DNA of 56,213 nt, filler included, from Dugesia japonica (lineage: Eukaryota), in assembly GCA_001938525.1 (NCBI GenBank). It is 4 parts of 4 records of this genome, joined end to end, with 100 filler letters (N's around TTAATTAATTAA, not from the genome) between each part and the next. Parts side by side here need not be neighbours in the genome. Positions count along the whole stretch, not along the records: positions 37,803 to 46,962 come from MQRL01518688.1; 3 more parts are not named here. One strand, written 5' to 3'. Every line of letters starts with the position of its first letter. Positions within the stretch are counted from its first letter, which is position 1. The notes under the pieces were generated by a model, which was not told where the DNA came from, did not search any database, and was given only the letters and a program-made list of their open reading frames with translations. Both the position numbers and the translations under genes were made by a program. Positions 1-56,213 of this stretch are shown piece by piece.

Positions 1-195
1 TTTTAATTTGTGTGGAAAAATCTATTTTAACTGTTTAATTTGTTATTTTATTTATTTATTTATTTTTTTTATTTTATATTTATTTATTTATATATATTTT
101 TAAAAAATTTTTTGTTAAAATTTTTTTTTTGTTTATAAAAAATTTATTCAACATCAATAAAATATTACATCAAACAACAATACACCAAAAAAATT

Positions 196-497
196 TCATG
201 GAAATCTTTCTAAAATAATGTCCTGCATTACACAGTATGGACATGGATTGGTTTCACTTAATGATATTATTTCAAATTCGTTTTCGAAAAGGTATAAAAC
301 TCTCTCGATATCAATCAACTCTTCTTCCAGAACGTAGTCCTAATATTCTTCTTCTTTCACCAGTTTGGGTTTTCTTTCGCAATCTGGATCCATTTCATTT
401 ATTATTCTTCTTACAAGATCTGAGAAAATGAATAAATAAATAAATAATAATAAAATTTACCTCTTTCGGATATTTCTTCTCCATTTCTTAAAAACAT
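196..497 (-). pseudogene. Small two-exon acidic ORF ending in CPYC (Polinton-associated accessory gene), one internal stop
   Basis: MFLRNGEEISER|DLVRRIINEMDPD...PCPYCVMQDIILERFP*; 41-nt GT-AG intron at 420-460; TAG at 340-342; TATA-like TATATAAAA upstream. Confidence 0.5.
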
Positions 498-919
498 TTT
501 GAAATTATATGTAACAGTAAAATAAATTGTTTTATATACAAATTTGTTGTTGTTTTTGTAACACAACCTAACCAATCAATCATTAATATTTACTTGCTTT
601 GTTTAACTGGCTACTGAATTCCACTTGCATTGAACTTATATTGTTTAAAAAAGGAAAAATCAATCAAAACATGATAATAATCAAAATAACACAATTTCAA
701 CCAATAAAAGCAATACATACAAACTATTCATTTAATGTTTTTCAACGCACACTGTAAAAGCAAAGACATTTAATAAATTATCAGTATTTTAACACGCAAC
801 AAACTTTCGGTTTAACAAAAGATAATGTTATGACAATCGCGGTAGATTACGGAAAACCTTCAGAATTTCNNNNNNNNNNNNNNNNNNNNNNNNNNNNNNN
901 NNNNNNNNNNNNNNNNNNN

Positions 920-1017
920 ATCACTGACCAATCAGAATCAAGTATACTAGATCACTGACCTTTAAAAAATTTGACCTTGACGGGGGGGGTGATTCAGTGC
1001 TGAACAATCTATCTACT
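920..1017 (+). mobile_element. Polinton/Maverick terminal inverted repeat end
   Basis: G-run then gattcagtgc...atctatctact, matching the other ...tatcta(c/t)ctact termini; internal CCAAT and TGACCT motifs. Confidence 0.65.
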
Positions 1018-1391
1018 TAAAATCATTAAAATTCATCATTTACTAGAAAAATCATGAATTTAAAATAAAATGTAAAATTTTGAAATTTAATGAAAATTAA
1101 TTAAAATTAACACATGAAATAAAATTATTATGCGGATTATTATTATTATTATTATAATTATAAATTATTATTATTACGCGAATTAATGCATTCAAGAAAA
1201 TGTATTTATTTTATTTTATTATTTAATATTTATATTTAGGAACCTGTGAAGATACAAAATTAAACCTCAAGTTAAATAAAATTAAACCCTATTTAATAAA
1301 AACGTTATGACAAATAAATAACAAAATAACTATAAAAAAAATAAACAAATTTTAATACTAAAAATTATTAAATTACACTTTTTATTAGCTC

Positions 1392-1668
1392 TTATAAAAG
1401 TGTAATTCTGCATCTAAAACATTCGCAGTTGGCTCGTCGATATATGGAATTGTAATATCTATTTAGAATTGATTGATATTGTTCTTTCTCCAGCGACATT
1501 TTCCATCGAAATAGAATCATATCTATAATATCTAGAAATGAAAATATAAAAATGAAATAATTTAAAAAATAAAACATTACTTTCTTCGTGTATAAGATCC
1601 TCCTGACCATTGGAATCGGCCGATTCTTGACAAGATTTTCTTAATTTTTCCACCTGAATATTATTCAT
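1392..1668 (-). CDS. Small two-exon 75-aa ORF with C-terminal CxCxxC (Polinton accessory, unknown function)
   Basis: Exon 1668-1581, 49-nt GT-AG intron at 1532-1580, exon 1531-1392; the splice joins two track ORFs into one open frame. Confidence 0.5.
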
Positions 1669-1820
1669 TGTATAAAGTTTTTTTTAAATTAACAACTGAT
1701 TAAAATGAAATATGTAATGTGATATATACAATTCTCTGTTTAACACAAGTCAACCAATTAAAACCGTCCAATGAAAACCAATTAATTATCAAACAAGGAA
1801 GTGCCTTGTTATACTTGCAT

Positions 1821-2207
1821 TCATATTGCATGATTCATGTTGTGAAATAAATCAATTAAATTATAAAATTCTGAAATTATATTATCTACATATCCTTGAT
1901 AGTGTAGTGTCTTTATACCAAGTATTACATTTTTTCCAGATGAAAATAAATTTACACATACAGGATCATACTTTGTAACACGTAATGCAGGGAACAATTC
2001 TTGTTCAAACCAATATTTTGTTATTTTTGCTAATTTATACAAATTGATAACTTTTTCNAAATTGATTACAATTGTTAATGATTGCAAACGAATATCTTTA
2101 ATATCATACTGTAATTTTTCCATTTTCAACGGGTTTTTACATCACATTATTCGACAACTTCTTGATTTAAAGAATATTAATGTATATTTTCCACTTTTGT
2201 CAACAAA
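1821..2207 (-). pseudogene. TATA-binding protein (TBP)-like gene within a Polinton remnant; 5' end in N gap, one stop and one frameshift
   Basis: IKDIRLQSLTIVIN.EKVINLYKLAKITKYWFEQELFPALRVTKYDPVCVNLFSSGKNVILGIK aligns by eye with TBP repeat 2 (IQN...YEPELFPGL...LIFxSGKVVLTGAK); upstream YTLIFFKSRSCRIM*CK resembles the end of repeat 1. Confidence 0.75.
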
Positions 2208-2423
2208 NNNNNNNNNNNNNNNNNNNNNNNNNNNNNNNNNNNNNNNNNNNNNNNNNNNNNNNNNNNNNNNNNNNNNNNNNNNNNNNNNNNNNNNNNNNNN
2301 NNNNNNNNNNNNNNNNNNNNNNNNNNNNNNNNNNNNNNNNNNNNNNNNNNNNNNNNNNNNNNNNNNNNNNNNNNNNNNNNNNNNTAGTATTATAAACAAT
2401 TTATTAAATTAAATCTATATAAA

Positions 2424-2624
2424 ATGGAGTTGAGAAATGATGCTGTTTATATAATTGTTGGTCCAAGTGGTAGTGGGAAAACCTTGTTTGATTGCAAGTT
2501 ACTAAAATCTAATTTATTTAAATCAAAATTTAACAAAATATATTGGCACAGAGGTGCAGATGAAGAGTATAGGTTGACACAATCAGAATTTTGCAACATT
2601 AAAATGAAAATTATAAAGGTATAG
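2424..2624 (+). pseudogene. Polinton packaging ATPase (A32/FtsK-like), N-terminal fragment
   Basis: IIVGPSGSGKT Walker A at the N terminus, followed by LLK...F...KIYW; truncated. Confidence 0.75.
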
Positions 2625-2912
2625 TGAAGAAGAAGAGGGGAACGATGAAGATTGGAATAACTTTCAAGTTGTCTCTAACACAAATATTAATATTTTTAAT
2701 CATTTCTTCCTGTTTCAAAGATAACAGATTTATTATTTCCATATTTCTTTTTAAATAATAATTTATTTCGAAAATCATGAATTTATATAATTGTTGGTGT
2801 GTAAGCGTGATTNNNNNNNNNNNNNNNNNNNNNNNNNNNNNNNNNNNNNNNNNNNNNNNNNNNNNNNNNNNNNNNNNNNNNNNNNNNNNNNNNNNNNNNN
2901 NNNNNNNNNNNN

Positions 2913-4815
2913 ATTTGTTTTTCCAAATGTGTTTCAAAGTAATAAAAAAATTAATAGATGTTGAATGCGTTCATCAAAATTAAGACAATCATCAAAATGA
3001 AGGCAATCATCATAATGAAGAAAATAGACAAAATGAAGAAAATCGACAAAATGAAAATTTCGATCAAATTTCAGAATATGATGGAAAATAAAGGCCTACA
3101 ACCGTAGATGATGAGGAAAAATATTTTGAAGCTAATGGTAACTTATTTTTATNNNNNNNNNNNNNNNNNNNNNNNNNNNNNNNNNNNNNNNNNNNNNNNN
3201 NNAAAATTGAAAGTAGTTTTAATTGGTTGTTAAAACTTATATATACTATATACAATTTAACTAAAATCATTTGTTTTTCCAAATGTGTTTCAAAGTAATA
3301 AAAAAATTAATAGATGTTGAATGCGTTCATCAAAATTAAGACAATCATCAAAATGAAGACAATCATCATAATGAAGAAAATCGACAAAATGAAGAAAATC
3401 GACAAAATGAAGAAAATCGACAAAATGAAAATTTCGATCCAATTTTAGAATATGATGGAAAATAAAGGCCTGCAACCTTAGATGATGAGGAAAAATATTT
3501 TGAAGCTAATGGTAACTTATTTTTATCAATTAAATATTTAAAAAATGATTGATTTAGAAAATATCGAATCCGATATACAAATGATGGAAGAAAAATTATC
3601 GAAAAGCTTAGACCTACTAGAAAAATCATCAAATGCATTTGATAAAGGTTTTTAATAGTCTGTACGGAAAGTCCGTTGAAAATTTTAAAAAAATAATACA
3701 TTTACGCTTATGCAATTCAAAGAAAAAGTTGATGACATATAGCTCAAAAGCAAGTTTTAAAAGAGCCATAAAAATAGATCAAGACTTGATAGCTGTTCTT
3801 CTCAACAAAGATATTGTATGTTTGAATCGACCAAACTACATTGGACAAACTGTACTGGACCTATCAAAACTTCGTATGAATCAATTACAATACGATCAGT
3901 CGGAAAAGTACAGGATAGAAGAAAATTGTACAATAAATATTGTAGCTGGCGATATGGATAGTTTTTTCCTGGAGGTTAAAAATATAAGTTTGGAAAAACT
4001 AATCGGTTTAATGGTGAGATATAAGTTATTGCATTTGCAATTTATTTTTTTTTTCATTTGCAATTTATTATTTTGTTTTAGATTTGTTCATGGATTTACT
4101 CGGACTTATATATCCAATTTTAAGAGAGGAGATGATTTATTGCTCACTAGAATTGATTTGGTTCAAAATAAAGACGTTAACAGGAATTGACATAGAAAAT
4201 TTTATAAAAATCTATGAAGAATATAATAAAGATAATAATTGCGAAAATTGCACGGAAAATAAGAAGATTTTGAAAAGAAAGTTTTTTGAATCAATTTATT
4301 TTGATAGTAATAAAAGAAAATGTTAAGTGTATTAGTTACATGTTTTNNNNNNNNNNNNNNNNNNNNNNNNNNNNNNNNNNNNNNNNNNNNNNNNNNTTAT
4401 TTTTATCAATTAAATATTTAAAAAATGATTGATTTAGAAAATATCGAATGTGGTATACAAATGATGGACCGAGAAGAGATATCGAAAGGTTTAGACCTTC
4501 TAGAAAAATCTTCAAATGCATTTGATAAAGGTTTGACTTAATTTTATTTTCAATTTAATATTTTGTTTTAAAATTGTTCATTGATTTACTCGGACTTACA
4601 TATCTTTCTTTAAAAGAAGAGATATTATATTGCGCACCAGAATTGATTTAGTTAAAAAAAAACGTTGACAGGAATTGACATAGAAAATGTTATAAAAATC
4701 TATGAAGAATATAATAAAGACAATAATTGCGAAAATTGTTCGGAAAATAAGAAGATTTTGAAAAGAAAATTTTTTGATTAAATTTATCATGACAGTCATA
4801 AAAGAAAATGTTAGC
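2913..4815 (+). repeat. Locally duplicated, spliced Polinton accessory gene with 18-bp (NEENRQ) microrepeats
   Basis: 2913-3152 is similar to 3269-3530; 3518-3650 to 4397-4533; 4060-4330 to 4550-4815; AATGAAGAAAATCGACAA tandem copies at about 3370-3425. Confidence 0.7.
3650..4030 (+). pseudogene. Protein-primed family B DNA polymerase (pPolB) fragment, Polinton
   Basis: NSLYGKSVEN (motif B), LNRPNYIGQTVLDLSKLRM, IVAGDMDSFF (motif C variant). Confidence 0.88.
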
Positions 4816-5100
4816 TTAATGTCGGTGTATTAGTATAATGTTGTAATATAAATTAATTTATTCAGTCAATTTGTTTTTCTTNNNNNNNNNNNNNNNNNNN
4901 NNNNNNNNNNNNNNNNNNNNNNNNNNNNNNNNNNNNNNNNNNNNNNNNNNNNNNNNNNNNNNNNNNNNNNNNNNNNNNNNNNNNNNNNNNNNNNNNNNNN
5001 NNNNNNNNNNNNNNNNNNNNNNNNNNNNNNNNNNNNNNNNNNNNNNNNNNNNNNNNNNNNNNNNNNNNNNNNNNNNNNNNNNNNNNNNNNNNNNNNNNNN

Positions 5101-5560
5101 AAGGGACATAGAAAAATTTTTGATAAATGATGAGTCACCATGATCTAGAGAATTTGGGCTTTGTTTGTTTTAAACAAATAAAAATTTTTGAAAAAAAATT
5201 TTGACTCACCCTGATCTAGAGAATGTTGGCTTTGTTATTTTAGACAGAAAAATTTTTGAAAGCGATGAGTCACCCTGATCTAGAGAATTTTGGCTTTATT
5301 TGTTTGGACATAGAAAAATTTTTGATGAAATGTATGACTCATCTTGATCTAGAAAAACTATGAGTCATCCTGATCTAGAAAAACGATGAGTCATCGATGA
5401 GTCATGGTCTTTGTTCTATTCAGCGATGAGTCATACCTATGAGTCAACGATGAGTCATCATCTTTGTTCTAGTCATCGATGCGTCATACTTATGACTTAT
5501 GCTCTTTGTCATAAAAGTTCTTTGTCTAGGGGGGATCCAGTGCGCCACTATCTACCTACT
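5101..5560 (+). mobile_element. Polinton terminal inverted repeat with TGA(G/C)TCA array
   Basis: Ends ggatccagtgcgccactatctacctact at 5560 (reverse complement begins AGTAG); about 10 TGAGTCA/TGACTCA copies and tgatctaga repeats. Confidence 0.75.
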
Positions 5561-6220
5561 GGAGTGCATGAGCTCACCTTTTCCTTTGGGTTCAGAGGAC
5601 CAGAGTGTTAGTCCGTCTTAATTTCCATAAAAACAAATGTCTGATTTAAAGCAAAATCCTTTTAATAAATTCAGTGATACTACATGTTTAGTTTAATTCG
5701 TTATTTAAAGTATTTTCGTTAGTATTCTATTGAATGTGAATTATTTCATCAGAAAGAAATTTATTATTTCATTCAAATAGACGAGAACGAAAAACGAAAT
5801 GATGCTATTTTAACCCTTAACCGCAAAATTGTTTTATTACATTAACCACAGCAAAATTTATTATTCAAACAAACTCAAAGAAATTTTTAAATGAAATGAA
5901 CTGTTAATGAGGATTTCGTAAATATTTGGAACCAAAGAATATAATTTAAACAATAGTATTCAAACTCAATTGAAATTAAATCATTAAAAAAACGAATTCA
6001 ATTAATGAAAACAAATTAATTTTGATATTTTTCTTTCTTTTAAAAACGTGTTTATTTGGAAATAAAATTAATAAATCAACCAAGTTTAAAGCGAAATCGA
6101 ATGAACTAAATTTATTAAATTATTTCTTACAAGTTAATCGCATAATCTTAGACACAAATATTAAATAAAAAGGAAAAACTTCTTTATCTCTATCGGTGCC
6201 AGTACATAAAAAAAACCATT

Positions 6221-6263
6221 GATTCAGTGCGCCAAAAATTGTGTCAGTGCGCTACTATCTACT
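6221..6263 (+). mobile_element. Isolated Polinton terminus fragment
   Basis: gattcagtgcgcc...cagtgcgctactatctact. Confidence 0.5.
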
Positions 6264-6646
6264 CACAACAAATACAATAATTATTTTAAAATCATAAAAA
6301 TAGGTCAATAAATATTATAACATTTTCAAACATTTTAAAAATTTATTATTACCTATAAAATCAAAGGCTTTTTCCCAAAATATTTATATTTTTAATTTTA
6401 GATTATATTAAAATTTTTAGAACCTATGAAAATTGAAATTTTTTTTATCATAGGTTTTAAAAATTTTAATATAGGTAACAGTAATAAAATATTATATAAA
6501 TTAATTTTTATTGAAAAGTTGTTAAAAAATTTTAAAAATTAAGAATTTTATTTAAAAATTAAGAATCTTAGCCGTCTTATAGTCAGTATAATCGCATTAA
6601 TCTTTGTTTGAATAATACTGACTGAATAAACTCATTTATTTCATAT

Positions 6647-6687
6647 TTGTCTGATGATGACGGTTAATCCGTCGAAATATTTAACAA
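6647..6687 (+). ncRNA. Minimal type I hammerhead ribozyme (Penelope pseudo-LTR type)
   Basis: UUGU + CUGAUGA + U + stem II GACGG/uuaau/CCGUC + GAAA + palindromic AAAUAUUU + UUA cleavage triplet + ACAA; AATAAA overlaps its 3' end. Confidence 0.85.
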
Positions 6688-7714
6688 TAAAGTTTTATTT
6701 TAAATGGCGTTACTTATTTTTTATTTATAGAATATTTTATTATTATAAAAAAAATTTCAAGTCTTAAAATTTATGTTATTTTCAGAAATTTTGGATCAAA
6801 TTATACATATTGCACATAATTGAAATTTAATGTTGAGAAATAGTAGTAATTTATAACGATTATTTTTCAAATAAACATTTACAATTGATTTATATGAATT
6901 TAATGAAGTTTGAATTATTATGTACTATCAATGTTGATTTATGTATAAAATATAGTCATGAGAAATTTGTAAATTTCAAAATTGAAGTATATGGAAAACA
7001 TCATATTCCCCTGAGTCAGTTAATTTGATGTTAAATTTATTTAGAATTTTGAATCTAACTAACTTACTGTTTATATTAAATTAGTTAATCACATAAACAT
7101 GAAATTGTTTAATTAACAAAAATCTGAAATCATCAACGAATTCATATTTTAACTACAGTTAAATAGTTTAGCATCGGCAGATATTCATGTATTTGTTTTT
7201 TGTTTATTTTTTCGAACTATATAGTTGATTTATATGTGAAAATTTTACAGCTTCTTTAAAGTTTCCATTTACGGTTATCCATGTAAACCTTTTTGCGCCA
7301 CAAATATCTTACCAATTTATATGAAAAAATATTTTATTATTATCGTCATCTTAGTGGCCATATGTTGCAGTTAAGTGTATCAAATTTAAGAATTGGTTCT
7401 CTAAAACCACCAGTTGCTAGAAAATCCAGGTGAAAACCCAGAATTGTTCGAATAAGATCATAAATTCAAAATCAAATGAAAGCTTATTTAATAATATATT
7501 TTATGTTTTTATATTTTAAATTCTTGATAATCCATAATTATTTTTATTTCAATAACAGTCCAATTTAATAAATAGAAAAATTTTCGAATAAATTAAAATT
7601 ACAATTAGAAAAGAAATCCAATTAAGAATAAATAATTTTTAATTAATCAATCTTTTATTGAAATGTTTGTTTATTTAAATCAGTTTAATCATTATTTGTG
7701 GTATTGTATTTTAA

Positions 7715-7794
7715 ATGTCGGGAATATGCTGCCTTAGTTTTTTGTTAGATTGCAAATTATTACTTGTTGTTTTAGGAATAATTTTATTTTACAA
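7715..7794 (+). CDS. CYP exon 1 (MSGICCLSFLLDCKLLLVVLGIILFYK, TM anchor)
   Basis: ATG at 7715, hydrophobic anchor, GT donor at 7795, phase 2. Confidence 0.85.
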
Positions 7795-10305
7795 GTAAAA
7801 CTGAATTTGAAGTTATAAAATTTTTAAAATTAATTTTAAAAGATATGGAAAAAGTAAGCAAAATCTCCATATAAGACTTGGTCGCAAAGGTCCTCCACCA
7901 TGGCCTTATTTTGGAAATTTTGTTGATTTGATAAAATTAGGGCTTCATAGAATGGACAGAGAACATTTACAAAAATATGGAAGAATTTACCCGTGATTAT
8001 TAATACTGTTTTAATTTTTCTTTTAACTTCTCTTTTAGATTCTATTTTGGAAATATTCAGACCATTGTTGTTTCGGATGAGGAATTATTAAAACAAATTT
8101 TGATAAAGGAAGCTAAATGTTTTATGGACAGATTGGTATTCACGAATATTTTACATAATCAATTAAATTATATGAAATCGAATTATTAATTATTTTCTTT
8201 ACTTCAGCACTTAATCAATATTTACCGATCTTAAGCGTGAAATAAGGAATTTATGAAACTTTTCAAACTAAATTTTAATAGAATTATTCATTTTATTTAA
8301 TTACTTAACAAATTCCAATGTTAAAAATAGTGAAAGCTGCTTATTTTGACCACATCTGGAATGCGACTTTTTGGTCCGATTGAAGAAAACTTTAATCTTT
8401 TATTGAGTTCGTTATTTGTGTCTTGGGTCAAATATGCGATTGGTCCGATTATTCGACGGCCAAAATTAAGTGGCTTTCACTAAGTTTTCTTCAAAAAATA
8501 TATTAACAAATAAAAAATAATTTATTTTCAAGTTCCAAAAGAATAAATATATTTTTGGTAGACTTTAAAAAAAATCAAAATATTGAATTATTTATTAATA
8601 GCAACACGTTTCTACAATTTACCTGTTATCTTCGGGAAATTTGTTTTGAACTATGAAGTCGCCTGATTTAAATTTTGCAAACCAGAATTTGCAGTTAGAC
8701 AACGATGGAACGTCAACAGTGTATGTTTCCTCAAGCGTTTTATGTGATTCCGCTACTGATTTACGCATATCGAATAAAAATAATAATACGTGCCTAAAAT
8801 GTAGTTTTGACCTATTCATTTATTGCGCTTTCTAGAAGTGATTATTTAAACAAATATCATTTCTAAATCAATATAAACTTACATTAGATATTCAGATATT
8901 TAAAATAAATTCTTATTTTGACTTTATTACAAAATAAACTAACGTTATAACATTCAAATTAAATAAAGATTTGAATATTAGTTTTTGGATCAATTGATCT
9001 AATTATCAATGCTTCACACGTTACTCTCAAAAATCTCAAAAGTTTTTGCACAAAACTTTGAAATTATAAATATTTATTACTGATTTGCACTGAATATTAT
9101 GTTCTACAATATTGCTGTGACTACCTAACCGACAATGTTTTTGAAGTCTTCTCAATGTATGTGACATTACATCTGTTACACTCATTTGTAAATATGATTA
9201 GAAACCAATTTACAAGGATTCTTAGTCTCCTTACTGAATGCGTTGATAATTTCAAAAAACCGAAACACAATTTTAAATGTTTTAAATATTCTTTACTCCG
9301 AGGACTTTGAATATGTTTAAAATGGTTTGCTAAAATATTCAGTAAATCATTCAAATTTTAAAATTCTGTCTCGGTCTTTTAAAATTACCACTGCATTCAG
9401 TAATAAGTTAACTCGTGTAAATTGGTTTCTAATCTTATTTATAAATAGACGTGTAATAGATATGTAGTCACATATCTAAATATGTAGTCAAATACATTGG
9501 AGAGACTTCTCGTCATTTGTATAAAAGAATTCAGAAACATAGTCTATCAGATAGTCACAGAAATATTGCTGTTAGATGTTTTTGTTTGCTTCATTTAATT
9601 CAATTAAAGCAAGAATTCTAATTCAAAACTTTATTACAACACAAATAATTATTCTTTAAAATTCTTCTTGCTTTCTGAACATTTCTTCCCAAAATTGCCA
9701 TATGCAATTTATGCTTTATACAATTCAAATTATTAAAAAAATATATTTTATTAAATTATTTAAAAATAAAACAATTAAAACTTTATGAATAATATTCCAT
9801 TTCCATATAAAATTTTTATTTTATAATCTGCAATTTTACATTTTAAAACATTAAATAATTTCCTCTTTTAAAAATACCTAATAATTGCAGAACATAATAT
9901 TCAGTGTAAATCAATTATAAATATTTAAAATTTCAAAATTTTGTGCAGAAACTTTAGAGATTTTTTTAAAATGTACTGAGAGAACTAAAGCTTTGGGATC
10001 ATAAGTTTAAGGTTAAACTTATGAGATTTAATACCCCTCTTGAGAGTATTATTTATTAATAATTTGTATATAAAATAATTATATGAGGTTTCTATTTAAT
10101 AACTCAATGCAAAATAGTTTTTTTTAATTTTATCATGTTTCTTTTCAGGATATTGGTTTCAATGGAAAAAGTACTGAAAAAATGTTAACCGTTTTGAAAG
10201 GTAAAGATTGGGAAAGAGTTAGAAATCTGATTTCTCCTACTTTTACATCTGGAAAACTTAGAAAAGTTTTATATTATTATTATAATTATTATCATTATTA
10301 TTATG

Positions 10306-10355
<50 letters not shown>

Positions 10356-10405
10356 NNNNNNNNNNNNNNNNNNNNNNNNNNNNNNNNNNNNNNNNNNNNN
10401 NNNNN

Positions 10406-10460
<55 letters not shown>

Positions 10461-12243
10461 TAAATAATCGAAGAAAAATAGCAATTTTCTAATAAAAATT
10501 CTGAAACGCCATTTAAATATATATTTTGGTATTACATGTTTCGACAGAATATCTGTCATCTTCATATGCAAAAATTTAATTCTTATTTTAAAATTTTTTA
10601 TTTAAACAATACTTATTCCTTTTCTTTTATTTTTTTAAGAAAATGCTTAAATATAAACGTTCTCATTATGTAAGCAATTATGCAATCTCTCCCATAAATC
10701 AAAAAAATTAAAAACATTCAATAAAGATTTAGAAAGACCACTTTGAACATTAATTTTTGGATCATAAGATCTAATCATCAATACTTCACACGAATCTCTC
10801 CCAATACTCTTTACAGTTTATGCACAAAATTTTAAAATAATTTATAATGATAACTTATTTACAATTAATATTATGTTCATCAATATTACTTCCACTAACA
10901 ATTAGACGATGTTCTTGATTTCTTGTAAAGAGATGACTGAAATTTCCTTGGTATTACACCTATTACATTTGTATTTATAAACAAGATCACGACACAATTG
11001 AATTGGTGTTTTAGACTTATTACTATACATATTTATGATTTTTTAAGATTGTGAAACAATTTTAAAAATCAAGAGTAATTTCTATATTTTAACAACCCAC
11101 TCTTAAATTTTTTAAATTCTTCTGAATATGGAATAGTTAATACGCAACTAAACTTATCTATCTTATCTTGGTCTTTGATAATACTTTCAAAATTGAAATT
11201 ATTATTACCATTATTATTGATATCTTTCATTTCATGATTATTTTTATAAACGATCTTATCAATTGTTTATCAATGATTTAATTTCTCCCCAATTGATTTA
11301 CAGTAACCTTTTTTATTTAGTAAAGAAGTTAAACTTTGAATATTAGCACAAGACTTCAAATATGAAGAGAAAAGAGTTTGCAATCTATAGTATGACAATA
11401 AAATTTTAACTGAACCTTGAAAAAAATTTTTTTCTATTGAATTTCTCGCGGAATCCCTGAAATATTTTCATGGAACCCTAGGGTTCCTTGGAACACAGTT
11501 TGAAAAACACTGCTATAACTTGCTAAATTTTGTAAGTTAATAGCGAATACAAGGTTTTAAGTAACAAGGCAATTCAAATCATTCTTCCATTTCATTCCAC
11601 TTATTTTAGATTGAATTTGACATCAATTTTAAGATTATCTTTGGCAAATATTGCACCAAATATTGAGAATTTATGCGTGTCAATGCAACATCACACTTCG
11701 CATTGATGAAATCATCACTTAATAACTATGTATGTTTTGTTAATTTTTTTTTGGATTACATGAATTAGTAATAAATATATATTTAATTTTAAAATAAATT
11801 TTTCTTCTTTTTCTTAAATAAAAACCATTTAATGGAAAAGTTTAGTTTTGCCATTTTCTTTGTTGCAGTTATTTTTAAATAAATGTCTGGAAGACAATGA
11901 AAGTTCGTGACTATGAAATTGCCTAAAATAATCTCACCCCATTTATTTGGTCGACAAATACGCCAAAAATGGAGGATTATAATAGAAGTTTAGTGGATGC
12001 TGGATATACATATTCATTTAGCAAAGGGGTTCCGCGAAAACAAAAATAAATGCAAAGGGTTCTGTAGTCCTAAAAAGTTTGAGTAACACTGAGTTAGACA
12101 ATAAAATTTAAACTGAAATTTGAAAAAAATTTTTCTATTGAAATTCTTGCGGAACCCCTGAAATATATTCACGGAACCCTAGGGTTCTGGGGAACACAGT
12201 TTGAGAAATACTGTTTTAGGCGAAATAATAATTATTATTAGTA

Positions 12244-12298
<55 letters not shown>

Positions 12299-15200
12299 NN
12301 NNNNNNNNNNNNNNNNNNNNNNNNNNNNNNNNNNNNNNNNNNNNNNNNNNNNNNNNNNNNNNNNNNNNNNNNNNNATTATTATTATTATTATTATTTTCA
12401 ATGTTTTTATTCAGATGTCACCACTTATATCAGATGGAGTAGATCTACTTGAAAAACGTATCTTGGAACATCCATATGATAAACCAATAGATTTTAAAGA
12501 GTATGCTTTTAACTTAAACTCATTACTTCATTAATTATTTAAAACTGTTTTACTTTCTTGTTTTGAGATATTTTTCATTTTTACTTAACTTTTGCCTTAA
12601 TTTTAGAAGAGTGATTCAGTTTATTCAGAAAAAATGAAGTAGAATAAAATTTGATTTATAAGTCAGATTAAAACTAGATTGAAAACAATTTTTTTATTTT
12701 AAACTTTTAATCTTTTCTCAATTAACCATTCTAGAGTCATTTACTGAAATATAATTTACTGTCAAATTTTTTTTAAACTTAAGACTTTCGAATCTATCGA
12801 ATTCATTGCGACTTTGGATAAAAGCTTCATTCCAAAAGCTTAAATAATATTCATACCACCAACAAAACTCGGATTTATATCTTTAACTACCGTAATGTAG
12901 GTATTCTTAATCATTCCATTCCAACTAACCCAAGCTTTAAACTCTCCTAAACATGTTATTAGTTTAGCAACGAATGCTCCTCTGAGAGATATATCTGATT
13001 GCCGCAAGATAGGATTTCCGCACATTCTCCACTTATCTTCTGACATCACCGGTACTGCTGCGTCCGTATCCCATAACATCGCTATCATCTTTCCATAACA
13101 TTCAACCAAGCTCCACCATCTACTATCTGCCTTCTTGAACACCATAGCATTTCGATTTACTGCATTTAATAGCTCCAATCTCTTTCTCTTCGAAATCTCT
13201 GCTTTCATCATAACCATATGCTAAATTGTCTGAATTATTTTCTTCATGAATACAGTGAACCTTTCTTGTGTTATTTCACAATAGGCTACAATTATTAAAA
13301 AAATGATTGTCCTACCACATATCAAACAACACTTATTCAATGGACAGTTGGTTCTGACATGACCGGACTCACCACAACAATAACATTCCCCTGGTTGAAG
13401 TCGTCTTAATTCGAGCTCAGGTAACCCTTTTGCTCTGTTATATACTCTTCTTGCTATATGCCTCATGGTAACTATAGGTCTTTGGGGCTTTTCGTATTCG
13501 TTCGACCTCTCCATAGGTTGTCTTCTCTCTGAATCCCTCAGTCCTCTATTTGAGTTGGAATACTACCTTCCTTGATTATTTACCAATGGTTTGATTACCT
13601 GTGGTATATTGTGTCTAATTGGCTTTTTAATACCTGTTACTACTGCGTATGTCGGCATATGTTCTCTTTTGCTATTTCCAATTGCAATAACTTTTGACTT
13701 TTCTTCAATACTCATTGAATTTCCGAAATTTGTCCTCAATTTCTTCCGAGGGCATATCTGGGTTCATTGCAATTGACTACTTTACTTTCCCTGAGCACAT
13801 TCTTTTTGAAATTATATCTTTCACGATCATGTCTTCTGTTTGCTTCACTAACAAAAACTCCTCTTATCAACTTCCTCACTCTAATAGCAAAATTTTATAC
13901 CTTTCATTTTATCGTTGATTTACTTGGCTCAAATCGTCGATCTTTTGCAAAACATTTTTCGACTTGATGTAATTTGAACTGTACCAATTTCTTGTATCTT
14001 CATCCTTCAGAATCTTTATTTTTTTTAAAGGCTAGCAATAATTCCTTCGTGTCACCGTTCAGCAATAGATCAAATGCTGTACATAAATTTAAAGAATTTA
14101 TGGTTACAAAATCTTCAATTGATTGTAGCCACTCTTTCGCATCTTCTTTGTAGCCAAAAAACTTTTTTATTATTGTGTTGGGTTTTCACGATTTTAAAAT
14201 GATGTTATTACTGTAGGGGCACACTCGTGAAGACCACAAGGATTTTAACGTCGTGTTTCCCTTACACGCTCTCGGTTTGGTTACGGTGACTCCTTTTTTA
14301 CGGGAGTGCTGTAACCGCCCCTTTAGTTTGGGTCCAGCGGGCCAGAGTGTTAGTCCGTCTTGGGAATATTTGGTTTTATTTATGTGCGATACATTACTAT
14401 CAGGACTTCAGTGACACTTTAAAAACAAAATTAAATTAAATGTAATTTCGTATCATTTTAACTTATCATATTTATCATTATTTCAATTGACCAATTGTCA
14501 AATATTCATTCACAGAAACTGTATTACACTTGCTATTAAAATTTAAAAATAACGATAACATGTTGTAATCAATTAATTCAATTCTGCATCCGTCACTCAA
14601 TCCGCATTGTTCCAATCTTACATCATCATCCATTTAGCAATTCTTGCTGAATCGTAAATACATTTTATTCAATTTGATATCTGTTTTATTAGAACAAATT
14701 TGTTTCAATCAACCAACAGTTGTAAATTTACTCAAATTAAATGCGAATTTCGATAATTCATGAATAATCGTCACTTTAATAGAATCTTTAGGAAACAATA
14801 AGCTGATCTTTTTCACTTCTTCAATCAATTCATTAAGCCTTGCAGTTATTGATTCAATTAATTGAATAATTCATTTAGTATTCATTTAGTATAGTATTCA
14901 TTCATTTTAGTAGAATATTCATTACTACTACTATCAGTTATCGTTATAAATCTGCTCGTTTCGCAATCATCACTGATATATCTTAAACAATTTTTTCCTT
15001 TAAATTGATTAGATTCAATATTGTTAAAATAAATGTGTTAATATAAATGTGTCATCAAATAAAAATGCATTTTTAACAATTATTGTATTATATACACAAT
15101 GTTATCAATATTACATTAATCAATAATGGTATTAAAAACAATCAATAATGATAATAATAATAATAATAAACCTTATATTTGTGAATTTTTTTAAAATTAT

Positions 15201-15523
15201 CTCTTTAGATCTCCTCTTTTATAGTCCTCTTCCCTCTTCTTCAAGTGGCAAAATACCTTCGAAATTATCTCCCCTTTGACAATTTTTTCAATCAATTGGT
15301 TTTTCAAAATTAATAACAACACCTTTGACAATTTTATCAATCAATTGGTTTTTCAAAATTAATAACTAAAATTCAGTGAATAATTTTTCACTAATATAAG
15401 AATCGAAACCCTGTCACTGGGCCCGATTTCGGACAAAGTAGAATCAACTTTTAACCACAACACACACTGCTACCAAAATAATAATAAAAATAATAACAAT
15501 AAATGGATCAATATGATCCGAAT

Positions 15524-15587
<64 letters not shown>

Positions 15588-16063
15588 NNNNNNNNNNNNN
15601 NNNNNNNNNNNNNNNNNNNNNNNNNNNNNNNNNNNNNNNNNNNNNNNNNNNNNNNNNNNNNNNNNNNNNNNNNNNNNNNNNNNNNNNNNNNNNNNNNNNN
15701 NNNNNNNNNNNNNNNNNNNNNNNNNNNNNNNNNNNNNNNNNNNNNNNNNNNNNNNNNNNNNNNNNNNNNNNNNNNNNNNNNNNNNNNNNNNNNNNNNNNN
15801 NNNNNNNNNNNNNNNNNNNNNNNNNNNNNNNNNNNNNNNNNNNNNNNNNNNNNNNNNNNNNNNNNNNNNNNNNNNNNNNNNNNNNNNNNNNNNNNNNNNN
15901 NNNNNNNNNNNNNNNNNNNNNNNNNNNNNNNNNNNNNNNNNNNNNNNNNNNNNNNNNNNNNNNNNNNNNNNNNNNNNNNNNNNNNNNNNNNNNNNNNNNN
16001 NNNNNNNNNNNNNNNNNNNNNNNNNNNNNNNNNNNNNNNNNNNNNNNNNNNNNNNNNNNNNNN

Positions 16064-16101
<38 letters not shown>

Positions 16102-16223
16102 GATAACGGACATAGTCCGAAAAATAGATAATAATGATTATGGATCAAATTTTTCCAGTTTTTTTTTCAAATTAATTAGCACAGTTTTGTGCTAATTAAT
16201 AAAATTTTCTAATAATGATAATG

Positions 16224-16283
<60 letters not shown>

Positions 16284-16333
16284 NNNNNNNNNNNNNNNNN
16301 NNNNNNNNNNNNNNNNNNNNNNNNNNNNNNNNN

Positions 16334-16389
<56 letters not shown>

Positions 16390-19300
16390 TTGATTGGCTC
16401 GACACCTGTGTTCCAGCCCAACAATTGGATAAATTGATTCTTGAACATTCTTTGGTAACGATTCTACAATTTTCATCTGCTGCTGACTCTGTGAGAACTG
16501 TCATTTCGGTGTGGTCGCCAGTTACAATACCATCTTGACTGATTAAATAATAATACCCTTTTCAAAAATGTATTACAAAACACTTTTTTGTATATTTAAA
16601 CAACAATATTATCTTATTTTTACTCATCCTTTTCTTGTTATTGCCTTTTTTTCCAATGAATTTCATAAATGAATTTTTACATAATCAACTAAATAAAAAT
16701 AATAAATAAAAATATTAATAGTTTTTAATGAAAAAGCATTATTAAATATTAATTAAGTTAAATTAAAATACATCAAAAGCGGATTAGAATTCAATGAAAA
16801 TATTAAGATCATTTTCTAAGATTTCAAGATAATATTATATTTACATGTCATTCCATTGAATTGAAATGTGGTTTATGAGCGGCAAGTCGCTCTGTGATCA
16901 AAGAATGTGCATAGAAAAAAATATTTGTAGAATTTTCTTTGAATTAAATTATATTTATGCATTATATTTTTACAAAAGAAAAGATAAAAGATACATACTT
17001 ACCGTCGATGTGGCATTCAAGTGAGGTCTGCTAACAGGGTTCCTTCCAACCATCTGCTATTTTGGTACATTATTTTTGTCAAATTCGTTTGTTTGCTCAG
17101 AACCTGCTCAAGAGATCTTATTTTGTTTGATATCGGTGCCTTCCACATGCTCTATTTCTTCCTGTTGTCCAATGTACCTCACGTCCGCTTTGATTTTTCC
17201 ACAAACTGTCTGCCGTATTTGGCACATCAATTACTTCAGGAAGTGATCTGATCATGTTCACTCTGCATGTTTTTGTCTTTTAGCTTTAGTTTAAAATTTT
17301 AAATTTTGAGCATCACGCACAACCAAACATACACAACTGGGTTTTTAATATATTTATTATTTATGAAAATTGAATACTTAAAAATTCTTGTTTTTTTAGA
17401 TAAATTATTGAATAGAGTAATTTGATTTATATAATCTATAATAGGTTGAAAATTGATATGAAAAATTGATTAAAATAAACAATATCGAATTAGATTTTTA
17501 TAACTAACAAAACGATAGTTGAATTAAAATCGTATTTTTCAAATTTGTACACAAATAAAATAATTGAGAGAAAATATATGAAATTTATTGATATTTATTT
17601 CCTTTAGATTTTTTGGTGCTTTAACAATGGATGTTATTGCAAGAACTATGTTCGGAATGCAAATAGATTCACAAACTAATCCTAATAATATGTTTATAGT
17701 TCATGCAAAAAAACTCTTTAGTGTATCAGCTTTTAATCCTTTCATTTTTCTTTTTTGTAAGCAAAATTTTTTATTTATAATATTTTTTAAAATGATTTTT
17801 TTTTGTTTCAGTAATATGTCCTAATTTAGCAAAATTTATAAGAAAACTCGTTCCTAAATATGAGATTTTTGGACGAAGCACCATGAAATTTTTCACTAAT
17901 AATTTACAAAAAGCAATTGATGAACGAGCTAAATTAACAGATGAACCGAGAGTGCTTTCTACTTATTAATGTAAAAAATAAATTTAATTAATCACATATA
18001 TAGGAATATAATGATTTCTTGGCATTAATGTTAAAAGCTCGTAAAGAAATCGATGGAAATGATACTGAAAGTGTTCATAATCTCGATTCTAAATCTTTAA
18101 CAAATCAAGAAATAATGGCACAATCATTTATTTTCTTATTAGCTGGATACGAAACTACTGCAACTACATTAACTTATTTGGCTTATTTTTTGGCTAAAAA
18201 TCCCAGTGCTCAACAAGAAGTTTATAAAGAAATTGTCGACTCTGTCGGAACTAATGTAAATCATTGTTATTTTTGTTTATTATTATGTGGAAATAATTAT
18301 TATTTAATAATTTCATCAAATAGAAATCGAGTTAACTGAAAATTAATATTTAAATTATTGTAATCATTTATTTTATCAAACATGTGTTGTAGTAGTAAAT
18401 AAATGATGCCTAAAAATATTAGTTGTGATTTGGCAAATGAATTATCAATTGAAGGTTTACCCAACATGGTGACAGCGGTAAATACCGATTCTTTTACAGA
18501 GATGTTATTGCCGAATGTGTTCTGCAGAGGAGATGGTATTGAGAAATACATCAAGCGGTGTGAATTGTATTTTGAAGCTAAAAACATCACCCAGATGAAA
18601 CAACAGGAGAAATTAGTCTCTTATTTGCTAGATGATGATATGTTTGAAGAATATTTAAAGACGTTTAAAAAAAGTTGAAGGTTTTCAGGTTCGTTTGCCT
18701 ATGGCATTTGAGAAAGAGAATTTTCAAAATTTGATTAAGTACAGGCGTAGAAATGAAAAGATTCAAGTTTATTTTAAAAATGTAAAAGATTTAGTAAAAA
18801 GATTATTTACAAATAAATATTTTACTGAGGAAAAAATGGCAGCAAAAATGCTAGTATATTGTTCCTATAACAAAAAAGTTGAAGAAGTGACTTTGCGGAA
18901 ATGAGAGAATATATAAAAAATTATAGAAACAATGACGTTAGTAGATCGAGTAGAGAAAAACAGAGATCAAGTTTATGCAGTGAGAAGTTACGCGAGAGTT
19001 ACAAGTCGAAATTAACAGAAACCTGTAAATCATACAGTGAATAGACATGTGAATCAAAGAAAGGAAAAAAATATCGAATGTTGTTCATGTCATAAGATCA
19101 GTCATACTAAAGCAAATTGTCAGTCAAAAAATGAGGTAGAGTGCTGGAATTGTCATAAACAGGACACAAGTCGAGATCGTCTAAATAAAAAACCAACATA
19201 ATGTTTTGGTTGTGGAAAGGTTAGCTATATTAGAAGGTTATGTCAAGAAGTGAAGTGTAAACGATGTGGTAATGGTGGACATAGGGCAGAAGAGTGGTAC

Positions 19301-22300
19301 ACAAATTTGAAAATGAAAATAACCAATGAGAAATTTATGACTGCAGAAAAATCAAGAAACCTTTATAATCGAGTAAATGCTATTGAAGGTGAAGATGTCA
19401 ATACAAACGATGAATGTGAGGAAGTGATTCCGAATGAAAGTGGTATGAAAATGATTCCGAAAGGCAATACCTAAAAGGCACTCAGGAATGAGTAATGAAA
19501 GATAGCGTTGTGCAAATAATAGTTCACTTGAAATTGTTGGGAAAGTTAGAACTGGAGTGATAATTGATGAAGTTTGCAAAGAGATTACTTTCTTAGTTGT
19601 TGAAAGAGTGACACCAGATTTGAATGGAGGAATAGATATGTAGAAGATTTTTGGATATCAGCTCATGCGAAAGGTTCATAGCAAAGCGGATGAAAAAGTT
19701 GAAAATTATATTTGTAATATTGAAGCGAAATTTGGGCGACAAATTAAAAAAGAAAATCGATTGACAAGAGCCTTAAATATTTTGAAGTTTAAAGAGGATC
19801 AACAGTTATTGAAAATAATTGCAAGTAAAGATGGCAGATAAATGGGATGTAGAACGCTCACATCTGGCAAGACACAAAATAATCACAAGTGGTGAACCAA
19901 TCAATGTAAAATCGTATAGGCAACCAATGAACTTAGAATATAAAATTAAAGAAGCTATCCAAAACCTTTTCGAGAATAATATTTCCCGGAAATGCAACTC
20001 TTCATTGAATACCCCACTTATTTGTTTTTGAAAAAAGAAAAAGTAGGACATAAGAATATATTTGGATTTCAAACAATTGAATGCAGTAACGAAAAGACAA
20101 GCCTTTCCTATGCCTAATGTTGATGAAATGTTGGACAAGTTAGATGGAGCCAAATATTTCAGTTCAATAGACTTGGGGTATGCATACTAGCAGGTAGAAC
20201 TCGAATAAGAATCACAAGAAAAAGTGGCGTTTTCAACGAAGCATGGAAAATATTGTTTTAATAGAATGCCGTTTGGAATTGCAGCAGCACCAGGGACATT
20301 TCAGGAGATGATGACAAAAGTGGTTGGCGGAATCAATGGAGCCATGGTTTATCTTGATGACATTCTGATATTTACGAACAATAAAGATCAACACTGTGAA
20401 ATAATTGACAGAATATTGATGGAAATAATGAAGGCTGGTCTAAGAAATAAACCATAAAAGTGTCAGTTTCTTCAAAGCGAAATCAAATTTCTTGGACACA
20501 TAATTAGCAGGGGTGGTGCTAGAACTGATCTGTCTAAAATAGAAATTATTATTTTAATACAAATGAAAATCATACTTAAAGTACTTTAAATAATTTAATT
20601 AATTTTAAATTATTATATATTATATTTTTTATATTATATATTTTTAAATAAAAATTAAATTCATTTTAAACTATTTTTAAAAGTTACATTAAATTATTTA
20701 TTTAAGCGTTTATTTATCTATTATTAAAATTCAACAAATTTAAATACCAAAATTTTAGAATTAATGCATGTTATTTTAAATAAATTAAATTATTGAATTA
20801 AGTCATTAATTTCAAATTAATTACTTCATTTCCAAATTTTTTAAATTTTTAATTTTCTACCTTTATTTTATCAAGTTAAGTAAATTATTTATTTAATTAT
20901 TTTCGTTAATAATTTCAGTCGAACTATCAAAAAATTTAACTGTCTCAAACCATACTTACAATTTATAATTAAAATGAAAATCAATAATAAATTGAATTCG
21001 ACAAATTACTACGTTTAACAAATTATATTTATTGATTTAATTAAAATTTTAATGTAAATCACAAACAGTAGTCATAGCAAAATTTATTTTCTATAAAACC
21101 GATTGCTATATATATTAAAAACATTTTTGCAAACAATTATTGTCATTATTTTTCAATAATAAAATAATGTTTGTGTAGCAAATTTAGTTTGAGTTAAAAT
21201 TTATAAAAATCAAAAAGTTCAGAATATTATGAGAATCAATTCACAACTTTTGGCACAGAAACAATCAGCAAAATTTAGGTTGAACAACTGTTCTACAAAC
21301 AATTAATCTACAAACTTCGTAGATGAAGAAGGAAGAGCGCAACCAACAAATTTTGATGACCACGTACTATTGGTATCCGTGAAAGAGGACAAAGGCTTGA
21401 TAACAAGAATGTTGACTGGATTTGACTCCTACGAACTATTGAACAACAACAAGTGTGTCCGAATTTTCACCGATTGGCTGCAGCGAAACTGCATTCCTAA
21501 AGAATCTCTTTATCGCGGATAAATCATAGCTTCTTTTCAAAGACTTAAAAAAGAGGTTTTGCGTTGCGCCAGGTGTTTCACCGAAATGAATATCTAAAGG
21601 TGTCCACCATAAAAGGCAATGTGGTGTGTTTGGTGTGACAGAAACGGGATTATCCACTGTGAAATCATCTCAAACGGGATTTGTTATTGTTGGAATGATG
21701 GCGATGGACATCACAATATCGGATTCTGGATATAAACGGCAAGCGTCAATTAAATACCATCAGCAATCTCTATCTGGCTAAATTTGACCGCATTCACGCT
21801 GCAATTTAGACGAAATTTCCGGACAAGAAAACATATCGTCTTCTACTACTTTGTTGAGCGTCGTTTCGTTGAATCTATCGACAAAAAGGGATGGAACTGC
21901 TTCATCATACGTTATAATCTCCCACAGAAGTTCCTACGGACTATTAAGTCAATCGATTTTTGAAAAATTGACTTGCTGAAAGTATAGTTGAAGGTATGCA
22001 GTAATGGAAGATATGACAAAAAGTGTAAGAACAATTTATATACCAAAATAATATATATAAGCCTTATATAAGCCTTTTAAGAATTATTTTTTATAAATGT
22101 TCCGCATAACCAGAAATACACTCAGATCATCAAAAGAGATATCATACTCAATGAGCCTCCCTTAATTAAGTCGAATCAATTTATCAATGATTGTTCTGCT
22201 CACAATTCAGACACAAAAAGATTAACAAGGAAAATAATAAGTTTAATAAGCTAAACACACATAATAATCATTATCTATTTAAGATAAGCATCTATTTAAA

Positions 22301-25300
22301 ATGTTTCTATTTAAATGATTAATGAAATGTATTTTAATTGTTAATATAATTTGTTTAAATTCAATGTGTGCAATCATTGTTAACTTTACAAGGAGGAATT
22401 TAATACATCAAGCGTTCTCATTAGTCCCTTAAATGTGTACGCACCTTTTTATTACTTGATTGTTTTTAAATTTTTTGTGCTTTCTTTGTATTTAATTGGG
22501 GATAGGTTTTAACGATTTTTAACCATATTATTGATTAGCGTAAAATTCTCTATCAAATAGATACTCTAATGATAAAATGTATTTCGAAAAAATAAAGATT
22601 TTACCAAAAATGATACTGAGCAAATTCTCAGCAGACTAGTATGAAATTTTTAATGTTTTGAAAACGAAAATTATTTTTGAAAAATTTCAAAATTTGGTTA
22701 ATTTAAACAAAAAGGATCTTTTCTCCAGATTTTCCGTTGAGAAATTAAAATTTCCGAGTGATTATGTTATAGGTAACGGAATTATGATATAATATTCATT
22801 ATTATGTAAACTCTGAGTTATTACGCCCACACTGCGTAATTTTGCCATAATCATGGATTATAATGTAATAATAATTTTAATAATAATATAGAAAACTTAA
22901 AACCCGGGTTTCGAGTAATTCCGGGGCAAAGGCTATAAAATATATTATATAATTGGTACATCGTCTCTTATAAAAGTTTTTTTTTTCCGATTAAAACTTA
23001 AATAAAGTAATTATAATAAAGTTCTGTTCAATTTTTATAAATTTTTAATATAAATGTTACTAAATAAGTAATTAAAATAAGATTTTTAATTATTTAAGAG
23101 TGTAATTATTGATTTATTTCAGGGTGATATAACTTATGAAAGTTTAATAGGAATGCATGCTCTTGATGCTGCTGTATGTGAAACACTAAGAATTTGTCCG
23201 CCAGCGGGTAGAATTGACAGATGTTGCACTCAAGATATAGTGTTAGAAGCTTCTGATGGTAGTAAAATAGTTGCTAGAAAAGGTGATATTTTCGCCATAC
23301 CAATATATGCTATTCATACGGATCCTTCAATTTGGGTGAACCCGGATAAGTTTGATCTTCATCGGTATTGAAATTTATTTATTTATTATAAAATGAAATG
23401 CTCTTATGACTGTTCAAAAATATCTTGGTAAATCATAATCGCAATTTATTTCACAAATTAACAAAGTTAATTCAATTGGTTCAAATTTTATATAATAAGC
23501 ACTTTTTTAATCAATCAAATATTATGTACGATTTTCGGAAATAATTCTGAAATAATAATTAATTAATAATTAAATAATTCGAAAATTTAAAGAAAAAATT
23601 ATCTGTTATTAAAACCTAATTTAAAATTTTCACAAAATTTCAAAGCAAACAACCATTCGCTAATAAAATATTTATTTTTAATTTTCTAAATTTTAAAACA
23701 AAATTGTAGATTCTAAAAATCTACAATAAATTGTGTATAAAAATATATGAATTAATCTTTAACTACACATAATTTTTTTTTACCAAAACTTTAATTTAAT
23801 TTACTTTTATTTCTTGATTAATTTGTAAATTCAATTTTTAAGTAAAAGATTTTTAAAAAAATAATTTCCAATCACAACACAAACATTTCAATTCGCTTTT
23901 AAAAACACACTTACAAACCATATTACACAATAACTTTTTAAAAAATAAAATCGAGAAATTGAGTCCTTTCAGGATACAAAAATATTTAAAAATTATTTAC
24001 AATTTTTAAGAAAATAAGCAAAATTTCCTAATTATTCACATAGAAGAAATCAAAATCATAGTGCAAATTCGCATAAGTAAACAAATAATTGCATTATCAA
24101 TAAAAATTTAATCGATAATAATTATAATTGTTCATTTCAATTTTCAATTTCAATTCAGGCATGAAATCAATATTAATCTAGTTTATAAGTTTAATCGCAA
24201 TTCTAATTAACTTTAAAAAAATATTTCTTATATAGATTGTTACATCGATTTTTTGAATATTAGTTTTAATCGTCCATTTAAATTAATTTATTATTTGTTA
24301 AATGATTTGTAATATGTTATTATTATAAATTATTTGTAATATGTTATTATTATAAATTATTTGTAATATGTTATTATTATAAATTATTTGTAATGTGTCA
24401 TTATTAATATAAATTATTTATTAATTGTAATTTAATAATTGATTAATGGGTAGTTAATAAATTTTTGTTATAAAAAATCAAAAAAATATTAAAATAAGTA
24501 ATTAACAAAGCCTTTGTGGTTTTATTTGATCAACCTCTTTTCGTCTTTTTATCCACTGATGGAGGCTGAGCATACTTATGTCTGATTGCAATTCCAATCA
24601 ATTGTTTGCATAAGTACTCGTGCATAAGCAAGTACCATGTCTTCACTTGTCTGGTACAACTGACAAACAAGTATTGGTAAAATGTTTTTTGGTTTGATTT
24701 TCAAATTATATAATTGATTTATTTTTTGTTTACTTACATTGTAAAATAGGTTAGGGCTAATTTGGGCTAATAAAACACAAGTAATTATTCTTAAAAATTC
24801 TTGTTGCTTTCTGAACGTTTCTTCCCAAAATTGCTTTATGCAATATATGTTTTATATAACTAATTCAAACAATTTATTAAAAATATATATTTTATTAAAT
24901 TATTTAAATTATATAAAATATCATTTCATTTTTAAATCGTCACAATATATTTAGTGTGTATTTAAAACAATTATTAATAATTACTGATTTGTTAAATAAT
25001 TTATTTATTAAAAATTAATAATTATTGGTAAGCAAAAGTAAACTATATTTCAGACACGGAGAAAGTTTGGTTCTTTGCCAATTTTTTGTGACTCAATTAT
25101 AATTTTTAAAGTTATAACTAAAATATTTAAATTTCACTCCTATTTGGTTGATTTTTTATGCACTCAAAAAATAAAGTTTTTTTTCTCTTTTTTCCCTTCA
25201 AATTTTTTTCTTTTTTTAATATTAGCTATAATAATAAAATTAAATTCAGATTCATATCGAGAACTTGTGATTCACCAGCATTTTTAAAATTTCACAAATG

Positions 25301-26698
25301 GCTCCCCATACATAAACTTTTGAGCACCCTGGCTATTTTCTATAAAAAATAATATACTGAAATTTAATTTAATTATTACTTGTATATATTTTAATTACTA
25401 TATTAAAAAGCAAGCCAAAAATATTTTTCTTTTAATAGTTTATTTTGTTTAATTTGAATTCTTCCTAATAAATATTGTAATAAATACAAAATCAGTAATT
25501 TATTATTTTTCCAATTAATTTTTTTTTTTGAATTTTTAAATTTTCTTTGCAGTATATTTTGTCTATTTTCTGAAATTTTCAGTCAGTATTATCAAGAGCT
25601 TATTTAATGTTTGAATGAAAATCAATATAGTAATTTTTTAAACTTGTCAAAATTGGGGACCGAAAAAAAACTTCGAGAAAAATACCACGTCAAAAAAATC
25701 AGAGAAGAAAATCCCTACAAGTTTTACAAGAATTATGAGAAAAAAATGACTTAATCTGAAAAAATCTCATTTCATAGGTCACTTATAAAATACATTTCCA
25801 TTTCAATTAAAACAAAATGTATTTTTTGTATAAATTTATTTTTATTATAAAATTTTTAATCATAAAGAAACTTTTATCAATTTCCAATTTCTTTGAATAA
25901 GTAGAAATAATATTTACTGCTGTTCGAAATCGAAATGCATTACATGAGACGAAATGACTGACGTGTTTCACGCAAATATCTTTCAACAAAATTCTATATT
26001 TATGATAATTTCATTACAGAATTCAAACTTCTAATGTTATTTTAAGATTTAATGCCATTAAAATTTCATTATTTTTTATATAATATTGTTTAAATTTTAT
26101 TATTTACACATTGGATTGATTTATACATTTCTTACTAATATTCCTCATCAATAAGAATGGATTTGTTTTCTCAATTAAAACAATGTTCAGAAATAGATGT
26201 TGTTTAAAATTCGTACGCGAAATCATTAATTAATTACCCTCCTAAATAGTATATTACCCTAAATAATTATTTCTCAAACTAACAGATTGTACACTNNNNN
26301 NNNNNNNNNNNNNNNNNNNNNNNNNNNNNNNNNNNNNNNNNNNNNNNNNNNNNNNNNNNNNNNNNNNNNNNNNNNNNNNNNNNNNNNNNNNNNNNNNNNN
26401 NNNNNNNNNNNNNNNNNNNTGCTGACAAGAAGAACATAAAACCTTATTCATACATGCCATTTGGTATGGGTCCACGAAATTGTGTTGGAATGAGATTTGC
26501 TTTATTAGAATCGAAATGGGCAATTGTGAATATATTACAAAAATTTGAAATTGTTCCATGTGCTGAAACTTTGGTAAGTACATGTTCTCAGAAATTATTA
26601 CAAAATTAATAATTATTTAGAATGAAATTAAATTTAAACGAACTGGATTATCTACTCCAACCAAACCAATTTTATTAAAAGTTGTTAAGCGACAGTGA
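7715..26698 (+). CDS. Cytochrome P450, clan 3 (CYP3A-like), 11 exons, about 515-520 aa
   Basis: Manual splicing of exons 7715-7794, 7843-7992, 8039-8135, 10149-10265, 12415-12500, 17608-17756, 17812-17951, 18004-18255, 23123-23364, (start in N gap)26420-26573, 26621-26698. All visible junctions are GT-AG and phase-compatible, with no stops. Motifs: N-terminal TM anchor, GPPPWPYFGN hinge, WERVR C-helix, PTFTSGKLR, AGYETT I-helix, ETLR (ExxR), FDLHR meander, FGMGPRNCVG heme motif. Confidence 0.95.
7843..7992 (+). CDS. CYP exon 2 (YGKSKQNLHIRLGRKGPPPWPYFGN...KYGRIYP)
   Basis: AG at 7841-7842, proline hinge, GT at 7993. Confidence 0.9.
8039..8135 (+). CDS. CYP exon 3 (FYFGNIQTIVVSDEELLKQILIKEAKCFMDRL)
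   Basis: AG/GT boundaries; typical clan-3 D..L.K.ILIK..F.DR segment. Confidence 0.9.
8600..8830 (-). mobile_element. Mariner transposase N-terminal HTH fragment (CYP intron 3)
   Basis: HFRHVLLFLF...AESHKTLEETY...CKFWFAKFKSGDF. Confidence 0.85.
8900..9354 (-). mobile_element. Penelope-like element, GIY-YIG endonuclease remnant
   Basis: ECNRCNVTYIEKTS plus downstream EHNIQC...NFKVLC...CEALII..DPK.NIQ-like remnants. Confidence 0.7.
9355..10030 (+). mobile_element. Penelope-like GIY-YIG remnant, inverted relative to 8900-9354, split by a repeat at about 9550-9870
   Basis: YIGETSRHLYKRIQKH; the interrupting sequence recurs at about 24775-24910. Confidence 0.7.
10149..10265 (+). CDS. CYP exon 4 (...KGKDWERVRNLISPTFTSGKLRK)
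   Basis: WxxxR C-helix and SPTFTSGKL signature; AG/GT boundaries. Confidence 0.93.
10271..10461. repeat. (ATT)n microsatellite with N gap
   Basis: Direct read. Confidence 0.95.
10529..10569 (-). ncRNA. Degenerate minimal hammerhead ribozyme of a Penelope pseudo-LTR
   Basis: Minus strand GCAU + AUGAAGA (C3 lost) + U + GACAG/auauu/CUGUC + GAAA + CAUG + UA + AUAC; followed by tttaaatggcgtt as at about 6700. Confidence 0.65.
10570..11330 (-). mobile_element. Penelope-like element 3' part (GIY-YIG endonuclease)
   Basis: LVYKYKCNRCN...HLFTRNQEH...CEVLMIRSYDPKINVQ, with the hammerhead-bearing tail directly downstream. Confidence 0.75.
11394..12213 (+). mobile_element. hAT-type non-autonomous element ends (direct copies 11394-11512 and 12097-12213; a third end at 12025-12091)
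   Basis: ggaacccctg...ggaaccctagggttc...cacagtttgagaaa(c/t)actg, i.e. a CAGTG/CAGTA-type hAT TIR. Confidence 0.65.
12226..12396. repeat. (ATT)n microsatellite with N gap
   Basis: Direct read. Confidence 0.95.
12415..12500 (+). CDS. CYP exon 5 (MSPLISDGVDLLEKRILEHPYDKPIDFKE)
   Basis: ttcag acceptor, gtatgc donor, phase 0 in and phase 2 out. Confidence 0.85.
12780..14190 (-). mobile_element. Gypsy-type LTR retrotransposon gag plus aspartic protease remnant (CYP intron 5)
   Basis: CYCCGESGHVRTNC zinc knuckle, second CLICG knuckle, AMLWDTDAAVPVM protease-like motif, FVGGMN. Confidence 0.8.
15526..16390. repeat. (AAT)n microsatellite tracts with N gaps
   Basis: Direct read (15526-16100, 16211-16390). 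Confidence 0.95.
17608..17756 (+). CDS. CYP exon 6 (FFGALTMDVIARTMFGMQIDS...)
   Basis: E-helix motif MDVI...FG..DS; gtaagc donor. Confidence 0.93.
17812..17951 (+). CDS. CYP exon 7 (F-G region)
   Basis: Open frame between tttcag and gtgctt, phases compatible. Confidence 0.85.
18004..18255 (+). CDS. CYP exon 8 (I helix, AQSFIFLLAGYETT)
   Basis: AGYETT oxygen-activation motif. Confidence 0.95.
18385..20545 (+). mobile_element. Gypsy LTR retrotransposon 5' half: short LTR, PBS, gag, RT (CYP intron 8)
   Basis: TGTTG(18385)...CAACA(18466), then PBS-like TGGTGACAGCGGT (18467-18479); gag with several CCHC-like knuckles; RT motifs YLDFKQLN, RMPFG, YLDDILIF, FLGH; many stops. Confidence 0.9.
21200..22010 (+). 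mobile_element. Decayed mariner transposase (CYP intron 8)
   Basis: KAMWCVWCDRNGIIHCE and GWELLHH..SP..PTDY remnants of the WW/YSPDLAPSDY motifs. Confidence 0.7.
23123..23364 (+). CDS. CYP exon 9 (K helix ETLR to meander FDLHR)
   Basis: ExxR, IPIYAIH.DP..W.NP.KF. Confidence 0.95.
24306..24420. repeat. 27-bp tandem repeat, about 4 copies
   Basis: tttgtaatatgttattattataaatta repeated. Confidence 0.8.
26420..26573 (+). CDS. CYP exon 10 (heme-binding FGMGPRNCVG); 5' end hidden in N gap
   Basis: PFGxGPRxCxG signature, gtaagt donor at 26574. Confidence 0.95.
26621..26698 (+). CDS. CYP exon 11 (NEIKFKRTGLSTPTKPILLKVVKRQ*)
   Basis: tttag acceptor, TGA at 26696-26698. Confidence 0.88.
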   Translation, partial: NEIKFKRTGLSTPTKPILLKVVKRQ

Positions 26699-26737
26699 AA
26701 GAAATGAATTCTGGATTTTGTTTATTTTTTATTGATT

Positions 26738-26742
26738 AATAA

Positions 26743-26743
<1 letters not shown>
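26738..26743 (+). terminator. Putative polyadenylation signal of the CYP gene
   Basis: AATAAA 40 nt after the stop codon; common by chance in AT-rich DNA. Confidence 0.4.
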
Positions 26744-26792
<49 letters not shown>

Positions 26793-26899
26793 CGATGATT
26801 CGTCAGTATGGGCTACTTGTCAATAGTCAATTTCGTTGGAATTTATTTCGATATAGTGACAGAAGCTTCTCACCCTCTTTTACATATTAGAATCTAATA

Positions 26900-27400
26900 T
26901 TGATTAACGGTATCAAGGATGCAGGAATCCATCTACAAAGGACCAAATATCAGAAGGAAGTTCAAAACCGAGAAAGTAGAATGTTGGAACTGTCACAAAC
27001 TGGGATACATAAGTCGGGAGTACCCAGACAGAATACCTTCTACATGCGAAAGTTTAGGGCATATAAGAAGGCAGTGCAACAAGATAAACTGCGGAAAATG
27101 CAACAAGAATGAACATAAAACCAAAGACTTTTTCACAAAGATGGAGTACAGCAGATGGAACGAATATACTTCCGAATATAAGAGAAATAAGATTTTAAAA
27201 AGCTCTCATTTCGGGGTAGGCATGTTAACATCAATACGGGGGAAGACGATGAGACGAGTAACAAGGAATATGAGGACGACAGATATGAAGACATTATATA
27301 TGATGACAATAGATATGTCGCAAACTTATATGAACCAAAGAGAAACTCAAACGCAGAAGTTCCACTAGCAGGGCAGATGGTGGGAGCGGTAGAACTCAAA
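26900..27400 (+). mobile_element. Gypsy gag zinc-knuckle fragment (related to the 18385-20545 element)
   Basis: VECWNCHKLGY, TCESLGHIRRQC and CGKCNKNEH resemble VECWNCHK and YIRRLC at about 19135-19250. Confidence 0.75.
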
Positions 27401-28118
27401 ATGTAATGGGTAATCTTGAAAAAATCAATATTTTTTAGTAAAAATAGTCATATCAATAATATAGAGGAAGATGTCGAAGAACGATTTTATAATTATTTTA
27501 AGAAAGACATATCACTAATCAAAGAACAAGCGTCAGTGGAACCAACTATCGCAACCGTGGAAGAATGGGGAAATGTGTGATAAGAGAACAACTATCAAAA
27601 TGTAAACAGTGTAATGCGCATAANNNNNNNNNNNNNNNNNNNNNNNNNNNNNNNNNNNNNNNNNNNNNNNNNNNNNNNNNNNNNNNNNNNNNNNNNNNNN
27701 NNNNNNNNNNNNNNNNNNNNNNNNNNNNNNNNNNNNNNNNNNNNNNNNNNNNNNNNNNNNNNNNNNNNNNNNNNNNNNNNNNNNNNNNNNNNNNNNNNNN
27801 NNNNNNNNNNNNNNNNNNNNNNNNNNNNNNNNNNNNNNNNNNNNNNNNNNNNNNNNNNNNNNNNNNNNNNNNNNNNNNNNNNNNNNNNNNNNNNNNNNNN
27901 NNNATCATTTTTATGTTATGACTTTTAATTTTTATTTGACATCATTCGATTGTGACTTTATTTTGATTTTATTTTTATCAATTGTAAAATTTTAATTTAA
28001 AGTTAAGCATGATGTAAAGCTTTTATAAATAGAATAATGAATATTTTTTATGATGTAAAACTTTTATAAATAGAATAATGGATATTTTTATAAATAGAAT
28101 AATGAATATTATAAATAA

Positions 28119-28218
28119 NNNNNNNNNNNNNNNNNNNNNNNNNNNNNNNNNNNNNNNNNNNNTTAATTAATTAANNNNNNNNNNNNNNNNNNNNNNNNNN
28201 NNNNNNNNNNNNNNNNNN
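28119..28218. other. Artificial contig spacer 44N-TTAATTAATTAA-44N
   Basis: Exactly 100 bp, six-frame stop 12-mer, identical at three places. Confidence 0.9.
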
Positions 28219-28499
28219 ATTAAAGAAGAACTGAAAAGACAAAGGAGAATCAAATATGCTACAATGACAATATTACCATCCGTTCTGTTGTAGTATTTCT
28301 TTAAAAGAAATTAATGTATTTATCTTTATAGACTTTTTATAATAAATGTTAACTTAAACAGACTTTTTGCTTTTTCAATATTTCAAAAAAAAATAAAAAA
28401 ATAAATAAAAAAAAAATTTTAAAAAAAGAAAAAATTTAAAAGAAAAAAAAATTTTAAAAACAAATTTTAAAAAAAGTTAAAAAAGAAAATCTTTGATTT

Positions 28500-28925
28500 A
28501 TAATTTTCTTCGTCGGATGGAGAGGTCATGATCTACAAAATTTTTTCTTTGTATATTTGGAAAAATTTTTGAAAAAAAGAATGACTCATGATCATGAAAA
28601 TTATTTCTTTGTTATATACTCTTCTTTGTTAGTGGGGAGGGGTGTCTTGGTTCTGACTTGGAAAATTTTTCGAAAAAATTTATGACGCATCCGATGAGTC
28701 ATTGTCTTTGTTCTACATAACTGATGACTCACCATCATGAGTCATGGTCTTTGTTCAAACCAGCGATGACTCATCACCATGACTCATTTCTTTTTTACTA
28801 AAAATGATGAGTCATATAAATTTTTCAAATTCATTATTTAATTTAATTTAGCTAATTATTATTTGTTAGTAGTTTAAAAGCGACTAATATTTCTTAGTGA
28901 TCTAGTGCGCTACTATCTACCTACT
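28500..28925 (+). mobile_element. Polinton terminal inverted repeat with TGA(G/C)TCA array
   Basis: About 7 TGASTCA, gtctttgttc motifs as in 5101-5560; ends tgatctagtgcgctactatctacctact. Confidence 0.75.
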
Positions 28926-29689
28926 TATTTTAAATAAAAAATTTTATTTAGTTGTTTTCACAGATCAATGGTTAAAATTTTTAAAATAAAAATATTTTAA
29001 GCTATATTTCCACAGCCTAAATGTTATAAAATTTCGCAATTTTAATTTTTTGTTTAAAGTTACTACAACCCACGAAGCTTATCACAAGTGATCCAGAAAC
29101 TTTCAAAATAGCAAATAATAACTTCAAAATTCAAAATTTTATTTAAAGTTTAGAATTTTAGCATGGAGTTAAAAATAAAATGACACATTAAGATAATAGC
29201 AGACCACACATTTTACCATATAAATTAGAAATAACTTAGAAGATATGAAGAGTTTTGCAAATTTGAATGATTCTCAAACAATACGGGGTGGTGAATTATT
29301 CAGTTCTATTTTAACAAATGTTAAATTATTAAACAATTCTAATATTACGCATGATGGAATTTTATATATTTCGTCTCCAAGAATGTTTTGGGGATATGTT
29401 GCAGTCTTATTTTTCAGAATTCTGTGGATAATACTTTTGATTTCAACAACATATTTGAATTCAATATTCGAATATTAAACGTAAAACGAAACAAAGACAA
29501 TGTTTTCTTTCAACTAGAAATTCGTTCGCGAAAAAGGAGAAAACCTCATTTTCTTACATGTATTCACTTCAGATATTCGAAATAGTTATTTTTGTTATTT
29601 CAATAATATAGTTACTTTTCTATAAAAATATCATAAAATATATCTATTAAAAATATTTTTGTTTCATTTTTGCGTACAATTACACATGG

Positions 29690-31200
29690 AGATTTTTCTG
29701 TTGTTGATGGGATGCACGATATTGACTGATTTCTGAACTTATTAATACGATATCTGAGGATATGATGAAGTTCATATCCTCTTAAATTATAAAAGATAAT
29801 TGAATATGCAGTTGTCTACTTAAATTGAATTGGTTGCATGCTTCTCCTCTATATTTATCCGTGAAATGATCGTGATCGCGAAAGGGATCTGTTAATTTCT
29901 TTTTACATAAATAACAAATTCTTGCATCTCTGAATTCAATTTCTTGTTCCTTTGTTATTATTATTTTCTTTTTTCCTCTTGTTTTACATTAAGGAAACAC
30001 AATGTTTTCGCTTATTTCCTCTACAGCCTTTAAGAAATTATACGCACAGTCATCTCCCATAAACTGCCTGTATTTTATTTCGTTAGTAAAATTATTTACG
30101 AACAACAGACCAGTCAAAACAGTTAATGTTTCTGGAAATGCCTTTCCTCTGAAAATAAAACTGACTCAAAGTCAGCGATATCACACAAGTTAGTGTTATC
30201 TTTTTTGAGAAGTCCTTTAAAATTAAGTTCTTCTCCGTTGGCATCGTATACACTTGTCTGGATTTTTTCACAAATTGGTTCATGTTTATCATAAGCTACT
30301 ACATTTTTTGAATCCATCGAGACAGTTAGGACACCATGTTGATTGAATACGAACACTCTGTCTTTTATTATCTTTTATTATCCCGGTTCATTAGACGATT
30401 TTGATTCATTATTGCAGTGTAATGAAATCTGTTGTTATTTTCTAGTAATAAAAGATAGATTTTTTGGCCATCTATCACTTTTTACCGGTGAATTATATCA
30501 AAATTCGAATGTTTCATGACTATTTCATCTTCTTCATCCTCCATTGATTGCTGGTTGTATGACAGGACATTGATGGATAGTCCTGAATTATTTCTTTCAA
30601 ACTTTGATATATCATTAAACTTCACCGGCATTTCCTATTCGTTGAATACAAGGTACGACATGTATTTTTTATATTTTAATATTTGTTGTCTATTAATTTT
30701 TCCAACTTGATCTTTTTTGGTGACAGCAAGAATACTGTAAATAAAACAGTAATTATCATCGTTTTTGATGTTTACAACAACTCTTTTATTTTTTAGATCT
30801 TTTGAATTTGGAATATAACCTTTCCCCGAAAGTCGACAAGTCTGCAACTTTTATGATCTTGAAATTAATTTCCGGTATTCGATTCAACCTCCAACAGGAT
30901 CCTAGTTCCCTATTTATTGTTATTTACTCATTTAATTGGTAGATCCCATCTTCAAAAATGTTATTAGTTAATGCAACAGCTCTATTCAATATTTTACAGC
31001 TTTTTAACTCCACTTCTTTTCCAACGGAAGTTGTTGTTATTCTTTTGAACTCAACATTTATCCTAAATTTGATTTTAACCTGTTTCATTTCTTCTATTGG
31101 CTGAAATACTTTGTTGACCATTGCTTCTGGTAAAATTATTTCACAATTTTATCATGAGACATTTATTTTTAAAACACGTTAACAGCGATTTAAATAAATT
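29690..31200 (-). pseudogene. Polinton pPolB N-terminal half (terminal-protein region, exonuclease, endonuclease VII-like insert)
   Basis: GSCWRLNRI, GKGYIP..DLKNKRVVVNIKNDDNYCFIYSILA, ADFESVL (ExoI), CYLC...RDHDHFTDKYRG (Zn/endoVII), FYNLRGYELHHI (ExoII); frameshifted. Confidence 0.88.
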
Positions 31201-33399
31201 TCTATTATCACACCATCATCAGTAACAATTATTGATCTACTATCTTGCATATTTTCTTCTGCATCTATGAACAGTTGTAATACAATATTCTCTTTGAAAC
31301 TGTTCCAATTCTCTTCTTCTGGTTAATTATTGATTGTTTCTTCTTTTTCTTCAGGTAAAATATTGATAGTTTCATCTTCATCATTTTTAATGATATTATT
31401 GATTGTAATAACTTCCAGTTCTTTTAACTTGATTATCATATTTATTGATGATCGACCTAACTATCTATGCACCCGTCTGTTTAATATTGTTTTTAGTAAA
31501 TATTTTTTTTAGTGAAACTCATCAAGTGGTTCTTATGAGTTTTATAAAAATTTTAAAATTCACTTAATCCTAATAACTTACAAGTAGAGCATAAGAAATA
31601 GTTTTTCCCATAAAATTATTGACCGTAGTATCTTTTCATAATACTATGACAGTCACTGTTATGACTCACACTTGTGCAATGGTTTCTGTACAAGTTGCTA
31701 GTATCTAAAAGAATAATAATTTTAATAACATTAATGCGTAGGTCTATAAAAGCATAGATGTTTCTTCATAAGAGCATAAATTCATGAAAACATAGCACTT
31801 TTCTTCATAAAAGCATGGAAGTTTACTTTGTTATTGTGTAGGAACATGTCATAAATTCATTATATATATATATATATTCGTTTTTTAAAAAAGATAAATT
31901 AATAAAATTCAAAATAAATGATGTGATTCTGCATTCCAAATCATTCTAGATATTTTTTCTTCTTGTGCATCTCTATTTCGCACTTCTGCAACATTTAAAT
32001 TCTAAATTAATTAATTAATTAATAATAACAAATTTACTATATTTATTGTTAAAATAAAACTTCTTTTAATTTGTTTATGTGTAATGTACATTTTAAATCT
32101 AAAAATAGCTAAAAATAATAAACAATAATAATAAATTACTTTTAGCTCTTTTAGTTAACTTAAATTTTAAAATAATTTTTGAATTATGACTTGTTAAGGT
32201 TTTAACAACTATCTAATCAGATGCGAGTATGTATGCATGGCAATCATAATATATAAATTTTATAATTTAGAATATCAAAAACTGGTTTTAAAATAACACA
32301 ACGTAATATGTCTGTAATATTTCAAAATAATTTCGAATAAAATAGACATTACGCTGTGGTATTTTAAATTAATTTTAAAATTTGTTATAATATTTCGTGT
32401 CAAAATAATAAAATAATGCATGTACAAACACATATTTTTCATACGATAAATAACTTTTCTAAAATACAAAAAAATATGTTAATGTTCATTGTTTTATTTT
32501 CATTGTGTTTCATAATATTTCTGCAGGATATCATAGTTGAATTGGTAGTATTCCAGTATTATACATTTTTATGTCGTAAGCATGCATTATACATTGCATG
32601 AGTCTGTAACTATGTAAATATTACACAGTTACTAAGTAAATAATGAAAAAAATAATTCACTGTTACTATGTAAATAAAAATACAAACCGTCTTCACTCTT
32701 AAACCCTTTTTTTTCTTAAACATTCTTTATTCTTAAAGCCTCTTTTTTCTAAAACCCTCTTCTTTCTATTTTCTTTCTCCAACCGTTTGATGATTTCTTG
32801 GCATCTTCTGCTGTGATATCCTTAGCCAAATCTACATTATTATAGTAGCATAAATTTGCAAACATATTGACATTTAAATCAAGAGGAACTATAACAACTT
32901 ATATATATATATAATACAATATCATTTTAAAATATTTTAAGTTTATAACTTACACGAGTATGGAGGTGAAAATCCGCTGTGAAAAACTAGCCCCTTATTG
33001 TCTTCAAGGACTGACACTTCCTGACTCGTTGTGCGATATGATTAATTTACGTGAATATAAGTCGTTTAGATTTGATTTTAAATCCATTTCAGATTATGAA
33101 TTAACAATAATGTTTTCTTTTGCGATTACCATTCGACTGGTTAATATCAATTCAAATCGTTTTAATTATAAATGACCATAATAGACAATTTACTCATTTA
33201 TTGAATTTGCATGATATCGATATAGTTTCGCACATATTTCTGAAGATTTACGATTTTGTTTCAAGTATAGAATAGTTAGTTAATTATTATTTAATCTTTT
33301 TTCTGATCCATACATGTTATTTAATGATTAACGGTAAATGAATTAAATTAAATAAGTAATGAAAATGTTTAATTAAGAAAATTGAATAAATAATTATTT

Positions 33400-35030
33400 A
33401 TGTTTTTGATGGTACTTATTGTCTGATGAAATCGTTCACCGTGTTCGTCACTAATTTTTTCTAAATACTTAAAGAAAAAGCTTAGGTAACACTGCAAGAA
33501 GTGTATTTTTAGCGACATATTAACACCCATTTCTTTGAACGCGTCTATTAATTCAGAAACAGTATTCTGGTATTTTAGGTAACGGGTTTTACCTGTTAAA
33601 AGTAAATATATCTTTATTTAGATATGCTAACAAGAATACTGTAATGCTTGGCTTTCAGGCTTTAAAGCTGTGATGAAGTTTTTGAAAAGGCCTAACTTAA
33701 TATGAAGATCAGGCAATAAGATATTTTGTACGTCAACAACTGCTTTATGCTTTTTATTGGCTTGCCCAGGTGTGCGGTCCACACGGCTTGGCCATTCATT
33801 AATTACATAGTGTTGATCACGTGCCTACTATTCCATAAGCATAGGAAGAAGCAGTATTTGGTGTAACCACCTTGTAATCCTGTCAAGATGCCAATAAACT
33901 TTAGATCTCCGTCAGTATTCCATCGAAATTTATCGTAATGCAATATATCCATAAGATATTTTATGATGTCATATTTTTTCTCTGCCTCCCTGGAATACGC
34001 AATCGGAATGGCAGGAAATTCGTTTTTCTTACGTAGAACAACAGTCTTTACACTAGTTGTGCTGTCATCAATAAATAGGCACGAATCCATGATGACATTA
34101 GATATTATGTTTAGCTTATTCAGCAAACCAGCAATATCGCGACAGTACACAAATCCATGCAGTTCACCTTTTCTAAAAAGCTCAACATACCGCTTATCTC
34201 TTCCTTTATACGAAAATGTTTTAGCATTGATCCAGCTTTAACAACATCTTTATTTGATAACCCTAGTCCACGAACAAAGTCACCTAATTAATGTTGCCTG
34301 ATTTGATTGCAATTATCATTTTCCCATTCATTATTGTTATCATGCGTTAAAGAATCATTCTTATTATTCATGTCAGATATATCACTGTTTGGATAAAGAA
34401 TTATTGTATCATCATCCTTATTATATGGTTTTGGTCTTATTGCTGATAGCAAATCTGGATATTTAATATGCTTTGCTGATCTCTTGTTAAAACCCGATAC
34501 CCTGGTTTGTCAAAAATAGTAATCTTCATAATTATTTTTTGTGCCCTTCAAGCCAACGATGCACTAAACGGTAAGTTACTTATCTTACCTGTTGAAAACA
34601 AGGACAAGTATGAAGAACATTTTCTGCATACAAAATGAGGAGCAAAAGGCTTATCCTGATCACCTAATTTCATTTTTAAATATGTTCTAAATCTATTCTT
34701 TATGACTGCTGTAATTTATGACTGTATTCTTTGAAAACATATTCCCCACAGATGTAACAGAAATGGTTAGGGTCATTGATGCATCACGGGTGCGCCATTT
34801 TATTTGAAATACCTCAAATATGCGATTATTTAAACAATTTTTAAATGACATGATTTTTAATTAATATATATTAATTTAAATTACCATAAATACCAAAAAA
34901 CCTTAAAACACGATTGTCTCAAAAGCCAGATGTGATGGACTATTAAAAGTATACATTTTTGTGATCAGCGTGTCAAGAGGCATAAGGAAATGTTTATGTG
35001 AACTAAGAAAAAATTTGGACCCTTGGCAGT
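33400..35030 (-). mobile_element. Chapaev3-like (CMC superfamily) DNA transposon, decayed transposase from ATG at 34798
   Basis: CINDPNHFCYICG, GDQDKPFAPHFVC, LFIDDS, GDLK...GLQGGYTKYCFFLCLW, LLPDLHIKLGL, SDEHGERFHQ. Confidence 0.8.
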
Positions 35031-35749
35031 TTGATTGAAGTTTAGTTATATGGTTTGAACAAATTCATACACATTAAAATACATATTTAAAAAATTTGAA
35101 AAGATGGAAAAATATATTGATACTACTACCCACGATCATCACCAGACTGAACCACCTATTGTTCACATGGTTTCACACTTAACTTTAATTAATGCAGCTG
35201 ATATCCTCGTTTCATATTAATTTGTTTAATATTTGCATACCACAACCTTTATTTGTACCATTTCATTAGCCCTTTCATCACGCGGTGTCTCTTTCCATTG
35301 CATCGCATTATTTTTCGACTACAACATAATTGATACCCCGCTTCAGTTTATCATCATATGACACCACCACATTTGAGTTCTCTTAATGGAAAATTACAAC
35401 ATCTCTTTATTTTATTTCTCATTGAACGCTATTCGTTCCTAATTGATCATCATTCATCTTTGATTTAATTCTCTTTGAACATCATAATTACAATTTGATT
35501 CATAACTATTAAACTCTGATTTAACATTATTCATTTTGATTACTCATCATAATAGCTTTTTGTTTCATTTCTGTTTGAAAATACTGGTAATTGGATTCGT
35601 TTCTGATTACACATCATTCGTTTAAATTGCATATAGCCTTTTGATTCTTTTCTGTTTGAATCCCACATACTGTTTCGGTTTACTTTAATATTTAATATTT
35701 AATAATTTTAATAAGTCTTTATAAAAACATGTAAAAACATATTTTTATG

Positions 35750-36570
35750 ATTGCATAGGGTTAATGGGTGTATTATTTGCTTGGTAACTTTGTATTATTT
35801 TCATAGCAACCGTGTATTATAGGGTTTATAAATAGTCATCTTGTATTATTTACATAGCAACCATGTATTTTAAGGTTTATGAGTGTTTTATTTGCATAGT
35901 TACCTTGTATAATTGTCATAGCAACCGTGTAATATATAAGGTTTAAAAAGGAAGAGGGTTTATGATTGTATATGATTTATAAGTATAATGGTTTATGAGT
36001 GTGTGACCTTTTCATATAAATAACTAAAATTACTGTATAAATACCTCATAAGTAAATATTTTTATGAGTGTATAGGGTTTATAATTATAGGAAAGATATA
36101 AATAACTTAAAATTACTATATAAATACTTTATAATTAAATATTTCTAGGAATAGGGCTTACGAGTGAGAAACATTTGCATATATATAACCTAAAACTATT
36201 ATAAAAATACCTTATAATTAAATATTTTTATGACTATCTAATGTTTATGAATGCATTATTTACATAGTAACCATGAAATATAAAGTTTGTGAGTATATTA
36301 TTTACATAGCAACCGTGTATTATAGAGTCTATGAGTATATAGGGTTTATAAGTGTATTATTTGCATAGTTACCTTGTATTAGTTACATGGCGACTGTTAA
36401 ATATAGAGTTTGAGTGTATTATTTGCATAGTTACCTTGTATCATTTACATAGCAACCATGTATTATAGGGTTTATGAGTGTATCATTTACATATTTAACT
36501 TGTATTATTGACATAGAAACCGTGTAATACATGGTTTATGAGGGTATTATTTGCATAGTAACCCTGTAAT
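35750..36570 (+). repeat. Array of about 22/64-bp subrepeats; left arm of an inverted repeat
   Basis: tatagggtttatgagtgtattatttgcatagttaccttgtattatttacatagcaaccgtg recurs many times. Confidence 0.8.
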
Positions 36571-36601
36571 ATAATAATATAAGTAAAATAAGTAATATTT
36601 A

Positions 36602-36965
36602 TGTAGTATTAATATTGTAGCTGGTGATATTGATAGCCATTTCTTTCTAGATTTGGTGGATATAAGTAAAGAAAATCTTACGGTATTAATGAAGAAAGAC
36701 GAATTATTAGATACTTTAAACCATAGTAATACATTGAATTCTATTAAGTGTAAAGATGAGAATGAGGAAAAGAAGTATATAGAATGGATATTCTTAGGTC
36801 CAAAACTTTACAGCTTGCTTTCTGAGAAAGAAACAATGAAAACAAAAGACTTAACATTGCAAAATATCTGCATCAGCCATCAAGCATATGTTGACCACTA
36901 CAATTGTGATTAAAAGGTTTCAGTCAAATAATTTTGAATTGTTTCTAAGAATCATCAACTGTTTA
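36602..36965 (+). pseudogene. Polinton pPolB C-terminal fragment
   Basis: CSINIVAGDIDSHFFL...LLDT...KDE...IEWIFLGPKLYSL...SKNHQL; homologous to 3930-4030. Confidence 0.8.
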
Positions 36966-37112
36966 GGTCCAACAATGTGATAGGCTGCATCATTTCTTAA
37001 TTTTTCAATCTTATTTTTCTTTAATTTATTCATAGTTTAGTACATTGTTTACTTTTGTTTTAACTGATTAATTAAATTAATTCCATCAATACCCCACATT
37101 TATTCATTAATT

Positions 37113-37420
37113 ATGATAACCAATATTAATTACAGAGGTGAAGTGACGCAAGAAGTAACAAAGAAAATGAGCTTTCTTACAGGTAGACCATGTCAATATC
37201 AAGTCAAAAGTGATAAATTTACAATTATTTACTTCAGATTAAAAAATGTAGAATAATGGGTTGTAAGAAATTATAGGAACCTCATGATTTGAACCCCTAT
37301 TATATGACGAATTTACAATTACAGTCAATAACAATTGTCGTAAATATGGGAGTTTCCATAAATATGTATAAATTAGCAAGAATAGTCATCTGTTGGTTCG
37401 AACCAGAGTTATTTCCTATC
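37113..37420 (+). pseudogene. Second TBP-like gene copy (N-terminal repeat to EPELFP); frameshift and stop, truncated
   Basis: MITNINYRG...DKFTIIYF../KCRIMGCKK...NLQLQSITIVVNMGVSINMYKLARIVICWFEPELFP; homologous to 1821-2207. Confidence 0.72.
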
Positions 37421-37423
37421 TGA

Positions 37424-37649
37424 ATAATACAAGGTAACTTTGCAAAAAATACACCCATAAACTCTTTATAACATGGTTGCTATGTAAATAATACAAGGTA
37501 ACTGTGCAAATAATACACCCATAAACGATATATTGCACTGTTGTTATGTAAATAATATACTCATAAACCTTATATTTCATGGTTGCAATGTAAATAATAC
37601 ATTCATAAACCCTAGACAGTCATAATAATATTTAATTATAAGATATTTT
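37424..37649 (-). repeat. Right arm of inverted repeat (reverse complement of about 36200-36480)
   Basis: 37545-37649 reverse-complements to 36202-36307 with scattered mismatches. Confidence 0.8.
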
Positions 37650-37702
37650 AGTAGATAGATAGTGGCAGTAAAGAACAGCACACATTCAGCGAACCCCCCC
37701 CC
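37650..37702 (+). mobile_element. Polinton left terminus AGTAGATAGATAGTGG...
   Basis: Near reverse complement of the 49222-49273 terminus. Confidence 0.75.
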
Positions 37703-37802
37703 NNNNNNNNNNNNNNNNNNNNNNNNNNNNNNNNNNNNNNNNNNNNTTAATTAATTAANNNNNNNNNNNNNNNNNNNNNNNNNNNNNNNNNNNNNNNNNN
37801 NN
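37703..37802. other. Artificial contig spacer 44N-TTAATTAATTAA-44N
   Basis: Same as 28119-28218. Confidence 0.9.
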
Positions 37803-37822
37803 AATAATAAAAATTTATAGGT

Positions 37823-38010
37823 TCATATATGCAAATAAAGTATTACAATAGTAAAATAAAATGATTGTTTACATATGTGCAAATAAAGTATTACAATAGT
37901 AAAATAAAATGATTGTTTACATATTTGCAAATAAAGTATTGCAATAGTTAAATAAAATGATTGTTTACATATATGCAAATAAAGTATTACAATAAAATAA
38001 AATGATTGTC
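37823..38010 (+). repeat. 48-bp tandem repeat, about 4 copies, containing AAGTATTAC
   Basis: Unit acatatgtgcaaataaagtattacaatagtaaaataaaatgattgttt; nonamer at 37838, 37886 and 37982, variant at 37934. Confidence 0.85.
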
Positions 38011-38707
38011 CGAAATAAAATAANNNNNNNNNNNNNNNNNNNNNNNNNNNNNNNNNNNNNNNNNNNNNNNNNNNNNNNNNNNAAGTTTATTTTCTTCGAT
38101 TTATTGAATTGATGATCTTGAACTGATTACTGGATACTGAATTCGATGGTCTTGAGTTGATTATTCTGATTGTTATTGTTTTGTTGTATATGTATGTATG
38201 TGTGTTTGTTATATCTTGTTATCTACTTAACCCAACAATTTATTTATAGGATATATTTAATGTATTTTATTTGTCTCGTTAAGACCTACTCTTTATCCTT
38301 TTAAATTTCCAATTTATTTCTTATCGTTTGGTAAAAAAAACGTTATAAAGTACCGATTTTAGGACAAAGAACATTTTAATTTTAATCAGATTAATTTGAA
38401 TTGTGTTTTTATTTCAAAATTTGAGCATATATTTGTATTCATTATTGACTCCATTTGGGTAACGATAGTGTTAATGGCATAAAATATAATAAAACAGTAA
38501 GAATTATTGTTATTTTCAATTTGTCATCATTAAAATTTTGAAATTACGTTGCAAGAGAATAATTAATATTGATCAAATGTACACTTTTTTCTTATTCACT
38601 TACCCATACGACTTTTTAAAAGCCCAATTTTGTTGGATTTTTACCGATTGCCAAGAAAGATTTATGACCCCTCTCGTATATACTATACTATAATATAATT
38701 TATAACT

Positions 38708-39540
38708 TCAAAAATTTAATATAGCACTGTTAAAGTGTAATTTTGCAGCTACCATTTTGAGGAGATCGTTGTGAATCCGTATGGATAGGTTGATGTCCTC
38801 GATAATCAGGCCATCGTAATTGATATCGTTGTTGAGTAGCGCTAGCTGTTTGGTGGTTACATAAAGCGCATTATTAAAATGAGCTAATGCATATTGGGTT
38901 TTGCCGATTTTGGTTGGTCCCACAAACACCATTGTATGGTTGTCGAATGGCACTGTTTGGCGAATTAACGATGTAACAGCATATTTGCATTTGGTTTGTT
39001 TAGCTGTTAAATCATTGAGCACATTGATGATCTTTGATTTTTTATTGATGTAGTCTGCGTGAGATTCAGATTTTACTAAATCCATGCCTTCCTTAACATA
39101 CGTACTATGTAAAACCCGATGCCAAAGCGATTTGTTCAACTCTATCCGTTCACCGATCTGTATGCGAACACCACCTGGTACACGCGTTTCTCCCTTACAA
39201 CAGTAGTCTATGCCAGACTCTATTTCGCCTGCTGCAACCGCATGTACATAGTTGAACTTAAACTGCTGTCGAACTTATAAATTATAACGTTATAAATTAA
39301 TACTAAATATATAACAATATAATTTACCTGAAAGAACTTTCTGCCTTGGTGTAATGTGACAAAACACTCTAAGTGTTGCTACCCATTTTCTGACACCTCT
39401 TCTTGAGCTATTACAAACTTGTATTCACCGAATAATTTATCCTATAGTTGTTTGTTATCCAAATAGTCCAATGTTATTACACCACCGACCGGGTGCATAA
39501 CATTTTTCCATCTGCAAGTTGAATCTATAGTTTCTATGCC
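38708..39540 (-). pseudogene. Endogenous CRESS-DNA-virus-like Rep (HUH endonuclease plus SF3 helicase) with a 53-nt intron
   Basis: FVIAQEEVSENG*QHLECFV (motif II), intron 39275-39327, IDYCCKGETRVPG (motif III), VFVGPTKIGKTQYA (Walker A), YDGLIIEDI (Walker B); in-frame stops in the first exon. Confidence 0.82.
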
Positions 39541-39806
39541 GGCTAATCAAATCCACTCCTGNNNNNNNNNNNNNNNNNNNNNNNNNNNNNNNNNNNNNNN
39601 NNNNNNNNNNNNNNNNNNNNNNNGCTGCGCTTCTGTAGTACTGGCCGAGCCACAGTGTTGTCCGTTCTGTCCTATAGAATCAGATGGTTTCTGACTGGTT
39701 CTCTTTTTGCAATATTCTTCAACTGTTGTTCGAGATCGCAAGGAACTACATGAGTTGATGGCTCCCGGCCGTGCCAATGTTTCATCGCATTGACGATGAG
39801 CATCCT

Positions 39807-40385
39807 TTATTGATGTTCTTTTACACACTCCTCCATTTTCTTTATCAAGTTCGTAAGATAAGCCATGTTTTTCCCTGATTGATTGACTGCTGTCTGATGT
39901 ACTTTTATGTCTGATGTCAATCGGCTGGAGTATGCATCGTTGCGGTTTTCGGCCAGGAATATTTGATAAATATTTTGAGCAGTTTTCTGTAGATATGTTG
40001 TCATGCTTTTTAGTGGCAGATGGTGTGCTCAGGTCTGAAGCATAAGTTTTCTTGCTTTGGTGTTAGGAGTACGTTGTCGTAGATCGGTAGCATCTTCGAA
40101 TGTGTCCACGCTAGTGGTTGATGCATGTGAGTTATTTACATCTGACCGTAATTGTTGAATGCTGGTTATCGCTGCCAGCAGTTCGTCATCCGATTGATTG
40201 TTTGGTTGTAATAGCCCATCCTCGTCGTCTTGAATAGGTGTATCCTCCACTTCCTCGTCGAAAGAACTTATAAGAAAATTGATATCCTGATTCGTCTGCT
40301 CGCTCATTGTTGAGTTCCCTCTCGACAAGGACATCACTGGTAATGCCGCTACTCCATTGTGAAGTATTTGAAGGACTTCTATCAT
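39807..40385 (-). pseudogene. Acidic unknown ORF upstream of and co-oriented with Rep
   Basis: Track ORFs 40029-40385 and 39807-40004 share a frame, separated by one TGA; GC content is similar to Rep and higher than the flanks. Confidence 0.45.
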
Positions 40386-40459
40386 ATTCGTCGCATGCTA
40401 TATAGTTTCATTAAATATATTCTGTTTATTTTTCCGGACCGCGGGTTGTCCACTTTTTT

Positions 40460-41535
40460 TAATGAATAAAAATTATGAATTTGGTTATAATTTCTAAATA
40501 ATTATTTGTTAAGAAAATTGAGTGGCAAATAGAAAAATATGGTCATTTCCGACATGAGATTATTTGAATTCAACAGATGAGCTAATGCATCGGAAGTCGC
40601 TAGAACCATTTGTGCTGTTTATGGAAAGAATGTGATTGTGGGAAGTATAGTACGAAAAAGATTTTTCCAGTTTCAAAGAGTGACATTCAACAACTTACTG
40701 GATAACAATCGAACTTCAATGAAGATTATATGGGTGTCTTAATTCTTGAAAATCCAAACAACTCGGGAATTGACACCAATTGACTATAGCGCGACATTTA
40801 AATCCATGGACAAAGTTCATAGAATAGGTGTATATGTGAAACATGCTTTGACTAAAATCAATAAAAGTCACTTTATTAACAATTACGTCTTATTTCTAGC
40901 TTGTGAACAACGTCGAACTTTTGTTTAACCTTTTGTTATTGGCGATGGAAATGGTTGCATTTACGAGAATATCAAGAAGAGAAAGAAATGATTTAACCCT
41001 AAAAAAAGGACAACTTCTCGCGTGAAAACTTTTAATCATCCGTGTAAAGTAATGTTGTGTATTTGGTGGGACATTAAATGTATTGCATACTATGAATTAC
41101 TTTGAGGAAATATATCCAACACTGCTAGCATTTACTTTCAACAACTCCGTCATCTTGAAGCCGAAATTATAAAAAAAAACACCAAAAAGAAATCAAGCTC
41201 GTGCTCATACTGCTAACATCACCAAGGATCTTGGTTGAGGAGTCATGCTATATTCGCATTTCTCTCCGGATGTCGCTCCATCAAATTTTCATCTGTTGCA
41301 ATTTCTAGCTAACATTGTTCAAGGAATATCCTTTGATGATAACGTAGCGCTTCAGAATTGGCTTGATAACTTCTTTACTCCAAATCAAAGGATTTCTTTA
41401 GTCACGAAATCGAAAAATTTTCAGATCTTTAGAAAAGAATTGTAAATAATGGTGGGAAATATTTTCTCAATTAGTTCTTTTGTTGTTAAAAATCAATAAA
41501 TTTTCAATCAAATAAAATGCNACGAATTTATGCAT
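40460..41535 (+). mobile_element. Near full-length decayed mariner element
   Basis: HFRH..FEFNR...ARTICAVYG, IGDG, HP.KVMLCIWWD, HFSPDVAPSNFHL. Confidence 0.85.
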
Positions 41536-41924
41536 TTTAGTTTTTTTAGCAATAACTCAGAGAGGGAATAGCAATTGCTTCCAACACTACTAGTCAACAT
41601 GGATAATAATAATGGAACTAATAACGATAATATTACTAATAATACTTATTGAAGTTAATAATAATTATATAACTAATAGTAACGATAGTAGGTCAATCAT
41701 AGTTGTCATAGTAATGATGATAGTCATAAGAATAACGATAATCATAATTGTAATAATTTGATTAATTATAGACGTTTTAATGCTAATGATAACGATATTA
41801 ATAGTAATTACTAATAATGCTATTAACGGAATAGCAAGCAAGGTTAATATTCATAATTTATGTAATAATTATTCTGACCATATTAATACTAATAAGAATA
41901 CTAACCATAATTATCATAATCATA

Positions 41925-41954
41925 GTGATGATGATGATGATGATGATGATGAGG

Positions 41955-42016
<62 letters not shown>
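41925..42016. repeat. (GAT)n/(AAT)n microsatellite within low-complexity 41600-42350
   Basis: Direct read. Confidence 0.9.
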
Positions 42017-43529
42017 NNNNNNNNNNNNNNNNNNNNNNNNNNNNNNNNNNNNNNNNNNNNNNNNNNNNNNNNNNNNNNNNNNNNNNNNNNNNNNNNNNNN
42101 NNNNNNNNNNNNNNNNNNNNNNNNNNNNNNNNNNNNNNNNNNNNNNNNNNNNNNNNNNNNNNNNNNNNNNNNNNNNNNNNNNNNNNNNNTTGTGAAATAA
42201 TGATAACTTGAATTAATATTGACGTTGAAGATGAGATTTGTAATATTAATCGCATAATATTAATTACAATCTTAACAATAATTAGCAATAGTATCGTGAC
42301 AAGGGAATTTGATTGTAGTGAATCTTGTAATTTTATGAACAACAATGAAAACGATTGCTGAGTTTAGGCTGAAAGAACATTTTCGGTTGCAGGTTAAATC
42401 TGTACGAAACTTTGAACAAACTTGAACGATAAGCCAATTGATGCTTGGGATTTCCTGCGAACTTATTTTAAAACAATTAAAAATATAATGAACTAAAATG
42501 CTTATTTTATTTGTAATGCTATATAGTTTTTGTAATTTTCTATTACAATATATTATTACTAATGAATTATTATAAAAATAAAATAAATTTGTTATATTGA
42601 AATAAAATATGAAATAAAGTTCAATAATTTAATCGTTTGAAATATTTTTTGAAGTATCAAATTTTCGGTATTGAAAACCGGGATATCGGTTTTAAAAATT
42701 CCTTTCAGTTTTGCATTCCCTAGTTGGCATGTGCAGTTATTAGTAAATTTGGATAGTCGGAAGAATAATCGGCTAGTTCTCGGGGCGTGTAGATGTGTTG
42801 ACATAATTTATGATTATAATTTTAATACTAGCCGTATTGACAGCAATGGTGTAACGAATACCCTATTCTCCTAATGCAGAGCGATAACGATAGGAGTATT
42901 GATAGAAATTGTAAATCTGGAGAACTTACAGGACTTTAATCGCCTACTAACGATCTGGGTTACTCCAGAGAGTCATTTTAATTGATTATTTTGGATCGAT
43001 AGTTTGAGGACAACAAAATTCTAGAAAATAATATGAATTTGGCGCTGAAAAAATGGCTTTTTATTGCACGCGGACTTNTAAAGATAGAGCTTTGTTATTT
43101 GTAGATCGCATAAGTCACTAAGAATGAAATTTTCAATTAAATTAATTTATTATTCATTGTAAACCTAGTTACAATTAAAACCATAATTATACTTATTTTA
43201 AAAAATTGTTGCTGCAACGTGACAAATCTTTGATTAAATAGCCGATAGTGCCGCCTAAGCTAATTACTGACGACCACCACCCCAGTATTCTTTATTTGAT
43301 TATCGAGAGTTTAAAATATTATAGAATTAATCAAACAAATGTTACTTCTTTTCCTGATAGTTACTGATAGTATTTTAATAATAAGGCCACTTAGTAGTAT
43401 TGATAAATCAAACTCAAGAGCTCACAAAATGAAAATATGTCAGAAAAATCTAATTTTTTGTTTTCCTTTTANNNNNNNNNNNNNNNNNNNNNNNNNNNNN
43501 NNNNNNNNNNNNNNNNNNNNNTTTTTTTA

Positions 43530-44430
43530 GAAATCGCTGAATCGTACGGTGCTTACTCACAGATTCTTCATATATGGCTTAATTGGGATATGCATTAATT
43601 GTCATTCGCTTTTTAATCATTTACCTGTGAGTTCGTTTCTTATGAAGCTACCGGTGCCCACTCTGTTATCATACCATGCATAATGGTTTATATATTTCAT
43701 TATTTAAACTAAGTACCTGCTTCTCTTACATTATTAACTTTATCAGGTATTGCTTTTAGATCTCTAGTACCAACTTTTGCACATAAGATTTGCTACTGAA
43801 TAATACAGTTAAATCCAATTATTGAGTGACCAACATATTTTTGAAATAAATTAACAAAACCAATATCTGATCCAATTAGATTGGGTGCAGAAATTTTGCA
43901 GAAATTTTTTTTATTTATTGATAACAACTTCACTAGCATGTACCTTTTGATATTATCTAATTTTAAAATATCCTCGTGAATTTCATTCTCTTTTGGTTAA
44001 CGTGAAAAAATTACTAATCAGGCAGATAACTTAATATCAGTTGTTTCATCTAGGCAAATTGGATAAAAGTCACAACTGTTAATATCAATGCAAAATTGGC
44101 CTAAAATCTTAACACTCATTTTTAAAATCCTTTCTTTAGCAGTATTTCTACCTTGCTGCAACTCTTGATTTCTTTTATAATTATTTCTTAATTGTTGACA
44201 TTTTGAAACAAACACGGAAATGCTTTTAACAAAACTGTTTTTAAGAATTCTTTTCAGCCATATTTTTATCAGCAATTTATTTATGGTTAGTTTCAAAATG
44301 TCATTCGACATTCAATTTTTTCAGAACAGACTTCAACGATTTTTATCTCATGTTTAAGAAAATCATACTCAAGAGTTCAATATAGTCAAAATCTTTGTAC
44401 ATCATGAAATCTTTGTTTTTTCATTGGGGT
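43530..44430 (-). mobile_element. hAT (Buster/GTF2IRD2-like) transposase remnant
   Basis: ICLDETTDIKLSA, APNLIGSDIGFV, FNCIIQ*QILCAK (CxxH region). Confidence 0.7.
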
Positions 44431-45169
44431 AGCGAATGTAATTCTTTAAATAACAAAATCAAATATTAACCATTTTTTTAATATTGACACGAAATTTTTT
44501 GTATATTAAATTAATATCACTACTACATTAAAATAACTATGAAAATAATAAACTCATCGATATTTTTATTTATTTTCAATGTATGCATATAAAATATCAT
44601 ATCAATTATTAGAAATTTAAAAAATAAGATTTAAATAAGTTAAAAAAAAATTAATTTTATATTTTTTTGGTTGTCGTGCAGAATATCTTGCGTGCTAAGA
44701 AGTTATTTAAAGTTCAAGATTTTGTTTGGCATAATCCCATAAAAGGTCCNNNNNNNNNNNNNNNNNNNNNNNNNNNNNNNNNNNNNNNNNNNNNNNNNNN
44801 NNNNNNNNNNNNNNNNNNNNNNNNNNNNNNNNNNNNNNNNNNNNNNNNNNNNNNNNNNNNNNNNNNNNNNNNNNNNNNNNNNNNNNNNNNNNNNNNNNNN
44901 NNNNNNNNNNNNNNNNNNNNNNNNNNNNNNNNNNNNNNNNNNNNNNNNNNNNNNNNNNNNNNNNNNNNNNNNNNNNNNNNNNNNNNNAATTTCAGATTTT
45001 CACTTTTTTAATTTTTTACATAACGATTTCAATTTCTATTTCTCTATAAATATGATTGTTGAGTTTTCAATATTAAATTCATAAAATAAAAAACAAAATT
45101 TAAAACGAAAAAAATTAAAATAAAATAAAAAAAAAATTTATAAAGAAAACAAAATTAATTTTAAAAAAA

Positions 45170-45612
45170 TTTCATGACACTGAGTTAAAAACATGACAGT
45201 TGTATCTGTCATCTCATTGNNNNNNNNNNNNNNNNNNNNNNNNNNNNNNNNNNNNNNNNNNNNNNNNNNNNNNNNNNNNNNNNNNNNNNNNNNNNNNNNN
45301 NNNNNNNNNNNNNNNNNNNNNNNNNNNNNNNNNNNNNNNNNNNNNNNNNNNNNNNNNNNNNNNNNNNNNNNNNNNNNNNNNNNNNNNNNNNNNNNNNNNN
45401 NNNNNNNNNNNNNNNNNNNNNNNNNNNNNNNNNNNNNTTTAAAAACTCGTCACCAATACGTCGGATTGAAATTCCGAGATGACAGTTATGTCCGTCATCT
45501 TATTACGCTTTCAACGATATCAATTTTCTCATCATAGCGTGTATATTTGCCTTTTAAATGCAATATTTTAAATTTTAAAGTCTTTGTTCCAGTGCGCCAC
45601 TATCTACCTACT
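45170..45612 (+). mobile_element. Polinton terminal repeat end
   Basis: Ends gtctttgttccagtgcgccactatctacctact; the last 23 nt are identical to the 5560 end. Confidence 0.7.
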
Positions 45613-46962
45613 ACCTCAAAACTGGTTAGTGTTTTCATCGCAATCTGGTATGGAAATGAATCTCTTGTCAAAATTTAATGCTCTGGGCCACGAGGTAGTA
45701 GCAATATATAGTAGACGTTTCCTAAAGTTGACTTCGTTCATCAAAGGGCTTAAATGATTTCAGATAAAAAAAATAACTAACAATAGTAACTGTCTATTGT
45801 AGTGAACAAGAGCGTCGTATTCACAAGCAAGTTAGATTTTTTTGAAAACTTAACCAATCAAAAATATTATTCGATGCTTTTGTTTTACAGGTAATGATTT
45901 TTATGTTCAATAAATATTAATATGACGGTGAAAATTTTCAATTATTAATAAAATTTCGTGAAAATTTTCAATTTTTAATAAAATTTCGTAAATTTTACTA
46001 TCGATGATGATGTATAGAAAATATCTATATTACATTATTATAGATATTTAGTTTAACATTATTTTAAATATTTTATTAACTCAATTAAATTAAATAGTCT
46101 ACTTAAAATTTGTAAATAGTACATTTATTGTAATATTAATTTACACAAATAATAATTTTTAGTAATAATTTATGAATGAAATGTTGTAAGTCAAATTCTA
46201 CATTTCATTGTTTAAATTGTTAAAATAAATTAATTGGTTAAGATTTTATTTAAAAGTAAATATAATATTCGTATATATAAAAATATAATAAACATTTTTA
46301 CATTTAAAAAGGTCATACGCAACGTGGTTGTAACTTATTTTTTATTCATTTGAATTTTTAAATAGAAATAATTAAACAGTCCGAAGTAATAAAATTCGAA
46401 TAAATGGGCTGAAATGTTAACATTTTTTATCATATTGAAAACCTTACTATTAAAAATTAGATCGGACAGTATATTCTAAATTTGGATATTTTAATATATT
46501 TTGTGAATTTGATTGATTTAAAACGTTTTAATTTCTTTTGAAAATTAAAATTTTTTCTTTTGCTTGAGTAAAAAATATTAATCCATTTTCTTTATTTTTA
46601 TTCAAGTTAAACTTGAATTTTTCTACATGAATTAAATTTCATTTCTTATGCGGGGGTTTCAGAATAAAAATTTAATTTATTTTTGATTCTCAGAACTTTC
46701 AATAAAAATTTGAATAACCTCTGTGACCTAAATGTTTATTAATAACAAAGGTTTGATTATAAATAATAATTTTTTTCTTTAAATTTAGTTATTAAAAGTT
46801 TTCTTATCATGTTTTTATCCACATTCATTTGGTAAAATGATTTATCAATTGATAATATCTTTGGTTTTCTATTACCTTTACCATAATTTTTATGATTTTA
46901 ATATATTTTTTTTAATTATTTACAATTTGTATTTACATTGATATGAGCATTTCGATTTAATT

Positions 46963-47062
46963 NNNNNNNNNNNNNNNNNNNNNNNNNNNNNNNNNNNNNN
47001 NNNNNNTTAATTAATTAANNNNNNNNNNNNNNNNNNNNNNNNNNNNNNNNNNNNNNNNNNNN
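46963..47062. other. Artificial contig spacer 44N-TTAATTAATTAA-44N
   Basis: Same as 28119-28218. Confidence 0.9.
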
Positions 47063-47189
47063 AAAATAATATAAAACAACAATTATTTTATTTTTAAAGA
47101 AAATAATTGATTTTTGTTATAAAAGAATTAATTATAGATAAGCAATAACTAACTGGCAAATTTTAATCGTTAATAATTTTTAATGAACA

Positions 47190-48113
47190 AATTTAATAAA
47201 ACCCATCAAAATTTTCATCTTTGGTATCACTGTGGAATAACCGACATATTTCTTTTGCCAACTCATTTTTTTCTTTATCCTCGTTACTTGAGGTTTCAAA
47301 ATTTTCGTCACTATAATCATCAGCTTTGCTTTTAACTATGCTTTTTAAAATTCCCATTTTTTGAATCTTGATTTAATTATTCGCTCACTAATTCTGTTCA
47401 GGCTGTTGTTGTGACCCACTCAGATACTTCTTTAAAAGTTGCGTGCCACATTTTACGCTTAAAAATCAACATAGGGGGAAACTTCTTACCACTTGCACAA
47501 AAAGCAAACACAACAGTAAAATGAGTTTTTCATGTCCCGTAGTTTTATTATTAATAGTTTTCCCTCCTTTTTATTGACAGTTCTCCCCAAAGGAATATCA
47601 AATATTAATAGAACTTCATCCATATTAATTATAAAATCCGGAGTAACATTAAACTCAACTATTTTACTAGTAACAATTTTTTTAAAAATTTCAACTTGCT
47701 TTAAAAGGTCAGGTGGTAGCTATTGATACATTGTTGTTCTTTGTATAATACTAAGATTGTTTCGCAACATAAAGCTGTAACACCATGAATGACATCCCAT
47801 AAAATTATCAATGTTCATTTCTTTTGCCAAATCATGGGCTGTTAATTTTATTTGAATTGTTGAAAGTCCTCGACCTTCTAGTCTCTGGGCTATTACAAAA
47901 TCAAGTAATATCTTTTCCAATTCAGACCATTTGGCATTTCTTCTACTATTACCTTTTTTGTCCCTTTTCATTATCTAAATAGTATCCTTGTCCTTTCTCC
48001 AATTTCTAACTAGTTTTTCGCTCACTTTAAAGTTTCTGGATCAGTTACCATGAGTTTAAGCATATTTTATTTGCTTTTGATTTGAATTCAGCAGTATAAG
48101 AGTTTCTTTTCAT
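47190..48113 (-). mobile_element. pogo/Tigger (POGK-like) transposase remnant
   Basis: MKRNSYTAEFK, CENP-B HTH (KWSELEKILLDFV...WCYSFMLRNNLS), NMDEV, GHEK.HFTVV...ASGKKFPPMLIFKRK. Confidence 0.85.
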
Positions 48114-48570
48114 GGGGGTTTCTTACGTGGTTAATTATCAATCTATAATTAATTACAAAATAATAGTTTGACATAACATTACTTTTTAAGATTGATTATA
48201 TAAACAATAAATAAATAAGATTATTAACATCAATATATCTTTTTATTAAATATATAAAAATTTTTATAATTATAATTGTTATTTAATCAATAAAAATAGT
48301 AGATTTATTTAGAAATGTTATTTTTATTGATAATAAGATAATTTATTATTTAATAAAAAAACTATCTAATAAGGAAAATAAATTATAAATTAGAAGTGGA
48401 AAAGAAATTAATAAAAATGAGCAAAGAAATAGGAATGACAAATTCAATAGAGAGAATTAAATGAGTTACGTAAAGCATTGTTATACAATGAATTGAATCG
48501 AAAAATATTAAATACAAACTTGAAAGGAGAATGAAATTCAGCAAAAGAAACGAGGTAAAAAAGAACGGTT

Positions 48571-49817
48571 TATATATGGTTTTTTATAAATATTATAAAA
48601 GTAGTCTATATATGAAAATATAAAATAATTATATAAAGCGAGTGATATAAGTTAAAATAAAAATAAAGAAAAATTAAATAGTTATTATATATAAAATTAA
48701 GGGAATAATTATAATAATGTATTAAAACAATAAATCATTATTAAGGTTAGGTCGATTAAAACAAAGAAATATTTATAATAAATTAGTGTTAGTAGTAAAT
48801 ATCTCATTAATACTATTAGAAAAACATACTAATTTCGATAATTAATTATCGGAAATATAGTATATTATTCGAATTATTATTAGTATGGTTGGGGTGAAAC
48901 AGTCGATATGAGAAGTTAATAATGGCGATTGGTAAGGCCGAAATCATGGGAAATGATATAAAAAAAAGTGAAGAACACAGGTCAAAGACCAGTTAATGAA
49001 AGTAATAATTAAAGAAAAACTCGAGATTAGGGCACTAAACATAGAAAACGATCAGTAAATTCTAGAGTCACCAAAGAAGAAAAGAAATTATGGAATACAC
49101 AAACAGANNNNNNNNNNNNNNNNNNNNNNNNNNNNNNNNNNNNNNNNNNNNNNNNNNGTGTGCCGCCGCCTATTTACATTAGAAAAATTTAAAAACAGTT
49201 ATGTCATAATCCGATTACGTCGGGGGGGGGTTGTTGAATGTGTGCTGTTCTTTAGTGCTACTATCTATCTACTTATATATGGTTTTTATAAATATTATAA
49301 AAGTAGTCTATATGTGAAAATATAAAATAATTATATAAAGCGAGTGATGTAAGTTAAAATAAAATAAAGAAAAATTAAATAGTTATTATATATAAAATTA
49401 AGGGAATAATTATAATAATGTATNNAAACAATAAATCATTATTAATGTTAGGTCGATTAAAACAAAGAAATATTTATAATAAATTAGTGTTAGTAGTAAA
49501 TATCTCATTAATATTATTAGAAAAACAAACTAATTTTGATAATTAATTATCGGAAATATAGTATATTATTCGAATTATTATTAGTATTGTTGGGGTGAAA
49601 CAGTCGATATGAGAAGTTAATAATGGCAATTATTAATGGCAAGGCCGAAATCATGGGAAATGATATATTAAAAAGAAGTGAAGAACACAGGTCAAAGACC
49701 AGTAATTGAAAGGAATAATTAAAGAAAAACCCGAGATTAGGGAACTAAACATAGAAAACGATCAGTAAATTCTAGAGTCACCAAAGAAGAAAAGAAATTA
49801 TGGAATACACAAACAGA
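48571..49817 (+). repeat. About 540-bp direct duplication (48571-49107 and 49274-49817) flanking a Polinton end
   Basis: Copies align from tatatatggttttt to ggaatacacaaacaga with a few SNPs and indels. Confidence 0.9.
49158..49273 (+). mobile_element. Polinton right terminus ...gtgctactatctatctact
   Basis: Reverse complement of the 37650-37702 terminus. Confidence 0.75.
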
Positions 49818-52800
49818 CTGAGAAAACAAAGAAAGGACAATTAATAACGAAAGAAAGTAATTTATGAAATGAAATAAAGAAAATCGAATGAAATTAATAA
49901 TCTACATACATGAAATAAATGAAATAAATTATTTATTGAAGAAAACTATAATTAGATTAAATTTCTGCTTAGAAATGAAAAAGGTTAATGTAATTATTAA
50001 ATTAAGAAGAAAAGAAGAACAAGAAGAAGAAAAGAAAACTAAATAATTAATTTTTTAAATAAAATAAATCAGACAAAGTAAATTGATATTTTATAAAAAT
50101 TAAATTAAATTTATATGAAAAGATGGCAAAACGGGGACTTCCCAGTAAGAAATAAATTAGAGGTTAATAAAATTCTAGTTAAGAAAAAACCAGGAATTTC
50201 GAAAATTCAAGTTAAAAAATCGTAGTTAGACCAAGAAAAAAGTTACAAGGGTTTTAAGGTTAACCAATTGAATTTCAGTAATTTTGGAATTCCAAGATTT
50301 TGGCCAATAAGAAGAAATCAGATTACAATCTAGCCAATAAGAGCAATAGAAGAATCATACGATGATCATAAGTCAATAGGAATAATGGGGGCGCAAAAGG
50401 AAAATTAGTATAAATTATTATTTATCAAGGGTGACATTCGAAATTGAATATCATCATCCAAACTTTGAAATTAAAAGTTCAAAATGTTGATGACTAAATT
50501 CAAATATCAATGTGTACCGGCAGTTGGACATCTTTCCGAAGCACATCAATGAATAATAACCACCAATGTGGCCGTTGATAAATTGAAATTTCAACGATAA
50601 CCAGTGTATAGTGAATAGCACTATGCTAAAGTAAGCAACAAATTTTTGTAGAACCGTATGAAAACTTAAAATAAAGTAGTAGGTCGTGAAAATCAATGGA
50701 GATAGCAAGTTTATGGATGGTTGGATAATGAAAACATCAGCAGCAAATTCTGTTACGGAAGGTAACAGGAAGGTAATGGAAAATGAAAGATTCATATCAC
50801 TGATTTTTAGGTAGAATACAAAAGCTGCAATAAAACCAACCTGACATTAAAACATTATAAATAAAATTAACAAAAATTAACTTGATCAACTTAAAAATAA
50901 TATTAAAACTCACTAACTGAATGAACTACGGAGAAGTCAATAAATCAATCTAAAGGAAGGAATCAAGAATCAGAAAGTAATTGACGAAAGTTTTCTATAA
51001 AACCTTTCTGAGATCATTTGCCAGTGCCAATGAGAAATGAAATTGAATAAAATACAAATTATCCAAGTGGAATGAATCCAGATGAAATGTGATCAAATAT
51101 GATCAAATAAAATAAACTTAGAACGAATAAACAAAGATTACTCGACTGAATTTGAATTAAATGAAGTGAATATCAAAATTCTTACAATCAGTGAAAACAA
51201 TGAAAGGTTGAATGAAATAAATTGGTGTGGGTAGAAAGATGTGAAAGAGGAGCATGCTAGTGTCATGGATCAAAGATGGCTCAATGAAGAAAGGTTTGTC
51301 GAAGCTATTTTGAATAATTAGAAGTTGGGTAAGATAGAGCTTGACAGTAAGAAGCGGTTCAGGAGAAAAAACCGCATAAACCAATTATCAGGACAGAGAT
51401 AATTAAATTGATGTTTTTTTCAAGTGTTATGCAGAGCAATAACATGACAGATGCAGTCAGAGAAACTTAATAAATTCTATTATGAAGTAATGAGAAGTAG
51501 TCAAATTATGGAATGGAGAACTGAGTGGAGGTGATCTGATGATGATCGAGGATCGACTCTTAAATTTAATTGAGGAGTGCGAGTACTAATTATTTTCCAA
51601 NTAATCAAATTATATCATTCTTCATACTTATATAATTCCCTTAATGATTTTAACAAATGTTTATTAGATAAATGTAGCTACTAATTAATTAGAGGCAATA
51701 ATATCTTTCGTATTAGTAGATCAGTAGAAAAATTAAATTCATTATGCTTGTAATAATTATTTGAATTCTTTAATAATAAAGTATTACTGTTTCGAGCAGA
51801 GTGTCTATTTGATTATCAGAAAATCTTTAATAATTTAAAATCTATTGAGTTGATCCACGAATTTTGAATGGAAACCTATTATTTATAATTATGAATTGAT
51901 GGAAATATTAAATCAATGATGCCCACGCTTCATATTAAAAAGGAATTGTTATTGACCAGTGTAAGATCGGGTAGACTGACGACTCACCATTCTCATAAAA
52001 TATATGAACGTGACTCACAATCTAATAAAATCCTAATGTAAAGAAACGACCCGGGAAGTGATAATCTCCAAGGACAATAGGAGATGAAGTTCTCACAGAT
52101 GAGTTTCATTCCCTTGCATGAGTAAGAGTTATACGATAAAATACTAATTCATAATTTATTGTGCTAAATCTAGTGAATAATTCTGAGATGAACCAGTAAA
52201 CGAGAGTGATAAATAAATTTTAACTAGATTTAATTAAGATCTAAATTTAAATTCAAAGGTATTCGAGATGGATTATTTTCACATAGTGCTGAATGATTTT
52301 TTTTTCGTTATTAGAAAATTGTTTAATAATTAGATATGGCCAAGAACATCACCTTAGAAAAAACACAGAAACCCATGAACGGATGGCGGTTCGTAACATT
52401 TCCTCCCAATAATATGCCGATCTTATTCGATTCGACGAGCAATGTAGGCACAGATCGAGACCCATGGTGGATATCGCAGGACAAATTGCGTCTCAAAGAA
52501 GTGAAGAATCGAGAGCAAGGCACCGAGATTTAAGAATTACTACAGATGGTTAAATACTTAGAGGACAAACGACTGATCCTTAAGCAGGAACACTTTCAGC
52601 TAAATCTGTCTATTAGCAAATCACATTATGAGGCCACCAATTTTAACAGAGAACGAAACTGTGATGAAGACGGACCTCCTGTCNCACAACATGTTTGCAG
52701 AGAGGCTCGAAAACAGGATAGACTAAGCGATGCCGTATTTGGTGTCTTATGCGTTGGTTCATTAGGAGGCATTGTTGTGAGACAAAAGTGTAAATAACAG

Positions 52801-54719
52801 TTTTTTTAATAGAAATCTGTTTTTGGTAGTATTTGAATAAATTAGCTATAGTCTTTGATACAATTTCTAAATGAATTTAAATTAGATTGATAATATCTCA
52901 AAGTGACGTATTACAAAATGCACAATTAATAATTCATACTTATCTTATTAATAAACTGATACATTATTAATCATACCAAAATAATATCTGCTTAATCTGT
53001 AGAATATCTATGAAGCCTTGTCTTCCGACGAGGGTTGAATCGTTAATTGAATAACAGAGTAGCCAAAAGGAGTTGAAAATATTAAGAAAAGAACTCAAGG
53101 AAGCTAAGGAGGAAAATGCGTTGCTAAAATGGAAGATGTCAGGCCTATGAGAACGGATGAGCGTGTGCAGGCATAGAGAACTCTCGCTTATCGTCAGCAA
53201 TTGAAAGTTCGGCGAGATCACAAAGAGCTTTGCAGATCGGGAGGCCTCTGTATTTGCTAATGTTTGGACTCTGTGGCGAGAGTACGAGGGCAAGAAATTA
53301 ACCGCGGAAGCAGATTACATTATCACAAGTGAGTAGGTCTTCGGATCACCACAACTGTCGCGTTTTAAATAAGTGTATACTCAGTACGAGAGTATTATTA
53401 ATTGCTAAAAGCGACAATAATAACATCTGAGCTAGAATATCCAACAAAATTTCTTAAAAAACGAGATACCGTGAAGTCCCGCATGGACCATAGGGTGGAT
53501 GATCTCAACACAGGAGGTGTTGATCAAATTTCTGCCAGCTTTAGAATATCTAACCCTAGAAGAAAGATTCATAATCAATGACGAAAGAAAAAGATCTATA
53601 AATACTGAAAATCAAAAACCTTGAAACCCAACAAAACTTCTAAATTAAAAATTTCAACAATTAAATTTTTCATTTACATTGCAGAAATTTTCAAATAAAA
53701 AATTTGTATTAAAAAGTTTTACACATAAAACATTTTATTTTCAAAACTCTATACCAGGGGNNNNNNNNNNNNNNNNNNNNNNNNNNNNNNNNNNNNNNNN
53801 NNNNNNNNNNNNNNNNNNNNNNNNNNNNTTTTTTAGTTCATCGGACACTGCAGTTCGGGAAATAGACAATAGACATACTATGTTTATATCTACCTACGTA
53901 AACCATGACATAATTATTTAACGGGCCAAACTGTCATATCCGAGGGTTTTTGAACGTGGTTTAATCTTCGTTAACTTTAAATACGAAAATGCTGATTCAC
54001 AAACATATGTTAAAACGAAACAAGAATAAATATATTTGCTACATTTGGTGATATTGGGATATTTCTCTCGGTTACGTATTTCCAAAAATCTTCTTCAAAT
54101 TTTTTAGCTTGTATGTAGTTATTTTATGTTAACTTTACTAGATTTGCATTTTTTTCGTTTTAATTAATACATTTATAAAACTTAGCATGTGTTTTTTTTT
54201 AACTATTTCACTCTATAATTGATATGGAACCCATAAAATAAAACTGGAAACATTTCATATTTGTCAATTTGAGATATTTTCGTCAAAAATATTTACTTTN
54301 NNAAAAAAATAAGAAGTAAAACAATCATTTATTTCTCTCTGGAAATATTGATTACACACAGTTTAAAAATTATTTTCAAACTTAAATCAATATTTAGTCA
54401 CATAGTTGCTCTAGACACATATGTTGATATAAATAATTATTTAACAAACAAAAATAATTTATATTAATATTTCAAAGTTACAGCTTAAATCAAACTATAA
54501 AAATGTCAACATTTACTTAAAATTCTCAAGTATTAATTATACTGAATATAATTTTCTTACTAGAAATTACTAATGAAACTTAAACCTAATTAACTCAATA
54601 ATCATTTAATTTCTAATAAAGTTTTAAATTACTAATGTTGTAAAAATTTTAATATCTTTTAATTTTTTGTATTTATTCTTCAATCCATTATTTTCTATTT
54701 ATATAATTGAACACAGAAT

Positions 54720-55206
54720 TATTACCTGTACTAAAAATGTCTTCGCGTTTAGAGTCAAAGAAAGCCACAAGACCCTATTTAATATCAGTGGAATCAATGA
54801 ATTATCTCTGATTCAAATAATTTTACAAAGATCAAATTAGGAAGTAGTTTGAAAGAGCAATTTCAGACGAATATGGAGGGTAATTAAGAACTTCCCAACC
54901 CTGTTCGTGTTTTCAACGGTGTTTTGATTGTAGTATGTTGTCTAGTATTGTCATCGCGAAGAAGAACACCCTTTCTGTTAGCAAAATTCTGATATTTATT
55001 ACGTAATTTGGTTTCTAAACATATCAGGTTATCATAGTACTTATCGACAGTAATTGTTTCACCAAGTGGCAATAATAATAAAATTAAGAGTCCTTTTCGA
55101 TTCCGCCGAAGAGAAAATATAAGCTTTTGTTGATGTATATCCAACTTTCTGTCTTTGGTACCAGTGGTCTCGGTAAGTCATAATCTCTTTTACGTGTGAC
55201 GTTATT
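54720..55206 (-). mobile_element. Mariner transposase C-terminal remnant, cut by a Polinton end at 55207
   Basis: LLPLGETITVDKY...RKGVLLRDDNTRQHT, LGWEVL, PPYSSEIALSNYFL. Confidence 0.8.
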
Positions 55207-55522
55207 AGTAGGTAGATAGAAGTAACGAAAAGAAATAACACTGTTCTTGAATTTTGGTATTGGTTATCGTGGATTTATTGATTGGTGACTTTTAGTATTT
55301 AAAAATCCCAGAGATCAAACAGTTTTTGATTTTCTAGCAACGCAGGCGTACCTAAATAACAGACAATTGCATATTGATTCATTTCAAGATGCAACAGAAA
55401 AATCCCAGGGATACTTATTTTTCGACTTTACGCAACAATGTCCATATGACTATAGAGTGAAAACAGATATATTTAGTCCAAATGGTATCACAGTGTATAA
55501 ACAAATTAGGCAATCTTATTAA
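55207..55522 (+). mobile_element. Polinton left terminus (AGTAGGTAGATAG) followed by packaging ATPase C-terminal fragment (55289-55522)
   Basis: LVFKNPRDQTVFDFLATQAY...FQDATEKSQGYLFFDFTQQCPYDYRVKTDIF, a typical Polinton ATPase C terminus; absent from the ORF track because it has no start. Confidence 0.8.
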
Positions 55523-56213
55523 TACTACACCTCAAAATATATCTATTGTTAAGAAAAAGTACAAAAAAGACGAAACAATCACATAAGAACCAACTTGTAA
55601 ATAAGAGAATGAAATTGAATATGTTTAAAACCTAGCAAAATGGAAGAGAAAGAAACTGAGAATGATGAATGCAAAATGGATATTATAAACCATTCACTGG
55701 TATGTATGTGTTATTGAAATAAAAATGAAATAAGAAAGAAGTATTCCATTTTTACCACCTTGATTAAATCATCAAAATCTTCAAGAATAAAAATTTTGCA
55801 ATCATTTCCACTGCATATTATATACTAGTCATCATAATTTTTTCGCTTTACGATTTTTCTTAGATTTTTTAAACAGCAGTTCCTTCAAACATCAATATGG
55901 ATCTCGATTGNNNNNNNNNNNNNNNNNNNNNNNNNNNNNNNNNNNNNNNNNNNNNNNNNNNNNNNNNNNNNNNNNNNNNNNNNNNNNNNNNNNNNNNNNN
56001 NNNNNNNNNNNNNNNNNNNNNNNNNACTTATATTATATTTTAACAAAACATTTATTTATTATATAAATTGCCTTTTCTTTCTAACACTTTACAAAGGCGT
56101 TTCACATAACCTATATACAATTCATTTATCTTGTGATGGTGACTTTGATTTATGTCTGCAATAACGTCATTAATTTTTTTAATTAAATGATGTTTTGAAG
56201 TAAATTGAGGTCC

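Follow-up and report, generated by a model that had tools for sequence, protein, structure and literature searches.

How do Polintons, which are without an RNA polymerase, time the expression of their capsid genes, and do they have a real viral cycle? This question is raised by a broken gene in a 56,213-nucleotide stretch of Dugesia japonica DNA (assembly GCA_001938525.1; four parts joined end to end, filler included), which is the whole of the DNA analyzed here and is referred to as the window. An earlier note read this gene as that of a TATA-binding protein (TBP) captured by a Polinton and perhaps used by the element to drive its own transcription or to compete with host TFIID. We find that the gene is genuine but dead, a copy of a mini-TBP gene that is conserved in Polintons and belongs to a two-lobe family of ~150 aa. 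The window's copy is only a fossil of the proposed system of mini-TBP and promoter word.

The TBP-like pseudogene and its surroundings

The window is AT-rich eukaryotic DNA with many gaps, in which 18004-18336 and 23090-23368 hold exons of cytochrome P450. Its first TBP-like gene (Table 1) contains a minus-strand open frame at 1821-2141, 106 aa between stops with a single N at 2058, in which the motifs quoted in the earlier note are present. This frame scores 25.9 bits against Pfam PF00352 (curated cut-off 22.9, E 9e-6), and each of the 34 entries in its PDB listing at E<=10 is a TBP or a TBP fusion, with 1mp9 as the best match (E 1.2e-7). The best PDB sequence matches are archaeal both for the window ORF and for the family profile described below, a likeness that we do not take as evidence of origin. 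Both intercalating Phe residues of lobe 2 are kept, as the note had observed, and so is the acidic stirrup of lobe 2. An in-frame stop at 2142-2144 separates the open frame from a lobe-1 part at 2145-2207; with the stop read as X, the frame runs to the gap at 2208 and includes this lobe-1 remnant, which indicates that the gene once had two lobes. The copy is pseudogenized, as had been proposed.

Table 1. Positions of the features discussed in the text; the last row refers to related loci, all others to the window
Feature	Position	Strand	Remarks
Terminus-like CTATCTACT	1009..1017		orientation as at 5560
TBP-like pseudogene	1821..2207	-	lobe 2 and C-terminal helix, stop, lobe-1 part; 5' end lost to gap
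Assembly gap, 177 N, between TBP-like and ATPase pieces	2208..2384		window sequence
Candidate late promoter word ATAAAC	2392..2397	+	26 nt before ATPase start
A32-like packaging ATPase, 5' fragment with Walker A	2424..2624	+	broken off after about 66 codons
Protein-primed family B polymerase (pPolB), C-terminal fragment	3654..3992	+	61% to L009 pPolB
Element right end	5101..5560		subterminal repeats, then CTATCTACCTACT; presumed Polinton-type pattern
pPolB C-terminal fragment adjoining second TBP-like copy	36602..36964	+	sequence comparison
Second, diverged TBP-like pseudogene	37113..37417	+	frameshift near 37238-37244, in-frame stop, cut inside lobe 2
Accessory gene loci	L017 1918-3327; L066 606-1739; L011 4008-4316; L036 1710-2168; L042 13315-13893		

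The note had placed the TBP-like ORF head-to-head with a packaging ATPase. The GPSGSGKT ORF does start at 2424 on the plus strand, but the head-to-head junction is not confirmed, as the order of the two pieces across the 177 N depends on scaffolding. The ATPase piece matches Pox_A32 weakly (E 0.01) and the ATPases of related loci at 54-62%; the latter match Pox_A32 with E 1.5e-7 to 1.8e-6. In the 30 related loci that have an ATPase, it is co-directional with the TBP gene in 27, divergent in 2 (L002 and L049) and convergent in 1, and both divergent loci are within the top three matches to the window ATPase piece. The pPolB fragment reported near the TBP-like ORF is confirmed as a C-terminal piece, and the pPolB family of related loci matches Pfam DNA_pol_B_2 at E 3.4e-23. 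No trace of an rve integrase, C5 protease or double-jelly-roll capsid was found in the window element.

The gene was also said to lie between Polinton termini at 1017 and 5560. Terminus-like ends are indeed present at both places, but they do not form a TIR pair around the gene: on the plus strand CTATCTAC(C)TACT stands at 1009-1017 as well as at 5548-5560, so that these are two right ends that face the same way, not one inverted pair. The end at 1009-1017 is probably the right end of a different element. No inverted copy of the 5101-5560 end occurs anywhere in the window, and no left end was found for the window element. The standard gene set of Polintons and their terminal pattern reportedly go back to Kapitonov and Jurka in 2006 and Pritham in 2007, and the pattern applied to the window ends is what we take to be the Polinton type.

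At least eight ends of this type, from several families, are found in the window, right-type at 1009, 5548, 6255, 28913, 45600 and 49265 and left-type at 37650 and 55207. Those at 37650 and 49273 form an apparent inverted pair enclosing 11.6 kb, with 6-bp flanks that do not match. The subterminal repeats contain TGA(G/C)TCA, which we take to be an AP-1-like word, 10 times in 5001-5500 and 7 times in 28501-29000, against at most one in every other 500-nt bin. Three duplications of 87-91% inside the element (2913-3152/3269-3526, 3517-3651/4397-4534 and 4052-4325/4542-4813), each pair split by gaps, reflect either tandem decay or mis-assembly.

The second TBP-like copy, 55% identical to the first over 40 aa, breaks off within lobe 2 where a repeat array starts at 37424. 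Inverted 42/64-bp repeat arrays (35717-36596 and 37424-37649) flank this copy and its pPolB piece, and resemble a fold-back having captured element fragments. Further Polinton debris consists of a decayed N-terminal half of pPolB at 29636-31121 (-) and a decayed piece at 55289-55822 (+) with an ATPase C-terminus and the small gene after it. A 188-codon frame at 38711-39274 (-) with the Walker A motif GPTKIGKT resembles by eye a CRESS-type Rep superfamily 3 helicase and has no Pfam match. The stretches 12843-13562 (-), 18403-20186, 26904-27365 and 54887-55177 (-) hold gag/protease-like remnants of LTR retrotransposons (zinc knuckle, E 0.006) and part of a mariner-type transposase, and one of them lies within a P450 intron.

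The mini-TBP family, its loci and its residue pattern

Searching with the window protein gave 9 relatives at 46-80% out of 11 candidates, and 187 clusters at 50% identity. With a 62-sequence profile, 447 of 2420 candidates (90% clusters) matched at E<=1e-5, most relatives being 145-175 aa long; IMG/VR scans with TBP alignments gave no relative. The ESM Atlas returned TBP clusters only (score 0.97), a recognition that lies under its bar, and its taxa are uninformative on range. With four intact element-type proteins of ~150 aa the window copy shares 62-70% identity, as against only 20-24% between the family and cellular TBPs. The family profile matches PDB TBPs at E 8.7e-22. The fold was assessed on P0003, an intact homologue that is 70% identical to the window copy and has an AF2 model with pLDDT 96 and pTM 0.85. 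Foldseek aligns this model with TBPs from end to end (E 2.5e-9), and it superposes on human TBP with Z 13.5 and an rmsd of 2.5 Å over 147 aligned residues at 20% identity, the next unrelated fold being at Z 7.2. An intact relative of the window copy is thus predicted to fold as a two-lobe TBP saddle.

In a tree of 44 rows, 36 of them hand-picked locus proteins, the window copy nests in the element family with P0003, P0004, P0006 and P0007 (support 90/86, which falls short of the star bar) and lies far from two cellular-type rows. As eukaryotic TBP, TRF2 and giant-virus TBP were left out of this tree, it cannot name the donor. A further reading is that the window copy is a processed host TBP or TRF2 pseudogene that fell among Polinton debris. 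The broken state of the copy and the fragmented local assembly speak for such an origin, but the 62-70% identity to element-type proteins speaks against it, and both window copies adjoin pPolB pieces. We give this origin practically no credence and consider it refuted by the identity pattern together with the Polinton context of the relatives. Three TBPs, those of L074, L079 and L080, fall among the cellular-type rows in the tree and could represent separate captures. At L079 2065-2868 and 3043-3582, a near-canonical TBP (Pfam E 1e-42), possibly a separate and recent capture, lies beside a gene that fuses a single TBP lobe to a domain that is PC4-like by eye.

A metagenome scan yielded 126 relatives from 262 pattern matches, of which the best 80 were kept as loci. 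Neighboring ORF families in these best 80 loci include the A32-like ATPase (30), rve integrase (16), a presumed minor capsid (16; our own label, with no database match), a PLA2-like gene (16), major capsid (11), pPolB (9) and C5 protease (9), and the major capsid is a double jelly roll (E 1.3e-14). A core gene (ATPase, integrase, capsid, protease or pPolB) is present in 41 of the 80 loci and in 23 of the 27 that are at least 4 kb long; the other four of these carry accessory families found in other loci. The relatives thus have Polinton genes around them; no complete TIR-bounded element is among the best 80 loci. TBP and ATPase similarities are correlated across the 23 loci having both (Mantel rho 0.61, p 0.0005). 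Judged by gene content, the mini-TBP gene is a conserved gene of a large or widespread Polinton group. It also evolves under purifying selection, as shown by a median dN/dS (Nei-Gojobori) of 0.23 over 102 usable, non-independent pairs with dS 0.05-1.5 from 77 ORFs; the ATPase value is 0.26 over 12 pairs.

Several other genes accompany the mini-TBP. Four unassigned families recur beside it in different clades (L004 2024-2389, L021 2934-3512, L043 1088-1828, L056 8399-8848), and may be ssDNA-binding OB folds, the Atlas structure leads being weak and concerning one family. A conserved family of ~155 aa (L032 5870-6352, L045 2078-3034) with a D-x-E motif and a C-terminal Cys/His cluster occurs in 21 loci, is often duplicated adjoining TBP, and looks exonuclease-like by eye with no Pfam match. 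For neighbor families f2, f4, f14, f17, f19 and f28 no assignment was reached. Accessory genes (Table 1) encode a leucine-rich-repeat protein behind an ATAAAC word, a KilA-N zinc-finger protein, a dual-specificity phosphatase and RING proteins.

For the residue pattern, 276 natural proteins were reduced to 220 of 135-210 aa; once these were dereplicated at 90% and two cellular-type TBPs taken out, 201 were left, and 188 of these have both lobes. The register was taken from an alignment to Encephalitozoon TBP, with yeast numbering, and alignment A4 served for the register only since the two cellular-type TBPs included in it inflate its E-values. The equivalents of F116, F190 and F207 are each kept in 188 of 188 proteins while the first intercalating Phe (F99) is replaced by Pro in 182, so that the family retains three of the four intercalating Phe found in canonical cellular TBP. 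The DNA-facing sheet has changed at V71 (to N in 160), V122 (to R in 185), T124 (to M in 186), N159 (to S or T in 185) and L205 (to N in 186). Of the two stirrup acids, the first is retained by 183 of the 188 (175 E, 8 D) and the second by all 188 (187 E, 1 D). The linker that would hold helix H2 of lobe 1 is at most 22 aa in 142 proteins and at least 26 aa in 34, compared with 32 aa in the cellular-like L079, and the P0003 model is without this helix. We infer that the stirrup acids correspond to C.L3.2 and C.L3.4 of Ravarani et al. 2020 (PMC7221094), where passages on TBP surfaces describe two acids that contact TFIIB, with C.L3.2 only about 40% conserved in viral TBPs, and a basic patch of H2 that binds TFIIA, TAF1, Brf and Mot1.

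The ATAAAC word and the proposed role of the mini-TBP

The proposal that the element uses its TBP for its own transcription gains support from a word upstream of its genes. In dereplicated 100-nt upstream regions of virion and packaging genes, taken from related elements that are not independent of one another, ATAAAC is present in 81 of 111, as against a mean of 8.0 and a maximum of 16 in 200 shuffles and 1 of 111 on the antisense strand. By gene, it precedes the ATPase in 24/28, major capsid in 9/10, PLA2-like gene in 10/12, integrase in 10/16, minor capsid in 8/16, protease in 3/6 and two small conserved genes in 13/18 and 4/5, but TBP, pPolB and six accessory families in only 16/114. When all hexamers are scanned ATAAAC also ranks first, and its end often lies 27-33 nt ahead of the ATG; it was first spotted by eye, and the virion and other gene groups, like the "other variant" group below, were set afterwards. 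At several loci it overlaps the stop codon of the preceding gene. The base before it is T in 66, C in 34, A in 7 and G in 3 cases, and the polyadenylation signal AATAAA is ruled out as its source since A precedes in 7 of 110. The upstream regions of the TBP gene itself have a TATA plus initiator layout in 11 of 61 and ATAAAC in 7 of 61.

The word follows the type of TBP. Elements with the main type have ATAAAC in 81 of 93 regions and 32 of 33 loci, whereas those with other TBP variants have it in 0 of 18 regions and 0 of 6 loci; in these six loci the N159 equivalent is kept where seen and the Arg/Met pair is absent. In L073 and L077, which have a distinct TBP variant, YAYGCA(A/G) is found in 7 of 8 regions, on the structural strand and in several cases 27-35 nt upstream. 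The lineages behind this co-variation number only two or three and are at the same time the most divergent elements in the tree, so that shared ancestry can explain it. Elements with a linker of at least 26 aa carry ATAAAC too, indicating that loss of H2 is not needed for the motif. An IMG/VR scan with the ATPase gave 5 distant loci (23-31%) with no TBP-like match and no clear ATAAAC pattern, too distant to serve as a TBP-less control; the IMG/VR scan with the capsid alignment gave no relative, and a tblastn search of phage records with the capsid had no match.

Based on these patterns we think it rather likely that in intact elements the mini-TBP acts as a late-gene factor on ATAAAC that recruits host TFIIB and RNA polymerase II. 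Host TBP would transcribe the mini-TBP gene early, some copies of which show TATA together with TCA(T/C)T. The mini-TBP would then bind (T/C)ATAAAC upstream of the capsid, packaging and integrase genes, the polar substitutions on its DNA-facing sheet shifting its preference from TATAWAW to this word. The C of ATAAAC belongs to the box's 3' half, which in cellular TBP is contacted by lobe 1, and four of the DNA-face substitutions lie in lobe 1. The kept stirrup glutamates would bind host TFIIB and so bring in Pol II, while loss of lobe-1 H2 may free the protein from control by TFIIA, TAF1 and Mot1, and the virion genes would thereby be switched on. That this amounts to an early-to-late switch made of one protein, an H2-less TBP of 150 aa with a private word and host TFIIB, in which protein and word changed together (ATAAAC versus YAYGCAA), has in our view about an even chance of being right.

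The earlier suggestion of competition with host TFIID survives as a rival reading, in which host TBP reads ATAAAC and the element protein, as a decoy or repressor, ties up TFIIB or sits on host TATA boxes and so dampens genes of the host or early genes of the element. The C(-25) variant of the TATA box presumably reads TATAAAC. Judging from the title of PDB entry 1qn3, wild-type cellular TBP was crystallized on this C(-25) variant and so tolerates it, by which host TBP could read many ATAAAC sites; both TFIIB-contact acids are retained, and an H2-less protein could be dominant-negative. We nevertheless hold a decoy to be unlikely, as a specific site accounts better than a decoy for the invariant polar changes of the DNA face, the word changes or disappears where the TBP variant changes, and one third of the sites start with C.

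It is less likely still that the mini-TBP bends DNA at termini or origins in a non-transcriptional job in replication, integration or packaging. The gene does often sit directly upstream of the packaging ATPase, and one recurring neighbor weakly resembles viral ssDNA-binding folds (TM <0.55, which is sub-threshold and a lead only). Such a job, however, would not need the TFIIB stirrup acids to be kept, and the enriched word follows gene starts rather than element ends.

The least probable of the roles that we considered, and one we very much doubt, is a private initiation complex formed with element-encoded partners and without host TFIIB, as in large DNA viruses and herpesviruses. In the passages of PMC7221094 on viral proteins almost all viruses having TBP also encode a TFIIB-like protein, and the Polinton contigs are incomplete and hold several conserved neighbors with no Pfam match. 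Against this, the 105 ORFs chosen to represent the loci, among them those from five contigs of 12-18 kb, gave no match to the TFIIB family, and the stirrup acids are 97-100% kept compared with about 40% at C.L3.2 in viral TBPs. No RNA polymerase was found in the locus ORFs scanned either.

Relation to known TBPs and TBP mimics

The related loci share pPolB, rve integrase, A32-like ATPase, C5 protease, double-jelly-roll capsid and the PLA2-like gene with Polintons/Mavericks, adintoviruses and MELD viruses. A TBP-like gene is labelled in the legend of a MELD-virus figure by Starrett et al. 2021 (PMC8502044; preprint 10.1101/697771), a legend that gives no family, residue analysis, promoter word or function. 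The supplement text of PMC8502044, figures apart, has no match for tbp, tata or four family motifs, and a term search of the nematode Polinton preprint 10.1101/2023.08.22.554363 has none for tata, transcription or promoter. Within the openly accessible literature searched, we found no description of a Polinton TBP family or of an ATAAAC promoter word.

If the proposed one-protein switch is true, the mini-TBP and its word would make up the smallest orthogonal TBP-promoter pair in nature and would show directly that these integrated elements have a viral late program. A conserved mini-TBP with a matching word offers a direct test of how these elements time their capsid genes, as well as a marker for late genes and active elements. 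The family also shows how far TBP can be trimmed, and supplies natural TBP variants with a probably altered DNA preference.

Like cellular TBP (the eukaryotic TFIID subunit and archaeal TBP, PF00352), the mini-TBP has a whole-length saddle, three of the four Phe and the lobe-2 stirrup acids; it differs in its 20-24% identity, its length of about 150 aa, the change of the first Phe to Pro, the polar DNA face, the mostly absent H2 and in being encoded by a mobile element. Among viral proteins it would work like the herpesvirus vTBP (KSHV ORF24, EBV BcRF1), given the kept Phe and polar DNA interface, although it matches BcRF1 models weakly (E 3.5e-3). Passages of PMC12529657 describe the beta/gammaherpesvirus vTBP as a mimic that steers host Pol II towards late genes via a TATA variant, and KSHV ORF24 as without the TFIIB-contact acids. 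ORF24 is moreover described as a multidomain protein in a six-protein complex, whereas the mini-TBP is a bare saddle that keeps these acids. The mini-TBP also resembles the TBP-like proteins of Nucleocytoviricota, which are two-lobe viral homologues (the best match in BFVD has E 2.7e-8 at 17% identity), and the part of PMC7221094 on lobe 1 states that the regulator surface is not conserved in viral TBPs. Nucleocytoviricota TBPs mostly come with their own TFIIB and diverged stirrups, whereas in the 15-20 kb Polinton elements neither TFIIB nor RNA polymerase is present in the ORFs scanned. The mini-TBP with its candidate promoter word is thus a variant on the known theme of viral TBP mimics, set apart from giant-virus TBPs and ORF24 by a kept stirrup, a regulator helix that is mostly gone and no TFIIB match.

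Follow-up and report, generated by a model that had tools for sequence, protein, structure and literature searches.

What kind of element left a broken replication protein (Rep) gene on the minus strand of a 56,213-nucleotide stretch of Dugesia japonica DNA (assembly GCA_001938525.1; hereafter the window), and where did the short AT-rich segment that interrupts this gene come from? The initial annotation proposed a nuclear rolling-circle virus or a HUH transposon that had adapted for long enough to carry an intron of the host's size class. Our analyses suggest that the locus is probably a broken endogenous rep of a PEVE-like circular ssDNA virus, and that the 53-nt segment, a likely spliceosomal intron, was carried along at integration.

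The CRESS Rep motifs, as defined in PMC8780604, were re-found on the minus strand: motif II (QEEVSENG*QHLECFV), motif III in IDYCCK (Tyr at 39205), Walker A (GPTKIGKT, 38920-38897) and Walker B (IIEDI, 38806-38792). An exhaustive protein search with the downstream exon (the helicase exon) yielded 98 proteins at E<=0.001, of which the Rep of PEVE (P0002, NP_476526.1) is the second-best match (E 1.5e-17, 35% over 162 query residues); two word-indexed protein searches with the same exon gave no match. The kinship to PEVE, which the initial annotation had put forward, is shown by this match. With a Rep profile of the clade, the HUH motifs were matched at E 5e-10 (motif II piece) and E 4e-47 (motif III piece), and both SF3 helicase motifs, Walker A and Walker B, align to the Rep profile. 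The clade profile also matched the solved Rep 7lar (E 0.0016), and a protein atlas placed the exon with RNA_helicase/Cressdnaviricota clusters (0.95). In Pfam, Viral_Rep matched the motif II piece below its cut-off (E 0.03, 15 bits versus 26) and PF00910 gave no match. The proposed identity as a CRESS-type Rep with HUH and SF3 domains is therefore upheld by the homologs, the clade profile and the atlas, and the resemblance to circovirus, nanovirus and alphasatellite Reps is present but distant, as the values for Viral_Rep and 7lar indicate. The coordinates of the pieces are given in Table 1.

Table 1. Features of the rep locus, with positions along the window.
Feature	Position	Strand	Remarks
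High-copy short host repeat at the truncation	38686..38780	.	depth about 5000-6700 vs 9-24
Downstream (helicase) Rep exon, carrying motif III (YCCK), the linker and Walker motifs A and B	38777..39274	-	98 matches at E<=0.001
Putative 53-nt phase-0 intron	39275..39327	-	GT at the donor; acceptor of this copy decayed
Rep motif II exon (QEEVSENG*QHLECFV)	39328..39441	-	one in-frame stop; clade profile E 5e-10
Disrupted motif I-II linker	39442..39511	-	frame change and stop; 34 nt beyond homolog spacing
Rep motif I region (RHRNYRFNL)	39515..39541	-	third frame; overlooked in the initial annotation
N run	39562..39623	.	62 N in the window; 81 letters in contigs of other runs
Stop-free 146-codon frame, likely the low-complexity N-terminal extension of Rep	39624..40062	-	in register with motif I at 81 letters
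Overlapping frame, +1 to the Rep extension	39624..40397	-	interrupted by 3 stops here; start acidic, second half of helical appearance

Phylogenetic analysis placed the window Rep, with moderate support, in the PEVE-like clade. In a quick tree of 100 homologs and the window exon, from which 18 short rows were dropped, the exon falls in a 12-row set with PEVE (SH-aLRT 95). In a more careful tree of 29 chosen homologs it is sister to a group of PEVE, P0101 and P0102 at 85/78, which is moderate and below the starred level, within a 10-row clade at 88/83; both trees were built without named virus family references. Among the further loci compared, L002, L003 and L004 are distant Reps, the first two uninterrupted and the third wrapping around its contig end. 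No relatives turned up in locus scans that used the window exon, P0101, A4, A5 (viral contigs) and A3 (prokaryote genomes).

The helicase part of the gene is incomplete. The downstream exon covers positions 64-227 of the 344-position profile, and of its 188 residues the match to Rep extends to about residue 164. The window has neither motif C (sensor 1) nor the arginine finger, so that the C-terminus of the helicase is lost in this copy. Beyond 38776 lies the high-copy repeat, so these two motifs are missing and the last ~22 codons of the open reading frame that had been drawn from 38708 are not Rep. Contigs of other sequencing runs depart from the window at 38776 and rejoin it near 38780, with unaligned stretches of 611-1214 nt and about 518 nt, which suggests that about 1.1 kb, a length deduced from these contigs, is missing here.

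The 53-nt segment was found as described before: it is AT-rich (9% GC), opens as CAG/GTAAAT (the slash marks the upstream exon end) and closes with AA in the window copy. It is the 53-nt interval with the lowest GC content of the region 38776-39561, and none of 2000 shuffles was as low; the gene itself has 38% GC. Removing the segment restores the Rep register, and the flanking pieces then adjoin exactly on Rep profiles. On the clade profile, which was built without the window sequence, the upstream piece aligns to positions 31-60, three residues follow, and the downstream piece starts at position 64. A profile made from the matches of the downstream exon alone also found the upstream piece (E 1e-8), with the two pieces adjoining. 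Counted across the segment, 15+24=39 residues separate the His of motif II from the Tyr of motif III. This is the commonest spacing (9 of the 20 homologs that could be scored by motif pattern, the rest having 37 to 42) and is also that of PEVE, P0007, P0008 and P0020. In-frame AGs that might serve as acceptors occur at 62, 65 and 71 nt as well, but they were discarded because splicing there would delete aligned residues and upset the register.

The missing AG of the window copy is present in other copies. Contigs of runs X1, X2 and X3, that is, of all three well-covered runs and from three studies, retain the segment with canonical GT-AG ends. The proposed match to the intron size of the host also held, since two introns in the cytochrome P450 (CYP) gene of the window measure 46 and 52 nt, and the exon ends around the segment read AG and GT, a proto-splice context. 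Given the GT-AG ends in other copies, the exact register and the host size, the segment is likely a U2-type spliceosomal intron as judged from DNA. Three RNA runs gave 0 reads at the locus, as did the positive-control DNA run X2.

Upstream of motif II, the picture differs from the one first drawn. The N run is under-sized in the window, as the contigs of all four runs compared show. A motif I candidate, RHRNYRFNL, scored 59 against P0024 (0 of 500 shuffles as good) and was matched as well by 1 of 500 shuffles against P0040; it gave no signal against two of the seven homologs tested, and on the clade profile it reached only E 0.073 (positions 5-21). With the gap at 81 letters, the frame 40062-39624 comes into register with the motif I frame. 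This frame was stop-free in only 2 of 20,000 shuffles, and 15% of its residues are hydrophobic. The upstream link that had been drawn across one TGA is consequently an artefact of the under-sized gap, whereas the N-terminal extension of Rep that it was meant to reach is likely real, via the motif I frame. PEVE and P0007 have similar N-terminal extensions without alignable similarity to that of the window. ChaC and DUF3370 matches in the 5' extension fell below the Pfam cut-off.

Motifs I and II are 25 residues apart in four of five homologs, and the window linker is longer than this (Table 1). No clean GT-AG pair that would explain the linker was found; it is possibly a decayed second short intron. 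The contigs of X1-X3 show no indels at 39442-39511, so the lesion is common to the other copies. The frame that overlaps the extension in +1 was considered as the Rep extension and dropped once the motif I frame had been found. An ORF that overlaps the Rep extension in +1 occurs in PEVE too; homology between the two overlapping frames was rejected (E 0.96, 386 of 1000 shuffles as good).

We then considered the other copies of the locus. Part of the stretch is present in 12 of 24 sequencing runs, and contigs from four of these were compared, those of X8 (depth 2-3, same study as X2) not being counted as independent. In each of X1, X2 and X3, the region 38776-39561 is spanned by a single contig that shows 17-24 differences, is free of gaps and has flank-like depth, although contig depth is not a measure of copy number. 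Among the best-supported differences listed, nine lie in the helicase exon, of which four are synonymous, three non-synonymous and two nonsense. No intact copy was seen among the contigs, and other copies have nonsense codons of their own. X1 diverges by 2.3-2.4% within the element and by 1.5-3.3% across its flanks, the pattern expected of neutral decay after one insertion. These results do not fit a HUH transposon or an element adapted inside the genome: a single contig covering Rep in each run, the lack of an intact copy among the contigs compared and flank-like divergence point to a dead endogenous viral element rather than to a transposon or a domesticated gene. Helitrons and Replitrons also bring a HUH endonuclease into eukaryotic genomes, but the window differs from them in having an SF3 helicase, no copy family and no ends seen. 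Helitrons carry an SF1 Pif1 helicase, and Replitrons are not known to carry a helicase.

Searches of the window for a capsid gene (tblastn of the PEVE ORFs), an origin stem-loop and element ends found none, and the element showed no terminal repeats. Nonanucleotide patterns gave one loose match in 38200-41500, inside the intron. The element is flanked by high-copy short repeats (38376-38422, 40470-40660 and 40800-40900), and a 48-nt tandem repeat occupies 37824-38004.

Two members of the clade, PEVE (L001) and the metagenomic rep L005, were compared as DNA, and all introns described for them here are predictions from DNA. The PEVE Rep lies on the 5699-nt segment L001, which has 243-nt terminal inverted repeats (1-243 and 5457-5699). 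Its motif I (RARNFQLSIP) sits in another frame than the annotated Rep, and a 56-nt GT-AG segment (4028-4083) lies between the two; the flanks of this segment give 13+12=25 residues, the spacing of four of five homologs. A second GT-AG segment, of 48 nt and with an in-frame stop (3542-3589), interrupts the Rep extension. The database Rep of PEVE starts inside motif II and is without motif I and the extension. In L005, an AT-rich GT-AG segment of about 45 (or 35) nt (96-140) precedes motif I, and another of 40 nt (957-996) lies at the arginine finger, after which the frame resumes with CRIKFF..LF as in uninterrupted homologs. The predicted positions in PEVE, L005 and the window all differ, and no relative was seen with an intron at the position of the window intron, where PEVE is uninterrupted; P0007, P0040 and P0101 are uninterrupted through motifs I-III.

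Several smaller observations were made on these sequences. P0101 ends at the same arginine-finger point as the L005 segment, and L005 has a frameshift near 620. At the protein level, P0024 has a 17-residue insert within motif II that begins with GKY and resembles a retained 51-nt in-frame intron, and the proteins P0010 and P0120 open with hydrophobic runs of a similar sort, which are hints of the same kind. On the minus strand of L001, an ORF at 207-1040 is ssDNA-capsid-like (atlas 0.95, the family call being unsure), and a 626-codon ORF at 1290-3170 contains no Pfam family above the cut-off.

The window thus resembles PEVE in its homologous Rep with the same motif II-III spacing, its long extension at the N-terminus, overlapped by a +1 frame, and its short GT-AG segments in rep. 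It differs in being integrated and broken, with no capsid gene found, whereas PEVE is an intact segment with a capsid-like ORF and terminal inverted repeats, and has its introns elsewhere. PEVE has been reported as not found integrated, and its small segment has been grouped with parvoviruses (PMC3198968). The Repbase element PIVE is described as parvovirus NS1-like and close to that small segment (PMC3198968). Endogenous CRESS Reps are common in invertebrates (PMC3198968, PMC6186406), and endogenous circo-, nano- and geminivirus-like Reps, including those of Hydra, mites and nematodes, are likewise degraded in non-coding host DNA (PMC3198968).

How, then, did the intron come to be there? It might have been gained after integration, in a domesticated gene or a capsid-less HUH transposon that died later. 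Its position is not common to any relative, its size fits that of the CYP introns, the proto-splice context would suit a gain, and no capsid gene was found nearby. We nevertheless consider this unlikely: free PEVE and L005 already have predicted introns of this size class, no terminal repeats were found, and such a gain needs a period of function, of which there is no sign in a locus with one Rep-covering contig per run and with all copies seen broken and diverging like their flanks. In view of the predicted mini-introns of PEVE and L005, the virus lineage offers a better explanation for the intron, as one of its traits; since no relative seen shares its position, the case for a viral origin of this very intron is one of analogy.

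Random insertion of AT-rich DNA into a gene that was already dead is a very unlikely source of the 53 nt. The genome is AT-rich and laden with repeats, the acceptor of the window copy is non-canonical, and the motif I-II linker likewise contains unexplained extra DNA, but chance would have to account for the GTAAAT start, the canonical end in other copies, the position at a codon boundary, the host intron length and an alignment without gap or duplicated residue. It is also very unlikely that the Rep stretch is viral or episomal DNA mis-assembled among repeats into a scaffold. High-copy repeats and N gaps do bound the element, and no contig spans the whole stretch; against this, three runs, from studies of 2014, 2015 and 2025, have overlapping contigs that lead from the flanks into and through the element at similar depth, and the nonsense codons argue against a replicating virus.

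In the preferred reading, that of an endogenous rep from a PEVE-like virus, host RNA polymerase II would have transcribed rep in the nucleus, and the host spliceosome would have removed one or more introns of 40-56 nt, yielding a Rep some 500 residues long. This protein, composed of the low-complexity extension, the HUH nickase and the SF3 helicase, would start rolling-circle replication. Unspliced RNA would meet stops in or after the introns, which could favour the overlapping upstream frame. A single germline insertion would have been followed by neutral decay, with the end of the helicase lost in this haplotype.

Rep introns of two origins have been reported in a genealogy of 926 RefSeq Reps: one location and origin is shared by Genomoviridae and the genera Mastrevirus, Becurtovirus, Capulavirus and Grablovirus, and the second is that of porcine circoviruses (bioRxiv 10.1101/687855). 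As in Genomoviridae, these geminivirus genera and porcine circovirus (Rep/Rep'), rep of the PEVE-like clade is predicted here to need host splicing; unlike them, the clade would have introns at several positions (before motif I, between motifs I and II, between motifs II and III, and at the arginine finger). So far as is known, CRESS Rep introns otherwise lie downstream of motif III. The PEVE-like clade appears to add several Rep intron origins to the two reported. Intron-interrupted Reps are marked in arthropod viruses in PMC6186406, the word "intron" is absent from the main text of PMC3198968, and PMC9241645, in its accessible portions, only cites PEVE. A search of the openly accessible literature, to which the 2002 PEVE paper does not belong, found nothing relevant on introns in PEVE or on intron gain in Reps of ssDNA viruses.

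By itself, the locus is an ordinary dead viral fossil, and its interest lies in the scattered mini-introns and the likely mis-annotation of the PEVE Rep. The predicted mini-introns, of 40-56 nt, occupy at least five positions in the three elements seen as DNA, and same-size introns at different positions suggest that the PEVE-like lineage likely gained them repeatedly as a virus. On balance, we lean towards the view that PEVE-like elements form an unrecognised invertebrate CRESS lineage with recurrent gain of host-sized mini-introns, whose database Reps are truncated mis-annotations of a ~500-residue protein. If so, a 6-kb virus would serve as a compact model for the repeated gain of spliceosomal introns, and the locus would be its germline fossil, recording that a PEVE-like virus entered an animal germline with the intron-like segment in place. 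Confirmation would further mean that the PEVE reference Rep is without motif I and about 250 residues, that prokaryote-style gene calls fragment the whole PEVE-like clade, and that intron gain can be traced in a small, fast-evolving genome.

Outside the rep locus, the window contains the host cytochrome P450 gene (7850-26600, plus strand), which has many exons (one with a p450 match of E 1.9e-15) and several introns of kilobases. At 36204-37649, an element consists of a fragment that resembles 3621-4190, enclosed by long inverted arms (up to 137 nt, 86%) that are repetitive within themselves; by motif, and without Pfam support, both look like remnants of a DNA polymerase B (Polinton-like). Decayed pieces of mobile elements lie at 33803-34237 (minus strand), 41239-41445 (plus), 13221-13562 (minus), 26904-27368 (plus) and 19806-20500. 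Two of these five are, presumably, DNA-transposase-like, judging by motif; of the remaining pieces, two are zinc-knuckle gag-like with weak zf-CCHC matches, and one is retroelement pol-like.
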